IMG/VR virus record: IMGVR_UViG_3300024261_000015
Location: 18,711-82,710 of that record
Length of the DNA stretch: 64,000 bases
Strand: one strand, 5' to 3'
Source: a virus
The notes below the pieces were generated by a model. It did not search any database. It was not told the DNA's origin and saw only the letters and a list, made by a program, of their open reading frames with translations. Positions 1-64,000 of this stretch are shown piece after piece; the stretch's first letter is position 1; every line of letters begins with the position of its first letter. Both the position numbers and the translations under genes were made by a program.

Positions 1-1
1 T

Positions 2-628
2 TTGAGGAAGTCTGGTATTGGCACTAAGAGAGGTAAGGAGTTTTGGATTGATGTGGATGGTAAGAGTGTTCCTGTAGTGCCTCTTTACCACCCATTCTCT
101 ATTTACTCAGAGCCTAAACTTAGGACTCTCTTTATACAGGATATAGATAACGCTTATGATAAGTTTATTCTAGGTAAAAATAAACTAGCCAACTCGACTT
201 ATAATCTTCACAACGATGTTGACTCCGCGCTTAAAGCTATGAAGCACGCCTGTACTAAGGATATCGTTTCAATTGATATTGAAACTACAGGGCTGGACTA
301 CAAAAAAGATAAGATTACATCCATTGGTCTTGCTACTGGAGATAGAGAAGCCTTCGTTATCCCAATTTATCATAGAGAGTCCGAACTTTCTGATGATGAT
401 ATCTCACGTGTCCGTGACAGCTTTACGCTGCTTTTGAAGGACCCCTCCATCGGTAAAATCTTTCATAACTGCAAGTTTGATTTAAAGTTCCTTAAAAACT
501 GGGGAGTTCCTACCTTTAACAACATACATGACACTCAAATCATGCACTCTCTCGTAGATGAGAATAAACCTCACGGTCTTATGGATATAGTAAAGGAACA
601 TTGGCCTAGGGAACTTGAAGAGTTTTAA
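2..628 (+). CDS. DNA polymerase A N-terminal part (partial at window edge): end of a UDG-like domain plus 3'-5' exonuclease ExoI/ExoII
   Basis: VPLYHP (UDG family-4-like HP motif); SIDIETTGLD (ExoI); FHNCKFDLKFL (ExoII); HDTQIMHSLVDEN. Confidence 0.85.
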   Translation: MRKSGIGTKRGKEFWIDVDGKSVPVVPLYHPFSIYSEPKLRTLFIQDIDNAYDKFILGKNKLANSTYNLHNDVDSALKAMKHACTKDIVSIDIETTGLDYKKDKITSIGLATGDREAFVIPIYHRESELSDDDISRVRDSFTLLLKDPSIGKIFHNCKFDLKFLKNWGVPTFNNIHDTQIMHSLVDENKPHGLMDIVKEHWPRELEEF

Positions 629-1115
629 AATGATTATGAAAATTGACCCCCAAGGCCGAAAAGCTGCTACGAACGGTGCAAAGTTCGAAGATATAATTGA
701 AGATGCTATAACTCAAGCTCTAGAAATCCCTAGCCGTAAATGGCCTAAAGAAGAGGAGCGGCTTACTACTGATAATGTTCTACTAAAGAACGCACCTTAC
801 GAGAGCATTTACGGTACTAAATGTAGAAGTGAGTTTCTTTTGCGGTACCAGGGACGCGATATACGCATTGAATGTAAGTATCAGCAGTCAGCAGGAAGCG
901 TTGACGAGAAGCTTCCATACTTAATGATGAATTTCACTCAAAAAGTAGATGAGGCAGAGACTATTATAATAACACACGGCGACGGCTTTCGTGACGGGGC
1001 GATTAATTGGCTCCGAGAATCATGCAGAGATACAAAGTGTAAAGTATTCACCCTCCTAGAATTTACCTTATACCTCGAAAACCTACGCAATGCTAACAGT
1101 AGCCAAACAAGCTAA
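615..1115 (+). CDS. PD-(D/E)XK nuclease, restriction-endonuclease-like, lying between the two polymerase halves
   Basis: N-terminal GAKFE helix; RSEFLL...IRIECKYQQSAGSVDEKLPY; IIITHGDGF. Confidence 0.75.
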   Translation: MKSFKMIMKIDPQGRKAATNGAKFEDIIEDAITQALEIPSRKWPKEEERLTTDNVLLKNAPYESIYGTKCRSEFLLRYQGRDIRIECKYQQSAGSVDEKLPYLMMNFTQKVDEAETIIITHGDGFRDGAINWLRESCRDTKCKVFTLLEFTLYLENLRNANSSQTS

Positions 1116-2616
1116 GAAAGACCCAGATTTTTGGGCTAACATGCCCTTAGATGATTTGGCGTTTGGTAACGCCATGGATTGCGATTTTACGCTCAGGGCT
1201 TATCATGTGCTTAAACAGCAGATGAAGGAGAAGGAGGTTCATAAAGTTTATGATAATCTTCTAAAGGACATCCTTGTTATCTTAAGCATGGTTGAGAACT
1301 TTGGTATTAAGGTAGATACTGATTATCTTAAAGTTCTAGATGATACCCTTATTACTGAGTTAGAGGACCTTAAAGCCAAGATTCAAGAGCTATCTCCCGT
1401 AGGGGAAGTAAACCCTAACTCTATACCAGAGATGGGGTCATTATTGTTTACATCCGATGGGTTTGATTTAACTCCTAGTATGTTCTCTGAGAAGACTAGG
1501 ATGCCTCAGATTAGTGACGAGCATTTATCCGAGGTTTTAGCGGCTACTACCAACAAAAAAGCAAAGGAGTTTATTCAAACTCTTCTAAAATATAAGTACC
1601 GTACTAAACAGCATAGAACTTACGTTAAAGGTGTAGAGAAAGCTATTGAGTATAATGAGGATGGTAGAATCTACTCGCAGTATAACTTCGCCACTGTGGT
1701 TACGGGAAGACTGTCTTGCTCCACTTACAATGTAAGCGGTAAAAAGAAGGGAGTATCTTTCCATACACTGCCAAGAGATGTTGAGGGGGATGCTGTTAAT
1801 ATCCGTAAACTTATGGTAGCCGACCCAGGGAAGGCATTTCTCGCCGCAGACTTCTCTCAAGCGGAGCTTCGGGTACTTGCACAATGCTGCGGAGATAAAG
1901 CTCTCATCCAAGCATTCAATTCAGGAAAAGACCTGCACAGGTTTACAGCATCTTTGGTGTTTGGAAAGAATGCCGATGATGTGACCAAGGAGGAGCGTCA
2001 GATTGCAAAGTCCGTTAGCTTCCTTATCGTGTATGGAGGGGGTCCTAACAAGCTCTCTCAGCAGATAGGTAAGAGTGTAGGCTATTGCAAGGGTATTTTT
2101 AAAGCTTATCAGGACTCATTCCCTAAGGTTTTCAAATGGATTACTAGTATTCACAAGTTCATTAAGGAAAACTCTTACGCGGTTAGTATTTTTGGCAGAC
2201 GTAGGCACCTACCTAATATTAAGAGCCCCCTTAAGAAATACCAATATCGCGCCCTTCGGCAAGGTATGAACTTCGTCATTCAAAGTTCTGCCTCGGACCT
2301 TATGCTTCATTCTATCCGCAGATTACACAAGTACAGAGCAGCTACGGGCTTAGATTTTGATATCTTAGCAACAGTACACGACTCAGTAGAGGTACAATGC
2401 GATAAAAAGGATATAGAGAAAGTAGCTACGCTACTCAAAGTGGTCTTACCTATGACTGATGATTTTAAGGGGATGTACGGAATTGATTTCGTAGTACCCT
2501 TTGAAGTAGATGTTGAGGTTGGTACGTCCTTCGGACACTTAATGGAGGCTGAGTTTAGCCCCAAAGGTAAATTACTTAATGCCCCGAAAATTCAATCATT
2601 CTTCCAAGATGCATAG
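1090..2616 (+). CDS. polA: DNA polymerase family A (ExoIII remnant plus polymerase domain)
   Basis: TGRLS; motif A ADFSQAELRVLA; motif B RQIAKSVSFLIVYG; motif C TVHDSV. Confidence 0.95.
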   Translation: MLTVAKQAKKDPDFWANMPLDDLAFGNAMDCDFTLRAYHVLKQQMKEKEVHKVYDNLLKDILVILSMVENFGIKVDTDYLKVLDDTLITELEDLKAKIQELSPVGEVNPNSIPEMGSLLFTSDGFDLTPSMFSEKTRMPQISDEHLSEVLAATTNKKAKEFIQTLLKYKYRTKQHRTYVKGVEKAIEYNEDGRIYSQYNFATVVTGRLSCSTYNVSGKKKGVSFHTLPRDVEGDAVNIRKLMVADPGKAFLAADFSQAELRVLAQCCGDKALIQAFNSGKDLHRFTASLVFGKNADDVTKEERQIAKSVSFLIVYGGGPNKLSQQIGKSVGYCKGIFKAYQDSFPKVFKWITSIHKFIKENSYAVSIFGRRRHLPNIKSPLKKYQYRALRQGMNFVIQSSASDLMLHSIRRLHKYRAATGLDFDILATVHDSVEVQCDKKDIEKVATLLKVVLPMTDDFKGMYGIDFVVPFEVDVEVGTSFGHLMEAEFSPKGKLLNAPKIQSFFQDA

Positions 2617-3622
2617 AACAGTTCTTTTAACTGACCTGCACTTAAGGTCAGACTACATGCCTGGATATCTAGAGTCTCAGATTTCCACCCTTACGAAGCT
2701 CGTAAACAGGAAACCCCCAGACTCAGTTATAATCAATGGCGATATCTTCCATAGAAGGAATCCAAAAGGTGCTGAATTATTAGCTTTTAGACAGTTACTA
2801 GAAGGTCTTCATACTAAAAAAATATACATTAACCGTGGTAATCACGACACCATAGCTAAAGACGGTTCTACGAAAACTACTTTATCCTTGTTTTCTGATA
2901 TTGCAACTGTATTTTCAGAAACTACAACCGTTCGTCTTGATACCGTAGATTTCGATTTCATACCTCATTACGAGGACGAGCGACTCATAGTGCGGGACCT
3001 TAAAGCCAGTACTAATCATGTCTTCGGCCACTTCGGGTTTGACGGTTGTGTTGCTAATGGTTCTTACGAGTATGAGTCTTATATTAAAAGGTCTCATTTC
3101 GGTAAGAAACGTTTGGTTTTCCTAGGTCATATACACAAACCAAAGATTTACGGTAAAAATGTCTATGTGCTTGGGACACAGTATTCAACCTCCTTCGGGG
3201 AGGCTAATGCACAGAAGTACATACACGAACTAATTATTCGAAATGGGGAGGTGGAAGTTATCCGTAAACCTATTGATTTCGGTATTCGACACGTCACCTC
3301 TACGCTGCATTCTATTGAAGCTGACTCACAACGTTACCGCTTCGACTCGTTCTTTACTATTTTACGAGTTAAATTAGATACTCTTGACGCTGCTAGTGAA
3401 AAAGAGTTAACAGAAATTCTACTAAAGAAACATAAAGTAAATCACTTGGAAATTGTCTTTGATGATGTACTTCCGAAGTATGAAGTATCACATATAGATT
3501 ACGATTCGCTGTTGACGGTTGACGATAATATTATCCACGAATACATTGATAATGCAAACACTATTTTCTCCAAGGCTGAGTTACTAGATGCTTTAGAGGA
3601 GATACGAGAATATGAAACTTAA
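2609..3622 (+). CDS. sbcD: Mre11/SbcD-like metallophosphoesterase nuclease (T4 gp47-like)
   Basis: TDLH, NGDIFH, GNHD, GHF and GHIH motifs; adjacent to SbcC-like ATPase. Confidence 0.9.
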   Translation: MHRTVLLTDLHLRSDYMPGYLESQISTLTKLVNRKPPDSVIINGDIFHRRNPKGAELLAFRQLLEGLHTKKIYINRGNHDTIAKDGSTKTTLSLFSDIATVFSETTTVRLDTVDFDFIPHYEDERLIVRDLKASTNHVFGHFGFDGCVANGSYEYESYIKRSHFGKKRLVFLGHIHKPKIYGKNVYVLGTQYSTSFGEANAQKYIHELIIRNGEVEVIRKPIDFGIRHVTSTLHSIEADSQRYRFDSFFTILRVKLDTLDAASEKELTEILLKKHKVNHLEIVFDDVLPKYEVSHIDYDSLLTVDDNIIHEYIDNANTIFSKAELLDALEEIREYET

Positions 3623-5225
3623 TACAATAAAAATAGAAAACTTCTTATCTATTGAAGAAGCAGAGGTAGACTTCGAGGATTTCTCGGAGCTTGTCCGTGT
3701 AGTTGGAGTTAATAACGATACCAAGCCAAAGTCTTCAAATGGTGCTGGGAAGAGTAGCATTATTGAGGCTGTTGCATTTGCTTTATTCGGAAAGACTATC
3801 AGGAAGACTACGGAAAAGAGCCTCGGCAATCTTAATACGAAAGGTAAATGCAGAGTAACCATACGAGTTAACGATAACGTGGTTATTGAGAGGACTAAAA
3901 AGCCTCCCATGCTTAAAGTAATGGTTGACGGCGAGAACTGCACCAAAGAGGGGGTTAGTCAAACTCAAAAATATCTAGAGAGTATCCTTAATACGAATTC
4001 GTCCGTATTTTTAGCCTCGATAGTTTTCGGTCAAGGGAACTCCACCAACTTCCTCACCGCAAGCGCGGAAGAGAAGAGAACCATCATCCAGAACTTTCTA
4101 AGCGTCTCTGAGTTGTTTAAGCAGAGGCAACACATTAAGGCGATAAAATCAAAGAACAATAACGATAAGAAAGTATACAGCACCTTAGTTGATGATGCTA
4201 ACTTTAAATTGGGTGTTATACGTGACCGTAAAAATGACCTTACGAAGATGTGTAAGGAGGCTGATAAATCCCTTACCCCCGAAAAGCTTGCTTTTGTTAA
4301 AAGCCATACCATTTCAGAGATACAAGAGATAGAGCGCAAGAACCATGATTTAGAGGTAGAGTATAACCGTCTACTTTCCAAGAAAAATGAGGTTCGTGGT
4401 ATTGCGGAACGTGCCTTAGCGCGTATTGAAAAATACGAGAACGGTAAATGCGAACATTGTGATAAAGTATCTTTCCATATCTGGGAAATGTTACAAGAAG
4501 ATAAAAAAATCGCTAAGCAATCAGGCGAGGATATGGAGGACATATTACCCTTTGTTCATAAGATAAGGAAGGAGTTGTCAGAAGTCAAACTTCCTATCCA
4601 GCTTGAGGATTTCGACCTTATCGAAAAGGTTAAATCTTTTGAAGCGGAAATTGAAATATTAAAAGGTCAACTCAAGACTCAGAAGCAGATATGTAAAGAG
4701 CATATAGAGGATATGTCTACTGCTCAAAAGCAGTACGACCTTATGAGGTTCTGGGAGACTGCATTCTCAGAACAAGGTTTAGTTAAGTATGTTATCCGTA
4801 ATATCCTTTCATTCTTCAATGAGCGTTCTAATTACTATCTTGGGTTTCTAACTCAAGGTAATTTCTCCATAGAATTTGATGACCTGCTACAAGAAACTAT
4901 CCTCAATAAAAAGAAGACTTCTTATTTCAGTACGTTGTCTGGGGGAGAAAAGAAGAAACTATCCCTTTCCGTCATGCTGGCTCTAAACGACCTCCTTCTC
5001 CTTACAGGAAAGGAAAGGTCCAATGTCGTATTCTTTGACGAAATCGCTGACTCGCTAGATGAGGAGGGTATAAAAGGGTTGTATGAGTTAATACAACAAA
5101 TAACCTTAACTAAAAGATTATTTATTATAACTCATAACGATAATTTGACGTCTCTTATAGAAGACTGGTCGGATATCTTAGAAGTTACTAAGGAGAACCA
5201 CATCTCAAAGGTTAAAAAACTATAA
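3612..5225 (+). CDS. sbcC: Rad50/SbcC-like SMC ATPase (T4 gp46-like)
   Basis: Walker A NGAGKSS; zinc hook CEHC; signature LSGGE; Walker B FFDE; ITH. Confidence 0.93.
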   Translation: MKLNTIKIENFLSIEEAEVDFEDFSELVRVVGVNNDTKPKSSNGAGKSSIIEAVAFALFGKTIRKTTEKSLGNLNTKGKCRVTIRVNDNVVIERTKKPPMLKVMVDGENCTKEGVSQTQKYLESILNTNSSVFLASIVFGQGNSTNFLTASAEEKRTIIQNFLSVSELFKQRQHIKAIKSKNNNDKKVYSTLVDDANFKLGVIRDRKNDLTKMCKEADKSLTPEKLAFVKSHTISEIQEIERKNHDLEVEYNRLLSKKNEVRGIAERALARIEKYENGKCEHCDKVSFHIWEMLQEDKKIAKQSGEDMEDILPFVHKIRKELSEVKLPIQLEDFDLIEKVKSFEAEIEILKGQLKTQKQICKEHIEDMSTAQKQYDLMRFWETAFSEQGLVKYVIRNILSFFNERSNYYLGFLTQGNFSIEFDDLLQETILNKKKTSYFSTLSGGEKKKLSLSVMLALNDLLLLTGKERSNVVFFDEIADSLDEEGIKGLYELIQQITLTKRLFIITHNDNLTSLIEDWSDILEVTKENHISKVKKL

Positions 5226-5719
5226 TGCCTATTTATAACCATATTTGTTTAAACTGTCGTACTGCTACCGAATTAATTATTTCCTTTACTGATTACGCTG
5301 ATATTGAAAAAGAGTTTGGGCGTTCTGAGAGCGGTAATATTAGATTTCCATGCGGTGAGGGTGAGTGTAAGGGGTGGTCTGAAAGAGATTACTCCTTGGG
5401 AGTAGCCAATGTCTCAGTTAAGGGGGGTTACTTGTTCCAAACTAGGTCCTACCGCGCTGATGCGGAGCATGAATGGATGAGGAAAGAAATTGCCGCTGCC
5501 AAAAATAGCATTTTAGGGGGGGAGGAAGAACATTCTGACTATAACTCTCAAAGACCCTATGCAGGGTACACTCTAGATGAGCAAGGGGCTAAAGATATGG
5601 GTTTTAATCGCGTAAGTGATACAGAAGCTAAAGCCCGTGCCGAGGTGTCTAAAAAATCAGTAGGCAAAGAAGTTGAAGGTGTTGAAAAGGCTCGAAAAAG
5701 TACTATAATAGAAGACTAA
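5225..5719 (+). CDS. FmdB-like zinc-ribbon protein
   Basis: MPIYNHICLNC...FPCGEGEC, followed by a VSVKGGY motif. Confidence 0.6.
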   Translation: MPIYNHICLNCRTATELIISFTDYADIEKEFGRSESGNIRFPCGEGECKGWSERDYSLGVANVSVKGGYLFQTRSYRADAEHEWMRKEIAAAKNSILGGEEEHSDYNSQRPYAGYTLDEQGAKDMGFNRVSDTEAKARAEVSKKSVGKEVEGVEKARKSTIIED

Positions 5720-6177
5720 TGATATTTATAAAAATCTTAAACACGTCTAAGAATCCTACTCCTAAGTTTCATACAGAGGGGTCCGCTGGGTTCGATTTAG
5801 CTATAACTGAGGATGCTGTCATACCTACGGGTACCACAAAAATACTAGGTACTGGTATTCATATCATTATCCCTAAAGGGTACGAAGGTCAGTTACGGTT
5901 ACGAAGCTCTATGTGTAAGCGTGGGTGTGTTATACCTAACTCTCCAGGCACCATAGATTCGGATTATCGTGGTGAGGTAAAGATTGCCCTTTCGTGTATT
6001 TCCCCCCCTAATACTACAGTAAAGGCTGGCGAACGTATAGCTCAGCTAGTGCTATCTAAACTGCCTACCGCAATCCTTCAAGAGGTGACGGCCGCTGAGT
6101 TTATAGAGGAAGAGACTTTTAGGGGTTCTGGGGGTTTTGGCAGTACGGGGTCAGGAATTAACATGACGGGACTATAA
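5719..6177 (+). CDS. dut: dUTPase (trimeric)
   Basis: GSAGFDL, RSS, GTIDSDYRGE, RIAQL, RGSGGFGSTG. Confidence 0.96.
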   Translation: MIFIKILNTSKNPTPKFHTEGSAGFDLAITEDAVIPTGTTKILGTGIHIIIPKGYEGQLRLRSSMCKRGCVIPNSPGTIDSDYRGEVKIALSCISPPNTTVKAGERIAQLVLSKLPTAILQEVTAAEFIEEETFRGSGGFGSTGSGINMTGL

Positions 6178-6183
6178 TAGGTC

Positions 6184-7476
6184 GTGGCTTACAAATTTCA
6201 AGATTCAATTCAAAGGGGTATCATTTATCTGGCAAAATCTGACGAGGCTTTCCTCTTGCAGATTATGCCAATGGTCAAGGACGAGTACTTCGAGTTCCCG
6301 TCCCACCAAAAGATGTATACCGTCATCACCAATTTCTTCCTACAATACAAGAAGCTCCCAACGGACGACCAGCTTCTAGAAGAAACCAAGTCTACTTTAA
6401 CCTCTAATGAGTTATTCGGAGATTACCGAGACGAGTTAGGGGCTATTAATGGGCTTGATGAAAAATCTATTGATAACCAGGAGTTCTATCTTGATAAGGT
6501 AGAGGAGTTTGCTAAGGAGCAGGCTGTTAAGGATGCTATTCTTAAATCCGTTGACCACCTAAAGAAAAAGAATTTTGGAGCTATTGAAGAGGAGGTTAGG
6601 AATGCGTTTTCTGTTAATAGAAACGTTGACCTAGGAACCGATTACTTTACCGATGTTAAAGAAAGGTGGGAGCGTCTAAATAATGCCGCTATCGTTCCTA
6701 AGTTCCGTACCCCTTTCGAGAGTATTAACGAGGCTCTTGAGGGCGGTCTTGCACATAAAGAGATGGCTATGGTTGTAGCCCCCCCAGGGGTAGGTAAGTC
6801 CTTGTTCTTGGCAAATCAAGCTGCCCGTTCTGTATTGGATGGGCATAATGTTCTGTACATCTCTCTTGAAATGGCAGAGGATAGAGTTGCTCAAAGATTG
6901 GATAGTATCTTTACGAGAATTCAGCAAAAGGAATTGGCGAATCGTGTAGACGACATTGAAGAACGGTTGGATACTATTTCAAAGCAGTGGGAGGAACGAG
7001 GTCGTCTTGTTATTAAAGAGTTTCCCTGCAAGAGGCTTTCTGTTACTGGACTACGAGCTTACCTCAACCAGTTAAAGAACTATGAAGATTTTACTCCTGA
7101 TGTAATTGTAATGGATTACCTTGAGTTGATGAAGACGGAGAAAGACATGGCGGAGTACGCAGGGCAAGAACGCCTCGCACAAGAACTTCGTGGGTGTGCT
7201 AGTGAGTACGAATGTCTTGTTTGGACTGCAACCCAAACGAATCGAGAAGGTAAAAAGGTCAGCATTATTACAGACTCGGAGCTTGCTGATTCGTATGGAA
7301 AAATCCGAGTTTGCGATTTAGTCTTTTCAATTAACCAAACCGAACAGGAATTCGATGAGGGTCTAGCTAGACTCTACCTTATGAAGTCTCGTAATGGTCG
7401 GGCAAGATTCATTACCCCCATCGCTATTGATTATACTAGACTAGTAATAACCCAAACCACATCAAATGACACCTAA
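6184..7476 (+). CDS. dnaB: DnaB-like replicative helicase (T4 gp41-like)
   Basis: Walker A APPGVGKS; YISLEM; VMDYLELM; TATQTNR; KSRNG. Confidence 0.93.
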   Translation: MAYKFQDSIQRGIIYLAKSDEAFLLQIMPMVKDEYFEFPSHQKMYTVITNFFLQYKKLPTDDQLLEETKSTLTSNELFGDYRDELGAINGLDEKSIDNQEFYLDKVEEFAKEQAVKDAILKSVDHLKKKNFGAIEEEVRNAFSVNRNVDLGTDYFTDVKERWERLNNAAIVPKFRTPFESINEALEGGLAHKEMAMVVAPPGVGKSLFLANQAARSVLDGHNVLYISLEMAEDRVAQRLDSIFTRIQQKELANRVDDIEERLDTISKQWEERGRLVIKEFPCKRLSVTGLRAYLNQLKNYEDFTPDVIVMDYLELMKTEKDMAEYAGQERLAQELRGCASEYECLVWTATQTNREGKKVSIITDSELADSYGKIRVCDLVFSINQTEQEFDEGLARLYLMKSRNGRARFITPIAIDYTRLVITQTTSNDT

Positions 7477-7810
7477 ATTCCCTAAGCTAGAACATCCTAT
7501 GGTTGTTTATACTGGCATCAAAACATTTACTATTAAGCAACAAGGTCTTCTTAAGGATAACCTTTATGGTTGTGTTGATTTCCCTAAATGCCTTCTTACG
7601 ATTGACCCCAATCAATGCCCTGAAGATTACAAAGGAACTCTACTTCATGAAATTTGCCATATAGGTTTTGATTGTTATGGGCTAGGAGATGATGATGAGA
7701 TGCCTACACTAGGTAATGAGTACTTAACAACTGTAACTTCAAATATGATACAGCAATTTGCAGGGTTAAACCCTGAACTATTCACCTTTATTTTTAGTCC
7801 TCATGAATGA
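7466..7810 (+). CDS. small HExxH metallopeptidase-like phage protein
   Basis: LYG...TLLHEICH...NE motif. Confidence 0.55.
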   Translation: MTPKFPKLEHPMVVYTGIKTFTIKQQGLLKDNLYGCVDFPKCLLTIDPNQCPEDYKGTLLHEICHIGFDCYGLGDDDEMPTLGNEYLTTVTSNMIQQFAGLNPELFTFIFSPHE

Positions 7811-8255
7811 TATTCAAACCACGTATCACAGCCTCGAAACTTCGTATTTGGATATAACTAAAAAGTATCTCAATATCAATGAGCATAGCGTAGAGCAGGC
7901 ACTTCTTACTCATACAGGAGTATATGCATTTTTTGGCGCGGTTCTTGCTTACGCCAAACGGGAGATGGAGAACTTTGGGTTTAAGCGTGACCGTGAAGAG
8001 GCTAGGGTTAAAGAGGAAAGACGCCAAGAGTTTATAGGGGAGGGTAAGAAAGCTACCGACAGGGCTTTAGACTCCTACGTTATTACCTGCGAATCAGTAG
8101 CCAAAGCACAGCTTGCCTACCAAGAAGCATCGCACAAGTATTACTTAGCGAAAAACATCCTTAACTCCCTTGACCATCAGAAGGATATGCTAGTCCAAAT
8201 ATCTGCTAATAAACGAGCAGAATCCAAATTAATTGGGGATAATTACACCAGTTAG
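7803..8255 (+). CDS. UvsY-like recombination mediator
   Basis: helical 150-aa protein, KATD...LDSY, C-terminal KDMLVQISANKR; sits between helicase and SSB. Confidence 0.6.
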   Translation: MNDIQTTYHSLETSYLDITKKYLNINEHSVEQALLTHTGVYAFFGAVLAYAKREMENFGFKRDREEARVKEERRQEFIGEGKKATDRALDSYVITCESVAKAQLAYQEASHKYYLAKNILNSLDHQKDMLVQISANKRAESKLIGDNYTS

Positions 8256-8336
8256 ACTATAACAGAATGAAGGGAAAACGCACGCCACTCTGGCTTGTGA
8301 TATCTATTCAAAACTAATTTCAACAATAAAAAAACA

Positions 8337-9086
8337 ATGGTAAACTTAGACGAGCTACGTAAAAAGTACGAACAAATTCAGAAAGCCCAAAGTGGTGGCG
8401 GTAACGATGATTTCCTTAAGAAATTCTTCATGATGGAAGAAGGTACTTCGGTTATTCGTGTTCTCCCTCCTAAAGAAGAGGGTTCTGAATTCTACGCTGA
8501 GACGGCAATTCACCGTATCAACGATAAAAATCATCACTGCCCCCGAGTAAAAGGCGGCGACTGCCCTGTATGTGATTTGTATTTTCGATTGTGGAAGGTG
8601 GAAGGTCCGATGAAGGATGAGGCTCAAGACCTCGCTCGTCAGATTAAGCCCCGCAAACGTTATTACACAAATGTTGTAGACCGCCGAGACGGTAGTGTAA
8701 AGATTCTTTCCATGGGTATGAAGCTCTTCGGTAAGATTCTCGATTGCTTCTTTGATGAGGATTATGGTGATATTACTAGCTTGGAAGAAGGCTGGGATTT
8801 CAAGGTCGTGAAAGATACTCAAGGGCAGTGGCCTAATTACGACAAGTCTGGGCCTAAACCTAAACAGAGCCAAGCAGGTACTAAAAAAGAGGCTTCAGAA
8901 TGGATGGATGAGCTTCATGATATTCATGGCCTTGTAAAGGTTGCTGAGTATGATGACCTTAAGACGATGGCAATGGAACTAGAGACTCTTGTGGCTGGTG
9001 GTCCAAGTGGAAAGGGGACTCCTGAGTCCAAGGATGATGACGACACTGATTTTCTATCCAACCTTAAAAGCCTTAAAGTAGACTAA
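8337..9086 (+). CDS. single-stranded DNA-binding protein (gp32-like)
   Basis: IRVLPP; zinc ligands H..C..CPVC; RYYTNV; G.DF; YDKS; acidic C-terminal tail. Confidence 0.85.
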   Translation: MVNLDELRKKYEQIQKAQSGGGNDDFLKKFFMMEEGTSVIRVLPPKEEGSEFYAETAIHRINDKNHHCPRVKGGDCPVCDLYFRLWKVEGPMKDEAQDLARQIKPRKRYYTNVVDRRDGSVKILSMGMKLFGKILDCFFDEDYGDITSLEEGWDFKVVKDTQGQWPNYDKSGPKPKQSQAGTKKEASEWMDELHDIHGLVKVAEYDDLKTMAMELETLVAGGPSGKGTPESKDDDDTDFLSNLKSLKVD

Positions 9087-9090
9087 AAAT

Positions 9091-10338
9091 ATGAAAAAAG
9101 ACAAGTTGAAGATTTTAGCTTGTCCTGCAAACGAGGGAGGATGCGCGTATTATCGTGTCATCCTCCCTTGTAATAAATTGCAGGAGTTGCACTCTGATGA
9201 GGTTGAAGTCCGTATGGATATGAACCCTCTAGGATGGGATAAAGAAGCTATGCAAGCTAACCAAGATGGTAAGCCTGTTATTTTAAAGGATTGGACTCCT
9301 GAAAATATTGAATGGGCAGACGTAGTTTTCCATCAGAACATTCATAACTTCGGAGGTAATTACACTTTGGAGTTGATGCACCGCGCAGCGCTTGCAGGTA
9401 AGTTAACGCATTACGATAATGATGACTTGCTTACTGATTTGTATGAAGGTCATAGGTTGTTTGGCGCTTATAAAGATAATAAACTCGCAGACCTAACTAA
9501 GCGAATTTATGGTATGGTAGATATTGTATCAGTTACCCAGAGAAAGTTTGCGGAAAGGATAGCTGAGCATGTTGGTCGTGCTTTGGTTATTATTAAAAAC
9601 GCAATCGACTTTAACCTGCCTGCATGGAATGAACTTAAGTTACCCCCGCCTAGAAAGAAGCTAACTAGGATAGGATGGGTTGGAGGTATTCACCATGAAG
9701 AGGATGTTAAGGAGTTCCCTGGAGTAGCAATGGCTGTAAACGCTAGAGCAGGTCCTGAGAATGTACATTGGGGTTGGTATGGTCGTCCTCCTATGCCTGT
9801 CAATAAGGAGACGGGTAAGCCTGAGCCTGACTGGCAACAAGATGTGTGGGATAATTATCAAAATATGTTGAGTCATGGTATTAGACATCACAATTTTCAA
9901 GTGTATGGAGCCCTACCTGCTGAGAATTATGGTAAGATGTACACTAACATTGATATCGCTATAGCCCCCCTTCAAATGAATAACTTCAATGACTCAAAAT
10001 CTGAAATTAAGGTTGCTGAGTGTGGTAGGTATGGCGTACCTCTCGTAGCTTCTAATGTAGGGTGCTATGACGAGACTATCTTTAATGGTCATACAGGGTA
10101 TCTTATTGATTCCGATAACCCTAAAAAGGACTGGGTTAGGTACCTTACCAAATGTATTAAGGACCCTAAACATACACGTGAGATGGGCCAGAACCTTAAA
10201 AAGGTAGTCGATAAGCATTTTGATATCAACAAAAATGTATACGGAAGAATTGAACTTTATAATGAGATTATAAAGGCCAAAGAAGGTACGCTTAAACATA
10301 AACAAGAAGATGCAGGTACAGACGATGGAAACAGTTAG
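9091..10338 (+). CDS. glycosyltransferase, GT-B/GT4-like
   Basis: GGCAYYRV; YDNDDLL; IGWVGG; DIAIAPL..NNFNDSKSEIKVAE. Confidence 0.88.
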   Translation: MKKDKLKILACPANEGGCAYYRVILPCNKLQELHSDEVEVRMDMNPLGWDKEAMQANQDGKPVILKDWTPENIEWADVVFHQNIHNFGGNYTLELMHRAALAGKLTHYDNDDLLTDLYEGHRLFGAYKDNKLADLTKRIYGMVDIVSVTQRKFAERIAEHVGRALVIIKNAIDFNLPAWNELKLPPPRKKLTRIGWVGGIHHEEDVKEFPGVAMAVNARAGPENVHWGWYGRPPMPVNKETGKPEPDWQQDVWDNYQNMLSHGIRHHNFQVYGALPAENYGKMYTNIDIAIAPLQMNNFNDSKSEIKVAECGRYGVPLVASNVGCYDETIFNGHTGYLIDSDNPKKDWVRYLTKCIKDPKHTREMGQNLKKVVDKHFDINKNVYGRIELYNEIIKAKEGTLKHKQEDAGTDDGNS

Positions 10339-10486
10339 TATAATAGTAGCGGGTATCGGCTTTATAGCCTTTATTTTAGGATTCGCCCTCCCAGCCCTAC
10401 AGTTTCACGTTATTATGCGAGTGCCCACTAGCAGTACTGCTAGGAAATCCCTTGACAAGGATTCTTACTTGAGGGGTGGGGAGTGA
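10325..10486 (+). CDS. small membrane protein (53 aa, not in ORF track)
   Basis: METVSNIVAGIGFIAFILGFALPAL...; overlaps the stop and start of both neighbours. Confidence 0.5.
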   Translation: METVSIIVAGIGFIAFILGFALPALQFHVIMRVPTSSTARKSLDKDSYLRGGE

Positions 10487-11097
10487 CCTCTCCTAGATTT
10501 AGTATTATTATGCCCCATTACCAGGGAAGTATCGACCATGATACTTTTTTGCGGGGGGTTAATAGCATTCTAAATCAAACGTGTAAAGACTTCGAGATAA
10601 TTTGTATTCATGACGGTCCTCTCCTTACAAAAGAAGAGTTTCCAGTCGAAGTTATCTGCACTAAGAAGCGTTATAATGATTGGGGTCATTCCCTTCGTGA
10701 CTGGGGAATAAAGAAGGCTAAAGGCGAATACATTATTCATTTTAACCCAGACAACGTTCTGTATCCCGATTGCCTGGAAGTTCTCTCTACTTACTCGGAT
10801 GATGTCCTCGTCTTTGCTGTAAAAATGATGGGGATGATAGCATACGTTGATGAACAAGGGCAGGAGTGGAAAGCGTACCCCCATGAAAGGGATTATAGTA
10901 TCTATACGGTCATAACAGGGAACCCTGTTAGGTTTAACAATATCGACTGCATGCAATTAGTAGCAAAGAGATGGGTGTGGCACGGTATAGGAGGATGGAA
11001 AGATAAACGCGAGGTATCGGATTTCATTCTTTACGAAGAGATAGGGTTGAAACACCCTCCTAAATTTATTTCTGAGGTTTTAGGAGAACACTATTAA
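10483..11097 (+). CDS. glycosyltransferase family 2
   Basis: FSIIMPHY; SILNQT..DFEIICIHDG; AKGEYIIHFNPDN. Confidence 0.88.
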   Translation: MTSPRFSIIMPHYQGSIDHDTFLRGVNSILNQTCKDFEIICIHDGPLLTKEEFPVEVICTKKRYNDWGHSLRDWGIKKAKGEYIIHFNPDNVLYPDCLEVLSTYSDDVLVFAVKMMGMIAYVDEQGQEWKAYPHERDYSIYTVITGNPVRFNNIDCMQLVAKRWVWHGIGGWKDKREVSDFILYEEIGLKHPPKFISEVLGEHY

Positions 11098-11120
11098 ATA
11101 TACAACAACTATAACATTAT

Positions 11121-12656
11121 ATGAGCTTTTTAGACGATAACCCGAGTAAACGGCGTGTATGTGCCGTTATGTGTACATACGGACGATTTGAAATCGTAAA
11201 ACAATCCTTAACAATGTTTTTGGCGCAAGACTATCCTAATAAACAACTTGTTATATTTAACACAGCAACTACACCTTTAATTCTCGATGAGTTCTTAATG
11301 TCCCACCCCGACATTAAGGTTGTAAATCAGACTCATAAATCTGATGGGACTCCTTACAAGAGTTTAGGGTGTGTTCGAAATGCATCGCTTGAACATGCCG
11401 AGGGGGATATTTATATCTGTTGGGATGATGATGATTTGTTTATGCCCTGGCATATTACTCAAGCCATGTCTCACTGGAGTAAAGCTCCTGTAGTAGCGTG
11501 GAAGCCTGACGTATCCTATTGGAGTCAGGATGGAGGTAAAAGCTTTCTTGGGCTTATGGGCAATTCCATGGAGGCTTCTTTCGTAGTAGGAATGAAGCAT
11601 ATGAAACAGTATGGGTTTTCTACGGGACGTTCTGGAGCAGAACATGTTGATGGGGGTTGGTTAGATAAGACTGATGCTTTGATAGAAAATGTAAGCCCCT
11701 TTGAAAGTTATGGGTATATTTGGGGAGATAAACGCGCAGGTCACAAAACAAGCGGTCATATTGGTGACGGTAATAATTTCGAAAACCATAAGAACGCCAG
11801 CGATGATTTTGGGAATGAACCTTTAAGCATTTGCTCCGTGCATATGTTCGACAAGTTTTTCAAAAGCGCTATAGCTATGTGGGAGAACCCCACCCTTTAT
11901 GAGGGCATTAATACTCAGGTTACGGTATCGCAAGTAGAAGAGTTAAAAGGTTTAATGAGGGATTACTACCTTAGACATGCAGTTGAATTACCTGAGTTTT
12001 TGCGTGACGTACAGCCCCAGAAGGTTGAAGATACTATTACGTGCCCTAACTGTAACCATAAGTTTGAGGCCAGTGCCACCTCCTTACCTGTAAGCGAAAA
12101 GCCTGCTACGGGAAGGAACAACTCTTTTTTAAAAGTACTTACCGTACTGGAACAGTCATACAATCGCCCTATAACAATCGTAGAGGCGGGTTGTATTCGG
12201 AAGCCAAATGAAGAAGGTAGAATAGGAGATGGGTGGAGTACTGTGAATTGGGATTGGTATGCTAGGCGTACAGACTCTAAAGTTCACGTTGTGGATATCA
12301 ACAAAGACCACATCGCTCACGGCAAGTCTATCGTCCCAGAAAGTGAGTTTATTACTTACTATCTTGATGATTCTGTGAATTTCTTGAAGAAGTTCGAGGG
12401 GCGGATTGATTTGTTATTTTTAGACAGTTTTGATTACTGCGGGGATGAGGAAAATCAAAGAGCGTGTCATTACCATTCACTGAATGAGGTTATAGCTGCC
12501 TGGGACAAGTTAAGTGCTACTTGTTTTGTTTTGATAGACGATGTCTTTAATGGTGAGTGGGATGGAAAAGGAAAGTTGTCTATACCGTATCTTTTAGATA
12601 ATGGATTTGAGCTTATGTATCATGTAGATAATCAAGTGTTATTGCGTAAAGGGTAA
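11121..12656 (+). CDS. GT2 glycosyltransferase fused via a CxxC linker to a class I SAM methyltransferase
   Basis: MCTYGR..QDYPNK..WDDDD in the N-terminus; IVEAG, VVDIN, DSVNFL, IDLLFLDS, VLIDD in the C-terminus. Confidence 0.8.
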   Translation: MSFLDDNPSKRRVCAVMCTYGRFEIVKQSLTMFLAQDYPNKQLVIFNTATTPLILDEFLMSHPDIKVVNQTHKSDGTPYKSLGCVRNASLEHAEGDIYICWDDDDLFMPWHITQAMSHWSKAPVVAWKPDVSYWSQDGGKSFLGLMGNSMEASFVVGMKHMKQYGFSTGRSGAEHVDGGWLDKTDALIENVSPFESYGYIWGDKRAGHKTSGHIGDGNNFENHKNASDDFGNEPLSICSVHMFDKFFKSAIAMWENPTLYEGINTQVTVSQVEELKGLMRDYYLRHAVELPEFLRDVQPQKVEDTITCPNCNHKFEASATSLPVSEKPATGRNNSFLKVLTVLEQSYNRPITIVEAGCIRKPNEEGRIGDGWSTVNWDWYARRTDSKVHVVDINKDHIAHGKSIVPESEFITYYLDDSVNFLKKFEGRIDLLFLDSFDYCGDEENQRACHYHSLNEVIAAWDKLSATCFVLIDDVFNGEWDGKGKLSIPYLLDNGFELMYHVDNQVLLRKG

Positions 12657-12657
12657 T

Positions 12658-13332
12658 ATGGAGAAGATAATACATCAAATTTGGGTGGGTCCACACCCAA
12701 TGCCTCAAAACGAAGCCGCTTGGTCTAATGCTATTCGTAACTCACACCCAAACTACGAGTATTACTTTTGGAGTGATAGTAATTTACCTGAGCTTCCTGA
12801 GGATTTGCAGGCTATGGTAGATGTTTTTACGGAATACAAGGAGTGGATTAGAATAGCGGACATGTTGAGGTATTATGTGGTGTGGAAGTACGGGGGGATA
12901 TACATTGATGTTGATTACAAGATAATTAACCCTATAGAGGATTTAAAATTAGAGAACTACAAAGGGTTCGTTCCGCTGCACTACGCTCCTGGAGAAACCA
13001 TATGTAATTCTATTTTTGGCTTTGAGAAAAATCACCCGATTATAGCTGATAGGGTTGATGAGATACTTGAAATGGCAAAGAACGTATCTCAATGGGATAA
13101 TCTAGGATGGTTGCCGTGGTTCGGAGTCCATTTTTTCGGGCAAGGTCTTAAACGTTTCATAGGCGAAGACCCAGATGAAGTGGATACTGTTATAGCTCCT
13201 ATTCTTGAAAGTGAGTGGGGTATTAAAACAATACACTCTAGGGAAGACCTAAAACTTAATTATCTAGCGCATCAATTTTCTTATAATTGGGGTTCTGGGT
13301 TGGACGGCAGAAAGGGGGGGGTACCCTCATAG
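12658..13332 (+). CDS. DXD glycosyltransferase (GT32/Och1-like)
   Basis: KIIHQIWVG; ADMLRY..VWKYGGIYIDVD. Confidence 0.88.
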   Translation: MEKIIHQIWVGPHPMPQNEAAWSNAIRNSHPNYEYYFWSDSNLPELPEDLQAMVDVFTEYKEWIRIADMLRYYVVWKYGGIYIDVDYKIINPIEDLKLENYKGFVPLHYAPGETICNSIFGFEKNHPIIADRVDEILEMAKNVSQWDNLGWLPWFGVHFFGQGLKRFIGEDPDEVDTVIAPILESEWGIKTIHSREDLKLNYLAHQFSYNWGSGLDGRKGGVPS

Positions 13333-13342
13333 CACGTCTAAA

Positions 13343-14050
13343 ATGATTACCGTAAGTTTACTCTGCTCTTTATATGCCTGGAAAGGCGATAAAGCTCGCG
13401 TCTTTAAAACATTAGAGTGGTATGACGCTTTATGTGAGGGGGCAGGTTATAACTTTAGGCTTCTTCTAGTAAACGATTGTTCGGACGAGAGTTTTGACGA
13501 TATTATTCCTTATATAACCACCCCCAAAGGATATTGCACCGAAGTTCAGTACTTTAAATCTGAGGTGCGGCTAGGCAAAGCTTTGCAGTTAAATCGTTTG
13601 TTAGTATCTTGTGATGATGATTACGTAGGTATAATTGATAATGATGTCATCTGCCCCTACGAATGGCTTACACAGTGCATAGTTATAGCTAATACAGAAA
13701 GTATAGCGGTATGTGGTGTCATGGTAGAGAACCTACCTTTACTTGAAAGTAGAACTCATAAGAGCGGGATTCTTTTTGATTTACCTCAACAGCTTGGGGG
13801 CGCATGCCTTTTATGGAAGAGTTCCAAGCTTGGAGTAGAGGAATACTTCTGGCAGAAGGCTGGTGTGTATGGACATGAGGACGCTGAGTTCGTAAGACGT
13901 ATTAGTAATAAGGTAGGAAGAGTTGCGTGCTTGGCGCAAAGAGGGTATTGTATTTCTCAAGTTGCTGATAGTCCCGAGTACCAAGCATGGAAGAATAAAT
14001 GTTTAAATAGTACCACTCTACTACTAAAAAATAGAATTGATAAACTATAA
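13343..14050 (+). CDS. GT2-like glycosyltransferase
   Basis: LLVNDCS; IIDND; YGHEDAEF. Confidence 0.75.
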   Translation: MITVSLLCSLYAWKGDKARVFKTLEWYDALCEGAGYNFRLLLVNDCSDESFDDIIPYITTPKGYCTEVQYFKSEVRLGKALQLNRLLVSCDDDYVGIIDNDVICPYEWLTQCIVIANTESIAVCGVMVENLPLLESRTHKSGILFDLPQQLGGACLLWKSSKLGVEEYFWQKAGVYGHEDAEFVRRISNKVGRVACLAQRGYCISQVADSPEYQAWKNKCLNSTTLLLKNRIDKL

Positions 14051-14056
14051 CATAGT

Positions 14057-15028
14057 ATGAGCTTTTTAACAGATATTTGCAAACGATTAGACGGAGCAGC
14101 ACTGCTTTCAGAAGAAGACCAAATACATGGTTTTATAGATTCGGGGTCATTACCCCTTAACAAAATTCTCTCTGGCAAGTACAGTGGTGGGTATCCCATC
14201 GGTGCTATTACAGAGATTTACGGTGAGAGTAGTACCGCTAAAACGGTATTTCTTACCCATGCGTTCGTTGGGGCTCAGAAGCAGGGTTATTACACCGTAA
14301 TGATTGACAACGAGCACGCCTACTCCCCTGCGTTCGCTAAGACGCTTGGGGTGGACCCTGAGAAGCTTATCTACCTCATGCCTGAAGCTATGGAGGATTG
14401 CTTTGAAGCGATTGAGAAGGCTATCCTGGCTATTAGAGAGACTGATAAGGATACCCCCATTGTCATTGGGTACGACTCTATTGGAGTCTCTCCTACCCGT
14501 AAGGAGATGGAAGATACGTTTGGAAAGAACAGCGAGATGGGGGGAGCCCTTAGAGCAAAGGTTGCGGGTCAATGCTTGAGGCGAATCAACCCTCTCCTCC
14601 GTAAGCATAAAGCTGCGCTGCTTATTATTAATCAAGTACGCAGTAAGGTTGGAGTTATGTTTGGAGACCCTCGCACTAAAGCAGGAGGCGGAAAAGCACT
14701 TCTATATTATTGCGGTGTGTCTATTGAAACCTGTTCTTCTAAGTCTAACGTTTTGTTTGATGAGCATAAGAATCCTTTAGGTATTATAGGTACTGTTAAA
14801 TGCGTTAAGAACAAAGTAACTGTACCTTACCAGAACTGTGAGTTTGAGCTTCTGTACAATAAAGGGCTTACTAATGATTATGGTATGACCGTGTCTGCTT
14901 TTAAGAGTGGCGCGGTAGAGTCCCCCTCTAAAGGGTGGTATGCTATGAAAGGTGAAACGGGAAAGCATAGAGCTAAGGACCTAGACGCCCTATTAGCCTC
15001 CAAAGTTTCAGCAGGAGATTTAGTATAA
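14057..15028 (+). CDS. recA: RecA/UvsX recombinase
   Basis: ITEIYGESSTAKT; DNEHA; YDSIG; INQVR; GGKAL; VKNKV. Confidence 0.95.
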   Translation: MSFLTDICKRLDGAALLSEEDQIHGFIDSGSLPLNKILSGKYSGGYPIGAITEIYGESSTAKTVFLTHAFVGAQKQGYYTVMIDNEHAYSPAFAKTLGVDPEKLIYLMPEAMEDCFEAIEKAILAIRETDKDTPIVIGYDSIGVSPTRKEMEDTFGKNSEMGGALRAKVAGQCLRRINPLLRKHKAALLIINQVRSKVGVMFGDPRTKAGGGKALLYYCGVSIETCSSKSNVLFDEHKNPLGIIGTVKCVKNKVTVPYQNCEFELLYNKGLTNDYGMTVSAFKSGAVESPSKGWYAMKGETGKHRAKDLDALLASKVSAGDLV

Positions 15029-15714
15029 TGCATTTTGATATTGTAGAAATAGGAACCGCTGATTTTGATTCAGAAACGCAGATAGAAAAGGGATTCTTTG
15101 TTGAAAAATTCGGAGAGGTAGAGAATAAACGTATTTTAAGCGTAGAACCCGTTAAACGTTATTTGGATAACTTGCCCGTTCTGCCTAATTCGTTTAAAGA
15201 ACACGCCGCAGTCTCCAATCGGGATGGAGAAATTGATATTTGGTTTGTTTCACCTGAGAACATTGTGAAGTATGGTTTCCCAGGCTGGACGTCGGGGTGT
15301 AACAGTGTAAATAATCCCCACCCTTTGACCTTTGGGGACTACCAAAAAATGAGCCAAGAGCAGAACCACCCTGCGTATATGCGTACTATAGCTGATATTT
15401 TTACAGTTGATACGGTTAAATGTATTACATTTAAGATGTTGGCAGAGAAGTATGATATAACGAGTATAAGTTTTTTAAAAGTTGATGCGGAAGGGCATGA
15501 CACGATAATACTAAACGACTACTTTCAGTACTGCCAAACTTCCCCACAATGTAAAGCTAATTGGATTGTATTCGAAGCTAATGAACTTACTAGCTCAGGT
15601 GTAGTCGATGAGTGCGTGAGGAAGGCAGAACAACTGGGATATATTTTAAGACAAAGGAATTACGATACAATACTACAACTAGACGCAACAGTTTCAGAGG
15701 GAGGTTTAGTGTAG
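15028..15714 (+). CDS. FkbM-family methyltransferase
   Basis: DIVEIGT; SVEPV; HAAVS; FLKVDAEGHD. Confidence 0.8.
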   Translation: MHFDIVEIGTADFDSETQIEKGFFVEKFGEVENKRILSVEPVKRYLDNLPVLPNSFKEHAAVSNRDGEIDIWFVSPENIVKYGFPGWTSGCNSVNNPHPLTFGDYQKMSQEQNHPAYMRTIADIFTVDTVKCITFKMLAEKYDITSISFLKVDAEGHDTIILNDYFQYCQTSPQCKANWIVFEANELTSSGVVDECVRKAEQLGYILRQRNYDTILQLDATVSEGGLV

Positions 15715-16325
15715 TGAGTAAAGTATTTTTAGACTGCGGTGCTCATGAATTTCAAGGTCTTAGGCAATTTATTGATATTTTAGGTATTGATGAGGATTGG
15801 AGAGTGCACAGCTTTGAAGCAAACCCTATTACTTCTGGAAGAGCCGCAGAACATATTGATAAGGCTTGGAAGTTTCATCATGTTTTTCATAATTGCGCTA
15901 TAGGTACACGAGACGGTAAAGTAACGTTTATGGGTGAGTACTGCAATTACCAAGAAGCGGGCGTTCCTGATTCTCAAGGCTCTAGAATATCCGATAATTG
16001 GCACCCTGGAATTTATAGTGAAACATCTAAGGGTGCGGGAGATGGAATCACTTCAAGGGAATTTAAGGTTGATATGATAGACTTCCCTAAGTTTATACGA
16101 GACACGTTTTCTAAGGATGACGAGATTTATATTAAGATGGATGTTGAAGGGTCTGAGTTTGATATTTTAGAGGAGCTTGTAAAAGACTTCCCACCTCAAA
16201 TTAAGGTTATGTACGTTGAATGGCATGAGAGATTTTTCCCTAACGCTCCCTATATGCATCATAGGCGTAAGTTATACACTAAGATTATAACGGAGTTAGG
16301 AGTAGAGCTTAAGGATTGGATTTAG
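15714..16325 (+). CDS. FkbM-family methyltransferase (GTG start)
   Basis: FLDCGAH; HSFEANP; IKMDVEGSEF; VEWH. Confidence 0.85.
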   Translation: MSKVFLDCGAHEFQGLRQFIDILGIDEDWRVHSFEANPITSGRAAEHIDKAWKFHHVFHNCAIGTRDGKVTFMGEYCNYQEAGVPDSQGSRISDNWHPGIYSETSKGAGDGITSREFKVDMIDFPKFIRDTFSKDDEIYIKMDVEGSEFDILEELVKDFPPQIKVMYVEWHERFFPNAPYMHHRRKLYTKIITELGVELKDWI

Positions 16326-16326
16326 A

Positions 16327-17010
16327 ATGACTGTCGGTGTGATATTTTTAAGTTTAGCGTCTACTCCTAAGCTGAGGCAGATGACGCAAAACGCCGTCAA
16401 TAGTTGTATAATTAGTGACCCAGACATAAACTTTAGAGTGCTTGTATGCGAAGGAGTTTCTGGTATTGAATACACAGGGGCTGCGGTAACCAACCCCCCT
16501 ACAGAAGAACCGTTTAACTACAATTGGTATATGAATATGTGTAGGTCTCATGCTATGTTTAAGGGGTGTGAGTACATAGCATTATGCAATAACGACTTAC
16601 TTTTTGAAAATGAGTGGGCTTCTATCTTGATAAAGACTATGAAAAAACAAGGTGTTTTAAGTGCATGCCCTAAGGAACCAACCATTCACAGAGATGTACC
16701 CTTTGTAAATGGCGTTTGTCCTGGTTATGGAGTTACGAGCGGATTTAGACCTATCGCAGGATGGTGTATATTCCAAAATATGCGTATCTACGATATCATC
16801 GGAGATATAGATGAGCGTGCTGAGTTTTGGCACGCGGATACAATGTATGGAGAACAATTGAAGGCGTTTGAGGTTAAGCACATTTTGGTTGAGGGGTCTG
16901 TCGTTCATCACTTAGAAAGGGGGAGCAATACTTTAGAAACACTTTCCAAAACTCAACAGGAAAAGCTGACAACTCACTCTCCTGTACATAGACAGATATA
17001 CTCACTGTAA
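16327..17010 (+). CDS. GT2-like glycosyltransferase
   Basis: FNYN; IALCNNDLLF; IGDIDE..FWHAD; VVHHL. Confidence 0.75.
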   Translation: MTVGVIFLSLASTPKLRQMTQNAVNSCIISDPDINFRVLVCEGVSGIEYTGAAVTNPPTEEPFNYNWYMNMCRSHAMFKGCEYIALCNNDLLFENEWASILIKTMKKQGVLSACPKEPTIHRDVPFVNGVCPGYGVTSGFRPIAGWCIFQNMRIYDIIGDIDERAEFWHADTMYGEQLKAFEVKHILVEGSVVHHLERGSNTLETLSKTQQEKLTTHSPVHRQIYSL

Positions 17011-17116
17011 TTTTGAACACAAACTCATTAAGCCTTAAATAGAGGGCTTAACTTAGCCAGGAACGACCCCAGGGCGACTATTATATACTGTGAGGCTCCA
17101 ATAAAGCTCACCTAAT

Positions 17117-17401
17117 ATGGAAGATATAGTTATTTTTGGTTTTAAGGCTATTGCCTGGACATTTGTTAGCTTAAGTCATGTCATAATTCCTCTCCTTATA
17201 GGGAGTGGGGTATTTTATGCTTATGCGTCTATCAAGGAGGTTATGTGGGCGTTTACATGGGAAACTAAACGGAAAGAGCGTGTAAAAGCATCCACCTCAA
17301 AACCTAAGAAGAGCCCTCCTAAGGAGACTCCCGCACCTTCAAGGGAAGTCGTCAGCAGCTACTCTGACGAATATAAACTACCTCCACTCCCTTTTAGGTA
17401 A
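17117..17401 (+). CDS. hypothetical membrane protein
   Basis: hydrophobic N-terminal half, basic/proline-rich tail. Confidence 0.55.
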   Translation: MEDIVIFGFKAIAWTFVSLSHVIIPLLIGSGVFYAYASIKEVMWAFTWETKRKERVKASTSKPKKSPPKETPAPSREVVSSYSDEYKLPPLPFR

Positions 17402-17427
17402 CTAAATAGAGTACAGGAACTAATCTT

Positions 17428-17847
17428 ATGGTAAACTTATTTCATTCATGGAATCTCAATCTTGATGAGAAGAAGAACTCAGGCTTCAAGCCTGAGGATA
17501 AAGAAGGCAAGAAAGCCGACTTCGACTCACGCAAGACACGTATTCCTTCATTCGCTACAATTGATGATGCGTTCAGCAAAGCTACGTATGGTCAAATTTT
17601 CACTACGCCCAAGTCCAGTAACATTTATGTGATTACTCATGGTACTTGGGGCGAGAAATCCAATGATAAGGTCGTTAAGAGCTTTCCCGCTGGAACTCCC
17701 TATGCAGAGATTAAAGGGTATAGTGAGCGTACAAAAGCAAAGCACGGCGGTAAAACTGTTAAGGCAGGTGAAAAAGGCCGTGAAGAAGCTGGTTTTGCTA
17801 CTAAAGACAAGAAAGACTCCGTTAAAAACATGAAGTCGGTTAATTAA
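17428..17847 (+). CDS. hypothetical Lys-rich protein
   Basis: ORF follows a CTAAATA motif and ACAGGA RBS. Confidence 0.6.
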   Translation: MVNLFHSWNLNLDEKKNSGFKPEDKEGKKADFDSRKTRIPSFATIDDAFSKATYGQIFTTPKSSNIYVITHGTWGEKSNDKVVKSFPAGTPYAEIKGYSERTKAKHGGKTVKAGEKGREEAGFATKDKKDSVKNMKSVN

Positions 17848-17848
17848 T

Positions 17849-18190
17849 ATGGCTCGTACGTATATCCCTAAGGGTAGGTTCTTTGAGCCTAATAGAATTC
17901 ATAAGATTGCGAAAGATGTTCTTCGTGATTGTGGTGAGGACCGTAATAGGGCGTTAGAGACATTTACTTACTTTAAAAACCTAGTCGATTCTAGCCCTGA
18001 TGATGATAAGGCTAAAACCGAAATGATTCACGCCTTGGGTTTGTCCCAAGACGCTAATGATAAGATTGTAAAGATTCTAGACATGATGATTAAAATGACT
18101 CAATCCGAACAAAAGATTGATTCTGATAAAAACGTCACCGTTGAAAGTCTCTCCTTCGAAGACCTTAAAAAATCCCGTAAGAATGCCTAA
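17849..18190 (+). CDS. hypothetical helical protein
   Basis: tightly coupled ORF; no recognised motif. Confidence 0.55.
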   Translation: MARTYIPKGRFFEPNRIHKIAKDVLRDCGEDRNRALETFTYFKNLVDSSPDDDKAKTEMIHALGLSQDANDKIVKILDMMIKMTQSEQKIDSDKNVTVESLSFEDLKKSRKNA

Positions 18191-19439
18191 AAAAGACCAG
18201 GACAGTTATGTTGTATACAACCCCCACATTGATGAGTTCGTGCGTGTTAAAAAATTCACGGACGTAGAATTAGGGACAATTGTTGTAGCAATAGGAAAAT
18301 TGATTGACCAGCCAGGGGTTAAGATTGGAGCGTATGTACGCAATGTCGTTACTAGTACTGTTGAGGGGCACACTAGGTTTGACCTGTCGGAAGTAGCCGA
18401 GTCTCTATTTGAGTGTGTTATAGAAGTCTATCCTATATTTCAGATAGATTTCGTATGTAAGACTTTAAATGAAATTGGTGAGCTTGACGCTCAACTGCCG
18501 AAAGGGAGGCTTCTTACGTTATCTGAAATAAACAAGTTAACTGCACGTATCAAGGATAAGCTTATTGGGCAACCAGAAGCTGTCGATGAGTGCATGAAAT
18601 CCATTAAACTGCTTAGCTCTGGACTCGGTGAGTTCGTATCTTTGTTCTTTATCGGACCTACAGGTGTAGGTAAGACAGAACTAGCTCGTTTGTTAGCCAA
18701 GGAATACTTAGGGGACCCGAAAAAACTATTAAAGATTAATTGTGGGGAGTACTCCACAGGGCATGAATATGCCAAACTAATCGGTAGTCCTCCTGGATAT
18801 ATTGGTCATAACGAAAAGGGTATTTTATCTGAAAAAGCCGAGCAGTCTTCCGAATGGATTATTTTGTTTGATGAAATCGAGAAGGCTCACCCAAAATTGT
18901 TGAATCTTCTCCTAGGATTTCTAGATGATGGTAAGTTGATGGATAGCCAGGGCACTGAGCTTGATTTTACGGACTCTATCGTCTGTTTTACAAGCAATGT
19001 AGGTATTAAAGGCAACGTGGGTAAGAATTTGCTAGGGTTTGGGGAAGATATTAGAGGTTATGAAGCTTCTAAGAGTATAATTGAGAGTGAGTTCAAGGAA
19101 ACCTTTAGCCCTGAGTTCATAAATCGCTTGGATGGCATAGTGTACTTCAATCAGCTTACAAAAGATGATGCCACTACGATAGCCAGAATCAATCTAAAAC
19201 CTCTACCTGTAAGAACAACAAAGAAACTGGTGGATTATGTCGTTGATAACTCCTTTTCTCTTGAATATGGTGCTAGAAACATCAAAAGATTTATCAGGAA
19301 TCATGTAACTATTAAAATTGCTGAGAAGATTCTCGAAGACGGTAAAACTTTGTCCTATAAGCCCGTATTTGACGATAAAAAATTAATCTCTGTAGAAGAA
19401 ATTTCCAAGCCTAAGGCGTTAAAAAATTCTGATAATTAG
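18183..19439 (+). CDS. ClpA/ClpB-like AAA+ ATPase with only the second nucleotide-binding domain
   Basis: LIGQPEAV; GPTGVGKTELA; LIGSPPGYIG; LFDEIEKAHP; FSPEFINRLD; YGARNIKR. Confidence 0.9.
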   Translation: MPKKDQDSYVVYNPHIDEFVRVKKFTDVELGTIVVAIGKLIDQPGVKIGAYVRNVVTSTVEGHTRFDLSEVAESLFECVIEVYPIFQIDFVCKTLNEIGELDAQLPKGRLLTLSEINKLTARIKDKLIGQPEAVDECMKSIKLLSSGLGEFVSLFFIGPTGVGKTELARLLAKEYLGDPKKLLKINCGEYSTGHEYAKLIGSPPGYIGHNEKGILSEKAEQSSEWIILFDEIEKAHPKLLNLLLGFLDDGKLMDSQGTELDFTDSIVCFTSNVGIKGNVGKNLLGFGEDIRGYEASKSIIESEFKETFSPEFINRLDGIVYFNQLTKDDATTIARINLKPLPVRTTKKLVDYVVDNSFSLEYGARNIKRFIRNHVTIKIAEKILEDGKTLSYKPVFDDKKLISVEEISKPKALKNSDN

Positions 19440-19519
19440 TGTCCTTTTGGTGCCCGAGGGACTATAACATAGTGTGGGCAAGCCGATGCCCTTCAACTTA
19501 ACCAAGAGGTAAAAACACT

Positions 19520-19792
19520 ATGAAACGAATTTCTTTTAAATATGATAACGCTAAGAACGACAGTACTCCTGAAGTTCTGGTTACTACGCAAAACCAGCAC
19601 ATGGTTCGCGGATTTAACACCAACTATATGACCAAGGGCCAAGCGACCCGAATTCAGAATGAGTGGCGTAAGATTCAGAACCAACGCTGGAGCACTGCTA
19701 CTAAGGAGCGAGTCCTTATGAATCGAGTAGGTTCCCCTGCAAAAAACTCTTTCCGTATGTATCGTACGGAAGGGATTGCTTACACGGACTGA
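19520..19792 (+). CDS. hypothetical basic protein with its own promoter and terminator
   Basis: AAGAGG RBS; upstream ACTATAAC; downstream hairpin. Confidence 0.65.
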   Translation: MKRISFKYDNAKNDSTPEVLVTTQNQHMVRGFNTNYMTKGQATRIQNEWRKIQNQRWSTATKERVLMNRVGSPAKNSFRMYRTEGIAYTD

Positions 19793-19819
19793 TGTAAGCA
19801 AAAGTTTGTTATTCTCCTT

Positions 19820-19850
19820 AAAGAGGGCTTCGAAAGAAGTCCTCTTTTTT
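19820..19850 (+). terminator. intrinsic terminator
   Basis: AAAGAGGGCTTC-GAAA-GAAGTCCTCTTTTTT. Confidence 0.85.
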
Positions 19851-19891
19851 ATTGTATAAGATGCAGGAGATGGGGACCTATATAAAGTACT

Positions 19892-20365
19892 ATGCCTATA
19901 ATGAATGGAATGATGATGCAGGGACCTTCAATGCCCCGCAGACCTGGAGAGGTTATTGCGAACACTTTTTGGGGTTCTGTTAGCGACGCTGTCTCAGTTA
20001 CAGCGGATTTTGCTGGAATGGACACGGGCGCTGACCACCTTCAGCTTGCGGCGGGGGTAGTTCCAGGCACTACGGATAGAATGTTACTTCCTGGAAGACC
20101 AAATCATAAAATTGTAGTTAATGAAGTTTCTGTTAGTCAGGCAGGAGGTACCCCTGGATACGTAGGAACCCTTGCACAAGAAGGAGAAACTTCTGATATC
20201 CTTCAATTTGTCGCAGGGCAGTACGGTCAAGCGCGGTTTGAGGCTATCTTTGAGTTAGAAGTGAATAAAGGTCTTATGTTGTATAGAGCGCAAGGTATTG
20301 CGGGTACAGTAAACGATGATGTTAACGTGGTCACCGTTTTTTATAGTTACGTTGAAAGCGAATGA
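19892..20365 (+). CDS. hypothetical, possibly virion protein; paralog of next ORF
   Basis: shares F.G.D...DHLQ..A, IV...V.V and GTLA.E...SD with 20362..20856. Confidence 0.6.
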   Translation: MPIMNGMMMQGPSMPRRPGEVIANTFWGSVSDAVSVTADFAGMDTGADHLQLAAGVVPGTTDRMLLPGRPNHKIVVNEVSVSQAGGTPGYVGTLAQEGETSDILQFVAGQYGQARFEAIFELEVNKGLMLYRAQGIAGTVNDDVNVVTVFYSYVESE

Positions 20366-20856
20366 TACAATCAAATAATCTAGAGCGTTTAATGATTGTT
20401 TCGGGGGTCTCGGACGCAGGTATCTTGTACCGTTCTACTTGGGGTGCTAATGGAGGCTCTCTTGGAGCCTCCGCTGCCCCCACTAATTTAACATTTCCTG
20501 GATTGGATAGTAGCAAGGACCATTTACAGGCAACCGCGCCCGCACGCTCTTCATTTATCGCTATAACTAATAATGATATAACAAAGCGTATCGTATTAAG
20601 CATGGTTGAGGTGGGGTGGAACAATGGGGGGGTCTCGAACCCTAAAGCCATGTTCGGCACACTCGCTGAGGAAGACTCAACATCTGATTTGATTATATGG
20701 ATGTGCGACTTTATTAGCGGTAATTACGCTGTAACTACTCCTATTACATTAGCCCCTGGAAAAGATTTGATTCACTATAACGTTAGAGGTCCAGGCCAGG
20801 GTAACTCAACCGAGCCAGTTTTCTTGAAACTTTTTTACCATTTAGTGGACGCTTAG
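20362..20856 (+). CDS. hypothetical, possibly virion protein; paralog of previous ORF
   Basis: same shared motifs as 19892..20365. Confidence 0.6.
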   Translation: MIQSNNLERLMIVSGVSDAGILYRSTWGANGGSLGASAAPTNLTFPGLDSSKDHLQATAPARSSFIAITNNDITKRIVLSMVEVGWNNGGVSNPKAMFGTLAEEDSTSDLIIWMCDFISGNYAVTTPITLAPGKDLIHYNVRGPGQGNSTEPVFLKLFYHLVDA

Positions 20857-20869
20857 ACTATAATAGTGC

Positions 20870-21103
20870 ATGGACACACTAATTCAAGCTGATTATTTTG
20901 CAGAGGTAACTGACGAGAAAATCGCAGGTACTATTATTATTAGGCGCGACACTGCGGTAGCCGTCTACTCGGTCCCAGGTAATTCTAGGCGGTCAATGAT
21001 TCTTACGGAGCAAGGACTTAAATTCTGCCTTAAAGGACGACCTGAGGTTTTTATGAATCCAGACAACATGGAACCTAGAATTCCTGAACTTCTTGTTGAT
21101 TGA
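20870..21103 (+). CDS. hypothetical protein
   Basis: ATG 12 nt after the start of a CTATAA motif. Confidence 0.6.
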   Translation: MDTLIQADYFAEVTDEKIAGTIIIRRDTAVAVYSVPGNSRRSMILTEQGLKFCLKGRPEVFMNPDNMEPRIPELLVD

Positions 21104-21118
21104 GGCATTAAGTAATGC

Positions 21119-21195
21119 GGGACGGTAGCCCAATCGGTAGAGGCAACAGACTTAAAATCTGTTAAGTGCGGGTTCGAATCCCGCTCGTCCTACCA
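21119..21195 (+). tRNA. tRNA-Leu(TAA), short variable loop
   Basis: GGGACGG acceptor; ACAGA-CTTAAAA-TCTGT anticodon arm; GGTTCGAATCC; encoded CCA. Confidence 0.92.
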
Positions 21196-21211
21196 CACAC
21201 TCACTATTAAT

Positions 21212-21520
21212 ATGAAAGAATATAAACCACTTCCCCATTACGTAACGATAAGAGAATCTGAGGTTAGCCCAGGCTCTTTCGGTATCTATACTACGAGGGA
21301 CATTATCCCAAATACTATTATAGGTGTTACGCATCACACGATAGACCATAATGATTTTGAGGGGAATCATGAGTCCGAGGTTATTAGGACTCCTCTCGGA
21401 GGGTTCTGTCAAATATTTGAACATCACAACTGCACTCACGTACTGGATAATGGCGTAGGCAAGCTCGTAACCTTGCGAGCAATTCTTTCTGGTGAGGAAC
21501 TTTCTTCAGATTTTGGTTAA
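21212..21520 (+). CDS. SET-domain protein (degenerate)
   Basis: TIRES...GIYTTRDI; RTPLGGF; LRAILSGEELSSDF; the NHS motif is not conserved. Confidence 0.7.
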   Translation: MKEYKPLPHYVTIRESEVSPGSFGIYTTRDIIPNTIIGVTHHTIDHNDFEGNHESEVIRTPLGGFCQIFEHHNCTHVLDNGVGKLVTLRAILSGEELSSDFG

Positions 21521-21550
21521 ACAATCGCGCAAAATTTTCTATAATACATT

Positions 21551-21778
21551 ATGAACACTACATCAACATCTGAAAAATATCTGGCTCAAATGCTGGAAGG
21601 TTACGAGAACGGCATCCAAGGGGTGGACAACTACATTTCTGAAACTCAAACTGCGCTTGATAAAGCAAAGGAGCAGAAACAAGAAATGCTGGATTCCATC
21701 GAGGAGATTAGGGCAGAGCTTGGTCTCGAAGATGAGATTGCTGAACCTGCCGAAGTTGAAATCTTGAACGAGGCATAA
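21551..21778 (+). CDS. small acidic coiled-coil protein
   Basis: heptad pattern; own promoter motif and terminator. Confidence 0.65.
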   Translation: MNTTSTSEKYLAQMLEGYENGIQGVDNYISETQTALDKAKEQKQEMLDSIEEIRAELGLEDEIAEPAEVEILNEA

Positions 21779-21794
21779 AACTTTCTTTAAATTT

Positions 21795-21834
21795 AAGAAC
21801 CCCTTGAAGCCTTTGGCCCGAGGGGTTCTTTTTT
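21795..21834 (+). terminator. intrinsic terminator
   Basis: AAGAACCCCTTG...CGAGGGGTTCTTTTTT. Confidence 0.8.
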
Positions 21835-21846
21835 ACCTATATAAGT

Positions 21847-22441
21847 TTAGTAAAAGTCAAGTATGGGAAACTTAGTAAAAGTCAAGTCCTATAGGTGCTC
21901 TTACTATACCCATACCCCCCCACAAGGAAAAGTCAAACAATCATGCCCCTACGAACAGGTAAAAGTCAAGAGGACGTGTCCTCTAATATAAGCAAGCTAA
22001 GCGATGAGGGCTATCCTCAGAAGCAAGCTGTCGCTATCTCACTCGATAAAGCGGGGAAGGGCAAGAAGAGGAAGCGTATGAAGAAAGTCAACGAGACAGG
22101 CTTTGTAGTTCAAGGTGCCCCAGCTTCCGAGTTTGGTAGGACTTTTGATAATGCCTGGAAACCTGATTTGACGGTGGGATTTGGTGGAAAGTCAAAAGTC
22201 AAACCCCCCCGCTCAGACAAACCTGAACGGCGGGATTCAACTCACTCAAACCACAAATCTAGTTCGCACAAACCAAAAATGACGAAGGTATAAGCGTGAA
22301 AGTCAAAAACCACTCTTGACGCATCACCTTTATGTTATACCTTGCCTCCATATTATATTATAGTCCATGCGGCTACAATCATGTTCCTGATTACCTAGAT
22401 ACTTATAACCATCATGCGATGGTGTAATTAGAAAAGTCAAA
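21847..22441 (+). repeat. cluster of about 9 AAAGTCAA motifs
   Basis: TTAGTAAAAGTCAAGT direct repeat at 21847 and 21872; further copies near 21928, 21961, 22084, 22188, 22195, 22298, 22432. Confidence 0.75.
21943..22293 (+). CDS. basic phage protein (MPL..GKSQ...NI..L..EG.PQKQAVAI family)
   Basis: N-terminal motif common in small phage proteins. Confidence 0.6.
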   Translation: MPLRTGKSQEDVSSNISKLSDEGYPQKQAVAISLDKAGKGKKRKRMKKVNETGFVVQGAPASEFGRTFDNAWKPDLTVGFGGKSKVKPPRSDKPERRDSTHSNHKSSSHKPKMTKV

Positions 22442-22442
22442 G

Positions 22443-22862
22443 ATGGAACGCAAAAACTACATTGTTAAGTTAAAGATGTCCGAAGAGGAATTGTCGTGTT
22501 TCAGGAACCTGGAACCTCTTCTTAATCTTTCTATGTCTCCGAACGAGTCAAACCTCATTTCCAGGTTGCTAGGTTATGAGGACAGTCACGACCTAACCAA
22601 AAAAGGGTATAAATCTAATAGATTTTTACGACAGGCTTTTCAAGTACTCGCATTTCTGTATATAACAAGAGAAGATAGTGGAACCTTTATTGATTTTTGG
22701 GATAGGTTAATCTTCACAGACAAAGAGGTTGAGAGTAAAGTACGCAGAACTTTCAATATTGTTGATAGTAGGGAAACACTTTCGTCTTCGCAGCTTGAGT
22801 TAATGTGGTTGTTAGATACGGATAAGGACGAACTGGACACTACGGATTCTGATTCCGAGTAA
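22443..22862 (+). CDS. hypothetical protein
   Basis: 139-aa ORF; no recognised motif. Confidence 0.55.
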   Translation: MERKNYIVKLKMSEEELSCFRNLEPLLNLSMSPNESNLISRLLGYEDSHDLTKKGYKSNRFLRQAFQVLAFLYITREDSGTFIDFWDRLIFTDKEVESKVRRTFNIVDSRETLSSSQLELMWLLDTDKDELDTTDSDSE

Positions 22863-22896
22863 ACACAAAGTACAGTTTGTCGCAGAGCCTATATGC

Positions 22897-22929
22897 GCCC
22901 TAAGTCCTTGCTGTGTAACGACTTAGGGC
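22897..22929. repeat. palindromic 13-7-13 site (outlying copy of the array site)
   Basis: GCCCTAAGTCCTT-GCTGTGT-AACGACTTAGGGC. Confidence 0.85.
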
Positions 22930-22967
22930 AAATGTTCGTTTTTACTCGATTTCTTACACCTAGGCTA

Positions 22968-22995
22968 TTGACATTGGAGGAGATTATGTTAAAAT
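22968..22995 (+). promoter_or_regulatory. sigma70-type promoter of the MoxR operon
   Basis: TTGACA-N16-TAAAAT with TG extended -10. Confidence 0.7.
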
Positions 22996-23054
22996 GGGGG
23001 TCGTTCGGGAGAAGTCCCGTCCGTTTAACTATACTTTAACCATAGGACTTACTA

Positions 23055-23864
23055 ATGTTCGTAATTGACGAAACTAAAAAAGAAATGCTTTCGACTCTAA
23101 TTGAGTCGGGCAAAAACTGTTTACTTACAGGGGCAACAGGGTGTGGCAAAACCACACTTTGCCTGGAAGTAGCAACCTCACTAGGACTGAATCCAGTTGT
23201 AATTAACATGGGTTCCACACAGGACGCTAGGACTTCTCTTATCGGCTATCATGTTTTGGAGGACGGTACGACCCGATTCCAAACCTCGGACTTTATTAAA
23301 GCCATTCAGACTCCTAATACGCTCATTATTCTTGATGAACTTTCCAGGGCTTCGGATGATGCGTTTAATATCATTTTTCCATTGTTGGATTTCCGTAGGG
23401 ACATTCGTGTTGAGGAACTTGGTGGTTCTGGGGAAACCATTACGGTAGAACCCTCGGTGCGTTTCGTTGCTACTGCAAATATCGGGCTGGACTATTCTTC
23501 TGCGCGTTCACTAGACCGTGCTTTGAAGGACCGTTTTATTCCTTTTCACCTTGATTACATTAAGGGAAAGGAACTTTCCAAGTACATTACTCATCTTTTC
23601 GGGGGTGAGGTTTCTAAGAAATCGAAGCCTCTTGTTCAGGTTTATGATTACTCTCACCAACAGTACAAGGATAGCAAAATCTCTTCGCAGATTTCAACTC
23701 GTATGGTTTTGGAGTGCGTTCCTCTTATGGATAAGTTCTCTCTCAAAGACATTCTTAACAATGTCCTGCTTTCTATGTACGAGGAAGATTCTTGCAGCGT
23801 TATCAATGATGCTAACATCATTCGTGAGTATGCCGATTCGCTTGGTATGTTTGAGGTAAACTGA
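23055..23864 (+). CDS. MoxR/CbbQ/CobS-like AAA+ ATPase
   Basis: GATGCGKT; IILDELSRA; FVATAN; LDRALKDRF; ISTR. Confidence 0.9.
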   Translation: MFVIDETKKEMLSTLIESGKNCLLTGATGCGKTTLCLEVATSLGLNPVVINMGSTQDARTSLIGYHVLEDGTTRFQTSDFIKAIQTPNTLIILDELSRASDDAFNIIFPLLDFRRDIRVEELGGSGETITVEPSVRFVATANIGLDYSSARSLDRALKDRFIPFHLDYIKGKELSKYITHLFGGEVSKKSKPLVQVYDYSHQQYKDSKISSQISTRMVLECVPLMDKFSLKDILNNVLLSMYEEDSCSVINDANIIREYADSLGMFEVN

Positions 23865-23866
23865 TA

Positions 23867-25177
23867 ATGGAAGAGCCTACCATAGATGCCGAATACATGA
23901 ATCGGTGGTTAGGTGAAGGTAGCCAAATTGAAAGCCTTGCACCTAAAACTCTGTATGATGTGCAGACACTTATTGAATATTACCGAGACATTATTGTTCC
24001 TGATAAAAAGGTTTCTATCGCTTTCCCTACCAATGCAACCGAATCTCCAAGAGCGTGTGTATCAAGGGGGGAAGTGATAATCCCTTTTAATCTTTTGCAA
24101 GTGGGTCGAGTAGATGAAACTATTGGTGCAATGATACATGAGTTGCATCATATTAAACTTACTCCTAGCGAGAAGTTCTACCATAAATTGTCATTTCAAT
24201 TCCTCAGAACATTGATGGAGCAGATTGATTGTTATGGGCTAACCCTAGCAGAAAGAGTGTTTACCGATTCTTCTATTACTATGGACAAGATTCTAGGTAA
24301 TGAGGCGTGTGGAGCAGACATCTCATTTATTCGCAAAGTGTTAGGCGATTTGTTGTTTTTAATCAATGCAGTAGAGGATGTTAGAATTGACGCTAACACC
24401 CCTCCAAACCTTAGAAAGTATATCGACAAGATAGACAAGAAGGGTGAGGCACAACTACTTGAAGCGATTAAAAATGGTAGTTTCTCTAACGAAAGTAGGG
24501 ATTTAGTTTCTATTGGGTATATGATTCTTATGCACCATAAAGGTATGCACAAGTTTCCGTACATCGAAAGTACTTATGGGGACACTCAAGGTATTATTGA
24601 TGCAGATGCTCTTTCTTATCCGACTGGGTTGTTTACTGCCTACAAAGAGGAAATAGCTTCTCACATTTATGAGGAGTACATTAAACATTGCGGTATGCCT
24701 CCTGATGCGAAGCAATCTCAAAATGGTGACGATTCTGAGTTTGATATTAATGGTTACTTTGGCGGCAAGGTTAATCATAGTATTGGGGATTCTCTAGATG
24801 AGCAACTAGACAAAACGACTGTTGCGAAACATGAAGAAGCCCAACAAGATGCTGAAAAATCTGCTGTAGACTCGGCTAAAGAACTACTTAAAGACCTTAA
24901 AGTTAATACTAACCAATCAATGGATGCTTCAGGTAAAACTGTTACCTCTATGGACATTTCTCTAAATGAAACTACTGATAGCTCTGAACAGTCTGCTCCG
25001 CAGAATGCACAAGAGCTTAGGGAACTATTAGAGAAAGAGAGAGAAAATGTTGTGATGTCCCCTGGGATGGTGCAACAAATCAAATCATTTAAAAATATTC
25101 GGGTTCATACAGCAACCGAATCATTTTCTGACCGTACTGTAACTTTCGATACTGTAATCTTTGACGCAACAAACTAA
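23867..25177 (+). CDS. CobT-like N-terminal metallopeptidase-type domain protein
   Basis: IHELHHI and INAVEDVRID motifs; acidic linker. Confidence 0.65.
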   Translation: MEEPTIDAEYMNRWLGEGSQIESLAPKTLYDVQTLIEYYRDIIVPDKKVSIAFPTNATESPRACVSRGEVIIPFNLLQVGRVDETIGAMIHELHHIKLTPSEKFYHKLSFQFLRTLMEQIDCYGLTLAERVFTDSSITMDKILGNEACGADISFIRKVLGDLLFLINAVEDVRIDANTPPNLRKYIDKIDKKGEAQLLEAIKNGSFSNESRDLVSIGYMILMHHKGMHKFPYIESTYGDTQGIIDADALSYPTGLFTAYKEEIASHIYEEYIKHCGMPPDAKQSQNGDDSEFDINGYFGGKVNHSIGDSLDEQLDKTTVAKHEEAQQDAEKSAVDSAKELLKDLKVNTNQSMDASGKTVTSMDISLNETTDSSEQSAPQNAQELRELLEKERENVVMSPGMVQQIKSFKNIRVHTATESFSDRTVTFDTVIFDATN

Positions 25178-25181
25178 AACC

Positions 25182-25958
25182 ATGACTTCACCTAAACTAT
25201 ACCACATTAAACATCCTCTCTCTAACAATGATTTGCCTGAGCAAACACTTGCTACTTTTACTGACCAAGATGTTGCTGATTACAAAGCAGAGTTCAAGGT
25301 TTATCAATCAGCACAAAATGATTGTGTTCGTGACCTAAACAGTCTTATTGATACCTGTCGTAACGATTTAGCTACTATCTTTGGTTCGTCTAGTGAGTGC
25401 AAGCAAGTTAAGTACTTTGACCGCATGGTTCGTTCTGGAGAAACTGTAACGGATGTTCATGCAATGTCGTATGCTCGACCTGAAACTGTGAAAATGCGTG
25501 TTGAGGAAGCGCGGAAAAAGTATTCTGCTTTTATGGGTTCTGCCAATACTCCTAAAGTAAGCGGAGACGATTCACTTAAAGAAATTAACAATGCAGTTTC
25601 TTTCCTTATGGGTAAGGGCATGACTCTAAACAGCGATTTTACTATCTCCAATGCTGTAAGTATGGCAAAGGCTTCCTTCCAGCAAGACCTTAACGATAAC
25701 CTTATCCAATCTAAGGATGCAGATGGTTGGTCTGGTTTAACTAATAATATCATTATGTCTTCCGATGGTGCGGTATTTCCTACCTCCTCATTCGCGTATA
25801 CAGGTTGTGGAGTAAATGAGCTTAACTTTAAGGCGATTGATATTAATTTAGATACGGATACCCTAAGCTCTTCTATACGGAAGGTAATTGAAAAAGGTAC
25901 TATTACTTACGACATTTCTTTCTCCCAGTCACAAACCCCTACCTTGGTGATTCTCTAA
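25182..25958 (+). CDS. hypothetical protein between the HExxH and vWA genes
   Basis: coupled ORF; no recognised motif. Confidence 0.6.
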   Translation: MTSPKLYHIKHPLSNNDLPEQTLATFTDQDVADYKAEFKVYQSAQNDCVRDLNSLIDTCRNDLATIFGSSSECKQVKYFDRMVRSGETVTDVHAMSYARPETVKMRVEEARKKYSAFMGSANTPKVSGDDSLKEINNAVSFLMGKGMTLNSDFTISNAVSMAKASFQQDLNDNLIQSKDADGWSGLTNNIIMSSDGAVFPTSSFAYTGCGVNELNFKAIDINLDTDTLSSSIRKVIEKGTITYDISFSQSQTPTLVIL

Positions 25959-26869
25959 TGCCCGAAACGACAGGTTTGGCTTTCTCCGAAAAGCCTTTGT
26001 ATGAACCAGAGAGGTATTCAGCTTCTTTAGCGGAGAATACTATCTCTATGAGAAATGAACTTTATGAAAAGTTTAAGAGGCATATCACTTTGTTGCTTGA
26101 GCAGAATAAGACTCGTAAGGTAGCATCTAGGAAAGGGTACTTGAACCCTCGCTCTTTGCATAAGTATCAGTATGCGGATAACATCTTTCAGAAAACCATT
26201 CGTTCTATATCAGCAGACACTACTATTGTGTTTCTCATTGATGGTTCAGGTAGTATGAGTAATACTATTGATACAAGTGTAGGTAAGCTAACTTACATTA
26301 ATGTATGTACGGCGGTAGCATCTGCATTTGCGAAGGCTAATGCAACTGTCTTGAAGGGTAAGATTCCTATTGAGGTTTTTATTAAGTCTGCTCCTACAGT
26401 TCATGGTACTTCGCTTACAGGAACTAAGAATGGCGGAATGGCTGTTCTTTCCAGAGTGTTTACTTCGTCTAAGCGCGATAACAACTATGACCGTTTGTTG
26501 AAGGTAGGTACTAACTCTCCTATTATTTTTAAGTCTGGTAGTTATGATGGAAGTTACACTTGCGAGTATGCCGTTCTCCCTGCATTGCAGAAATGGATTG
26601 CAAAGAATGTAAAAACTAAAAAGTGTATTGTGTTTAACCTTACTGATGGTGAAGCATACTGCTCTTTGGGCGTGACTGATTACCAATTCAGAAGCGAAGA
26701 TACCAAAGCTATGCGTATGAAGTACCTTAGAGGGATTCCTAATCTTACACTTATGCTAGGTGCTGAAGGGGATGAGCGTAAGAAGGATATTTATGGGGAG
26801 AATATGCTTTGTGCAGAAGAGGACTTTTCTGGTGCATTGTTCCGAGCGTTTGCGGGGTTTTTGTCCTGA
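25958..26869 (+). CDS. von Willebrand A (CobT C-terminal-like) protein
   Basis: G.LN.R.L; MIDAS FLIDGSGSM; LTDGE. Confidence 0.85.
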   Translation: MPETTGLAFSEKPLYEPERYSASLAENTISMRNELYEKFKRHITLLLEQNKTRKVASRKGYLNPRSLHKYQYADNIFQKTIRSISADTTIVFLIDGSGSMSNTIDTSVGKLTYINVCTAVASAFAKANATVLKGKIPIEVFIKSAPTVHGTSLTGTKNGGMAVLSRVFTSSKRDNNYDRLLKVGTNSPIIFKSGSYDGSYTCEYAVLPALQKWIAKNVKTKKCIVFNLTDGEAYCSLGVTDYQFRSEDTKAMRMKYLRGIPNLTLMLGAEGDERKKDIYGENMLCAEEDFSGALFRAFAGFLS

Positions 26870-27453
26870 TGCTTACTAATGACCAATGGTTTAAAATCCA
26901 TAAAAAGTATAAGCGTTTGATGTATGCGGTATCGCATAAGATTGGAGGGGATAAGGTTGCACATGATTTTGATGACAGTAACCAAGAACTTGCAATTACA
27001 GCTATGGACGCTTGCGATGCCTTTGCTCGAAAGACGGGACAGGACTTCGATACCTATTTTGGTACTACGCCTTTTGATAAATACATTAAAACCTGTCTGT
27101 GGAATAAGAAGAACAATGTTGGAACCAAGATTAAGAAGAAATACGAAATCAGACGATGCGTTTCTCTTTCATCTAACCCCGAAATGTTCTCTACTGAAAC
27201 AGGCAATGTGTATGCAAGTGCTAACCTTGAACAAGAGCCAACCTCTATTTCAGCATTTGATGACGCTAACCTAGACACTACATCCCAGGCAATTGCCGAT
27301 GCTGTAATATCTGACATGAGAATCATTAAACCTGATGGCACTCTAAACATTTCTAAACTTTCACGAATCACTAACAAACCAAAAAATGAAGTTCGTAACG
27401 CCATCGAGAAGATGAAGTACGACTTACGGGACTACAACAATGAAACAAACTAA
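26869..27453 (+). CDS. RNA polymerase sigma-factor-like protein
   Basis: region-2-like YKRLMYAVSHK..DDSNQEL..FDKYIKTCLWN; C-terminal HTH NISKLSRIT..PKNEVRNAI. Confidence 0.65.
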   Translation: MLTNDQWFKIHKKYKRLMYAVSHKIGGDKVAHDFDDSNQELAITAMDACDAFARKTGQDFDTYFGTTPFDKYIKTCLWNKKNNVGTKIKKKYEIRRCVSLSSNPEMFSTETGNVYASANLEQEPTSISAFDDANLDTTSQAIADAVISDMRIIKPDGTLNISKLSRITNKPKNEVRNAIEKMKYDLRDYNNETN

Positions 27454-28234
27454 TAAACTTCCGCGTCAAGTGGGTTACTCCTTACTTAAATCACTTTACC
27501 TTGCATCTACTTCTTTGCTGGCGGCAAATAGCCTCTCGGATAGTAGGTATAATAATAAACATAAGAAAGCAATGATTTCGAGGAACTCTACTCTGTTTCT
27601 TGAAAGAGATATTGACGCTATGAAATCCATTACTACCTTTTACCAACAGACAATGGAGAAATTGCAAGAGGGAAACCCTCTACCTACAGGCTCATTCATT
27701 ACTGTTGCCAAGCACCATATCCCCAATCTAAAGTATGTGTCTACAGATACTTCTGTTGGTATTGTCCTTACTACTGCAATGCTTAAAAGGATTCTTGAAT
27801 TGTCCACAACCGTAGGGTATGATGTTAAAGGACATACGATAGCAGATAGAGGTATTTTGTATAGTTGTGAGGCTATACAATACACTTCAGATATGCAGCA
27901 TCCCTCAGTTGCTTTTTTGAAGATTCTCGATACCATTCGTTACTTTGAGGAGATAGATTCTGTGATTATGGAGATTTCTCTGGATGGGATTCACAATGAT
28001 TATGAATCATCTCTAGGGGCTTCCAGGGGTTACTATCATAATACCAGAGCGCAGAATAGCCAGAAAGCTAAGAGTGTATTCCCAATGATTTCTGACCGTT
28101 ACCAACATGATAGTTGGTTACATTACCTATCCACTCTGTATAGTGGAATTGTTGAACCTGATACTATCTGTGCTATCAATACTGAGTTACCTATGACTGT
28201 TATGCTGGCTGAACTAAAGGGTGTAAGCGCATGA
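27440..28234 (+). CDS. hypothetical protein
   Basis: 264-aa coupled ORF. Confidence 0.6.
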   Translation: MKQTNKLPRQVGYSLLKSLYLASTSLLAANSLSDSRYNNKHKKAMISRNSTLFLERDIDAMKSITTFYQQTMEKLQEGNPLPTGSFITVAKHHIPNLKYVSTDTSVGIVLTTAMLKRILELSTTVGYDVKGHTIADRGILYSCEAIQYTSDMQHPSVAFLKILDTIRYFEEIDSVIMEISLDGIHNDYESSLGASRGYYHNTRAQNSQKAKSVFPMISDRYQHDSWLHYLSTLYSGIVEPDTICAINTELPMTVMLAELKGVSA

Positions 28235-28560
28235 GAGTTAGGTACACAGAAAAAGAGGTTTTAGAAAACCCTATGAAGCATATTAGAGGTTATTGCAGGT
28301 ACAAGTCCTTTACATTGAAAGGTAATGAGACGGACTCGCGCTTTGAAGCACACAGCGAAGTTTATGGGAAAATACACCTTGCTGTAAGGTGGGGTATATC
28401 GCGGTACGCTAAACTCCCAGCTAACAGTACTAATATTTTTGATACCAAGCGATTCGTACTAGACCTTTGGAATGGCGAAATCGTTTGGCAGAACTTTGAT
28501 AAAACTAACCCCCATACCTATAAGTTTAAAGGTATAGGTAACAACTACAAAACCTACTAA
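28231..28560 (+). CDS. hypothetical protein
   Basis: ATGA overlap with upstream ORF. Confidence 0.55.
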   Translation: MRVRYTEKEVLENPMKHIRGYCRYKSFTLKGNETDSRFEAHSEVYGKIHLAVRWGISRYAKLPANSTNIFDTKRFVLDLWNGEIVWQNFDKTNPHTYKFKGIGNNYKTY

Positions 28561-28829
28561 TGAAAAAATATATCGTATTTAAGAAAGTCCTAGCCCATGA
28601 ACTCATACTTGTAAAAGGAGAAACGCCCGCAAATGCCGTTGAGAATGTAATCGAAGGAAAAGAAATTATAACTAAATCCCCTTTAGAATGGGAAGAAGAT
28701 TGCGACCCATACACATGGTTGGTGGAACCCATAGACGCTACTGACGAAGAGTTGGAAGAATTACGAAAGAGTAAAAACTCCGCATCTTATATTTTTACAG
28801 ACTACGATTCTTCTAAGGAGATTGACTGA
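28560..28829 (+). CDS. hypothetical protein
   Basis: TAATG coupling. Confidence 0.55.
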   Translation: MKKYIVFKKVLAHELILVKGETPANAVENVIEGKEIITKSPLEWEEDCDPYTWLVEPIDATDEELEELRKSKNSASYIFTDYDSSKEID

Positions 28830-29056
28830 TGCTAGAAAATAACGAAATTAGAGGTAATGTTGAGATTACACTTACACCCGATGAGTTCCAAGGCATTCAG
28901 TACGCCTTAAGAAGCGTTGTAAGGCACGAAGGCACAGACTCCAGTAAACACTACTCCCATATTAGAAATGCGTCAGGAGTGCTGCAAAGAGCCGTAGAGG
29001 AAGAAGATACAGAGAGAATTAATTCATTTTACGACAGTACTTACGGTAAAAAATAA
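28829..29056 (+). CDS. hypothetical protein
   Basis: TGATG coupling; AAGGAG RBS. Confidence 0.55.
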   Translation: MLENNEIRGNVEITLTPDEFQGIQYALRSVVRHEGTDSSKHYSHIRNASGVLQRAVEEEDTERINSFYDSTYGKK

Positions 29057-29067
29057 CTATAATACTT

Positions 29068-30183
29068 ATGATGGCTAAAAAGAAGATATGTTACTCGGTA
29101 TTTGTAGAGGATAAACCCTATTTGCTATGGCAGCTAGAATTGTTCCTGTACTCCTTAACAAAGAGAGCAAAGATAGACCCAAAGGACATATTCCTATTTT
29201 GGGCTTCCCCTGATTACTACACCGAACCTTCAAGACCCGATTATGAAGGACACATTGCTAGTGAGTGGTTACAAGGTATTGTTCAAGCATATCCTGCTAT
29301 GCACCATAGGTATTCACAAAACTTTGGTAGGCAAAATCGTTGTTTCCGTTTCATGGGTAAAGGTAATTGGCACGGAAAACCGTATGCAGGACTCAACAAG
29401 TGGTCAGCATGGATTGAATGGGCGAACGCGGATTGCTTTAAGGAGTGGGACGAAGTTTGGATTTTGGAACAAGACCTTTGGTTCTCAGGTGAAATACCTA
29501 AAGTACCTGACGGGAATGTAGTGTCCTATAACTGGATTCCAGGGCGTAAGAATGCGTTTAAGAAAGCTCACGCTCCTGACCAAGTAGATGAGTTCCAAAC
29601 CTCAAGAGACTTCAAGAAAAACGCTTTCAGGGGACAGAACCTTGAAGACATCATGCGACTAACAGGCATGAACAAGAATAAAATCGCTAAGTGGAAACAA
29701 GGAGCAGTATTATTTAAGTTTAAAGTCCCAGACCTTAGACCCAAGTTGCTTAACGATATTATGAACTTCAATTACCTGCTACTACACCTTATGGAGATTA
29801 AACATCCATTAGGTATGAGACACGAAACTGATATGATTGCACCTAGCCTAGCAATAGCAAATAGTAATTTGGACATAGAATCATTAAGAGATAATAAACT
29901 AAGGACAGACACATGGACACATGATGAAGAGATACCTCAAGATACCATTGTCCATTATGGTTGGAACTTTAAGAACTACCCTCACCTTAATGTTGATTGG
30001 GGTAAAAGTGATTTCGCAGAGTTAGCACCTTGGCAAGAGAAAAGGCAGGACTTAATCAAATACTCTGAAGAAGCTAAGTTTGAATGGACGAGAAACTTCT
30101 TTACTGATATGTTAAGTATTCACATGGAGTTTCCTAACATACTACGAAGATGCACGAAACAGAATCACGAACTAAGAGTATAG
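29068..30183 (+). CDS. putative glycosyltransferase resembling GT95/GT96 peptidyl O-glycosyltransferases
   Basis: YLLWQ, YAGLNKWSAWIEW and WILEQDLWF parallel the Y..WQ / Y..[IL]N[KR]P.....W / [ED].D motifs of HPAT/SERGT; C-terminal IVHY. Confidence 0.5.
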   Translation: MMAKKKICYSVFVEDKPYLLWQLELFLYSLTKRAKIDPKDIFLFWASPDYYTEPSRPDYEGHIASEWLQGIVQAYPAMHHRYSQNFGRQNRCFRFMGKGNWHGKPYAGLNKWSAWIEWANADCFKEWDEVWILEQDLWFSGEIPKVPDGNVVSYNWIPGRKNAFKKAHAPDQVDEFQTSRDFKKNAFRGQNLEDIMRLTGMNKNKIAKWKQGAVLFKFKVPDLRPKLLNDIMNFNYLLLHLMEIKHPLGMRHETDMIAPSLAIANSNLDIESLRDNKLRTDTWTHDEEIPQDTIVHYGWNFKNYPHLNVDWGKSDFAELAPWQEKRQDLIKYSEEAKFEWTRNFFTDMLSIHMEFPNILRRCTKQNHELRV

Positions 30184-30356
30184 AAGATATACTTTCCTAC
30201 TTAGAGGATAGTATAGATACGGATACCACACTTCTTAAATACCCACCCGTAGTTACTGATGGGGGTAAGGACATAACAGAGTGTATAGAGGGTAGATTGT
30301 TAGCTTACCGTGGGGTAAAATCTTTCATAAAGAAAGGAAATTGGGGGGAGGAATAG
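30150..30356 (+). CDS. hypothetical protein
   Basis: last ORF of the plus-strand operon. Confidence 0.45.
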   Translation: MHETESRTKSIEDILSYLEDSIDTDTTLLKYPPVVTDGGKDITECIEGRLLAYRGVKSFIKKGNWGEE

Positions 30357-30693
30357 CATTGTTTGTTCCCTTTTAGTTTGATGTTTATCAGATGGACAGT
30401 CTTAGTATCCCTGTTGTGGGGGTGTTAAGGCTGTTTTTTTGTTTCTTATTTCTTATAAGCTATACCCCTCACTAGGGTATTAAATCTCATTAGTAGCTAA
30501 AAAAACAAGGATTAGTAAGAGTTTGGTGGCATAAGACTTGAATTAGATACGACATACGAGCGATTATTCGATATTTATGGCGCATTACAACCCTACTTTC
30601 ATACTTACAATGCTAGTATTGGTAAAAGTCAAGTCCCAATTTTGGGCTCAGACAGAGAAAGTCAAACTACGCCCCCCCACATAGGGGCGAAGT

Positions 30694-30726
30694 AAAAAAA
30701 AAGAGAGGTAGCATAAGCCACCTCTC
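30694..30726 (-). terminator. intrinsic terminator for minus-strand transcripts
   Basis: GAGAGGTGGC-TTAT-GCTACCTCTC followed by a T run on the minus strand. Confidence 0.75.
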
Positions 30727-31018
30727 ACTAAGAAAAGTCAAACCCCCATTTTAACCCCATGAAATCCCCTCAGAAGGAAAAGTCAAGTGCGTGCGCCTTA
30801 CAGCTCACAGGAGGGGGTTTCTATCTATGCACCCCTTATACAAAAATCACTAAGAAAAGTCAAGTTTGGATTTTTCACACTCGTAAACATGCACGAAACA
30901 CACATTAAACTGGAAGCAAAATCTGCTCGTGGGTCGAACGAGAAAAGTCAAGTGGCAGCTCCAGCGGGCAGCCCCTACGCTAGGGAGGTAACTTGTATCA
31001 CATACAACTATGTAAAGT

Positions 31019-31096
31019 TGGTAGGGGGAATGGGATTCGAACCCATAACCTTTCATATATAAGATGAATGCACTAACCTGATTGTGCTATCCCCCT
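31019..31096 (-). tRNA. tRNA-Ile(TAT)
   Basis: AGGGGGA acceptor; GCAC D-stem; TTCAT-CTTATAT-ATGAA; GGTTCGAATCC; CCA. Confidence 0.92.
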
Positions 31097-31468
31097 ACCG
31101 AAGACTTTAATTTTTATAACCTAATTGTAAGAGAGCGAAAAAGCGTTTAGTTTTTATACGGGCTTGCTTTTCCGCCCTCCAAGAGTACCGATGAGCTGCA
31201 ATAGCCTTTCGATGCTACCATTATACCATGACGCATTTGAATCACCTAATGTTTTAGGTAATAGTGGAAAAAATACCATTACTTTGGGAAATCCGCCAAA
31301 AGAGTATGAAATTTCACCGTGCGTAACCCCTTTAGTACCAAGGACTTAGGTCGATTGGGGCCCCGCGTGCGGGGTCGTGTCAAGTAAGAACCCCCCTACT
31401 AACCACTAGGGCTTTCAGGGGCGCTCTGAGCCTAAACCCTATTTTACCTCGCTCAGACGAGGGGAGGC

Positions 31469-31813
31469 TTACGCCTCCAGACCTATCTCACTAGCAAGGG
31501 TTTCAGCCAGAGCCTTCCGCGTAGAGCGCAAAGCCTCAATTTGGATATTCGCCTCCTTGCGCTTCGTGGTAGCTTCGGAGAGGCGTTCTTGCCACTCCAC
31601 TACCCGTGCCTTGAAGTTCTCAATCTTATCCTCTCCCTCTGAAGCCCAACGGTTGAACTTCAGCATGGATACCTGAACGGCTTTGATTTTCTCATCAAGA
31701 GCCTGAATCTCAGGGGATTCGTTGATTTGCGCTTTGTTCTCCTTGGCGATGAGAGCGGCGAGTTGTGCTTGCGTTTCCGCAATACGGTCAGAGACGGGAC
31801 GATGCTTAGTCAT
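31469..31813 (-). CDS. coiled-coil protein
   Basis: helical heptads; TTGACT-N17-TATAAT promoter at about 31872-31900. Confidence 0.7.
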   Translation of the reverse strand: MTKHRPVSDRIAETQAQLAALIAKENKAQINESPEIQALDEKIKAVQVSMLKFNRWASEGEDKIENFKARVVEWQERLSEATTKRKEANIQIEALRSTRKALAETLASEIGLEA

Positions 31814-32121
31814 AATTTGTTACCTAGTAAAATGTTAGTGAGAGAGGGGGTTGCCCTCGTTGTATGGTATCATTATACCATAAGGAAAGAGAAAGTCAAG
31901 CCCTAAAGTGGGGAAACTTTCAAGAAAAGTCAAGTCCCTGGGTTCACTCCACAGAACCACAGGATATAGGTGGAGAATACCACCGTGAACAGGCAACCGC
32001 CTGCGAGATAGAAAAAGAATTGGGCTCTTTCGAGCGGGTCGTAGTGAGACATATGCTTATTATACTGTAAGAAAAGTCAAAAGTCAAGCCCTATCTGAGG
32101 AAAATGCTCGTCTAGGTTGAG

Positions 32122-32204
32122 TGGAGGAGGTGCGGGGATTCGAACCCCGTTCCACGCAAGTTCCCGCAAGGGGCGTTCCCACGTGTCGATACCAGTACAC
32201 CCCC
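32122..32204 (-). ncRNA. tmRNA-like RNA consisting only of the tRNA-like domain (83 nt)
   Basis: 5' GGGGGTGTACTGGTATCGAC (ssrA-type start, no D stem); G3-U70 pair; CACGTGGG/CTTGCGTG helix; CGGGG-TTCGAAT-CCCCG; CACCTCC-T-CCA. Confidence 0.75.
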
Positions 32205-32212
32205 CGAAGGGT

Positions 32213-32449
32213 CTAGTTCCCTTGCGTTGCCTCGTAAGGTTTACGTTTAGAGCCAGCGTGGTTACCGTAGTGCTTTCCGCAAGCCATAACGGGCAAGCGT
32301 CTACGCACGGAGCGATAAGCATCTAGCGTCCTCAAGGCATAGGCGGGAGTAAACAGCCTGGAATTATGAGCCATCGCAAAATGACTCCCGAGAACGCGGG
32401 AAATGAGGTTGAGAGTGTTGTTTCTGAGAGTGTTGTGATTTTGTTTCAT
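32213..32449 (-). CDS. leaderless basic 78-aa ORF, probably cotranscribed with the mini-tmRNA
   Basis: TTGCGT-N17-TATAAT-N6-ATG. Confidence 0.55.
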   Translation of the reverse strand: MKQNHNTLRNNTLNLISRVLGSHFAMAHNSRLFTPAYALRTLDAYRSVRRRLPVMACGKHYGNHAGSKRKPYEATQGN

Positions 32450-32599
32450 GCTTACATTATACCCGCTCCCGTGCCCAGACGCAAGTACTAAATAAAGAAA
32501 ATGCGTGAAAAAACGTAAGTCGTGTAGTACCAAGGACTTACGACGAATCGGGGCCCCCGCCCCTATTTTATATTTATATTTTGAGGATTTTATTATTAT

Positions 32600-32788
32600 T
32601 CAACCCCTGAATATTTCTTTATCTTCGACCTCTTCAATTGTACATTCTTCCAAACAATCCATGCACCAATAATAATCATCCATCCATAACTTAGCTAAAC
32701 TTTGCGAATTAGGTTTGTTTATCGGGACCATAACGCTTCCTTGTTGGTGAATATCTCTTCCACCGCAATCTGAACATATTGTAATCAT
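32600..32788 (-). CDS. small CxxC...CxxC zinc-finger protein
   Basis: CSDC...CMDC; AAGGAG RBS. Confidence 0.65.
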   Translation of the reverse strand: MITICSDCGGRDIHQQGSVMVPINKPNSQSLAKLWMDDYYWCMDCLEECTIEEVEDKEIFRG

Positions 32789-32807
32789 TTTATCTCCTTT
32801 TATTATT

Positions 32808-33482
32808 TTAGTGGGTTGCAAATCTAACTGTTTTTGTGGTCATCCAGCATAATCCACATGAGGCACAATCTTTGACTTTTCCTGTCTGTTCTGGACAATC
32901 AAAGGACTTGCCCTCAAATGATTCATCGGCGGCATAACTCCAATTTTCTTCGAATGGTCCTTGAGTCGGAACTAATTTTCCATCGTATGCTTTATTCCCC
33001 GAATGACGAATAACGCAACGGTCAGGATATTCATTATTCAGCCTCCAAATAGCGTGTGCAATATTATCTCCCTTGCGAGCGGTATAACCAAACAAGCAAA
33101 GTTTCGAGTGCTTTTCTAGCATCTCTCGCCAGAACTGAATATAATCTACGGAATAAAAATCACCTAGAACATGTAATCGAATGACGATGCCATGTTTATG
33201 TTTCGCGAGCAATGTTTCAATTTCACGCTCCAAAATTATATCTATATTGTGAGGCTTGAATCGGTGCGCGAATGGCATATTATTCCCATAGCAGTCATTC
33301 CAATGGTGACAAGTTGTGGGGCAAGTTGTTCTTTCTTCCAGCGTGAGAGAATATAATCTTTTCCCTTTCCACTTCTTTGAACTAACCACGAACCCTAACT
33401 TTTTATTTCCGCTCCCTTTTTTGAGGGTCTTACCTTCTACGGGTGTGCGGAGCGACTTCTGGAATATGCTTTGTACTTTCAT
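32808..33482 (-). CDS. phage Gp88-like cysteine-rich protein
   Basis: TCPTTC....CY; RLHVLGDF; FGYT; CPEQ.....CASCGLCW. Confidence 0.75.
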   Translation of the reverse strand: MKVQSIFQKSLRTPVEGKTLKKGSGNKKLGFVVSSKKWKGKRLYSLTLEERTTCPTTCHHWNDCYGNNMPFAHRFKPHNIDIILEREIETLLAKHKHGIVIRLHVLGDFYSVDYIQFWREMLEKHSKLCLFGYTARKGDNIAHAIWRLNNEYPDRCVIRHSGNKAYDGKLVPTQGPFEENWSYAADESFEGKSFDCPEQTGKVKDCASCGLCWMTTKTVRFATH

Positions 33483-33775
33483 TCCGCCATTGTAAACTAT
33501 GGGGGGTGCCGTGTCAATAGCCTAGATGGGTAAAATGCGTGAAAATGTGAGAAAAACGTAAGTCGTGCAGTACCAAGGACTTACGACGGCGCGGGGCCCC
33601 GCGCCTGCCATTTTGACAGGGTTTGGGTCACTATGTTCTGCCAAGATGGCAAAAAGCGGAGAAAATCAGCTTTTTAGAACCCCTTTTTTTTGAACATGCG
33701 CTTATGTCAAAATCTACTGTGTTTTGGTAGCACTTTTTCCCGAATTGCACCATATGGTACACACGGGCCTTATTC

Positions 33776-33994
33776 CTAGAAAATAACGGGATGCTCCTCC
33801 AAATATACTAGCTCGCTATGCCATTCAGGGTGATACACTTCCAAAGCATCCCGCGCATCCAAGGGGGTAAGCCCCTCGTTGTACAGGTCAGCAAGAATAT
33901 CTTTCAAGTGAGGACTCTCATCATAATTCATTAGAGACAACTCATTCAGCCACTCACCGAAGGTGGCTTCAAACAAATCAAATTGAGGTTTCAT
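33776..33994 (-). CDS. hypothetical acidic protein
   Basis: TAATG-coupled to upstream peptide gene. Confidence 0.6.
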   Translation of the reverse strand: MKPQFDLFEATFGEWLNELSLMNYDESPHLKDILADLYNEGLTPLDARDALEVYHPEWHSELVYLEEHPVIF

Positions 33995-34110
33995 TAGAGA
34001 GTCCCCGTAAGGGCTTGGATGATGATGCCGAGGGCAGAGCCAAGGCATATGAGGATGAAGCTTCCACCGATGAAGATGGGAAGGTCAAGGTTGTACAGGT
34101 TATTTTTCAT
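33994..34110 (-). CDS. 38-aa membrane peptide (paralog of 35615..35734)
   Basis: MKNNLYNLDLPIFIGGSFILICLGSALGIIIQALTGTL; leaderless start after TAAAAT. Confidence 0.65.
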   Translation of the reverse strand: MKNNLYNLDLPIFIGGSFILICLGSALGIIIQALTGTL

Positions 34111-34240
34111 GTCCCCATTTTAATAAACCATACCCCGAATAGCTAGAACTAAATCGAATAAATTGGCCGTTGTAACCCGTTGCTGTATAAGGACTTACGT
34201 GTTTCGCGGCCCCCGCCAGAATTTTTGTCAAGGTGAAAGG

Positions 34241-34491
34241 TGGAGAGGCTAGAGCGGTGGGGATTACTTTATTACCCACACCAAGAAGCGTATTTGAACG
34301 GCATACGCAGCCTGTAAAACTGTAGTTTGGTTCTTCTTGGCGTTACTTGCGTTTGGGTTCTCTGGCACCTTAGCCCGTCAACGGGGAACAACCCCCTCTC
34401 CCGCACGCATTTATCCGAGGATACCCCCCAGTTATCGGGGGCGTTACCTGACGCTCTCATCGCAAGCCTTGCAAAGCTCGCGATGCTCTCC
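34241..34491 (-). ncRNA. candidate ~250-nt multibranched structured RNA
   Basis: nested stems: 34242-47/34486-91, 34251-56/34452-57, 34257-61/34275-79, 34281-88/34333-40, 34348-57/34400-09, 34425-29/34437-41, hairpin 34458-85. Confidence 0.6.
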
Positions 34492-34557
34492 GTGATTTTG
34501 TTGTGAAAGAGGGGGAGCGTTTATCGCCCGCTCCCCAAGGCGATGAAAAACAACCAG

Positions 34558-34953
34558 TTAGTTGTGCTTGTCGCCCATTGCTTCGCTGAACTCCCGTGCG
34601 GTCATCATCCCCTTCATTCGGTCATCATCGTCTTGGAGTAGCTCGAAACTATCCCGATAGGCTTTGGGCATATCGTAGGAGTTTAGAATACCTCTCCAAT
34701 TTGAAGACCCGCCCGTTTGGATTGCTTCGTGCTGCATTCCAACCAAGCAGTTGATAACGAGTGCATCGTGTACCTCGATAGCGTTATGGTCAAAATCGTC
34801 CTTGATTGAATACCCTTTGAAGAAAGTGGCTTCGATGCATCTCTTCACCTCGTTAGAGGTTTGCATCCCCATGTAGGATAGGCACTCGTTAGACAGCAAA
34901 GCCCTATCGTCTAGCGCGGTGAATGAGCTATGCTGGATAATGGATATGTCCAT
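34558..34953 (-). CDS. hypothetical protein
   Basis: ATG just after the upstream stop; GAGGA RBS. Confidence 0.6.
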   Translation of the reverse strand: MDISIIQHSSFTALDDRALLSNECLSYMGMQTSNEVKRCIEATFFKGYSIKDDFDHNAIEVHDALVINCLVGMQHEAIQTGGSSNWRGILNSYDMPKAYRDSFELLQDDDDRMKGMMTAREFSEAMGDKHN

Positions 34954-34954
34954 G

Positions 34955-35188
34955 CTAGTTATCCTCACCCGCGCCAAACACCTCGTCTTGGCAGGTCTGG
35001 CACATCGCTGAAATGGTGTACTCCTTTTGGGAGAGGGCATCACGGAACTCGGAAGCCTCACCCGAACAGGTGGCGCAAGACCCTTCGGCAACCGCGCCCA
35101 CACGGGAAACGCCCGTAAGATTGGAAAGCATCTGCTCGATGCCTTGGTGCTTGAAGGTAGCTTCAAGAGAGTATTGGTTGTTTTTCAT
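34955..35188 (-). CDS. small zinc-binding phage protein
   Basis: CATC...FRDALSQKEYTISAMCQTCQD; leaderless promoter TTGACT-N17-TATAAT. Confidence 0.75.
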   Translation of the reverse strand: MKNNQYSLEATFKHQGIEQMLSNLTGVSRVGAVAEGSCATCSGEASEFRDALSQKEYTISAMCQTCQDEVFGAGEDN

Positions 35189-35242
35189 GTTTGTATTATA
35201 CCCGATGAGGGTCGTGAAGTCAAGTGTTTTATCGGAAAAAGT

Positions 35243-35371
35243 TTAGTCGCACGGTCCTAACATACCAGACAGCATAGCGACCACTTTGAAGGCGTACAGG
35301 TAAACCACGCAGGACACGGCAGCCGAAGCGCCGATGATGGCGATGGTCCAGTTAGTGTTATTATCTTTCAT
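35243..35371 (-). CDS. 42-aa membrane peptide
   Basis: MKDNNTNWTIAIIGASAAVSCVVYLYAFKVVAMLSGMLGPCD; TTGACA-N17-TATAAT-N6-ATG. Confidence 0.6.
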   Translation of the reverse strand: MKDNNTNWTIAIIGASAAVSCVVYLYAFKVVAMLSGMLGPCD

Positions 35372-35402
35372 GTTTACATTATACCCGATGAGGGCTGAGG
35401 TG

Positions 35403-35618
35403 TCAAGCACCATCTTGGATATTATCTTGAAGAAATTTCATCATCTCCAGCGTGTCCTTGTAGCTCATGGGAGGCATAGGGTCAGGGTTCACATAATGAG
35501 GGTTCGGGTCAAGCCTTCCCCCCGTCATTTTCCACCAATCGTACCAATCCTTTTCATCCCAATAAGCGGTAGGACCAGAGGGCACGGGGAACTTTGCATT
35601 TTCAGGTAGTTTTTTCAT
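35403..35618 (-). CDS. hypothetical Pro/Trp-rich protein
   Basis: ATGA-coupled to upstream peptide gene. Confidence 0.6.
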   Translation of the reverse strand: MKKLPENAKFPVPSGPTAYWDEKDWYDWWKMTGGRLDPNPHYVNPDPMPPMSYKDTLEMMKFLQDNIQDGA

Positions 35619-35734
35619 GAGAGCGTACCAAGAATGGCTTCGATGATGCTAACGACAGCGCCGAAAGCGCAAACGAACATGAAGCCCCCGATGATGAAGA
35701 CGGGAAGGGTTAGGTTGTACTGGATATTTTTCAT
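35615..35734 (-). CDS. 39-aa membrane peptide (paralog of 33994..34110)
   Basis: MKNIQYNLTLPVFIIGGFMFVCAFGAVVSIIEAILGTLS; leaderless promoter. Confidence 0.65.
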   Translation of the reverse strand: MKNIQYNLTLPVFIIGGFMFVCAFGAVVSIIEAILGTLS

Positions 35735-35919
35735 GTTATCATTATACTCGCTGCGTGTAGGGATAGCAAGAACTAAATTGAAGAAATTGGCCGTTGTAAC
35801 CCGTTGCTCTTCAAGGACTTACGACGGCGCGGGGCCCCGCGCCTAAAAAATTGCAAGCATAAAATACGGGGTTGGCGGTTTGTTTCCGTGGTTAGCCGCC
35901 GAACACGTTTTTTATAGCA

Positions 35920-36114
35920 TCACAGCTTGGTCACGGTGAGCGAATCGCGCAGGGTCTTATTATAAAACTCCCCCGTGCTTTCCGCGCCTTCCCATTCCGA
36001 GAACGTCTTACGGTCCATCGGTGCAATGTCGTAGCAATTCCCGTTGGTGAGGGTCATAGTAGCTGAGCTACTGGAGTCGTTATACTGAATAGAGTCAATC
36101 CAAGAACTGGTCAT
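35920..36114 (-). CDS. KTSC-domain protein
   Basis: SSWIDSIQY...NG..Y...AESTGEFYNKTLR. Confidence 0.75.
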   Translation of the reverse strand: MTSSWIDSIQYNDSSSSATMTLTNGNCYDIAPMDRKTFSEWEGAESTGEFYNKTLRDSLTVTKL

Positions 36115-36262
36115 ATCTTTATACCCCTTTGAAGGGTTTGGGTTTACGTCAAAAAGTGTGGAAATCGAGTTTTTCTGACAGGGACTCGAAACCCTACGGA
36201 CGTTCTTGTGTGGGTGCCGTCCGTAACCCTAGCGCGTATTATATCAAAAGGACAACGCCCTG

Positions 36263-36532
36263 TCAACCATAATACCCGTAACTTTCATCCTCTCCCCAGC
36301 CTATCGAGGTAAACGCGCCCTCATCATCGAAACCGTTATCCCCCCCGTTCCGTTCTTGCTCCATCGCCTCTTCCGTGGCAATCATGCCCGTAGCGCATTC
36401 GCAGAAATCCATGTCCCCGTCATCGTCATAGAATGTGCCGCTATCGCAGCAGGTCATGCAATCGGGACGGTCTTCCATTTCAAAGGCGTTGGAAGTAGGG
36501 TAAGCGTGGTCAAAGGTGCTGGGCTTGTTCAT
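36263..36532 (-). CDS. small acidic protein with CxxC motif
   Basis: CMTCCDSG...FCECATG; leaderless promoter. Confidence 0.65.
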   Translation of the reverse strand: MNKPSTFDHAYPTSNAFEMEDRPDCMTCCDSGTFYDDDGDMDFCECATGMIATEEAMEQERNGGDNGFDDEGAFTSIGWGEDESYGYYG

Positions 36533-36576
36533 GTTGTACATTATACGAGGTAAGGGGTTGGATTGCAAGGACTATT

Positions 36577-36804
36577 TCAGTTTTTTTCTTGGGAGTTCAC
36601 GGCGTGCTGCACAGCCATCACGAATCGGTGCGGGTTGAAAGCGTCGCTGCTCCCTTTGCACAGTTCTTGAAATCTGCGAATCACCTGTTCGCCTTGCTTG
36701 CCATCGCTCAAGCCCTCTTCCCATATTTCATTTTTTTCTATGTCGAGGATAATAAGGGCGCAGGTTTCGGCTAAGGCTTGGAAGTGTTGCTTGGTCATTT
36801 TCAT
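36577..36804 (-). CDS. hypothetical phage protein (MTK.HF..LA...FNP.RF family)
   Basis: leaderless promoter; motif typical of small phage proteins. Confidence 0.7.
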   Translation of the reverse strand: MKMTKQHFQALAETCALIILDIEKNEIWEEGLSDGKQGEQVIRRFQELCKGSSDAFNPHRFVMAVQHAVNSQEKN

Positions 36805-36923
36805 GTTGTACATTATACTCGCTGCGTGTAGGGATAGCAAGAACTAAATTGAAGAAATTGGCCGTTGTAACTCGTTGCTGTGTAAGGACTTACGGCGACG
36901 CGGGGCCCGCGCCCCGAATTTTA

Positions 36924-37040
36924 TCAACCCCAATGACCAAAGATTACCCAATATAAAAATGCATAGAATAGGGCTGAAATAGCAAACGAGGAACACACTC
37001 CTAGGAATACGCTTCCATCGCGTTCTCTGGGCTCATGCAT
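36924..37040 (-). CDS. 38-aa membrane peptide
   Basis: GAGGAG RBS; hydrophobic C-terminus. Confidence 0.5.
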   Translation of the reverse strand: MHEPRERDGSVFLGVCSSFAISALFYAFLYWVIFGHWG

Positions 37041-37362
37041 GGTAATACTCCTCGGTTGCAGTGCATAGGTTCTCGAAATCGTTCCAACGCTTGTCGCTAA
37101 CTGCTTGAATAATAGCCGCAAGACGGTTGACAGGAACCCACCCCGCAACATCATCTGGAAGGACTACGAAATCATCCATTGAGTTCATCAAAGCCACTTC
37201 CATTGTGCTAGTGGCTTTTTCACCTCCAGGTGCAGTCCCGTTCCCGCTATTGTCGCAATGGTGCCTGCTGCCCGTACCGATGCTGAGCTTGAAGCCCTCA
37301 TCAAAGTATATCTGAAAGCCTTCGCTTCTAGTCTTGATAGACATTATCAACTGGCGATTCAT
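37033..37362 (-). CDS. hypothetical phage protein
   Basis: GFQIYFDEGFKLSI...HHCDN...EVA...DDVAGWV. Confidence 0.7.
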   Translation of the reverse strand: MNRQLIMSIKTRSEGFQIYFDEGFKLSIGTGSRHHCDNSGNGTAPGGEKATSTMEVALMNSMDDFVVLPDDVAGWVPVNRLAAIIQAVSDKRWNDFENLCTATEEYYHA

Positions 37363-37586
37363 ACGGAAACCCCCAACTTGGTAAGCGTGTAGCGTGTAAC
37401 CGTCTCAGCTTCGCCAGCAGTGATTTCGCACCTCTTGGCAAGCCCGAGAGCAACCCGATGGAAAGCCTGTTGAGGCGTGTAACCCTCTTCTTGGGTAAGG
37501 GTATAATCATCTACCAATCCAGGAAGGAGGACAGAGATGCCAGCATTGACCGCATCGCGTACGGCTTGTGTATCGTTGTTTATCAT
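37359..37586 (-). CDS. hypothetical protein
   Basis: TTGCAT-N17-TATAAT-N6-ATG. Confidence 0.6.
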   Translation of the reverse strand: MINNDTQAVRDAVNAGISVLLPGLVDDYTLTQEEGYTPQQAFHRVALGLAKRCEITAGEAETVTRYTLTKLGVSV

Positions 37587-37741
37587 ATTATCATTATACT
37601 CGATGGAGTGTGTGAATGCAACACCTATTTTGGTGAAATGCGTAAGTTTTCGTAAGTCGTTAGTCTGTAGGGGGTTGCGACTGAAATATAAGCCAGCCGC
37701 CGCAGAACCCGAGTCCAAGCATATTCAAGGCAAGTAGAACA

Positions 37742-37888
37742 TCAAGCATTTTGGCTCTGCTCCAAGAACTTGAGGGAAGCGGCTTCTAGCGTGTCCTCGC
37801 TTGAGTTCATCATGAGTTCAGCGAGTAGGAAGTTCAGGAAGAGGGGAAATTCCAAAGCCTGTGTGTAGTAACTGGTTTCTTTTATCAT
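37742..37888 (-). CDS. hypothetical small protein
   Basis: TTGCAA-N17-TATAAT-N6-ATG. Confidence 0.6.
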   Translation of the reverse strand: MIKETSYYTQALEFPLFLNFLLAELMMNSSEDTLEAASLKFLEQSQNA

Positions 37889-37925
37889 GTTTACATTATA
37901 CCCGATGAGGTGAGACATTGCAAGC

Positions 37926-38141
37926 TTAAAATCCCCAAAATGAGGATTTCTTTTCACCTGTCCCTGCGCTGATAAGGTGACGCTTGGCAGCTAGAATGTC
38001 CCAATCTGCCTTGTCCATCCATTCAATTACATCATAGGCGATAACACGCTTGTCCATGTCAGAGAGGACAGCCGTTGGCGTGGGAGGGAATAGGTATGCC
38101 GTGCAGAGCATACCAAGTAGAAAGGCGATAACTGATTTCAT
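37926..38141 (-). CDS. small exported or membrane protein
   Basis: signal-like N-terminus; leaderless promoter. Confidence 0.6.
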   Translation of the reverse strand: MKSVIAFLLGMLCTAYLFPPTPTAVLSDMDKRVIAYDVIEWMDKADWDILAAKRHLISAGTGEKKSSFWGF

Positions 38142-38589
38142 GTATAGCATTATACCCGCTTAGGTGAGGCATTGCAAGGACTTTCTGGACTTTTTTCCAG
38201 TATTTTTCAGTCGCTTGCTTGCGGTAGCCTTTGGGTCCGCCGTTGTGGATTCGGGCACACTTCTCAGCGTTGAACTTCTTAGGGTTCGTCCACGCTTCTT
38301 TGGCGTAGCGCGTCATGTAAGCGTCCACAATGCTCTTGGCATACGCACGGTCATAACAGTCCTTATATGAGCCACCGATGCCAGAGCGTTCTACAGCGTC
38401 CGTCCAGTATATTTTCCAGATTTGTAAGCAGCCTATGGCGTTCCCATTATCCCCTACAGCATCATCTTTGCCGTTGGACTCGACCTGAATCAGAGCGTCC
38501 AGCAGAGTGTCCTGTTGAGGTGTGTACTGTGCCATGACAGGAGTGGATAGAACTAACAGCGTTACAAGTGATTTCATCATATTTCTCAT
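38059..38589 (-). CDS. secreted lysozyme-fold enzyme (i-type/destabilase-like)
   Basis: signal peptide; ALIQVES; GCLQIWKIYW.DA; ARIHNGGPKG...YWKKV. Confidence 0.8.
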   Translation of the reverse strand: MRNMMKSLVTLLVLSTPVMAQYTPQQDTLLDALIQVESNGKDDAVGDNGNAIGCLQIWKIYWTDAVERSGIGGSYKDCYDRAYAKSIVDAYMTRYAKEAWTNPKKFNAEKCARIHNGGPKGYRKQATEKYWKKVQKVLAMPHLSGYNAIHEISYRLSTWYALHGIPIPSHANGCPL

Positions 38590-38836
38590 TATATTATATT
38601 ATCGACCATATTGCAAGCACTACTTGAGAAAAATGCAGTCTTTTTACCAGAATATATGGCATTCGTCGTAAGTCGTTGGTATGTAAGGACTTAGGGCGTT
38701 TTTGGGCCTTACTCTGCCATTATGGCAGGTCACGAGACTTTTTGCCTCACAGCGGAAAACTCCACACTAAGGGTCCCATCCGAGAGCTGGGAATAGGCAT
38801 TATATCCGAAGGTTCATGCTTTCTCTATAGGGACTC

Positions 38837-39172
38837 CTAAACACTAAAAGATTCACCACAACCACAGGACTTAGTAGCGTTGGGATTAACAAATTTGAAA
38901 CCTCTACCCATTAAACCTTCCTCAAAATCAATAATGGTATTATTCAAATACAAAAAACTTTTAGGGTCGCACACTATCTCCAAATCTTTGGGTTGCCATT
39001 CTTTAATAGAAATTTGGTCTGTTTTATTCCGAATGTCATCGAACCCCAATGAATAAGAAAATCCAGAACATCCTCCGCCCTTCACCCCCACACGCAGACA
39101 TACATCTCCGAGCTTCTGTTCAAATACAATCTTTCCGACCTCGATGGATGCTCTATCACTTAACATTATCAT
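38837..39172 (-). CDS. iscA: A-type Fe-S cluster carrier (IscA/HesB/ErpA family)
   Basis: LRVGVKGGGCSGFSY; NPNATKSCGCGESF. Confidence 0.93.
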   Translation of the reverse strand: MIMLSDRASIEVGKIVFEQKLGDVCLRVGVKGGGCSGFSYSLGFDDIRNKTDQISIKEWQPKDLEIVCDPKSFLYLNNTIIDFEEGLMGRGFKFVNPNATKSCGCGESFSV

Positions 39173-39289
39173 GGTGTTATGTAGGGTGGGACTCCTTTAA
39201 AAAAAAAGGGTCTTAATTCTCAAAAAAAAAATAAAAAGTAATAAATGACTGTGCGGGCTTAACCCCTAAATATTGTAGAGAATAACATT

Positions 39290-40246
39290 ATGCCCGAAGC
39301 CCCCATTGCCCCCACACCCGCGCCCGTAAATAACGCCCTTTCGGGTGGTACCTGGATTTCAGGAACAGGACAAAACCAAGTAAGTGGTGCAGTTTCCGCT
39401 ACATCTGCTTATGCTGAAATTACTCAATGGTTAACCATTGAGTATACTAGGAACCCTGATTGGACTGACCGAGTGCCACAGCCCTCAGTTAGAAATCTAT
39501 CTTACTTTAGCGGTACGGAGCAGGTTAATATAACTAGTACTAGGTTACATTTTAATATCACTGGTCACACTTCCTGTAAAAAAGTATTTCAGGCTTATGG
39601 TACCAGTGCTTTTTACCAACCTCAAAAGTTCTCGGTCTTAGCTAATGAATTCGATAAGGTTGGTATGTCCTACGGGAGTGTTGACGGTTCTGGTAATGCG
39701 TTTGTGTTTGGGCCTCAAGGGTCTGTACAAACTATCCAACCTTATATAAACAGGGTTCCCTGGGTTGACGGTATTCATACCGTGTACTCTTTAACTCAAA
39801 CGGGTACCACTGACGGTATGCGCGAATGGCCCTTTACAATGCCGATTCCAAACCAGTACGCGTGGTTGCCTAGTAATATTTATAGACCTTATCGTGATTA
39901 TGAATCCATCGAGTCAGACATTTACGACAATGTGGACGAAGTCTATAACGGTCCAGGGGGAAGAGATTTAAAAAGGAAATCAATACGAATGGTTGGCAAT
40001 TGTTTCCTTATGGGAGGCGGAGGTTATAACACCTCTTCAGAACCAGGGTATGGCGATAATGTTGTAGGCTTACAACACTTAATTTCGTTTATCGAATCGA
40101 ATTGCGGTATCTTGACGAACTCAGGCAACTCCCAGAGATTTCTTAAGCTTATACCTACCGTCTCTAACGGCCATGGCTGGATTCAGTCTGGGGATTGGAT
40201 TGCTATAAATCCTTACTACAATACTGGGTTTCACGACTACACGTAA
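39290..40246 (+). CDS. hypothetical Gly/Ser/Thr-rich protein, possibly virion
   Basis: follows a CCTAAATA motif; beta-rich composition. Confidence 0.6.
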   Translation: MPEAPIAPTPAPVNNALSGGTWISGTGQNQVSGAVSATSAYAEITQWLTIEYTRNPDWTDRVPQPSVRNLSYFSGTEQVNITSTRLHFNITGHTSCKKVFQAYGTSAFYQPQKFSVLANEFDKVGMSYGSVDGSGNAFVFGPQGSVQTIQPYINRVPWVDGIHTVYSLTQTGTTDGMREWPFTMPIPNQYAWLPSNIYRPYRDYESIESDIYDNVDEVYNGPGGRDLKRKSIRMVGNCFLMGGGGYNTSSEPGYGDNVVGLQHLISFIESNCGILTNSGNSQRFLKLIPTVSNGHGWIQSGDWIAINPYYNTGFHDYT

Positions 40247-40464
40247 TGGAGAAAATTTTACTAGAGTACGGGGTATTAGGAGCTTGGGTTATATTCAGTA
40301 TAGTTCGTGAGAGATTCCTTATAAAGAGGATGGACGCTAATGCTTTAAGATTTGACCTTGAGCGTTCTAATTGGAATGAAGAGAGAACTCGGATGGTACG
40401 AATCTTAGACGGTCAATTAAACGGTAAACCCTTTGACAAGTCTCAAATGTACTGGGAAAAGTAA
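40246..40464 (+). CDS. small membrane protein, possibly holin-like
   Basis: MEKILLEYGVLGAWVIF, then a charged coiled tail. Confidence 0.5.
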   Translation: MEKILLEYGVLGAWVIFSIVRERFLIKRMDANALRFDLERSNWNEERTRMVRILDGQLNGKPFDKSQMYWEK

Positions 40465-40471
40465 CCGCTGG

Positions 40472-40783
40472 TTAGCGGCCATCCCTAACTCGTTTCTTAA
40501 ATTCTTCGTACTGCTCATCAACAGTTAGCCTTGTACCATCGGAGAAGGTAACATCTAAGTATTCAGATTTGGGGTTACGCACCCTAGACAGTACTAGAGC
40601 AGGGTCAAAAATAGGTGTAATGCTAATAATTTGGCGCGTATTGATAAGGGTAGTCTCGTACCCTTTACCCTTCTGCTCTGACCACATAGGGATAAACCCA
40701 TCTGGGTTCTGGGAGAAGTTACTAGTGGCGAAGGGAATAACCCCTGCAATGCCACATACTAATGCTAATTCTTTAATATTCAT
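40472..40783 (-). CDS. exported hypothetical protein
   Basis: signal-like N-terminus; INTRQIISI...FSDG. Confidence 0.55.
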   Translation of the reverse strand: MNIKELALVCGIAGVIPFATSNFSQNPDGFIPMWSEQKGKGYETTLINTRQIISITPIFDPALVLSRVRNPKSEYLDVTFSDGTRLTVDEQYEEFKKRVRDGR

Positions 40784-40801
40784 GTTTAGTTACTCGAAAG
40801 T

Positions 40802-41005
40802 CTAGCGCATCCTTACAGGATGTAAGATGCCTAATTGTTCCCCAACATCAGATAGTTGTTGGTAAGTGGCTGCAATCCTCTCGCGCGAAGCTCTGTAAGC
40901 CCCTTCTGAGGCGATGTGAATAAACTTGGTTGCGTGCCCATCCTCTTGGGATTTTAACAGCTTCTCAAGTTTAGCGTGTTTTTCTTTTAGTTGTGTGGTA
41001 TCCAT
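40802..41005 (-). CDS. hypothetical protein
   Basis: coupled ORF. Confidence 0.55.
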   Translation of the reverse strand: MDTTQLKEKHAKLEKLLKSQEDGHATKFIHIASEGAYRASRERIAATYQQLSDVGEQLGILHPVRMR

Positions 41006-41006
41006 T

Positions 41007-41549
41007 TTAGTTACTCCAGAAATTTAATATATATGTCCCACTTAAAGGTGATGACCAACTAAGAGGGTCAATCTCCATAATCAGGTCATTGTTATAGAAC
41101 GCATCATATGGAATCTCTACATCTAAGGCAACTACGGTTCCATTACTTGATGCCCATGTCCCTAGGAGTTGATGTCCTGTGATGATACCTGTGTCATCTA
41201 CTACAGTCTGCCACAGTTTAACTCTTGGGGTGTTGCTTGCGTCTGTCTCTACCGTGAAATTAAATAATGTAGACTCGGCTCCTGTTGCAGGGTTCAAGAA
41301 GAATGCGTAGCAATCAATATCTTCAGCCGAATTATTAAAATCTCCTAGGAGGCTACTTTGGGAGTTTGAATCAGGGAGGACTGTAAGGAACTGTGCTGTC
41401 TTAAGCGTGTTATTGGGCTCCACCTCCGTGTAGTCATATTCAGGGTCAGCAGGAGGGTCGCCAGGGCCGTCTGAAGGGACGCTGGTTCCCCCACATCCTG
41501 TGAGTAAAGCAGCGGTTAATAGTAGCTCAAACTTCATCATCTTCCTCAA
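41007..41549 (-). CDS. lipoprotein with PPC-like domain
   Basis: lipobox LLTGC; EVEPNNT..TAQ; DIDCYAF. Confidence 0.7.
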   Translation of the reverse strand: MRKMMKFELLLTAALLTGCGGTSVPSDGPGDPPADPEYDYTEVEPNNTLKTAQFLTVLPDSNSQSSLLGDFNNSAEDIDCYAFFLNPATGAESTLFNFTVETDASNTPRVKLWQTVVDDTGIITGHQLLGTWASSNGTVVALDVEIPYDAFYNNDLIMEIDPLSWSSPLSGTYILNFWSN

Positions 41550-41769
41550 GTTCAGCCTCAGCCTTCTCAGCCTTCTCAGCCTTCTCAGCCTTCTCAGCCT
41601 CAGCCACCTCCGAGTACAGGGTAGCTCGCTTCTCTATAAACTCAGCCTGTCTAGCCTCTAACCCAGGGGTAATAGCAGCCATCACCTCGTCCATAGTCTT
41701 CTTAACGAGGTCCTCTATCTCATCGTCAGTCATTTTTTTGTTATCTTTCATAGTATTACTCCCCCTCAT
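41527..41769 (-). CDS. acidic protein with AEK tandem repeat
   Basis: 9-bp tandem repeat TCAGCCTTC at about 41558-41600. Confidence 0.6.
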   Translation of the reverse strand: MRGSNTMKDNKKMTDDEIEDLVKKTMDEVMAAITPGLEARQAEFIEKRATLYSEVAEAEKAEKAEKAEKAEAELEEDDEV

Positions 41770-42370
41770 TTAGGCTATCGGCCTCTACTAAGGTATTCAA
41801 GTACCATTGCGCCTTTTTCATATCTTCGCTCCTCTTACCTTTATAATTACTCCGAAGAACATACTTCAGAACTGAGCCTTGAAGATAACCTTGGTACTGG
41901 TCTGGGGTTAGCTTTGCAGCAAGAACATCAATAGCTTCCATGTTTCCTTCGGTATAATGTCCTGGGCTATTAACCATATCCTTTTCTACTGTATCATTAT
42001 CATAAGGCCCAGGGTCAGGAGGAATGTAATGGTCTGGGTGATTAACCGCATCAGCGTCAATACTACCTTCAGGGACGAAAGCACTCCTGGGATTAACCCT
42101 TCCCACCTGACGCACAGGGTCGAATTTAGGTACACTCTTTACTTCGTCTGCGGGGAGGGGGGTGTCGAACTTCCACTCCCTCTTCCTAAGAGGAGCCGTA
42201 GTAGGCAAACTCACTTCCTCAGCATCCTTGGACTTAGCCTCAAATGCGGGACCTCCAGGGGGGTGGTCCAAGCCCCTCGCGTAGGGGTGTTCTTCCATAT
42301 AAGCCCTATAAAAAGAGTCTATCTTGGAGTCTAATTTGTTAGAATTGTGGGCGTAATTGTTATCGGTCAT
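41756..42370 (-). CDS. DUF3310 (SaV-like) protein
   Basis: DMVNSPGHYT..EAID; KYVLR...KG..EDMKKAQWYL; DAVNHPDHY duplicated upstream. Confidence 0.85.
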   Translation of the reverse strand: MTDNNYAHNSNKLDSKIDSFYRAYMEEHPYARGLDHPPGGPAFEAKSKDAEEVSLPTTAPLRKREWKFDTPLPADEVKSVPKFDPVRQVGRVNPRSAFVPEGSIDADAVNHPDHYIPPDPGPYDNDTVEKDMVNSPGHYTEGNMEAIDVLAAKLTPDQYQGYLQGSVLKYVLRSNYKGKRSEDMKKAQWYLNTLVEADSLNEGE

Positions 42371-42451
42371 GTTGTGTTTAGGTAGGGGGGTCGGGGCGTT
42401 TAAGCACCCATCTCTTACACTATAATAGTCAGGGTCCCTAAATATTTTACT

Positions 42452-42790
42452 ATGTATAAATATTATATTGAAGTATTACGCGTGCTTGACGGGGACACTG
42501 TTGACGCAATGGTGGATTTAGGGTTTAAAATATGGACTAAGAAACGTATACGTTTTTCGGGGATAGATGCTCCTGAGACACGTACGAGAAACCTAGAAGA
42601 GAAGGCGCGTGGCATTATCTGCAAAAACCGAGTAATAGAACTTCTTGAAAAGAATGATATGAAGGCAGAGCTAATATGTCACGGTATCGGTAAGTATGGA
42701 CGCGTCTTAGGGGCTCTCCGAGTTAAATCTGAGAGGGATACCATAAACGATATTTTGGTACTTGAAGGCTTAGCTGCTACTTACGAATAA
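42452..42790 (+). CDS. thermonuclease (SNase-like)
   Basis: RVLDGDTV; RIRFSGIDAPETR; GKYGRVLG; EGLA. Confidence 0.92.
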   Translation: MYKYYIEVLRVLDGDTVDAMVDLGFKIWTKKRIRFSGIDAPETRTRNLEEKARGIICKNRVIELLEKNDMKAELICHGIGKYGRVLGALRVKSERDTINDILVLEGLAATYE

Positions 42791-42840
42791 CTAGTGGTTT
42801 TTATAGGGGAACACCCTATATATTTTTAGGAACGCCTATT

Positions 42841-43083
42841 ATGCCTGCCTCAGAACCAAAATCCACTATCTCGCAGAAAACTCTACTACCCATGAGTCTT
42901 GTCGCTGCTATCTGCGCTGGGGTAATTTGGATTAACTCCACCCTGATTGCAATTGATTTCAAGCTTCAAGCAATCGAACTTGAATTAGAGAAAGAATTCA
43001 CTAAGACTGAGATGGAAAACTGGATTCTCAGGTTTAAGATGGAAAATCCTAGTATAATCATTCCCAAAGTGCTTGATGACTAG
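42841..43083 (+). CDS. small membrane protein
   Basis: single hydrophobic segment. Confidence 0.55.
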   Translation: MPASEPKSTISQKTLLPMSLVAAICAGVIWINSTLIAIDFKLQAIELELEKEFTKTEMENWILRFKMENPSIIIPKVLDD

Positions 43084-43508
43084 TCTACGATAAGGTCTTC
43101 ACAGAACTCTACAATTACGTCACACTCTTTTAGAAAATGAACTCCACTCTGGTCGGAGTACTTTTCACCACACACGACGCGTTTAATCCCTGATTGGATA
43201 ATTAGCTTCGCGCATTGAAAGCAGGGGGAGAGTGTGACATATAGTGTGGCGGTGTCACTACTCTGAGTCCCCCGTGCAAGCTTTGTAAGGGCGTTAGATT
43301 CGGCGTGGAGTACCTCTGGGAGTGTTTGGCCGTCTCTCCCTTCGCACCTGTTAGAGAAGCCTTTAGGCGTCCCATTGAATCCATCAGATATAATCTGATT
43401 GTCTTTTACGACTAACGCGCCCACTTGTTTGCGGGTAGCGTGGGAGAGTTTACCCCATCTCCACGCCATGTCCATGTAAGCTAAATCTAAATCTTCTTGG
43501 GTAGCCAT
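43080..43508 (-). CDS. dCMP deaminase
   Basis: QVGA; GFNGTP; HAESNA; SPCFQCAK. Confidence 0.94.
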   Translation of the reverse strand: MATQEDLDLAYMDMAWRWGKLSHATRKQVGALVVKDNQIISDGFNGTPKGFSNRCEGRDGQTLPEVLHAESNALTKLARGTQSSDTATLYVTLSPCFQCAKLIIQSGIKRVVCGEKYSDQSGVHFLKECDVIVEFCEDLIVD

Positions 43509-44119
43509 TTTTTATATCCAAATACTTTAAAATCTTGATGGTAATAGCTATTTACTCTTTCAATATCTTTTTTAGTATACCATTCCTTTGAGGGTTTAGA
43601 GCTTCCTGAGTTATTCGCATGAGGAAGGGGTATTGAAGGCAAGTTTAACTCTTTTAGTAATGCGTTAAAATCTTCTTTTATCTTTTCGAACCGTAAAATC
43701 TTATCAGGCACAACAACATCTCCACGCTTTACATACTCCACCTGAGGGATTGTGGCATGAAGTGTATTTACAGAGGCACTTATGTCCTCTAGAGAGGTTA
43801 AAAACTCGGAAAATGAAATGTCTTTTAATTCACCACGTTTTTGATGCCATGTAAAAAGGGATAGCACTCTATCGTAAGGATTTCTTACAACAGAAAAGAT
43901 ATAATCAAACTTAGTTACATCTTTAACAGGTATTCGGCATCTTTCTCCTAAACCATGATGTTTTTTTGGGTATTGTCCGTTCCCACAGACTGAGTCTGCT
44001 GAACCTATAACACTTACCAAGTCACTAGTATCGAACGCGATTCCGATTGACGTTCCTGCCGTTTTACAGATATCTATAAATAAAATATCTTTACCAGTTT
44101 CATTTACCTTTAAAATCAT
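43487..44119 (-). CDS. sulfotransferase (Sulfotransfer_2-like)
   Basis: FIDICKTAGTSI; FSVVRNPYDRVLS; RFE; DFKVFGY. Confidence 0.85.
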   Translation of the reverse strand: MILKVNETGKDILFIDICKTAGTSIGIAFDTSDLVSVIGSADSVCGNGQYPKKHHGLGERCRIPVKDVTKFDYIFSVVRNPYDRVLSLFTWHQKRGELKDISFSEFLTSLEDISASVNTLHATIPQVEYVKRGDVVVPDKILRFEKIKEDFNALLKELNLPSIPLPHANNSGSSKPSKEWYTKKDIERVNSYYHQDFKVFGYKKWLPKKI

Positions 44120-44257
44120 CTAAATCTTATCGGGTAGCCATTTAACCAATTAGTTTCGCTAAAGCAATAAAACCTGCAAGAGATAAAAGTACAAATACAA
44201 GGGCTTCAAGTATTTTACCTGCTGTCACTTCTTTTTTATTTCTTTTATCTCTAAGTT

Positions 44258-44485
44258 TCATAACTTTTCCTCAAATTGGTCCCACGTAGCTAAAGCAAGA
44301 GCTACAACCTGTCTAGATTGGATTGACCCCTCCGACTTACCCGCATAGTTCTCTATATTTAAAAGATACTGTTGTAGTTTGGGGGGTAGAAACCCATCCT
44401 TTACTAGGTCAGGTCGCATTTCCTTTGCAAGGTAAATAATAAAATATTCATGCATTGGAAACTCACTTGTCCCATAGTTTGGCAT
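44258..44485 (-). CDS. hypothetical protein
   Basis: ORF in minus-strand operon. Confidence 0.5.
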   Translation of the reverse strand: MPNYGTSEFPMHEYFIIYLAKEMRPDLVKDGFLPPKLQQYLLNIENYAGKSEGSIQSRQVVALALATWDQFEEKL

Positions 44486-44834
44486 CTTGACCTAGAAAGA
44501 AATCGTGCGCTCCGAAGCGAGGCTCATTAGCTTTCGTATGCTCATTAGACTCTTGCGAGCGGTAAAACTCCATCATGTCTGGTTCACTTAGCTCACTCAA
44601 TTCCTTTGCAGCCTTACGCTGCTCAGGGGAGAGGTTCCTGTTACCCCGCTGTTTCATGCGCTTCTGTCGCTCAATTTTCATACCTCGCTCCTCCTGGTCC
44701 CAATGGCTTTGATGGGGGGTCATTCGTTTACGCTCACTCTGCCTTCCTTTGTTGAAGGGCTTGGTAAAGCTAAGGACGGCACACGCAATGATTGCGAGCC
44801 ACATAAAGTTCTTCTCTGTCATTAAATTTTTCAT
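44463..44834 (-). CDS. membrane-anchored hypothetical protein
   Basis: N-terminus MKNLMTEKNFMW resembles the upstream 42-aa ORF 44839..44967 (MKKYLTEKNLLW). Confidence 0.6.
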   Translation of the reverse strand: MKNLMTEKNFMWLAIIACAVLSFTKPFNKGRQSERKRMTPHQSHWDQEERGMKIERQKRMKQRGNRNLSPEQRKAAKELSELSEPDMMEFYRSQESNEHTKANEPRFGAHDFFLGQDAKLWDK

Positions 44835-44976
44835 AGTATTATTTTCCTTTTACGGGTATAGGGGCACAAATGCTGTCACAAATATGCTTTACTTGTAGGA
44901 CACTAACGACTGTTAACACAGCCAAAATAGCCCACAAGAGATTTTTCTCTGTTAGATACTTCTTCATAAGTTTTAA

Positions 44977-45780
44977 TTACTGGTTGGGCCAGTCATCCCA
45001 AGTGTTGATGTCCATAAAAGTTCCATCATCCCACACATTTCCGTTGACCTGAATCCAAGGGTCATAGTCCCATTGAAGAACACCAAAACGAAAATCGGTT
45101 CCAAAAGTATTATCATTGAACCTAATCCTAGTGGGGCTAGGAATGCCCCCAGATGCGTGTTCTGTAATATATACAGTATAGTTACCTCCTTGAAAATGGT
45201 TGCCCCAAATCAAAATCCGCTCAACGGGTGCTAATTGTGTTTGTATTATAATACAGGCATTACTGTTATACCCATTCGCGTCTGCAAAGCTAACAGGCAT
45301 ATCAAAGTGGTTATAAGCAATCATAACATCCGAACCTCCTGTCATTTGCAGTCCGTCAGCATGGGAACCCGAATTCCTGCCAATACGGGCAATATAATTA
45401 CCTATAATTCGACAATGCCCTTTGGTAGAGATTTTAATTGCGTCTGCTCCACACTCCTGAATATCATTACCGATGACTCTAGCGTACTGTACATATACAG
45501 CGGAAGAATTGGAACCTCTAAAGGTACAGTTCTCAACCAACAGATTAGTAGAGCGGGGCTGACTATTAGAATCATAATAGACATTAGAAAGCCCATAAGA
45601 CCCTGCGTTGATAGGAAGCAAGAAGGTACAGTTTCTAACGATAACATCGTGAGCTTTCACAGAGAGTTGACTCGTAAAAGCTTGTCCGTCAATGATAGTA
45701 CCGTCTACGGTAATAACATCAGCGATTGCTGGCGCGGTAGCACCTAGCAGTAAGAGGGTAGTTAAAATAAGTTTCTTCAT
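44977..45780 (-). CDS. secreted right-handed parallel beta-helix protein (copy 2)
   Basis: signal peptide; VENCTF, HADGLQ and NHF repeats. Confidence 0.8.
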   Translation of the reverse strand: MKKLILTTLLLLGATAPAIADVITVDGTIIDGQAFTSQLSVKAHDVIVRNCTFLLPINAGSYGLSNVYYDSNSQPRSTNLLVENCTFRGSNSSAVYVQYARVIGNDIQECGADAIKISTKGHCRIIGNYIARIGRNSGSHADGLQMTGGSDVMIAYNHFDMPVSFADANGYNSNACIIIQTQLAPVERILIWGNHFQGGNYTVYITEHASGGIPSPTRIRFNDNTFGTDFRFGVLQWDYDPWIQVNGNVWDDGTFMDINTWDDWPNQ

Positions 45781-45790
45781 AGTGTTTTCC

Positions 45791-46612
45791 TCATTGATTG
45801 GGCCAGTCATCCCAAGTGTTGATGTCCCATTGACCGTAATCCATAAGGCTTCCATCAGCCCAACGGTTTCCGTTGACCTGAATCAGGGGGTCGTAGTCCC
45901 AAGAAAAAGGACCAAAGCGGTAATCATCGGTAAAGGTATTGTTATTCACGCGGCACATGGTAGGAGCTTGCCAAGGGGAGCCGTTCTTGTGAGTAAGGAA
46001 GATGGAAAAGTTTCCACCATCAAATAGGTTGCCAAAGATGAAGATGCGTGAGATATCAGCGCTTCCATCATGAATCATGCAACCAGCGTTGCTGCCCCAA
46101 GGACCGCTATCCGCATGACTGATGGGGATGTCGAAGTGATTGTAAGCAATCAAAACATTAGAGCCTCCAACCAGTTGAAGACCATCTGCATGAGAACCAG
46201 GAATTAAACCAAGACGAGCAGTATGATTTCCAATAAAGCGGGAATTGCCTCTAGTACTACATTTCATAGCATCAGAGCCCACATCGGTAATATCATTAAA
46301 CATGACTCTAGCATGGTGGACATAGATTCCAGTAGTTCCACCTCGAACAGTACAGTTCTCAATCAAGAGATTAGTTGAGCGAGGGTTCCCATTGGAGTCA
46401 TAATACACATTGGAGATACCGTACCATCCATCGGAACCATCCCAAGCCATATCAATAGTACAGTTTCGAATAATAACATCGTGAGCTTTCACAGAGAGGG
46501 TACTCGTAAAAGTTTGACCATCAATGATAGTACCGTCTACGGTAATAACATCAGCGAGTGCTGGGGCGGTAGCACCTAGCAGTAAGAACAAGGTTAAAAT
46601 AATTTTATTCAT
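45791..46612 (-). CDS. secreted right-handed parallel beta-helix protein (copy 1)
   Basis: close tandem paralog; both end DINTWDDWPNQ. Confidence 0.8.
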   Translation of the reverse strand: MNKIILTLFLLLGATAPALADVITVDGTIIDGQTFTSTLSVKAHDVIIRNCTIDMAWDGSDGWYGISNVYYDSNGNPRSTNLLIENCTVRGGTTGIYVHHARVMFNDITDVGSDAMKCSTRGNSRFIGNHTARLGLIPGSHADGLQLVGGSNVLIAYNHFDIPISHADSGPWGSNAGCMIHDGSADISRIFIFGNLFDGGNFSIFLTHKNGSPWQAPTMCRVNNNTFTDDYRFGPFSWDYDPLIQVNGNRWADGSLMDYGQWDINTWDDWPNQ

Positions 46613-46661
46613 ATTATATTATAGGTAATTTTTCAGGTTTTAATTGAAAAATTACTTAAAA

Positions 46662-48566
46662 TTAGAGTTCGCATACTCCATCTCTGCAAGTATCAATCCC
46701 ATCTGACCGTTCTTCATACTTCCCTTCCCTGATAAGCTTGTCCAGGTTAATCGAAGTCCAGTCCACGGCGGTTAGAGGCTCGTTACCTCTGGACCCCGCA
46801 CGGTAAAAGGTGAACCCTTTCAACTCGTTTGCGTATTCTGCAAGCTGTCCTTTGACCTCTTCCGTTGCTTTATAATTGTTAGGCAAGTTACATGTTTTTG
46901 AAACAGCCGAATCAATGAACGACTGTACGACTGCTTGTACTTTGATGTGTTCCTCTGGACTAACATCATATGCTCCAACACAGTGATTGAGGTCCCGTCC
47001 ATCCAAGTAGAGCTTTTTGAAGAGCGCGTCCACGACAAACGCTTCATTCCATACCCCATCAGTGCCTGTACGCCATTTGCGCTTATACACAGGAGCGAAG
47101 ATAGGCTCAAGACCAGTGCTAGTACCGAGAACCATACTAATTGTACCAGTAGGAGCAACAGTAAGTAGCACAGCATTACGAAGCCCTTTACTCCTGATAT
47201 CGTTACGAAGTCGGGAGGGGAGTGTTTGGAAGTATTTTTCATCTTTTAATTGGGTCCAGTCATAAGCAGGGAACGAGCCTTTCTCATCTCCTATCTCGCA
47301 AGACGCTTTGTAGGCTTCATTTCGAATGGTTCCAAACAACCTTTCAAGGAATTCAAGGCAATTATCCGAACCATAACGGTAACCAGCCTTGATTAAGAAG
47401 TAGTGAAGCCCCGTAATACCCAAACCGATTCGTCTAGACTTCAATCCAGCGTCTTTGCACTCCGTAATTGGGAAGTGATTAACCGAAAGTATGTTATCTA
47501 AGAATCTTACACCTAAACGTACTGTTCTAGCCAACTTTTTCCAGTCAACTGTGCCTTCATCCGACACCATATTGGAAAGATTGACGTGACCGAGACAACA
47601 ATTACCATAATTTGGTAAAACTTCCTCCCCGCATGGGTTTGTTGATGGCATGTACTCGAAATACGAGACATTTGTGAACTCATTTGCAAAATCAATGTTA
47701 AAAATTCCAGGTTCGCCCGATTCAATTGCATTTTCAACGATACGACCCCACAAATCTTTAGCTGAAATGTAGATTTTTACTGAATTTTCAAAGGAATCGT
47801 TGAAATGCTTCTTGTAAAACATAGCTGCGCGTCCAATCGCGTCCTCTTCGTCAAAAGCAACCACTTTAACCTTGTCATTACCTTCCTCGGAAATACGGTC
47901 TACTTCATATTGATAGAATTTTTGGTGACGTCCACCCCATGTAAAGTACCACTCCGCATCATTTTCCACCGCTTCAACGAAAGTTTTGGTTATAGCAACC
48001 GAAATGTTGAAGTTTGTAAGCTCATGACGGTCTAACTTTACGTCAAGGAACTCTAGAAAATCAGGATGAGTGATGTTTAGAATGGACATTAAAGCAGTAC
48101 GGCGGTTCTTACCTGCGCGTACATGGTTTCCAATCTCGTTAATCATACGCATAACGGAGATAGAACCTGGGGCGCTGTTCTTAATGTTCCCAATGTCGTT
48201 TCCTTTAGGTCTAATATTACTAAAGTTGAAGCCGATACCCCCACCTCCGCATGAGATTCTATACATGTCGGATATAGTCTTACCAATACTGTCTACTGAA
48301 TCCTTAGGGTCCAGCACATAACAGTTAAGGAGGTTCTGATGAGAGCGTCCCGACCCGAAAAGGATGCGACCACCAGGGCAGAAGTCCCCTGAACGAATAG
48401 AATCGTAGAACTTCTTCTCTATAGAGACTCTCTTTTCGTCCCCCTCCGCGCCTGCTGCGTGGGAAGCGACTCTCTTGGCACACTCCTTCCATGTTTGTTC
48501 ACCAGGGAAGGCGTACTTCTCCATAAATATTTGATGGCCTAAGCCTGTGGGTTCGAAATTGCTCAT
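46662..48566 (-). CDS. nrdJ: class II (B12-dependent) ribonucleotide reductase
   Basis: PGGRIL; LNCYV; TNPCGE; CCLG; RRIGLG; APTGTIS; C-terminal TCRDGVCEL. Confidence 0.88.
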   Translation of the reverse strand: MSNFEPTGLGHQIFMEKYAFPGEQTWKECAKRVASHAAGAEGDEKRVSIEKKFYDSIRSGDFCPGGRILFGSGRSHQNLLNCYVLDPKDSVDSIGKTISDMYRISCGGGGIGFNFSNIRPKGNDIGNIKNSAPGSISVMRMINEIGNHVRAGKNRRTALMSILNITHPDFLEFLDVKLDRHELTNFNISVAITKTFVEAVENDAEWYFTWGGRHQKFYQYEVDRISEEGNDKVKVVAFDEEDAIGRAAMFYKKHFNDSFENSVKIYISAKDLWGRIVENAIESGEPGIFNIDFANEFTNVSYFEYMPSTNPCGEEVLPNYGNCCLGHVNLSNMVSDEGTVDWKKLARTVRLGVRFLDNILSVNHFPITECKDAGLKSRRIGLGITGLHYFLIKAGYRYGSDNCLEFLERLFGTIRNEAYKASCEIGDEKGSFPAYDWTQLKDEKYFQTLPSRLRNDIRSKGLRNAVLLTVAPTGTISMVLGTSTGLEPIFAPVYKRKWRTGTDGVWNEAFVVDALFKKLYLDGRDLNHCVGAYDVSPEEHIKVQAVVQSFIDSAVSKTCNLPNNYKATEEVKGQLAEYANELKGFTFYRAGSRGNEPLTAVDWTSINLDKLIREGKYEERSDGIDTCRDGVCEL

Positions 48567-48661
48567 TGTTTTTAGTTTTGACGGGGCTTACCGAGGGACA
48601 TGCACTACATAATAGAACTTAGCGGGTCATTTCTGTACTCGATTGCCTATTATATATAACT

Positions 48662-49024
48662 ATGTGGAAACAAATTCTAACTAAAATCAAAGCAAGCTTG
48701 CTTGCAAATTGGAGCCAACTAGTTTGGTTCATTCTCGGCTCTCTTTTGGGTCTCTTTGTCCTAGGTGGCCTTGTCGGCTGCCGTGCAATTGACGGTACTA
48801 AATCTAGCCTTTCGGAAGTTGATGGTAGTGTGCGTAGCGTTCCCGTTTTGGGTTCTGTTTATGCCATTCCTTCGGATGTCGTTCAAGGGGTTTACGGTGT
48901 AGCCGAAAACGCTGTCGTTGAAACGGTTGAGCTTGTAGCTCCCACCGTTAAAGGTGTCTATGGTATGGTCGAAGGTGCTATTACTGAAACCGAGTGCGAC
49001 AAGTGCGATGTAAAAGAAGACTGA
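48662..49024 (+). CDS. membrane or lipoprotein
   Basis: hydrophobic segment ending LVGC; V.GVYG..E.A repeated. Confidence 0.6.
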   Translation: MWKQILTKIKASLLANWSQLVWFILGSLLGLFVLGGLVGCRAIDGTKSSLSEVDGSVRSVPVLGSVYAIPSDVVQGVYGVAENAVVETVELVAPTVKGVYGMVEGAITETECDKCDVKED

Positions 49025-49042
49025 CCTTACTTTTTTAATTTG

Positions 49043-49078
49043 AGCCATGGTGGGTTAATACTCATCATGGCTTTTTTT
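49043..49078 (+). terminator. intrinsic terminator
   Basis: AGCCATGGTGGGT-TAAT-ACTCATCATGGCT followed by a T run. Confidence 0.8.
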
Positions 49079-49134
49079 GTATCTACCCTAGATAATAAGA
49101 GCGCGAGTGCAGGGCGGGAGCGCACGCATACATA

Positions 49135-49941
49135 ATGGACTTCAACGAAAAGCTAAAACTCACAGGACATCTAGAGGTTATCAAGATAGATAACAAGACA
49201 GGTGAAGAGACCGTACTGTTCGATGACCATAACGTCATTACAAGCGGACTCGGACAGAGTATTGCCCAGTTTATGACGGCGTCTGGATGTTATAACCTAA
49301 CCCCCTCGACGAGTTCGTGCCTACCCGACTCCCAGCGTTATGGTCCCAGACCTTCTATTGTCCCCGAAGGGACCGAGAACCAACTCCGTGAATCAGCGGA
49401 ATGGTCAGAATCTTTTGCGGCTGCTGCAGCGAACACCTCATTACCCAAAGATTGTTATTGCTTTACTTTTGCCTCTATAAAATGGCCTATAACTAATAAT
49501 GGTTCCATAAGCCCTAGGAGCTTTATACTGAAAACATGTATGTGTTTGGATAAACTGCAAGCCAAGAAAATAAAAAAGGATATGGACCAAGCATATCCCG
49601 CAGGTGTTAATTTCACGCCTACGATTTATAACGCGTGGGGGGAATATTGGGTAGTAGGTTATGAACTTATTGAACGTGATTGCCTGTGCAGGTCTTCTGG
49701 TCCAAAAGCTAAGTGTAAAGGTACCCAAGAGTTTAAATTACTTGGGCCAGAAGGACGACCTTTGAATATAAATGATGGAGCTTGGGTTACTTCAACTGGT
49801 GAAATTCTACAATTCCCATCAACTGACAAGAAAGACATTTTACAAGCTATAGTAGACGTAGAAAGGGGACTCCCTCTTGCGTGCTGTGGAGATTGGAGGA
49901 GTTCTAATATTTCTTCTTCTACAAATACAGGTACCAATTAA
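49135..49941 (+). CDS. putative tail/baseplate protein N-terminal part with Cys-rich extension
   Basis: LTGHLEVIKID...DDHNVITSGLG, typical of tail-fibre-anchor N-termini. Confidence 0.55.
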   Translation: MDFNEKLKLTGHLEVIKIDNKTGEETVLFDDHNVITSGLGQSIAQFMTASGCYNLTPSTSSCLPDSQRYGPRPSIVPEGTENQLRESAEWSESFAAAAANTSLPKDCYCFTFASIKWPITNNGSISPRSFILKTCMCLDKLQAKKIKKDMDQAYPAGVNFTPTIYNAWGEYWVVGYELIERDCLCRSSGPKAKCKGTQEFKLLGPEGRPLNINDGAWVTSTGEILQFPSTDKKDILQAIVDVERGLPLACCGDWRSSNISSSTNTGTN

Positions 49942-49946
49942 AAAAG

Positions 49947-51674
49947 ATGAAAGACCCCATCCTAGAATTCTCATCAATATCAGTGGTATATGATTACATA
50001 AACAGCCTTCAGTCTAATACCCCCAGCGTCAGGGATGAATGTGATATCTCTTCCTACCAAATAAATCATTTTCAAGTAGGTCAAGGAGCTTCCTCAGTAG
50101 TAGAAGCGTCCTCTGTTATATCTTTAGGCGCACCCCTTACCGATGAGGAATATGGCGGAGTTCTTCGAAGTGTAGACGTGACGAGCGCAACGCTTTACAT
50201 TAGGGAAGGCGTACCCTTTACAGACCAGGACTTCGTTTCTATTACAAACCAAGGCCAGCTAGGAACTTCATCTCTTGTAAGTGTAGTATTTCTCGATGAA
50301 CAGACAGCTAATGGTACGACTATTAACGAGGTAGGTCTTTTTGTAGACAACCCATTCCTCGTACAAGGTCAGGCGTCTCAATTAGAGCAGGCACCTACTA
50401 ATAATCCAAATCAACTTGGGTTTGCGCCAAATTCACCTTCAAACTCTACGGTTGATACTTCCCCTAGAGAAGAGCCTGGGCACCTTTTGGCTGCTTACAG
50501 GCATATTACACCCATTCAGAAAGAAGACTACTTCTCTTTAATGATACGTTGGACCCTTAACTTTACCGAAGACAGGTCCCCCTTCGTACCCACCACCACA
50601 TCTGTAACCTCCTCCTATACTACTTCTACTTCCACAACCACTACCTCTACAACCTCTACTTCTACTGCTACTACCTCTACAACAACCTCTACTTCTTCAA
50701 CAACCTCTAGCTCTACTACCTTAACAACCACTACCTCTACTACTTCAACAACCTATACTACTACTCTTACTACTCTTACTACTACTACCCCCACTACCCT
50801 CACTACCCTCACTACTCTTACTACTACAACCTCTACCACTCTTACTACTACAACCTCTACTACCCCCACTACTCTTACTACTCTTACTACTCTTACTACT
50901 CCCACTACTCTTACTACTACAACCTCTACTCTTACTACTACAACCTCTACTACTCTTACTACTACAACCTCTACTACTCTTACTACTCTTACTACTACAA
51001 CCTCTACTACTCTTACTACTACAACCTCTACTACTCTTACTACTACCCCCACTACCCTCACTACCCTCACTACTCTTACTACTCTTACTACTACCCCCAC
51101 TACCCTCACTACTCTTACTACTCTTACTACTACAACCTCTACTACTCTTACTACTACAACCTCTACTACTCTTACTACTCTTACTACTCTTACTACTACA
51201 ACCTCTACTACTCTTACTACTACAACCTCAACTACCGCAGCAACGACAGTAGTAACAACGACTACGACCACTGCGGCCCTACAGACTCCTTGGTATACAT
51301 ATGTTGACCCCGATAACGGTAATGATGTACTAACTATTTATGCTGTACCCACGGCTTGGCCTCCACCGTATGGGCCAGGACGAATAGCTGGTAGTGCTGG
51401 AAATAGCTATTACCATGGTCTTAAAAGGAGTGGGTCTCGCCCAGGCCCATACAGCTATAGCTTAAAGCTATTTAATTCTGTATCAGCAACCATAGCTACT
51501 TACTCAGCATCGGCTAGCACAACCGCTATTGAGGACCTCGTTGAGGATATTAACACTGGTCACACTAATTACGACTACATTTTTGCCATTTTCCATAATG
51601 AGAGTGAGGCGGAATACTCAGAACCTAACACCTTTGCCAACGCAACTCAATTTACTAACGGAAGTGGCGGATAA
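49947..51674 (+). CDS. putative tail-fibre-anchor-like protein with mucin-like Thr-rich region
   Basis: FQVG; LDEQTANG.TINEVGLF; AAYR..PIQKED.FSL.IRWTL; about 225-aa T/S/L/P tract. Confidence 0.65.
   Translation: MKDPILEFSSISVVYDYINSLQSNTPSVRDECDISSYQINHFQVGQGASSVVEASSVISLGAPLTDEEYGGVLRSVDVTSATLYIREGVPFTDQDFVSITNQGQLGTSSLVSVVFLDEQTANGTTINEVGLFVDNPFLVQGQASQLEQAPTNNPNQLGFAPNSPSNSTVDTSPREEPGHLLAAYRHITPIQKEDYFSLMIRWTLNFTEDRSPFVPTTTSVTSSYTTSTSTTTTSTTSTSTATTSTTTSTSSTTSSSTTLTTTTSTTSTTYTTTLTTLTTTTPTTLTTLTTLTTTTSTTLTTTTSTTPTTLTTLTTLTTPTTLTTTTSTLTTTTSTTLTTTTSTTLTTLTTTTSTTLTTTTSTTLTTTPTTLTTLTTLTTLTTTPTTLTTLTTLTTTTSTTLTTTTSTTLTTLTTLTTTTSTTLTTTTSTTAATTVVTTTTTTAALQTPWYTYVDPDNGNDVLTIYAVPTAWPPPYGPGRIAGSAGNSYYHGLKRSGSRPGPYSYSLKLFNSVSATIATYSASASTTAIEDLVEDINTGHTNYDYIFAIFHNESEAEYSEPNTFANATQFTNGSGG
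50590..51272 (+). repeat. coding minisatellite (ACTACTCTT / ACTACAACCTCT units)
   Basis: almost G-free tandem units encoding TTL/TTTS. Confidence 0.95.
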
Positions 51675-51933
51675 AATCAAATTGGGATGGGTCAAATTCA
51701 GGCCACAATAAACTCTCTGGGTCCTTAATAAAAGCATACCACCTACCATCAATTCTTTTTTGCTTTACTTCCCACTTAGGGTGATTTACAACTGAAAGAT
51801 TTTCGCGCGGGAAGTCGTACCCAGGCTCTATCCTAACTATCCATGTACCGTCCTCTTCCAACGGAGAAGACATTCTAATAGCATACGGGGTATCGAGCCA
51901 GGACCAAACAGTATAGTAATTCTTTGTAGACAT
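51655..51933 (-). CDS. hypothetical protein
   Basis: divergent from 51947 across a 13-bp AT-rich spacer. Confidence 0.55.
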   Translation of the reverse strand: MSTKNYYTVWSWLDTPYAIRMSSPLEEDGTWIVRIEPGYDFPRENLSVVNHPKWEVKQKRIDGRWYAFIKDPESLLWPEFDPSQFDFIRHFR

Positions 51934-51946
51934 AGTATATAAAAGC

Positions 51947-52465
51947 GTGAAGAAAAAAGTTTTGTCAATATTTGGAGATGAATTTTTCCCGAAAGTGGGT
52001 GTAGGTTGGTCATCTCGTAAGAGGCAAGAGTCCGTGGACCTGCTAGTTGAGTTTTTTAAGCAGACTCAACCCGACTTGGTTTACATTATGCCTACTGGGG
52101 GGACCTGCTCGTTCGTAGGGGTTCTATGTTCTATATTAGAAATCCCTTATATTATGGTTTCTCCTTACCCTAATTTCTACAATAACGCTAAACTTGTAGA
52201 TAAGCTATGCATACGGCAGGCGATGGAGAAAGCTAAGTCGTTTGTTTTAATGGAATCTGAGGTTCCCGCCACAAGGAAAGATGGAGAGAACCTTTACGAG
52301 GACTCTGTAGAGTTTCTTTGCAGGGTTTCAGACGCTATCGTGTTTTTCTACAGTAAGGATACGACTAAATCCTACCGTTCCTTTATGGAAAAAACTTGTT
52401 CCGCTGTACCTCACATGAACTTGTGGGAGTTAGTTTACGATGGCGGGCAAATGGTTAGCGAATGA
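51947..52465 (+). CDS. SLOG/YspA-like protein
   Basis: SIFG; TGG...LEIPYIMVSPYP; SDAIVFF. Confidence 0.45.
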   Translation: MKKKVLSIFGDEFFPKVGVGWSSRKRQESVDLLVEFFKQTQPDLVYIMPTGGTCSFVGVLCSILEIPYIMVSPYPNFYNNAKLVDKLCIRQAMEKAKSFVLMESEVPATRKDGENLYEDSVEFLCRVSDAIVFFYSKDTTKSYRSFMEKTCSAVPHMNLWELVYDGGQMVSE

Positions 52466-53128
52466 CGCAGCAACTCTAGGAATATCCTCTTGGTACAAGG
52501 CGTTATAGTCACCCCCCGAAGCATGGCGGATTGATATGGGGAAAATCTTGTTAACTTTCTTCTTTATAAAACATTGAAGGGTTAAAAATGTATCGTAATG
52601 GTGCCATGCACTTTTCCACGCCTTCGGTGCGCGTAAAGAAATTGAGTGTAAAGTCTTTCCTGTAGTGGCTAAAAAGCAGCCGTCTAACGTAACTACATCT
52701 TTCGCAGTTCCGAAGAAGGTTAGGAACATGGTTTCGTAATCTTTACCGTGATACACCGCTCCTCCACCACAGTTATGCTGTTTGCTGCATGCATACCAAT
52801 TAATTGCTTCGGTTACGACTGCTGTACCTGCGACCCCCGCGAACCCTGTATGAGGGTCCTGAAGTTTAGCGTCTATAATACCGTTAAAATACTCGCTATT
52901 ATTTAGGATTTCGATATCGTCGTGACAAAAAATAACATAATCCTTTGCCAATACACCGCACTCTTCAACCCCGCTCCTTAAAGCTGCCAGCATGGACTCC
53001 GAATTCCTAACAAAGTGAACTTTCCACCCCGCACCCGTCAAAAAAGCGTTTAATTTTCCTACCGTGGTAGTTTTATCCTCGCAATCAGTCATTGATTCAC
53101 GCGTGGGTATGATTACGTAGCGGTTCAT
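52430..53128 (-). CDS. GT2-like glycosyltransferase
   Basis: YVIFCHDDIEI; GVAG; VVTLDGCFLA; WHHYD. Confidence 0.8.
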   Translation of the reverse strand: MNRYVIIPTRESMTDCEDKTTTVGKLNAFLTGAGWKVHFVRNSESMLAALRSGVEECGVLAKDYVIFCHDDIEILNNSEYFNGIIDAKLQDPHTGFAGVAGTAVVTEAINWYACSKQHNCGGGAVYHGKDYETMFLTFFGTAKDVVTLDGCFLATTGKTLHSISLRAPKAWKSAWHHYDTFLTLQCFIKKKVNKIFPISIRHASGGDYNALYQEDIPRVAASFANHLPAIVN

Positions 53129-53141
53129 GCTATATAATAGC

Positions 53142-54611
53142 GTGAAGAGAGAAGAAATTTTAGACGAACTAGAGAAATGTGCAACTGACCCCGTATATTT
53201 CATCAAGACGTATGTAAATGTTATTCACCCTATCAAGGGGGTTGTACCTTTCCACTTATTTCCGTTCCAAGAGCGTATGATTGGTGAGATTAACGATAAC
53301 CGCTTTACTTTGGTGAAAAAGTTCCGTCAGGCGGGAATTACTACGCTCTCTGCTGCATACTCTCTGTGGAAAATTATCTTTTTTGACCATCAGAACGTTA
53401 TGGTAGTGTCCATTGGCGATAGGGAGTCGCGAGCCTTCCTAGAACGCGTTGTGACGATGTATGATGACTTACCTGCATGGCTGAAGCCTAAGGAGGTAAT
53501 GCGTAACAAGCACGTCCTGAAGCTCTCTACGGGGTCGCAGATTAAATCACAGCCTGCTGGAGCGGGGCGCGGTGAATCGGTCTCTCTCCTTATCGTGGAT
53601 GAGGCTGCTTTCGTGGATAAGATGAGGGAGTTCTGGATGGCAATCTACCCTACGATTAGTACAGGAGGTTCCGCTTGTATCATCTCTACGGTTAATGGTA
53701 TGAGCAATCTTTACTATGAGCTTTACAAAGGCGCGATAGAGAAAATAAACAAGTTCCACATCGTAGATATTCAATGGGAAGAGCACCCATGGTATACCCC
53801 TGAATGGTATGCGGATACCCGACCAAACATGTCGGACAAAGCTTGGCTTCAGGAGTACGAATGCGAGTTCCTAGGTACGGGAGACACGTTCATTGATAGG
53901 CACACCCTAGTAACTATGAAAGAATCCTGCTCAGAAGAGTGGAGTTCTAAGTACACTCACCGTATGCGCGTGTGGGAAGAGCCCCAGCCTTATTACAACT
54001 ACCTATTAACGGTGGATGCCTCCTATGGCCGTGAGCGTGACCACTCCGCTTTCCATATTATTAATTTATATAACGGCGAGCAGGTAGCAGAATTCTACTC
54101 TAACGTCACTCCCATCAGTAAATTTGCGGAGATTATCAGGAAAGAAGGATACCATTACAATACTGCATATGTTCAAGTGGAGCGTAATGGTCTCGGGATG
54201 GCTCTTATCGAACAGTTATGGGAGATTTTAGAGTATGATAACCTTATCATGGATGATAAGGGCGAATTTGGCTTGATGCTGACAACTAAAAGTCGTGAAG
54301 TTGTTTTAACAGATTTGGAAGAGTGCCTGAGAAAAGGTAAAATAAAAATCAATTCCTCGCGCACAGTTGAAGAACTTTTAACTTTTATTATAAATGCGGA
54401 CACTGGTAAAGTGGAAGCAGATGAGGGGTATAATGATGACTTAGTAATGAGCTTGGCTTTAGCGGCCCACTCAATGGATGATATTTACCGTGGAAGTCCT
54501 GAACCTTTAACCTCAGGCGACGATAATAAATCCATGGCAATGCCTATAGTAAGTACTAAATATGCTGACGACGACGAGATACAACAATACCACCAATGGA
54601 TGAAAATGTAA
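53142..54611 (+). CDS. terL: terminase large subunit (T4 gp17-like; probable GTG start)
   Basis: DPVYFI; FQE; RQAGITT; LIVDEAAF; ISTVNG; QEYECEF; nuclease TVD, ERN, DDLVMS. Confidence 0.95.
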   Translation: MKREEILDELEKCATDPVYFIKTYVNVIHPIKGVVPFHLFPFQERMIGEINDNRFTLVKKFRQAGITTLSAAYSLWKIIFFDHQNVMVVSIGDRESRAFLERVVTMYDDLPAWLKPKEVMRNKHVLKLSTGSQIKSQPAGAGRGESVSLLIVDEAAFVDKMREFWMAIYPTISTGGSACIISTVNGMSNLYYELYKGAIEKINKFHIVDIQWEEHPWYTPEWYADTRPNMSDKAWLQEYECEFLGTGDTFIDRHTLVTMKESCSEEWSSKYTHRMRVWEEPQPYYNYLLTVDASYGRERDHSAFHIINLYNGEQVAEFYSNVTPISKFAEIIRKEGYHYNTAYVQVERNGLGMALIEQLWEILEYDNLIMDDKGEFGLMLTTKSREVVLTDLEECLRKGKIKINSSRTVEELLTFIINADTGKVEADEGYNDDLVMSLALAAHSMDDIYRGSPEPLTSGDDNKSMAMPIVSTKYADDDEIQQYHQWMKM

Positions 54612-56299
54612 ACAACGATAAAGTGGACGAGAACATGGGCGCAACAGAGTTCCCTAGCTCGCACACGTACGGAAAGGACGCTCCTGGATATAGAGGAAGG
54701 TTCTCCGCGTTCTGGCAGAACTTCGGTACTGGTGGAAAGAAGAAGCGTGGACGTCCACCTCTTGCACAACCTTTAGCGGGAGATGCTAAAAGCCCCGCAG
54801 ACGAGACCTTTGAGGATTTCGCTGGAGGGTATGGCAAACAAGGGACTAGTTATGGAATGCCTCGCGTTGAGCAGGAACGCCGCAGGCGTTATGCGGATTA
54901 CGAGCGAATGGACCTTGAGGCAGAAGTCGGCGCGGCACTTGATATTTACTCCGATGACGCTACGCAAGAGAACACTAAAAAGGAAATGTTTGAGCTTGAC
55001 ACAGACAATGAGGTTCTTAAGCGTGAAGTGGAGAGGTTTGTTAAGCAGACCAAGCTAGAGAAGTACATCTGGGATATTGTCCGAAATACAGCCAAGTATG
55101 GGGATTGCTTCGTTGAGAACGTAGTAGACCTTAACAACATTGACCAAGGCATCCGACGTCTTAAGATTCTCAACCCTAACTATATTTTCCGCGTAGAAGA
55201 TAAGTATGGGTATTTGAAAGAGTTTTTGCAGGAAATCCCTAACCGTGCAAATCAAACTACAGATTTATCTCAAAGCTTTCTTCCCGATAAGAAAAAGAAA
55301 AACTACATCACGCTCAACAAGGACCAGATTGTACACTTCCGCCGTATGACCTCGGATGCTAACTATTACCCTTATGGCAAGGGAATCCTAGCGTATGGCG
55401 TGCGAGTCTTTAAATCCCTAATGCTGATGGAGGATGCGATGCTTATCTATCGTATCCAACGCGCACCTGAAAGGCGTGCATTCTACCTGGAAACAGGTAA
55501 CCTACCACAGTCTAAAGTGGAAGCTTTCGTTGAACGTATTAAAGCTAAGTTCAAAAAGCAGTCCATGTGGAATCCAAACAGTAACTCTGTAGATTACAAT
55601 TACAACCCTCTTACAGTTGATGAGGATTTCTTTATCCCTATCCGTAACGGTCAAGGAACTAAGGTTGAAGTTCTCCCAGGCGCTCAAAACCTAGGAGAGA
55701 CGGATGATGTTAAGTACTTCCGTGATAAGCTCCTCGCCGCTCTTAAGGTCCCTAAGGACTTTATCGTTGAAAAGGATAGCTCCCCTGAACGTAAAGCTAA
55801 CCTATCTCAATTGGATGTTAAATTTGCAAAGGCGGTTCACAGACTGCAGGCAGATGTTGAGCGTAGTCTTAATGTCCTCCTGAAACGGCACCTTACTTTA
55901 CGAGGACTTCCTAAGAGTCTAATCGAATCGGTTGAAATGAGCCTCACTTCTCCTTCGGATATGTTTGAGAAGCGCCGACTTGAAGTGGATGAGCAGAAAG
56001 TGCGTATTGTCCAAGCCGTCAAAGGTTTGATGTTGTTTGATGACGAGTATCTTTACAAAACTTACTTCGGCATGACTGACTCTGAAGTTGATGAGATGAA
56101 GGAGCGTATGAAGAAGCAGTTTGAGGAGCAACCCCAAGAGGACCCGATGGGTATGGGCGGCGAAGGGATGCCCCCAATGGACGGTCTTGATGACGGTACT
56201 GACCCTGGCGTTGAAGAGGCAGGGGAAGAAGAGCTTGATGCAGACCAAGCTCCTCCAGGCACTACCTCTATAGGTAAGCCAGGTAACGTAAAATCCTAA
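54596..56299 (+). CDS. portal protein (T4 gp20-like)
   Basis: LMEDAMLIYRIQRAPERRAFY; EDFFIP.R; LPGAQNLG..DDVKYF. Confidence 0.95.
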   Translation: MDENVNNDKVDENMGATEFPSSHTYGKDAPGYRGRFSAFWQNFGTGGKKKRGRPPLAQPLAGDAKSPADETFEDFAGGYGKQGTSYGMPRVEQERRRRYADYERMDLEAEVGAALDIYSDDATQENTKKEMFELDTDNEVLKREVERFVKQTKLEKYIWDIVRNTAKYGDCFVENVVDLNNIDQGIRRLKILNPNYIFRVEDKYGYLKEFLQEIPNRANQTTDLSQSFLPDKKKKNYITLNKDQIVHFRRMTSDANYYPYGKGILAYGVRVFKSLMLMEDAMLIYRIQRAPERRAFYLETGNLPQSKVEAFVERIKAKFKKQSMWNPNSNSVDYNYNPLTVDEDFFIPIRNGQGTKVEVLPGAQNLGETDDVKYFRDKLLAALKVPKDFIVEKDSSPERKANLSQLDVKFAKAVHRLQADVERSLNVLLKRHLTLRGLPKSLIESVEMSLTSPSDMFEKRRLEVDEQKVRIVQAVKGLMLFDDEYLYKTYFGMTDSEVDEMKERMKKQFEEQPQEDPMGMGGEGMPPMDGLDDGTDPGVEEAGEEELDADQAPPGTTSIGKPGNVKS

Positions 56300-56361
56300 A
56301 TATTACAAAATTTTTGTAAAAAAGGACAACTAAGGGTAGTATATACGGTTACCTAGGGCTA

Positions 56362-58134
56362 TTGTATAATATGAACACCACAACTACATTTTTTAATCGA
56401 GACCAAAGCATTGCTAAAGTTAACATGGCAATGAATTATTTAAGCCGTCTCGTGAGAGAAAACATGACTATTTTTGATTATGATTCTCATACAGGAAAAA
56501 CATCTTTCCTTACTAATTCTGATAAATTAGTTAATTGCGTTGTTGTCACAGAAGGCAGCAACGTTTCTTTAAAAGATGTCGAAGTTGCCGAGGCTAGTGA
56601 CTTATTCTCAAACAAAAAGATTGACGAGGGAGTTGATGGGTTTGTAACTAAGTTTATTGACAGTCTCAAGGTTGGCGAGTATGGGGGAGCCGAAGAGGGC
56701 TTCTCTGACCTTCTAGGCGCTTTTGAGGACCGTTCAAAGGTTAATGAAGCTCGCGCAAAATTAGAACGCCGCCGTGGACATTTCACGGAATCACAAGATA
56801 TCCTAAGTACTCCCGAGTATATTAAATTGGGAGAGGTTAAAGAGCATCTGGTTGAGTTTTTACGGGCTAACAAGGTATCTCTGCTGGAGTACGAAGATGT
56901 TATTAACTCCGTTAGGCTTACAAACGCTCTAGCCACAGCATTTAATTCCCAGCGTAAGAGTTGGAGCGAAGTTGTCCAGGAAGGGCAGATGGTTGTACCT
57001 TACGATTCGAAGAAAACTGTGTACGAAATGATTTGCACTCAGGAGCTAATTAGAAGCGAGCTTACCGAATCTAAAGAGAACTTCGCGAGGTCTTGGGTTA
57101 AAAACCCTAAAATTTCTAAATTAGCTTCATGCATTTATAATACTGATGCTCATGTTTCCACAGCTCTAGAGGAGGCTATCGGCGGTGTTCCGTATCTGGC
57201 TCTTGCGAGTAAGGCAGACATTAAGGAAGTATTCGCTTCGATTTATGAGTCTTCTGACGTTGCCAATATTTCCCAAAAAGATATCCGTGAGTACGTTGCA
57301 CGGATTTTTGAATTTAAGAAGCCTCTCAAATCTAAGATAATCAAAGAACTTAATGAGTCTTACGGTATTAACGTTCAAAATCTTAAGTTTGTCCCCTCTT
57401 TCGCAAACCTTTCAAAGGCTCAGTCAGTAATGTTTGAAGCGCTTTCTAAGATTGGAGGAAAGGAGACTGTAGTTAAAGACGTCCTGTTTGATATGTCCAA
57501 AGCTCTACGCAAAAAGAACGGGATTGAAACCTTAGATTTAAACGATTTTGTTACTGAGGTCTTTACCGAAGCAGGAATCTTTACTGAATCTGAGTTCTAC
57601 CGTGACATGGACCTTGATTCCGTCGTTGAAGCGGTTTTATCCGATAAGAAAGATAAGAAAGAAGACAAGCCCGAAGAGAAGGGCAAGAAAGGAGACAAGC
57701 CTGGAACGAAAGACTTTGAAAAGGTTGACGCCGAAGAAGAAGAGGAGGGGGAGGAGCCCTTAGAGAAAGGCAAGAAAGGCAAGAAAGGTAAGAAGCCTGA
57801 AAAGGGTGGAGGTTTAGATGACGAGGATGCCGACGCAGCCGCAGACCAAACCGCATACGATGAAGCTACCGAATACGCACAGCCTGAAGAAGACGAAGAG
57901 CTTAGGTCTGGTTTAGACGATAGCGGAATGACCGAACTAATGTCGGAACTCGACGAACTCTTTAAGGAGATTGATTGGAGTGCTATCGCTGAGGATGAAG
58001 AAGAAGAAGGCGACGAGGAAGAAGGAGGTGAGGATATTGACGGTAACGATTACGGCGATGGAATGACCGAACGTACTCCTGACGAATCATCTGACGAAGA
58101 TGTGGGTACCCCTTCTGAAGACGAAGCACCTTAA
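56362..58134 (+). CDS. putative prohead core/scaffold-type protein with acidic C-terminus
   Basis: follows portal; long D/E-rich tail. Confidence 0.5.
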   Translation: MYNMNTTTTFFNRDQSIAKVNMAMNYLSRLVRENMTIFDYDSHTGKTSFLTNSDKLVNCVVVTEGSNVSLKDVEVAEASDLFSNKKIDEGVDGFVTKFIDSLKVGEYGGAEEGFSDLLGAFEDRSKVNEARAKLERRRGHFTESQDILSTPEYIKLGEVKEHLVEFLRANKVSLLEYEDVINSVRLTNALATAFNSQRKSWSEVVQEGQMVVPYDSKKTVYEMICTQELIRSELTESKENFARSWVKNPKISKLASCIYNTDAHVSTALEEAIGGVPYLALASKADIKEVFASIYESSDVANISQKDIREYVARIFEFKKPLKSKIIKELNESYGINVQNLKFVPSFANLSKAQSVMFEALSKIGGKETVVKDVLFDMSKALRKKNGIETLDLNDFVTEVFTEAGIFTESEFYRDMDLDSVVEAVLSDKKDKKEDKPEEKGKKGDKPGTKDFEKVDAEEEEEGEEPLEKGKKGKKGKKPEKGGGLDDEDADAAADQTAYDEATEYAQPEEDEELRSGLDDSGMTELMSELDELFKEIDWSAIAEDEEEEGDEEEGGEDIDGNDYGDGMTERTPDESSDEDVGTPSEDEAP

Positions 58135-58361
58135 TCTTCCATGAAGCCTTGCTTCAACCACATAATATTATAAAACACAAACCTGTTTTGTAATCCTAGC
58201 AGTAAGCTAGTTATATTATACATTTCTTTGATAGACTCTTCTGATACTTTAGAAGAGTTTATCATTTTTTGTAGGGAGTCTACTGCGTACTTCAGGTCTT
58301 CCCTGTCTGCGGGTTGCATCTTACTAAGGGATTTAATAATGTCGTTTTTGTTTTTAATCAT
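58131..58361 (-). CDS. hypothetical protein
   Basis: ATGA-coupled to UvsW. Confidence 0.55.
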   Translation of the reverse strand: MIKNKNDIIKSLSKMQPADREDLKYAVDSLQKMINSSKVSEESIKEMYNITSLLLGLQNRFVFYNIMWLKQGFMED

Positions 58362-59692
58362 AATACTTTTATTTTAAGGGATTTGTATGCCCGTCTACGA
58401 GAAGCAGCGTGCTCTTTTAGATACGGCACCGTGTCATTGAAGTCGTAAATATTTACTTGAGTCTTAGACTCGTGAATTCTTAGAGCGCGGCCAAGAGCCT
58501 GAAGAGTGGCAATCTCCGATTTTAACCCGCGTGCGTTGATAAGGTGAGTTATCTCAGGTATATCTATACCCGTTTGAAGGATTTTAGTTCCTATTAGAAC
58601 TGAATGCTTAGCACTCTTAAACGTTTCGATAGTATTCTTTCGGGTAGTAATATCATCCTTCCCTTCTAAGGTAAGAGCTTCAGGAATCAGACCCCTAAGA
58701 ATTTCCAGGTGTTTAAGGTTTTTAACGAGGATAAGTATTTTACCTGCCTTAACGTTGGAGCATATTTTTTTAATCTTCCCATTCCTCGTAACGTTATTAA
58801 TAATATGGGAGTCGTAAATATCAACATAGGTTGAGTCTAGTAGCGAGTGGTCGGTGTATTCTGGGAGATTCACGAAGGTTACTACGGGAGGAGTTAAAAA
58901 CCCATCCTCTACTAAATCTTGAACGTCTACGTCTGAAATAACACCCCCTAAACATGAAACTAAGTTTAGTTTAGCCATTTTATCTCGGGGCATTGTAGCA
59001 GACATGCCGAACCTGTAATTTGCATTAGGAAAGGATTTAATAACCTTTGTAGTTAGTTTTCCTTTTGAAAATTCATGGACCTCGTCAAATACAATAAACT
59101 CAGAAGAGTCTAAGTGAGAGTCTAATACCTTATGGACAGACTGTACGGTGCATAAGGTTACGGGTTTAATATCCGTCCCATCACCGTAAACCCTACCGAC
59201 ATCAAACCCGTACTTGGTTAGGAACTCGTAGGTTTGCTCTAACAAGGATTTCTGAGTAAAAAAGATTAAACCTCGTTTCCCTTCTAACGCTTTTAGGATA
59301 CCAGCTAGTACGATAGTTTTACCAGCGCCTGTAGGAGCTTCAATTAGCGCTATACCTGCCTTCAGGGATTGCAATATTAACTTTTCCTGGTATTCACGAT
59401 ACTCAATACCTTCTACTTCGATATCAAAGTTACTCATAAGAGGGTCCCGTTCATCTACAAGGGAATACTTAAGCTCAGCTAACTCTAAATCGTTCTCGAT
59501 AAAAGGGAGAAGACCTGTGCCAAATTGGCCTTTTTCTGTAATAAAATATTTGGAGCCATCCCAACCATGCTTGTAAGCTTTACTGTACCTTGCGCCTGGA
59601 ATTTTCGCACTGTACTTCTTACGCAGTATTGTTATGAGCTCTTTATTCTCCGTTTTTAGGAAAGAAGTTACATTTTTTACAATAATTTTCAT
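58358..59692 (-). CDS. uvsW: UvsW-like SF2 helicase
   Basis: REYQ; PTGAGKT; DEVH; SAT; TGIDIP; QALGRALR. Confidence 0.9.
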   Translation of the reverse strand: MKIIVKNVTSFLKTENKELITILRKKYSAKIPGARYSKAYKHGWDGSKYFITEKGQFGTGLLPFIENDLELAELKYSLVDERDPLMSNFDIEVEGIEYREYQEKLILQSLKAGIALIEAPTGAGKTIVLAGILKALEGKRGLIFFTQKSLLEQTYEFLTKYGFDVGRVYGDGTDIKPVTLCTVQSVHKVLDSHLDSSEFIVFDEVHEFSKGKLTTKVIKSFPNANYRFGMSATMPRDKMAKLNLVSCLGGVISDVDVQDLVEDGFLTPPVVTFVNLPEYTDHSLLDSTYVDIYDSHIINNVTRNGKIKKICSNVKAGKILILVKNLKHLEILRGLIPEALTLEGKDDITTRKNTIETFKSAKHSVLIGTKILQTGIDIPEITHLINARGLKSEIATLQALGRALRIHESKTQVNIYDFNDTVPYLKEHAASRRRAYKSLKIKVL

Positions 59693-59740
59693 TTATATTA
59701 CTATTATAGTTAAAAGTATCTTTTTTTTTGGAATAAATAT

Positions 59741-60604
59741 ATGAATCAAGACTCAATTGTTGACCTAGTAAAACAACACCAAGCAGGAAACCCAGGTGGT
59801 TCTCCACAGGAAGCCCCTAAGACCTCTCAGGAAGGCGCTGTAGACCACAAAGCTCAGATGATGTCCGAGAACATCCCTGTAGATAAGAACGTTGAGGCGG
59901 CGTTAGAGGCGCTCTTAGGGAAAGTGAAAAGCAAAATGGCGTGGAGCGAGATTGTTTTACCCTCTCAAGGTCTTTTGTACCCTGACGGTCAAAAAACGAT
60001 AAGGATTCGCCCCTTCACTTTCGAAGACGAGCGAATTCTAAAAAGCATGGACGGGATAAAGGACCCTGATGCGGTTATTGAGCGATTGCTCCGTAATGCA
60101 ACGGACGGGTTGGAGGTTGGAGAGCTAACCCCCCATGATAGGGTTTACGTTCTTTACCGCTTGAGAGGTATCTCTTATGGCGATGGGTATGAAGTAACGC
60201 ATGACTGCGATAAGTGCAGCATTACAAGCAAACTAGAGCTTTCCATTAAGAGCTTAACTACTACGAATCTTACGCGAGAGCATATGGTATTTACTTTACC
60301 TGACTCCGAGCAGGAATGCGAGGTGAAGTTGCCTAGGATGCAAGACGAGCATCTTTACAACAATAACTCTAACCTTATGAACAACATGCACATGTTTGTG
60401 TACCGCGTAGGTAATATCACCGACAAGACAATTATCGAGGCGTTTATCCATAAGACTACTGTGCGTGATATCGACACTCTACGAAATAGAATCTTCGCTC
60501 CTGAGTATGGGATGGAAAACCATTTCTTTTATACATGTGCAGGGTGCAGCACGAAGAACAAGGTTGACATTCAGTTGAATGAGAATTTTTTTACAGCGAG
60601 CTGA
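59741..60604 (+). CDS. T4 gp26-like baseplate hub / tail assembly protein
   Basis: LPSQG..Y; IRPFT.EDE.IL; LRGISYG; two CxxC pairs; ends NFF. Confidence 0.8.
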   Translation: MNQDSIVDLVKQHQAGNPGGSPQEAPKTSQEGAVDHKAQMMSENIPVDKNVEAALEALLGKVKSKMAWSEIVLPSQGLLYPDGQKTIRIRPFTFEDERILKSMDGIKDPDAVIERLLRNATDGLEVGELTPHDRVYVLYRLRGISYGDGYEVTHDCDKCSITSKLELSIKSLTTTNLTREHMVFTLPDSEQECEVKLPRMQDEHLYNNNSNLMNNMHMFVYRVGNITDKTIIEAFIHKTTVRDIDTLRNRIFAPEYGMENHFFYTCAGCSTKNKVDIQLNENFFTAS

Positions 60605-60786
60605 AGGAGGGCTGGAAAGATGATGGGCTAGAACGACAAGCCTATTTCCTCGTGAAGCACATAAATTTAAGTCTTTCTGACGTATACAAACTAACTTTAC
60701 TAGAACGAAGCACGTATATAAAGCTGTTAAAGGAAGAGCGCTCCCAACAAAATGAAGAGTTGGAACAAGCTCAGAGAAAACACTAG
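60583..60786 (+). CDS. gp51-like ORF in the -1 frame, probably reached by frameshift
   Basis: AYFLVKHINLSLSDVYKLTLLERSTYIKLL; no ATG; T7 run at 60586-60592. Confidence 0.65.
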   Translation, partial: EFFYSELKEGWKDDGLERQAYFLVKHINLSLSDVYKLTLLERSTYIKLLKEERSQQNEELEQAQRKH

Positions 60787-60794
60787 ATACTTTT

Positions 60795-61730
60795 ATGGCA
60801 AGCTTCAATAACTTCTCCGTCGTTAAACGGTGGAATAGGCCGAGCGTTCTCATGAAGACGCTCCTAGAGACCTTCTTTACGAATAACGGTACTTACTTTA
60901 AACCTTACAGCGTAAGTACTGTTTATATCCTCCCAGATACCTCCCTAACTAACGGAAGTCCTGATATTTATATTAACCGTCAGGTTAGTGATATGGGGAC
61001 TTCGGCGTATGGCCTTTTAAACGCGTCTAGCTTATCCTCCGTCCAAGCTACATTTGGAGGAGATATAAGTCTTATAGACCTTAACCCCTCCGCTTACCAG
61101 GGCGCGGGAACGGATAGCGCGAGCGGGATTTATAGCGGAAGCACTTCCGCCGACCCTGGGCACTTCCAGGTAGTTCTGGACGGGTCACGGAGCTTCTTGG
61201 AATTCTCCGCTGTAGGTAAATATTTCGATGTTTGGCTTGTTAAGGACTTCGAAGACGCGTTTGATGCTTCATCGGGATGGCAGTTGTATTGGAATAAATT
61301 CGAAGTCTTTAGTGACCGAATTGTAACATTTACAGAGCCTTACCAAGTCACTACTAAAAATAAGCTATCTCAAAAATACATTCAGCTAAGCTCAATCCCA
61401 ACACTTCGAATTACTACGGACGTATTCTTGGCTAACAGGAATATGTCTAGGGACTTAAAGGATATCTGGAGGGAGCAGGTAATTGATGACGCAGAGATTA
61501 GAATTATGCGGAGGAACCCTAGAACCTCAGGATTGATTACTAAAATCGTCCCTGGTCCTGGGCCTAACCAGGGGGACTGGTCTAGGGAAACTAATGTAAG
61601 CTCGGAGAACACCATCACCTTTACCTGGGATACGACCCAGTTAGAGGCAGGAGATTACTTCGTTCAGTGCAAATATACTCTCCTAGAGCAGACATTTGTA
61701 AGCGAAGAGTTCAGTCTAGTGCTTCGGTAA
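60795..61730 (+). CDS. hypothetical beta-rich protein, probably virion
   Basis: CTAGATA motif upstream; Ig-like C-terminus FTWDT..LEAGDYFV. Confidence 0.6.
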   Translation: MASFNNFSVVKRWNRPSVLMKTLLETFFTNNGTYFKPYSVSTVYILPDTSLTNGSPDIYINRQVSDMGTSAYGLLNASSLSSVQATFGGDISLIDLNPSAYQGAGTDSASGIYSGSTSADPGHFQVVLDGSRSFLEFSAVGKYFDVWLVKDFEDAFDASSGWQLYWNKFEVFSDRIVTFTEPYQVTTKNKLSQKYIQLSSIPTLRITTDVFLANRNMSRDLKDIWREQVIDDAEIRIMRRNPRTSGLITKIVPGPGPNQGDWSRETNVSSENTITFTWDTTQLEAGDYFVQCKYTLLEQTFVSEEFSLVLR

Positions 61731-62694
61731 CCTCATAAGAGAAGTCTACCGCTTGTAGCCCGTTAGTGATACAGGATTTGAACTCGACAGATTTAGTACA
61801 CCTAACGTGTAGTTCGTTCCAATCCTTTATACCTTCAGGAAGCTTCGCTACCATGAAGTGATTTTTATTTTTCGTAAGCATCATGTTACGCGCCTGAACT
61901 ACACCCTCACGACCAGCTTCGTCGTTATCGTAGGCAAACACAATTTGCTTATCTTTTAATTTCTCTGCCTGAGATACTGAAAGGTTACTCCCTTGAGTGC
62001 AAGTGGCGTTAAGCCCGTTCAACTGTAGGCTAATAGCATCTAAAGGGCCTTCAGTCATAAAGATATAATCCGCATCCTCCTTATAAGGGAATAGGATATC
62101 TGAAGACTTAACTCCTGTTACTTCACGCGAGGGGTTTAGATACTTAGTACCTAGAACGCTTAGGTTACGCGCCTGGAAATAGAAGGGTTCGCTGTCACCG
62201 TAAGCATAGGGTATAATAAGCCTGTTGCTGTACCTTCCATTCTTAGCGATATAAAAATCAAACTTATGTAATTTCCTAGAAAGTATGAACTTCCTAGCTA
62301 ATCTATCAGTCATACTGGTAGGGTCTGAGTGATTCAAGTCAAACTTAGAAAAAGAAGAGAATATTTCAGATACTGCGTTATGCTTAGCAGGCTTTTGTAA
62401 CTCTACGCGAATCGAGGAGATATCAAACAGGTGCTCGGGGGAGTCAAACAGCTTAGAACGTAGAAACTTAAGGGCCGCTTCGTACGGAATACCTTCTATT
62501 GCAGATACAAGCTGAGGAAAGTTACCAGTTTCATGCGCCTTAAAGTCTTGCCACAGACCAGTCTCCATATTAACGGAAAGCTTCATCTTGTCATCATCCA
62601 TAAAGATGGAGTTAGCGGTGAATTCTTCGCCAAAAACTCTATTTACGCTGAATTTTGCGTATAAATACTCTTTAATAAGACTAGTAGGTAACAT
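61711..62694 (-). CDS. dnaG: DNA primase (DnaG-like)
   Basis: RLIIP; FQAR; KYLNP; TOPRIM EGPLDA; YDNDEAG; KDWNE. Confidence 0.92.
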   Translation of the reverse strand: MLPTSLIKEYLYAKFSVNRVFGEEFTANSIFMDDDKMKLSVNMETGLWQDFKAHETGNFPQLVSAIEGIPYEAALKFLRSKLFDSPEHLFDISSIRVELQKPAKHNAVSEIFSSFSKFDLNHSDPTSMTDRLARKFILSRKLHKFDFYIAKNGRYSNRLIIPYAYGDSEPFYFQARNLSVLGTKYLNPSREVTGVKSSDILFPYKEDADYIFMTEGPLDAISLQLNGLNATCTQGSNLSVSQAEKLKDKQIVFAYDNDEAGREGVVQARNMMLTKNKNHFMVAKLPEGIKDWNELHVRCTKSVEFKSCITNGLQAVDFSYEVTEALD

Positions 62695-62695
62695 T

Positions 62696-63499
62696 ATGTT
62701 TATTAAAGGCTTTTCCCCATCAAAATTGAACACTTTTGACGAATGTCAGAAGAAATTCCTATACAAGTACGTCCACTACCTCCCTGAGGAGTATAACGAG
62801 GGCTTATCGAAGGAAGCTTTACAGTATGGCTCATATATTCACAAGGTTCTTGAGGATGGAGTCGAAGCGGAGTCGATTGAGGAGCTTAAAGAGCACGCCC
62901 TTCGGCTTCGACCGAGGTATAAATTTACGGGAAGGTCAGACGACACTCTTAAATGCATTAAAAACTTCTTTAGGTTCAACAACAAGTTGACGGAAAGTGT
63001 TTCTACTGAAATGAAGTTTAAAATCGAGGTTCTCCCCGACCTTGAGGTTAACGGGATTATCGACCGCGTGGTAAAGGGGGAGACGGGGAAGTATCTTGTA
63101 ATAGACTACAAGACCTCAAAACGTGAGAAAACTAAGAGGGAACTTTACAACGACCCTCAACTCATGATTTACACCGCTGCAATCGCTCAGATGTACGAGT
63201 GTAAGATTTCAGATGTTACGGTAGCCCACTACTACCCCCTCACTGGGAACTTAGTATCTATACGATACCTGCCCTCCCATGTTGCAAGTTTCTTAAAGAA
63301 AGTTGACCAAAAAAAGTGGGCAATCCGAAAAAAGAAGGCTGAAGACTTCAAGCCTCGCCTTAACCAGTTCTGTGACTGGTGTGGTTACAAGCAGCTTTGT
63401 CCTAAATTCGGAGGGACTGATAAGATGCTGGAAGAAGCTAAAGCGGCTAAGAAAGCCACTAAGCAAAAGGTGAAGCTGGGCACTAAGCCTAAGACCTGA
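62696..63499 (+). CDS. RecB/Cas4-like PD-(D/E)XK exonuclease
   Basis: SPSKL..F..C; GSYIH; GIIDRV; IDYKT; QLMIY; CDWC....C. Confidence 0.88.
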   Translation: MFIKGFSPSKLNTFDECQKKFLYKYVHYLPEEYNEGLSKEALQYGSYIHKVLEDGVEAESIEELKEHALRLRPRYKFTGRSDDTLKCIKNFFRFNNKLTESVSTEMKFKIEVLPDLEVNGIIDRVVKGETGKYLVIDYKTSKREKTKRELYNDPQLMIYTAAIAQMYECKISDVTVAHYYPLTGNLVSIRYLPSHVASFLKKVDQKKWAIRKKKAEDFKPRLNQFCDWCGYKQLCPKFGGTDKMLEEAKAAKKATKQKVKLGTKPKT

Positions 63500-63513
63500 G
63501 GACATAAATCCTC

Positions 63514-63822
63514 CTAAGAAGTTTTCTTAGCTCTATCTCTATATATTAGAGGATAGTAAAGAGTTATATCTATACAAGATAGGAAGTCCTTAACTAAGGA
63601 TTCGTCATACTTGTGTTTCTTAGTGAACTGAGACATTAACCCTGAAAGCTTTATAGCCTTCTGTGTCTGAAAGGATTTAATTATACATTCCTGGAAGATT
63701 GTTATGAAGCTTTCAGAGAATCTATGTCTCCAGCGTTCTTTGAACTCTAAGGATAAGGCATAGTTTACTTGTTCTAGGAATTCTGAGAGTTCAGTTTTAT
63801 CATCTAAGTTTTGTTCTAGCAT
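63514..63822 (-). CDS. hypothetical protein
   Basis: 102-aa ORF. Confidence 0.55.
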   Translation of the reverse strand: MLEQNLDDKTELSEFLEQVNYALSLEFKERWRHRFSESFITIFQECIIKSFQTQKAIKLSGLMSQFTKKHKYDESLVKDFLSCIDITLYYPLIYRDRAKKTS

Positions 63823-63871
63823 TTTTCAATTATATATAATATATAAGATTAAAGTCGAGCGCGTGTCGATA

Positions 63872-64000
63872 ATGAAGAAAAAAATCCAAGCAAGTTTAAC
63901 TTTCCGTAAGAATACCCCTGGAAAGGCCATGGTGTCTGTAAAGAATATGGCACGGTATAAGGGCCAGCTATACACTTTCCAGTACACTAGCTGGGGTCCA
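63872..64000 (+). CDS. partial ORF running off the window
   Basis: MKKKIQASLTFRKN...GQLYTFQY, open to the window end. Confidence 0.5.
   Translation, partial: MKKKIQASLTFRKNTPGKAMVSVKNMARYKGQLYTFQYTSWGP

Follow-up and report, generated by a model that had tools for sequence, protein, structure and literature searches.

The window analysed here is the whole 64,000-nt stretch of the viral record IMGVR_UViG_3300024261_000015 (18711-82710), and positions are counted from its first letter. It carries a palindrome with the consensus cGTAAGTCCTT-N7-AACGRSTTACg (in full, CG-TAAGTCCTT-G-N5-C-AACGACTTA-CG) in nine copies: seven good ones, a degenerate one and an outlier. A pattern search allowing up to three mismatches gave 13 matches, which collapse to eight places because the motif is near-palindromic. 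Shuffled sequences gave a mean of 0.02 matches, and none of 100 shuffles reached 13. With zero or one mismatch, the minus-strand reading placed copies at 31323, 32515, 33558, 34172, 35796, 36867 and 38668, and the plus-strand reading gave one place, the outlier at 22900. The eighth copy of the array, at 37652-37678 with the spacer AGTCTGT, was detected by reading and not by the pattern search; its promoter-side arm is good and its other arm is degenerate (6/10). The eight array copies listed in a preliminary description of this DNA are therefore real, and the spacers and spacing given there (0.6-1.6 kb) agree with the spacer sequences and the 614-1624 bp measured between copies. The outlier, previously put at 22897-22929, was recovered as a plus-strand palindrome at 22900-22926. 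A further degenerate copy proposed at 30514-30542 had no match at three mismatches or fewer and reads poorly by eye. The whole 82.7-kb record was scanned, and no further copy was found outside the window. The array holds eight cassettes in 7.4 kb. Each palindrome has inverted arms of 9-11 bp and a centre of 5-7 bp, and at least five kinds of spacer occur among the nine copies. The AACGRSTTAC arm faces the downstream promoter in all nine, the plus-strand outlier among them, so that their polarity is uniform.

The array cassettes lie on the minus strand. Reading and a consensus promoter scan bore out the junction anatomy described earlier, which runs from a gene end through a GC hairpin and the palindrome to a sigma70-type promoter and, usually, a leaderless ATG. 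A GC hairpin precedes six of the eight array copies, and downstream lies an A/T-rich stretch with T-tracts and -35 and -10 boxes. Cassette 1 (31270-31374) follows a Pistol ribozyme match (31386-31462) and consists of a GC hairpin (31361-31374) and a palindrome (31323-31349) with the promoter-side arm AAGGGGTTAC; its downstream promoter-like matches are all weak. In cassette 2 (32456-32563), the hairpin (32550-32563) and palindrome (32515-32541) are followed by a 30-nt T-tract stretch, a -35 box TTGCGT (32484-32479) and a -10 box TATAAT (32461-32456), with the ATG 6 nt past the -10 box. Cassette 3 (33489-33605) has the hairpin GGCGCGGGGCCCCGCGCC (33588-33605), a palindrome at 33558-33584 and, after 40 nt, TTGACA (33517-33512) and TACAAT (33494-33489), a predicted promoter that would drive a GP88-like gene (33482-32808). 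Cassette 4 (34117-34217) contains a GC element (34206-34217), a palindrome (34172-34198) and, after 26 nt, TAGCTA (34145-34140) and TAAAAT (34122-34117), and a small membrane protein starts at the ATG at 34111. A paralogue of that protein is opened by the leaderless ATG of cassette 5 (35741-35843), where the hairpin (35826-35843) and palindrome (35796-35822) precede, again by 26 nt, TTGCTA (35769-35764) and TATAAT (35746-35741). Cassette 6 (36812-36916) is near-identical to cassette 5 from the palindrome through the -10 box, with a hairpin at 36901-36916, a palindrome at 36867-36893 and, after 26 nt, TTGCTA (36840-36835), TATAAT (36817-36812) and a leaderless ATG.

The degenerate cassette 7 (37593-37678) has no GC hairpin, and its palindrome (37652-37678, GCAACCCCCT-ACAGACT-AACGACTTAC) overlaps the end of a small ORF. 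By eye, its promoter is TTGCAT (37621-37616) and TATAAT (37598-37593), with an ATG at 37586; the scan gave a tied alternative, TTCACA/GATAAT, 5 nt further on. In cassette 8 (38588-38694), the palindrome (38668-38694) is preceded by a CTGCCATAATGGCAG hairpin instead of a GC-only hairpin and is followed after 51 nt by TTGCAA (38616-38611) and TATAAT (38593-38588), a predicted promoter for a lysozyme-like gene (38589-38059). The outlier cassette (22900-22995, plus strand) stands at the head of a plus-strand operon starting at 23055. Its palindrome, CTAAGTCCTT-GCTGTGT-AACGACTTAG (22900-22926), is separated by 41 nt from TTGACA (22968-22973), with TAAAAT at 22990-22995.

The promoter scan found 29 promoter-like sites where shuffled sequences gave 12.5 +/- 3.4. 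Of the 15 best sites, 14 were on the minus strand. In most cassettes the ATG comes 6-7 nt past the -10 box, so there is no room for a Shine-Dalgarno sequence and the genes are leaderless. At least eight strong promoters lie within modules and have no palindrome, which means that the palindrome is not needed for promoter activity as such. Since the scan showed no U tract on the sense strand of the GC hairpins, these can be called terminators only putatively. Distances from site to -35 box in the window are 26, 26, 26, 30, 30 (by eye), 40, 41 and 51 bp.

The coupling to promoters was also seen in other phages. Among 405 oriented phage sites, a strong promoter lay no more than 130 nt downstream in 105, compared to 34 diverging on the other side. 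The sites are helically phased to these promoters and sit on a fixed face of the helix: the -35 box clusters about 30, 41-42, 51-52 and 62 bp away, a periodicity of 10.5-11 bp. Fourier power at period 11 was 21.5 (n=82 after de-replication) and was reached by none of 5000 random sets, with the promoters called by a simple ad hoc rule and de-replication at 80%, which leaves related cassettes not fully independent. In the window, the three copies of an identical cassette at 26 bp are about 4 bp off the main phase.

The motif is shared across unrelated phages and host elements and is common to more than 118 viral contigs. Counting detectable proteins, G000 shares two with the motif-bearing phage G001 (a lysozyme-like protein and RNR only) and three with the motif-bearing phage G002 (all structural or replication proteins). 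The only proteins that G001 and G002 have in common with Stenotrophomonas phage DLP6 are DenV and PhoH. DLP6 carries a half-site form of the motif and has a gammaproteobacterium as its host. Of the genome matches listed, 44 of 80 were Planctomycetota, and in a Planctomycetota sample 55 of 301 genomes matched the motif, compared to nine for a backwards control. The host is probably a marine planctomycete, an assignment made purely from motif sharing. Twelve of 125 host sites abut a tRNA gene, and a tyrosine integrase adjoins the palindrome in five of the seven tRNA-abutting loci scanned. In genome G309, the palindrome lies within a 30-kb island, close to its border and next to an att repeat of 28 nt. 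This repeat spans the end of the tRNA and overlaps the palindrome edge by about 4 nt; no palindrome is present at the other end of the island. G309, G310 and G312 each have one good copy, and in G008 the palindrome is central in repeats of about 150 bp flanked by inverted ends.

Base preferences were taken from 578 unique copies in 2.2 Mb of phage loci. In this pattern-selected set, information peaks at T1A2A3, T8T9, A17A18 and T23T24A25 (1.5-2.0 bits), with 0.8-1.4 bits in the two N4 blocks. The strongest positions, TAA-N4-TT...AA-N4-TTA, can be written YAA-N4-TT(G)...(C)AA-N4-TTR, a mirrored IHF core. The IHF consensus is given as WATCAANNNNTTR in the part of PMC8942017 that concerns it. All eight good window copies carry CAA-N4-TTR in one arm or both, and the full IHF 13-mer is matched by the DLP6 units (AAATCAACGACTTA) and seldom by window copies. 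HU/IHF-family genes were found in all 26 Planctomycetota genomes searched and in none of five phage records. The IHF-alpha cut-off was reached in none of the 26 genomes (best 77 bits compared to 120), so IHF in the strict sense is not demonstrated in the presumed hosts. Since the motif-bearing phages compared share few proteins and no HU/IHF gene was found in the five phage records, the binding factor is probably not lineage-specific.

One possible explanation is that the palindrome acts as an RNA or single-stranded DNA hairpin, serving in a two-hairpin terminator, in processing or in stabilising the 3' end of the upstream transcript. The palindrome does come directly after the GC hairpin at gene ends, copies 32515 and 33558 fold well (z about -3) and are the only ones followed by a T tract (GTTTTT), and some IMG/VR loci have a promoter just upstream, so that the element would be transcribed. 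However, positions 7/19 are C.C in 315 of the 578 copies, and changes at 4/22 are mostly uncompensated (G.G 75, C.C 62, A.C 59 compared to C-G 19, A-T 2), as are those at 5/21 and 6/20, in a set whose selection by pattern (no more than 3/18 mismatches) under-samples double compensatory changes. What is conserved is sequence and not pairing, including a flanking CG..CG that was absent from the search pattern. The palindrome is best read as a double-stranded site, as its arm changes break pairing and the hairpin is not under selection. Folding z-scores of six window copies ranged from -0.7 to -3.8, and three copies (35796, 36867 and 38668) folded no better than shuffles (z -0.7 to -1.2). We regard a hairpin role as highly improbable. 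It is also very unlikely that the palindromes are crossover sites of a tyrosine recombinase moving modules, the integron- or pdif-like shuffling that the preliminary description had favoured. Two inverted arms around a 6-8 bp centre fit such a site in geometry alone, cassettes 3 and 5 are identical for 32 nt, over the hairpin and left arm, and differ from the spacer on, and Planctomycetota palindromes adjoin tyrosine integrase genes at tRNA genes. Modules are also in different order among relatives: L191, L185-L190 and L192 have the same genes in another order. This part of the cassette picture held, but site-specific recombination as its cause was not supported. A search of the 82.7-kb record (76% complete) for Phage_integrase (PF00589) and Resolvase (PF00239) gave no match at E<=1, so no tyrosine or serine recombinase was found there, and a host enzyme or the missing 24% may supply one. 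All copies have one orientation tied to transcription, their spacers are mixed, helical phasing to promoters has no role in a recombination site, and the motif occurs in unrelated phages and host elements. The palindrome in G309 lies beside the att identity block and not within it, and G309, G310 and G312 hold a single good copy each. Breakpoints in the 7-bp spacers were sought in Logan contigs from four runs; in three seawater runs the joints lay 0-17 nt into coding sequences and none was in a spacer, which is weak evidence given the short sides of the joints.

The idea of an operator for a dimeric protein, held as the alternative in the preliminary description, is supported by the lack of covariation and by the phasing to the -35 box. 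Such a protein could be encoded by the phage, as a repressor shutting off early genes or as an activator: a small, fast-evolving regulator reading CGTAAGTCSTT half-sites, with the protein or the cassette spreading horizontally among phages and integrative elements. Conservation of the N4 blocks and the flanking CG goes beyond what E. coli IHF needs, so a more sequence-specific regulator fits this feature at least as well. The presence of CAACGACTTACG also in DLP6, with a host of another phylum, is easier to explain by a mobile protein-site pair than by host IHF. The sites stand in phase ahead of promoters, the close relative L191 has a sigma70 region-4-like early protein, and most of the small early ORFs here belong to no known family. 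However, the few proteins in which G000 overlaps G001 and G002 (structural, replication, lysozyme-like and RNR) include no shared candidate, a scan of 60 window ORFs detected no HTH or other DNA-binding domain, and no sigma region 4 was found in the record. Single copies at tRNA-integrase junctions and in short host repeats have no obvious regulator near, and a repressor site centred, as here, about 75-110 bp before the start would be unusual. A phage-encoded regulator is thus rather unlikely.

The explanation we consider probable is that the palindrome is a docking site for a dimeric bending protein, probably supplied by the host and with the IHF/HU type as leading candidate, within PeSL-like terminator-promoter cassettes as predicted here. 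The assignment to the IHF/HU type, taken by itself, is plausible but tentative. Protein binding, the effect on transcription and the host are all things that we infer from sequence patterns. Each site would lie as duplex DNA, on a fixed helix face, between the GC hairpin closing one module and the A/T-tract and sigma70-type promoter opening the next. The bound and bent DNA would boost or insulate the early, mostly leaderless units, as IHF does at lambda pL and Mu Pe, both of which have IHF sites upstream. The hairpin-palindrome-promoter cassette is repeated in each genome, where its copies stay uniform, and would therefore provide portable homology at which modules come, go and change order. 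The ATG is where homology to L191 begins, and each genome has its own near-identical cassettes; among the relatives, no pair was close enough to map single events. The reordering probably reflects homologous exchange from one copy of the regulatory cassette to another, a mechanism also proposed for PeSLs. More speculatively, a single 29-bp symmetric site might serve a nucleoid protein of Planctomycetota, and possibly of other phyla, as a shared landing pad, adopted by unrelated lytic phages, tRNA-integrating islands and short dispersed repeats. If so, it would activate or insulate leaderless early promoters in the phages according to helix face. It would also supply the homology for exchanging promoter-linked early-gene cassettes, both within a phage and across otherwise unrelated ones, with no need of a dedicated recombinase.

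Several known systems resemble this array in part. The palindromes have the inverted arms and short variable core of dif/pdif, loxP and integron attC sites, and modules with a few genes lie between them, but they differ in having no recombinase found, one orientation, mixed spacers and promoter phasing, and in the position of the G309 palindrome outside the crossover block. pdif modules are bounded by sites in alternating or opposite orientation, and all eight array copies here have the same orientation, so they were not classed as pdif modules. The element was likewise not classed as an RNA hairpin or intrinsic terminator, as changes do not preserve pairing and a T tract follows only two of the copies; Rfam gave no family match at the palindrome sites. 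The RIP/RIB elements of E. coli (IHF-containing BIMEs) and the Correia elements of Neisseria are intergenic, short and repeated, with inverted ends and a bending-protein site in the middle. The G008 repeats of about 150 bp are built likewise, but their sequence and phylum differ, and the phage sites have no flanking inverted ends. As for IHF sites, the best-conserved positions of the pattern-selected copies follow CAA-N4-TTR in both arms. The palindrome also precedes phage early promoters in helical register, adjoins an att core in an integrated island and is central in short dispersed repeats. Its place in the G309 island is that of an arm or bending site such as the IHF site H' of lambda attP. 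Unlike IHF sites, the palindrome is symmetric, with two mirrored cores whose TT/AA steps are 9 bp apart, and its N4 blocks (GTCC, CGAC) and flanking CG are conserved beyond the E. coli IHF consensus.

In DLP6, the section of PMC5349666 on its promoters reports 25 PHIRE-predicted 'phage promoters' motifs, of which 22 stand pairwise before gene clusters; the units read there as promoters are read here as a putative protein site. DLP6 has about 14 cassettes, in each of which two 25-bp units in tandem, ending CAACGACTTA(C/G)G, precede a GC stem-loop and a -35/-10 promoter, but only the promoter-side half is conserved and the units are direct repeats with a 25-bp period, ahead of the stem-loop. PeSL (promoter-early stem-loop) cassettes of T4-type phages were reportedly described by Arbiol in 2010. 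The passages of Comeau 2014 (PMC4122927) that define PeSLs also propose them as module exchange points in T4-type phages. Compared to PeSLs as defined in those passages, the cassettes here insert a conserved 29-bp palindrome between the stem-loop and the promoter, this palindrome is common far beyond one phage lineage, and most genes are leaderless where a PeSL has a Shine-Dalgarno sequence at its 3' end. On the same definition, both place an A/T-rich stretch between a stem-loop and a sigma70-type early promoter, and both occur in multiple copies in a hyperplastic early region where relatives differ by indels, replacements or displacements. Both also adjoin small unrelated ORFs that vary between relatives, and both have been proposed as exchange points.

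The 82.7-kb virus record, of which the window is the final 64 kb, is rated 76% complete. It encodes a T4-like portal and terminase, a class I ribonucleotide reductase, a helicase and a primase, and the phage was present at near identity in 20 seawater metagenome runs. A pattern search of the window at ≤3 mismatches gave 13 matches in 8 places against 0.02 expected, which confirmed the repeated palindromes of the preliminary description. In the minus-strand reading, the motif is cGTAAGTCCTT-N7-AACGRSTTACg. Minus-strand copies were found at 31323, 32515, 33558, 34172, 35796, 36867 and 38668, and a copy with one degenerate arm was read by eye at 37652-37678 (minus). An outlier at 22900 has the same reading on the plus strand. 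A copy proposed near 30514 failed to match the motif, and the pattern search found none in the rest of the record outside the window. At most array copies the junction runs from a GC hairpin to the palindrome, then through 26-51 nt with phased T-tracts to a -35/-10 promoter, with the ATG 6-7 nt past the -10 box. The outlier has the same polarity toward its own promoter and operon, so polarity is tied to transcription and not to strand.

Several other features of this region were recorded. Between 31800 and 38600, the minus strand has at least 14 strong sigma70-type promoters; most have an ATG 6-7 nt past the -10 box, so their transcripts would be leaderless. About eight of these promoters are inside modules and have no palindrome. 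The GC hairpins at 32550-32563 and 36901-36916 scored as terminators on the plus (antisense) strand only in a consensus scan, and on the sense strand they are preceded by an A tract and lack a U tract downstream. Their role may be to block antisense transcription, or they may terminate transcription without a U tract. In the gap before tRNA-Ile, at 30600-31000 (minus), TTGACTTT(TC) boxes form a cluster that has no matching -10 boxes.

A profile was built from 578 unique copies out of 2.2 Mb of phage loci. CG was conserved on both flanks though it lay outside the search pattern, extending the consensus to a 29-bp dyad, CG-TAAGTCCTT-G-N5-C-AACGACTTA-CG. Such a dyad could act as a hairpin or as a duplex. 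In the pair table, the commonest state at positions 7/19 was C.C (315 of 578), and changes at 4/22, 5/21 and 6/20 were overwhelmingly uncompensated, a pairing test biased by the selection of copies at ≤3 mismatches, which disfavors double changes. Three of six window copies folded no better than shuffled sequence. Even with this bias, selection for a hairpin would not be expected to leave a conserved mismatch and conserved flanks that do not pair. We read the element as a predicted double-stranded DNA site with two half-sites, TAAGTSSTT, and its role as a candidate binding site for a protein on duplex DNA is quite probable.

The position of the palindrome relative to promoters was analyzed in 405 phage sites with clear orientation and full flanks. 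A strong promoter was found within 130 nt on the AACGACTTA side in 105 of them, and a diverging promoter on the opposite side in 34. Distances between the site and the beginning of the -35 box were quantized at 29-31, 40-43, 50-53 and 60-62 bp. For the 82 distances of ≤75 bp, Fourier power was 21.5 at period 11 (20.4 at period 10.5), which 0 of 5000 random sets matched; cassettes ≥80% identical had been removed, promoters were called by our own rule, and related cassettes are not fully independent. In the window the distances were 26 (three near-identical cassettes), 30, 30, 40, 41 and 51, where the 30 for copy 37652 was read by eye and the script gave a tied 35. Copy 31323 had a weak promoter only. 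Helical phasing typifies a protein that has to face RNA polymerase or bend DNA toward it, and would serve no purpose in a recombination site.

The preliminary description had suggested that the palindromes may be pdif- or integron-like recombinase sites, with an operator for a dimeric regulator as the alternative. Differences in module order among relatives, which a recombinase would produce, were found. Relatives fetched through their IscA-like and GP88-like genes had the same architecture (L128, L189-L192 and, with a variant arm, L188) and were not collinear. In L191, the closest, the mini-tmRNA module is upstream of the GP88 gene, while in the window it is downstream, and homologues of the window genes at 37906 and 35618 are adjacent. 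Each gene's homology with L191 begins at its ATG. The four cassettes of L191 are near-identical to one another and differ from those of the window, where cassettes 4-6 have one promoter module in common and cassettes 2-3 another. Since each genome has its own near-identical sets, the regulatory cassette is under concerted evolution within each genome. Contigs from three other seawater runs contained the joints 34094>35177, 34094>35366, 34111>35727 and 33994>37865. The first three fall 0-17 nt into coding sequences, just past leaderless promoters, and the 1.6-kb skip among them connects the two paralogous membrane-protein cassettes. None of the four joints lies in the palindrome center, where site-specific recombination would place breakpoints, and the joints at gene starts are only a hint, being seen in contigs with short sides (21-43 nt). 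Exchange end-points can fall in the palindrome, since cassettes 3 and 5 have an identical hairpin and left arm and differ from the spacer onward. Any homology-driven process would give such end-points at the best-conserved 11-mer.

Host chromosomes also bear on the recombinase reading. When one genome per prokaryote species was scanned, Planctomycetota made up 44 of 80 among the matches listed, and nine further listed loci came from one Latescibacterota contig; some short contigs were clearly phage DNA binned into MAGs. The motif matched at ≤3 of 22 positions in 55 of 301 sampled Planctomycetota genomes, compared to 9 of 301 for a backwards-read control (counted from the table). Five genomes checked in full had ~4 to 25 places each and the control had none. 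A tRNA gene was within 200 bp of 16 of 125 host sites, and 12 of the 125 were within 17 nt of a tRNA end, the 3' end in ten cases and the 5' end in two. Among ten neighbor ORFs scanned from seven tRNA-adjacent loci, five were tyrosine integrases (L240, L275, L258, L229, L313), and another such locus, L264, had a large terminase and a resolvase. The genomes G309, G310 and G312 have one good palindrome copy each. In G309, a 28-nt direct repeat with copies 30.4 kb apart takes in the tRNA 3' end and a 3-nt linker but no more than the outer ~4 nt of the palindrome, and the far end of the island has no palindrome, so the palindrome is an arm element beside the crossover block and not the crossover site. 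For the G310 island, a candidate second att-like repeat amounted to a 14-nt match only (E 0.008) and was discarded. With single copies in these three genomes, the G309 repeat beside the palindrome and the helical phasing, site-specific recombination was not supported. The operator alternative, a predicted site for a dimeric DNA-binding protein, was. The behavior of the cassettes matches the model of PeSL, the promoter-early stem-loop cassettes of T4-type phages (PMC4122927), better than a dedicated recombinase.

Palindromes were also found in dispersed repeats. In the host-side genome G008 they are central in ~150 bp repeats with inverted ends and occur in a second repeat family. On one Latescibacterota contig (5.6 Mb), at least 10 copies of a longer repeat have the exact palindrome TAAGTCCTTGAAAAACAACGACTTA followed immediately by a run of 12-20 C (L225-L228, L244, L246, L252, L260, L285, L287).

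Among phages, at least 118 IMG/VR stretches carried the motif among the matches listed in an exact-pattern scan. Most of those listed have the same flanks and a GC-rich neighbor, and many have two palindromes flanking a GC element, then a TTGACA/TATAAT promoter. The 112.8-kb phage record G001 has ~24 copies, all on one strand and all but two within a 10-kb stretch, paired exactly 50 bp apart upstream of promoters. Hardly any detectable protein is common to G000, another motif-bearing record, and either G001 or a third record, G002; therefore, the motif crosses phage lineages. Of 16 relatives' loci fetched by protein, 11 had no copy at ≤3 mismatches (L127, L129-L132, L185-L188, L193, L194), which is the only sense of "no copy" here, and L188 holds a variant, GTAAGTGTAGAATCSACAAGSACTTA, missed at that threshold. 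The portal was rejected as a clue to the host, being too distant at ~31% identity to Microcystis phage Mel-JY01 and Flavobacterium 'immuto' phages.

The Stenotrophomonas phage DLP6 has a related arrangement. Its genome paper lists terminators with TCAACGACTTAG before them and 25 PHIRE 'phage promoters', 22 of which are paired ahead of gene clusters (PMC5349666). We found ~14 cassettes in this genome, each with two tandem 25-bp units ending AAATCAACGACTTA(C/G)G, followed by a GC stem-loop running into the -35 box and then TATAAT. In the window the boxes are single and placed after the GC element. The DLP6 units retain the promoter-side half only, and the full palindrome has one match in the genome at ≤3 mismatches. 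DLP6 itself was the only genome in which BLAST with the DLP6 unit hit multiple places. Against cultured phages, the G001 double element gave GC-rich chance matches only, and megablast with the 8.4-kb stretch gave no match. DLP6 and G000 have T4 core genes in common, and the only proteins shared by G001 and G002 with DLP6 are DenV and PhoH, which were rejected as a shared regulator because they are not regulators.

Which protein might bind the palindrome was then considered. In the 578-copy profile, information peaks at T1A2A3, T8T9, A17A18 and T23T24A25, with dips in two 4-bp blocks between. The peaks read YAA-N4-TT(G)...(C)AA-N4-TTR, two mirrored cores of the consensus of IHF, a DNA-bending protein of the IHF/HU family, given as WATCAANNNNTTR in PMC8942017. 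The TT and AA steps of the palindrome are 9 bp apart. The two DNA kinks seen in the crystal structure of IHF bound to DNA have the same separation. IHF sites are known (lambda pL and H', Mu Pe, RIP and Correia elements) from each setting in which the palindrome was found: ahead of early promoters in phages, next to an att core and in the middle of short dispersed repeats. An HU/IHF protein was encoded in 26 of 26 sampled Planctomycetota genomes and in none of the five phage records examined, and the IHF-alpha cut-off was exceeded in 0 of the 26. However, compared to a plain IHF site, the N4 blocks and flanking CG are conserved here, even in DLP6, which would suit a more specific regulator. IHF/HU is a tentative candidate, with the odds somewhat against it. 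No sigma region 4 match was found in the window's record, and no Pfam or PHROGs DNA-binding domain among the ORFs scanned. In L191, a 170-aa protein with a sigma70 region-4 domain is encoded at 7440-7952 (plus), just past a palindrome cassette.

RNA elements were also seen beside the array. Contigs of X21, a marine-sediment metatranscriptome, covered 34236-34709 (minus) at a depth of ~1300-1350 against ~19 in neighboring parts, and parts of the stretch without coverage should not be taken as silent. One contig returns from 34709 to 34231, a step back of 479, and has 3 additional letters. An abundant ~480 nt RNA, circular or tandem, would fit these contigs. Rfam gave no match in 34150-34800 at E≤1. 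A Pistol ribozyme match at 31386-31462 (minus; 48.3 bits, gathering score 34.5) is directly upstream of cassette 1 and downstream of a coiled-coil-like gene (31469-31813). A tmRNA match at 32122-32204 (minus, 54.8 bits) spans model positions 1-374 in only 83 nt and, thus, is a tRNA-like domain that lacks the tag region. L191 has a copy of 90% identity at 9784-9881, on the opposite side of the GP88 gene.

To our knowledge, almost nothing is known of how infection starts in phages of planctomycetes and other uncultured marine bacteria. The conserved cis-signal described here recurs across hundreds of viral contigs, where it is in helical phase with strong promoters that are mostly leaderless. 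In phage genomes from metagenomes it marks both early regions and the boundaries of transcription units. Since it is common to phages and Planctomycetota chromosomes, it also hints at the host. The putative protein-DNA interaction is directly testable because DLP6 and its Stenotrophomonas host are cultured. The results also caution that a palindrome of arms plus spacer need not be a recombinase site. We found no description of the element in literature on the motif, planctomycete phage promoters, leaderless starts and phage isolates, and none in print except for the DLP6 'promoter' prediction. The nearest printed text was the terminator table and paired 'phage promoters' of the DLP6 paper; this comparison covers the running text of the DLP6 and PeSL papers, and the DLP6 logo and the PeSL alignments may alter the closeness. 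In our reading, the element is a PeSL-like regulatory cassette with a widely shared candidate docking site for a bending protein. Compared to the PeSL model (PMC4122927), the genes here are leaderless and a palindrome is added, and the idea of mobile regulatory cassettes is extended past the enterobacterial and vibrio T4-type phages.

Follow-up and report, generated by a model that had tools for sequence, protein, structure and literature searches.

A natural tmRNA reduced to its tRNA-like domain in an uncultured marine phage: a candidate inhibitor of host protein tagging

The DNA analysed here, referred to throughout as the window, is a 64,000-nt stretch from an uncultured virus, positions 18,711 to 82,710 of IMG/VR record IMGVR_UViG_3300024261_000015. 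The parent record is 82,710 bp long and estimated to be 76% complete; it encodes a DNA polymerase, an SbcC-like nuclease, a DnaB-type helicase, a ribonucleotide reductase and a T4-type portal protein. [quoted passage not shown] The putative promoter was missed by the promoter scan because only three of the six bases of its -35 box fit. The palindrome is one of ten sites of the form TAAGTC-N13-GACTTA in the window, four of which are exact copies.

Table 1. Features of the mini-tmRNA locus, in window coordinates and in the order of the minus strand
Feature	Coordinates	Strand	Remarks
Terminator-like palindrome, upstream of the putative promoter	32508..32542	(-)	8-bp arms, 13-nt spacer, then T6
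Putative sigma-70-type promoter	32456..32484	(-)	TTGCGT-17 nt-TATAAT, 6 nt before ATG; read by eye
78-aa ORF	32213..32449	(-)	coding 32449-32216, stop 32215-32213; stop 8 nt before the RNA
Mini-tmRNA gene (TLD only), 83 nt	32122..32204	(-)	5' end 32204, 3' end 32122; RF00023 and model R1
Acceptor stem, 5' strand (RNA positions 1-7), carries G3	32198..32204	(-)	7/7 pairs with 32126-32132
D-loop analogue without stem (positions 8-19)	32186..32197	(-)	GG and UCGA motifs; aligned to RF00023 positions 8-19
Helix 2 region (positions 20-27 paired with 45-52)	32153..32185	(-)	minimum-free-energy fold
A-rich internal loop and 3-bp GC hairpin inside helix 2 (positions 32-42)		(-)	
T arm (positions 56-72)	32133..32149	(-)	5-bp stem, loop UUCGAAU
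Acceptor stem, 3' strand (positions 73-79), carries U70	32126..32132	(-)	
Discriminator and encoded CCA	32122..32125	(-)	U at 32125, CCA at 32124-32122
Next promoter 3' of the RNA, opens the following cassette	32059..32087	(-)	TTGACT-17 nt-TATAAT; 11/12 matches

A first-pass annotation had described the element as a tmRNA mimic that lacks the mRNA-like domain. Its coordinates for the element proved exact, the gene running from 32204 down to 32122 on the minus strand, and the 5' end that it had quoted as ssrA-type and free of a D stem is present as the reverse complement of the plus strand. The G3-U70 pair that it had pointed out lies within a fully paired 7-bp acceptor stem, and helix 2, for which it had given 8 bp, does consist of eight pairs in the sequence and the fold, five of them Watson-Crick and three G-U. 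The T arm that it had called canonical, the encoded CCA and the U in place of A at the discriminator were all recovered, as detailed in Table 1. Helix 2 rests on a G.A/A.G step, and the same step is paired in the Rfam tmRNA model. The tiny CCC/GGG hairpin that was said to replace the tag reading frame and the pseudoknots was also seen: PK1-PK4 are absent and a single 3-bp hairpin stands between the strands of helix 2, with four C opposite three G, so that two registers are possible and the loop has 4 or 5 nt.

The Rfam tmRNA model (RF00023) matched the element over model positions 1-374 with 54.8 bits, against a gathering score of 47, and an E value of 9.1e-19. In this alignment model positions 1-28 and 335-374 match, whereas the 306 internal positions are represented by 15 nt, which leaves no room for a tag frame. 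The mRNA-like domain, i.e. the resume codon and the tag frame with its stop codon, is absent from the mini-tmRNA, and the earlier description of a tmRNA TLD without this domain is thereby borne out; A73, the discriminator of standard tmRNA, is likewise missing. A permissive Rfam rescan of 30900-32700 returned the identical tmRNA match (E 2.6e-20) and no further new match, and in the clan competition at the element RF00023 was retained as the best model, over the tRNA and mitochondrial tmRNA models. ARAGORN called neither a tRNA nor a tmRNA at 32122-32204. Elsewhere in the window it called two ordinary tRNAs, Leu(UAA) and Ile(UAU). A degenerate TLD motif occurred once in the window and in 0/100 shuffles, and the whole 82.7-kb record contains one TLD copy. 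The folding energy of the RNA was not unusual when compared with shuffled sequences (z = -0.23); because the fold is no more stable than those of the shuffles, the case for an RNA rests on homology and covariation.

An ordinary tRNA (RF00005) was considered and rejected, in agreement with the first-pass annotation, which had suggested Rfam and ARAGORN for this comparison: there was no ARAGORN call, the tmRNA model was better, and the hairpin loop has 4-5 nt where a tRNA would have 7. A permuted two-piece tmRNA was also rejected, as it had been before, because the 5' acceptor strand comes first and is followed by helix 2, the T arm and the 3' acceptor strand, i.e. the ends stand in the standard order. 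It is very improbable that the element is a D-armless tRNA, in which helix 2 and the small hairpin would serve as the anticodon arm. Such an arm would have a 3-bp stem over an internal loop and a loop of 4-5 nt, not a 5-bp stem and a 7-nt loop, and across the family described below the loop varies in both length and sequence, with GNRA-type tetraloops among its forms; the missing ARAGORN tRNA call and the first place of the tmRNA model within the Rfam tRNA clan also speak against this reading.

We searched for relatives by scanning IMG/VR with a motif in which GGGG..G, GG, TCGA and the T loop were the sole fixed elements and an interval of 20-50 nt was allowed between them. As the motif placed no constraint on the discriminator, on U70 or on the 3' acceptor strand, the counts of acceptor pairs, U70 and discriminators are independent of the search. 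At least 120 viral loci in IMG/VR carry the TLD motif. The matches listed comprise 121 loci, 119 of them complete (including the window copy, L001) and two cut by contig ends, and the 119 complete elements correspond to 100 unique sequences. Among these listed sequences, 96 of the 100 form all seven acceptor pairs and 99 have G3:U70; the discriminator is A in 96, U in two (the window and L035) and G in two (L065 and L087), and the two with G73 look like non-members. CCA is encoded in 35 of the 100 unique sequences listed and in 15/15 complete members of the operon type (the window and 14 loci). ARAGORN called a tmRNA in 4 of the 121 sources listed, the window not being one of them. Against isolate phages, blastn with 31000-33500 gave no match and blastn with the 83-nt RNA gave only matches the size of the T arm (E >= 0.02).

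A covariance model (R1) was built from 22 sequences with the D-loop length of the window RNA. Searching the window and 99 loci with R1 gave 102 matches, of which 98 scored 44.8-87.2 bits (window 78.7 bits); the four weak matches (<=31.8 bits) are probably tRNAs and were kept in the resulting alignment, A3. In A3 94.7% of cells were paired compared with 65.7% in shuffles, and the covariation score was 0.686 compared with 0.147 in shuffles and ∼0.08 when partners were slid, although the fitting of this alignment to R1 somewhat favours the structure. Covariation in viromes, which the first-pass annotation had proposed to look for, is thus strong. Both sides had changed in 16 of the 22 pairs of A3. 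A further alignment, A7, drawn from an independent set found mostly via the neighbouring protein, contains 21 RNAs, i.e. the 14 complete RNAs downstream of the neighbouring protein gene, the RNA of L140, the window RNA, four contigs with U73 and the RNA of phage DS6A (all described below). Here 94.1% of cells were paired (79.6% in shuffles), the covariation score was 0.424 (0.154 in shuffles) and 14/22 pairs had changed on both sides. All eight pairs of helix 2 had changed on both sides in A3, and 7/8 in A7. In the T stem 100% of cells were paired and three of the five pairs covary. Within the acceptor stem, covariation across the family is seen at pairs 5:68 and 6:67 (A3), and G3:U70 is present in 21/21 RNAs of A7; that G3:U70 is invariant while adjacent acceptor pairs covary freely argues for selection on alanine identity.

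These results also bear on whether the element is a non-functional remnant, either a decayed ssrA or an attP-type fragment left by integration into a host ssrA. Genes for tmRNA are common integration sites and their fragments are found in prophages, as passages of PMC4131195 and PMC9004378 state. However, the family covariation already contradicts such a reading, and we consider it hardly credible. An attP core would contain the 3' part only, and here both ends are present and 7/7 paired. Compensatory changes are found even between the window RNA and its closest virome relative among the matches listed, L035: the two RNAs have eight base differences, including double compensatory changes at pairs 23:49 and 57:71. 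No tyrosine integrase (PF00589) was found in the 76%-complete record, and a Prochlorococcus cell in which a related phage contig is present (see below) has a TLD with a different acceptor stem. Decay of a full-length ssrA, which the first-pass annotation had named as an outcome that would count against its reading, is not what the homologues show: they are all similarly short, and this large family carries compensatory changes. Judged by its sequence and that of its relatives, the element in the window is a real RNA gene that comprises the TLD of tmRNA only.

The ORF that precedes the RNA belongs to a protein family that, on the evidence of its conservation, is a real phage family. A 77-aa homologue lies just 5' of the RNA in L035 (36% identity, E 3e-8), a profile of the two sequences identified a third homologue in L119, where a consensus promoter lies equally far from the ATG, and the family comprises 599 homologues at E <= 0.001, most of them of ∼77 aa. 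The family had no Pfam or PHROG match and no informative name, nothing better than E 0.095 in the PDB, no usable Atlas match and no tblastn match in isolate phages. The 244 nt upstream of the RNA showed no extra folding stability relative to shuffles (z -0.38), and we regard this stretch as a conserved ORF, not a structured RNA. L137, L138, L142 and L143 share the 17-nt promoter spacer and the TATAAT placed 6 nt before the ATG; the arrangement of TATAAT, 6 nt and ATG in these five loci (window included) implies a leaderless mRNA. The remaining loci of the operon-type set have a Shine-Dalgarno sequence.

We retrieved 19 viral loci via the 78-aa protein, two of them being the contigs of L035 and L119, and searched them with R1. 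A complete mini-tmRNA was found 6-348 nt downstream of the protein gene and on the same strand in 14/19 loci, and a partial one, cut by the contig end, in one locus (L129). In one further locus (L140) the mini-tmRNA lies 2 kb upstream of the protein gene, two loci (L130 and L131) have the protein gene without a mini-tmRNA, and in one (L145) its presence cannot be judged. The ORF is also found upstream of the RNA in 9/10 of the U73 metagenome contigs described below, the tenth being too short to tell. Most of the protein-anchored loci have the order ORF, RNA, GP88-like gene, but in the window the GP88-like gene lies upstream, and ORF and RNA have therefore moved together. The phages in question are relatives of one another, so that shared descent of the gene order, rather than a functional connection, may account for the linkage.

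A protein partner common to all mini-tmRNAs was considered and rejected: when neighbouring ORFs within 3 kb were clustered for 97 loci (96 motif loci and the window), no cluster occurred in more than nine loci, and a profile of the 78-aa protein found it beside the RNA in only three sources, window included. These data also help to weigh a reading in which the element is a processing signal, i.e. an RNase P site that defines and protects the 3' end of the 78-aa mRNA and has no role in trans-translation. The RNA begins 8 nt past the stop codon, the gene-then-RNA order prevails both in the protein-found loci and in the metagenome contigs, and stable GC hairpins usually lie between ORF and RNA at the operon-type loci. 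However, RNase P needs neither G3:U70 nor A73, nor a tmRNA-type D loop or helix 2, and all of these are conserved; the protein is a rare neighbour among the motif loci, and the DS6A RNA sits in a different context. We regard this reading as quite improbable.

The discriminator was pursued in a metagenome scan in which this position was left free, while the T loop was fixed as GGTTCGAATCC and the acceptor sequence was fixed as well. The scan returned ten contigs from JGI and TARA marine samples, and U73 was found in 10/10; together with the window and L035 these contigs hold six distinct U73 sequences. A relative that is 90-99% similar to the window, present in sequencing run X21, has A73 plus a T-loop change that the metagenome motif would exclude, and 13 of the 14 relatives found via the neighbouring protein also have A73, the fourteenth being L035's own contig. 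By comparison of these sequences, U73 is a stable trait of a marine subclade; it is not an error, nor does it extend to the whole lineage. Recognition by AlaRS depends in part on A73, and U73 is the discriminator of bacterial tRNA-Gly and tRNA-Cys. In an archaeal AlaRS system, every substitution of A73 is reported to have lowered the charging of a minihelix (PMC11392972). On one reading, which strikes us as rather unlikely, the U73 RNA and the 78-aa gene form a two-part anti-rescue module, and the change from the otherwise near-universal A73 is selected, U73 being fixed in six distinct sequences from different phage backgrounds. In such a module, U73 could make the RNA a poorly charged, long-lived trap for SmpB, or could alternatively shift the synthetase or editing enzyme that acts on the RNA, and the 78-aa protein, which would come from the same, apparently leaderless mRNA, would work with the RNA, e.g. 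by binding the RNA, SmpB or the ribosome.

Twenty seawater DNA runs contain at least 0.81 of the sampled words, and one of them may be the source of the record. The share was 0.17 in X21, the single RNA-library run (a metatranscriptome). Contigs from X21 that are 90-99% alike cover 31001-32558, i.e. RNA and ORF, and not 32827-33522; these data are contigs, in which neither cover nor gaps show transcription. The contigs break at 32204 and 32114, and these breaks coincide with a second contig type, which has only the RNA in common, carries L035-type flanks and is present in DNA runs too. We read the breaks as assembly branch points, not as RNA ends.

Among species-representative genomes the 78-aa family had one match, in a 130.6-kb contig of a Prochlorococcus single-cell genome (the same contig as L133). 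This contig carries a mini-tmRNA, and its portal protein is 48% identical to that of the window. The tmRNA of the Prochlorococcus cell itself is of the ordinary two-piece type and includes a tag frame, and its acceptor stem differs from that of the phage RNA. Relatives of the window phage may thus infect picocyanobacteria, which is a weak hint and concerns these relatives, not the window phage's own host.

We propose that the mini-tmRNA competes with host tmRNA for SmpB and stalled ribosomes and would in this way inhibit tagging during infection; from the analysis above we put the probability of this reading at roughly 0.55. The record contains no SmpB gene, and the mini-tmRNA would therefore have to use host SmpB. 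The RNA would be transcribed early from the putative sigma-70-type promoter, jointly with the upstream 78-aa gene, and, by analogy with tRNA and tmRNA biology, RNase P would cut at G1 and the 3' end would be trimmed to the encoded CCA. The retained motifs suggest that host SmpB would be bound via the D-loop analogue, the T loop and the base of helix 2. The RNA would presumably be alanylated through G3:U70, probably with lower efficiency owing to U73. SmpB, EF-Tu and the vacant A site of stalled ribosomes would then be contested between this RNA and host tmRNA; as it has no resume codon or tag frame, the mini-tmRNA could not lead to proteins being tagged for degradation. The predicted net effect is that host trans-translation tagging is inhibited during infection. 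What benefit the phage would draw from such a block is a matter of conjecture.

Several reports are consistent with this proposal. The TLD is described as the crucial SmpB-binding region of tmRNA and has been co-crystallised with SmpB (PMC3022190). A DS6A-like TLD-only molecule is reported to inhibit tmRNA strongly in E. coli, perhaps by titrating SmpB (PMC4131195 and PMC11915505, both citing Mao et al. 2009), and passages of the first of these state that it was active whether chargeable or not (PMC4131195). One paper suggests that the tmRNA of Sphingobium phage Lacusarx counteracts host tagging. Because the inhibitor also worked uncharged, pure titration of SmpB would leave the retention of G3:U70 in 99/100 listed sequences unexplained. 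This retention points to a step after charging, and fits tag-less rescue, considered next, equally well. The near-invariance of G3:U70 suggests that charging matters, in which case inhibition and tag-less rescue are closer to one another than the wording in the literature implies. In its subclade, U73 pulls against an importance of charging.

In tag-less rescue, the alanylated mini-tmRNA would enter stalled ribosomes with host SmpB and EF-Tu and take over the nascent chain; release of the peptidyl-RNA would follow, either through drop-off and the action of peptidyl-tRNA hydrolase or through a release factor of the host, and the ribosome would be freed with the product left unmarked for proteolysis. 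A phage with heavily cleaved transcripts could benefit from this. Alanine identity is under strong selection, to judge by the counts of G3:U70 and A73 (99/100 and 96/100 among the matches listed), and the consistent encoding of CCA in the operon-type members also fits. A truncated TLD-only tmRNA undergoes peptidyl transfer in vitro, as described in PMC3895274, and, according to PMC11915505, some mitochondria and plastids have retained tmRNAs without a coding sequence (CDS) alongside SmpB. However, the RNA offers no stop codon at which the reaction could end, the 82.7-kb record (76% complete) contains no gene of the RF-1/ArfB type and none for a peptidyl-tRNA hydrolase, and U73 should weaken charging in the subclade. 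Moreover, the sole experimental report, as given in passages of PMC4131195 and PMC11915505, describes inhibition, not rescue. We therefore rank inhibition of tagging first and tag-less rescue second, the latter being clearly less likely in our view; these are also the two functions that the first-pass annotation had put forward, as an SmpB/EF-Tu decoy and as rescue without tagging.

Almost all bacteria possess trans-translation, which is regarded as a drug target. If the proposal is correct, a natural and widespread phage RNA that blocks or bypasses this process would provide a tool ready for use, and would indicate that ribosome rescue is of consequence in the conflict between phage and host. 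The window adds a marine lineage to a large TLD-only family that standard annotation has overlooked. Within this lineage, the fixed U73 would serve as a natural experiment on the need for charging, and the linked 78-aa gene is a candidate partner of the RNA.

The mini-tmRNA can be compared with several known systems. Standard ssrA (RF00023) has the whole TLD in common with it, including the acceptor stem, G3:U70, the D-loop analogue, the base of helix 2 and the T arm, but also has a resume codon, a tag frame, pseudoknots and discriminator A, none of which the window RNA has. The two-piece tmRNA of Prochlorococcus is alike in TLD architecture and G3:U70; it is permuted and tag-encoding, whereas the phage RNA is made in one piece, is tag-less and has another acceptor stem sequence. 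The TLD fragments used in the laboratory also consist of a TLD with helix 2 capped by a loop, bind SmpB and accept peptide on stalled ribosomes, according to passages of PMC3022190 and PMC3895274, but they were engineered from bacterial tmRNAs, whereas the window RNA comes from a gene that occurs and evolves in nature.

Natural tmRNAs reduced to the TLD are also known from organelles. CDS-less tmRNAs are described in jakobid mitochondria and as plastid genes of ∼65 bp in Mallomonadaceae (PMC11915505). These RNAs co-occur with an SmpB that the nucleus encodes, and their presumed role is to the benefit of the organelle; the window RNA, unlike them, is carried by a virus and presumably acts against or around the host system.

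The closest parallel is a phage RNA. Hudson, Lau and Williams listed 'Mycobacterium phage DS6A (TLD only)' in 2014 (PMC4131195), and the case is repeated in the 2025 tmRNA database paper (PMC11915505); in the literature searched, DS6A is the single phage TLD-only tmRNA named. R1 matched the DS6A genome (JN698994) at 28478-28560 with 61.9 bits, compared with 78.7 bits for the window, and the DS6A record has no annotation for an RNA at 28478-28560. Like the window RNA, the DS6A RNA is phage-encoded, 83 nt long and has its ends in standard order, with G3:U70, a tmRNA-type D loop and a canonical T arm. It also resembles the window RNA and many virome members in having an A-rich stretch and then a short GC hairpin that closes helix 2. 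The two RNAs differ at the 3' end, where DS6A has discriminator A and no encoded CCA and the window RNA has U and an encoded CCA. They also differ in setting: the temperate actinophage DS6A, which has an integrase, carries its RNA between gp33 and a DNA polymerase III gene, whereas the window RNA belongs to an uncultured marine phage with a T4-type portal and forms a unit with the 78-aa gene. On sequence and predicted structure, the window RNA belongs to the DS6A kind of phage TLD-only tmRNA. An RNA of the DS6A type was itself already known; new here are the subclade with fixed U73 and the linked 78-aa gene.

Contigs assembled from three seawater sequencing runs (X2, X7 and X13) included a second type, found in the same samples as window-type sequence, that matched the window only at the mini-tmRNA, the 83-nt tag-less tmRNA gene (matched stretch 32114-32204, with 8-9 differences), and ran on from there into flanks of the kind seen in L035, the closest virome relative. 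As the mini-tmRNA is all that this second type shares with the window, and its flanks are L035-like, two co-occurring phage types therefore have the RNA module in common.

The small gene that precedes the mini-tmRNA belongs to a conserved family of ~77-aa phage proteins, and in five loci, namely the window (32216-32449, minus strand) and four retrieved through the small protein (L137, L138, L142 and L143), it is preceded by TATAAT placed 6 nt before the ATG. This arrangement suggests that the gene may be translated from a leaderless message in these five loci; a Shine-Dalgarno sequence is present in other members of the family. L143 carries two same-strand copies of the small-protein gene (1967-2212 and 2501-2734, ~290 nt apart), both upstream of a single mini-tmRNA. 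In L132 (2717-3064, 3-4 units) and L035 (13813-13958), the interval that separates the small gene from the mini-tmRNA is enlarged by repeated GC-rich hairpin units, each of which terminates in a CCCACCTTC-like leader, and in L035 the 3' end of the small ORF is present as a duplicated copy.

Palindromes of the form TAAGTC-N13-GACTTA occur at 10 sites in the window, against 3.7 expected, with six carrying 1-2 mismatches in addition to the exact sites listed below. Most lie just upstream of minus-strand early promoters; in L035 and in L119, the locus with the third small-gene homologue, the palindrome comes after the mini-tmRNA. These palindromes look like cassette boundaries or terminators.

Palindromes without mismatches and the ribozyme match in the window
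Feature	Position	Strand	Score
TAAGTC-N13-GACTTA, exact	22901		
TAAGTC-N13-GACTTA, exact	32516		
TAAGTC-N13-GACTTA, exact	33559		
TAAGTC-N13-GACTTA, exact	38669		
Pistol self-cleaving ribozyme match	31386-31462	-	48.3 bits (gathering score 34.5)

The Pistol match lies directly 3' of the stop codon of a 114-aa ORF (31813-31469), and a tRNA-Ile(UAU) gene (31096-31019) follows ~290 nt downstream of it.

A related phage carrying both the small gene and the mini-tmRNA is represented by a 130.6-kb contig in a Prochlorococcus single-cell genome (L156, with its IMG/VR copy L133), and the cell itself has a tmRNA of the permuted kind, made in two pieces and containing a tag frame. RNAs of the mini-tmRNA type are seldom annotated: of 121 sources that carry them, just 4 received a tmRNA call from ARAGORN, and the TLD-only tmRNA of Mycobacterium phage DS6A (28478-28560), though published, is without annotation in its GenBank record.
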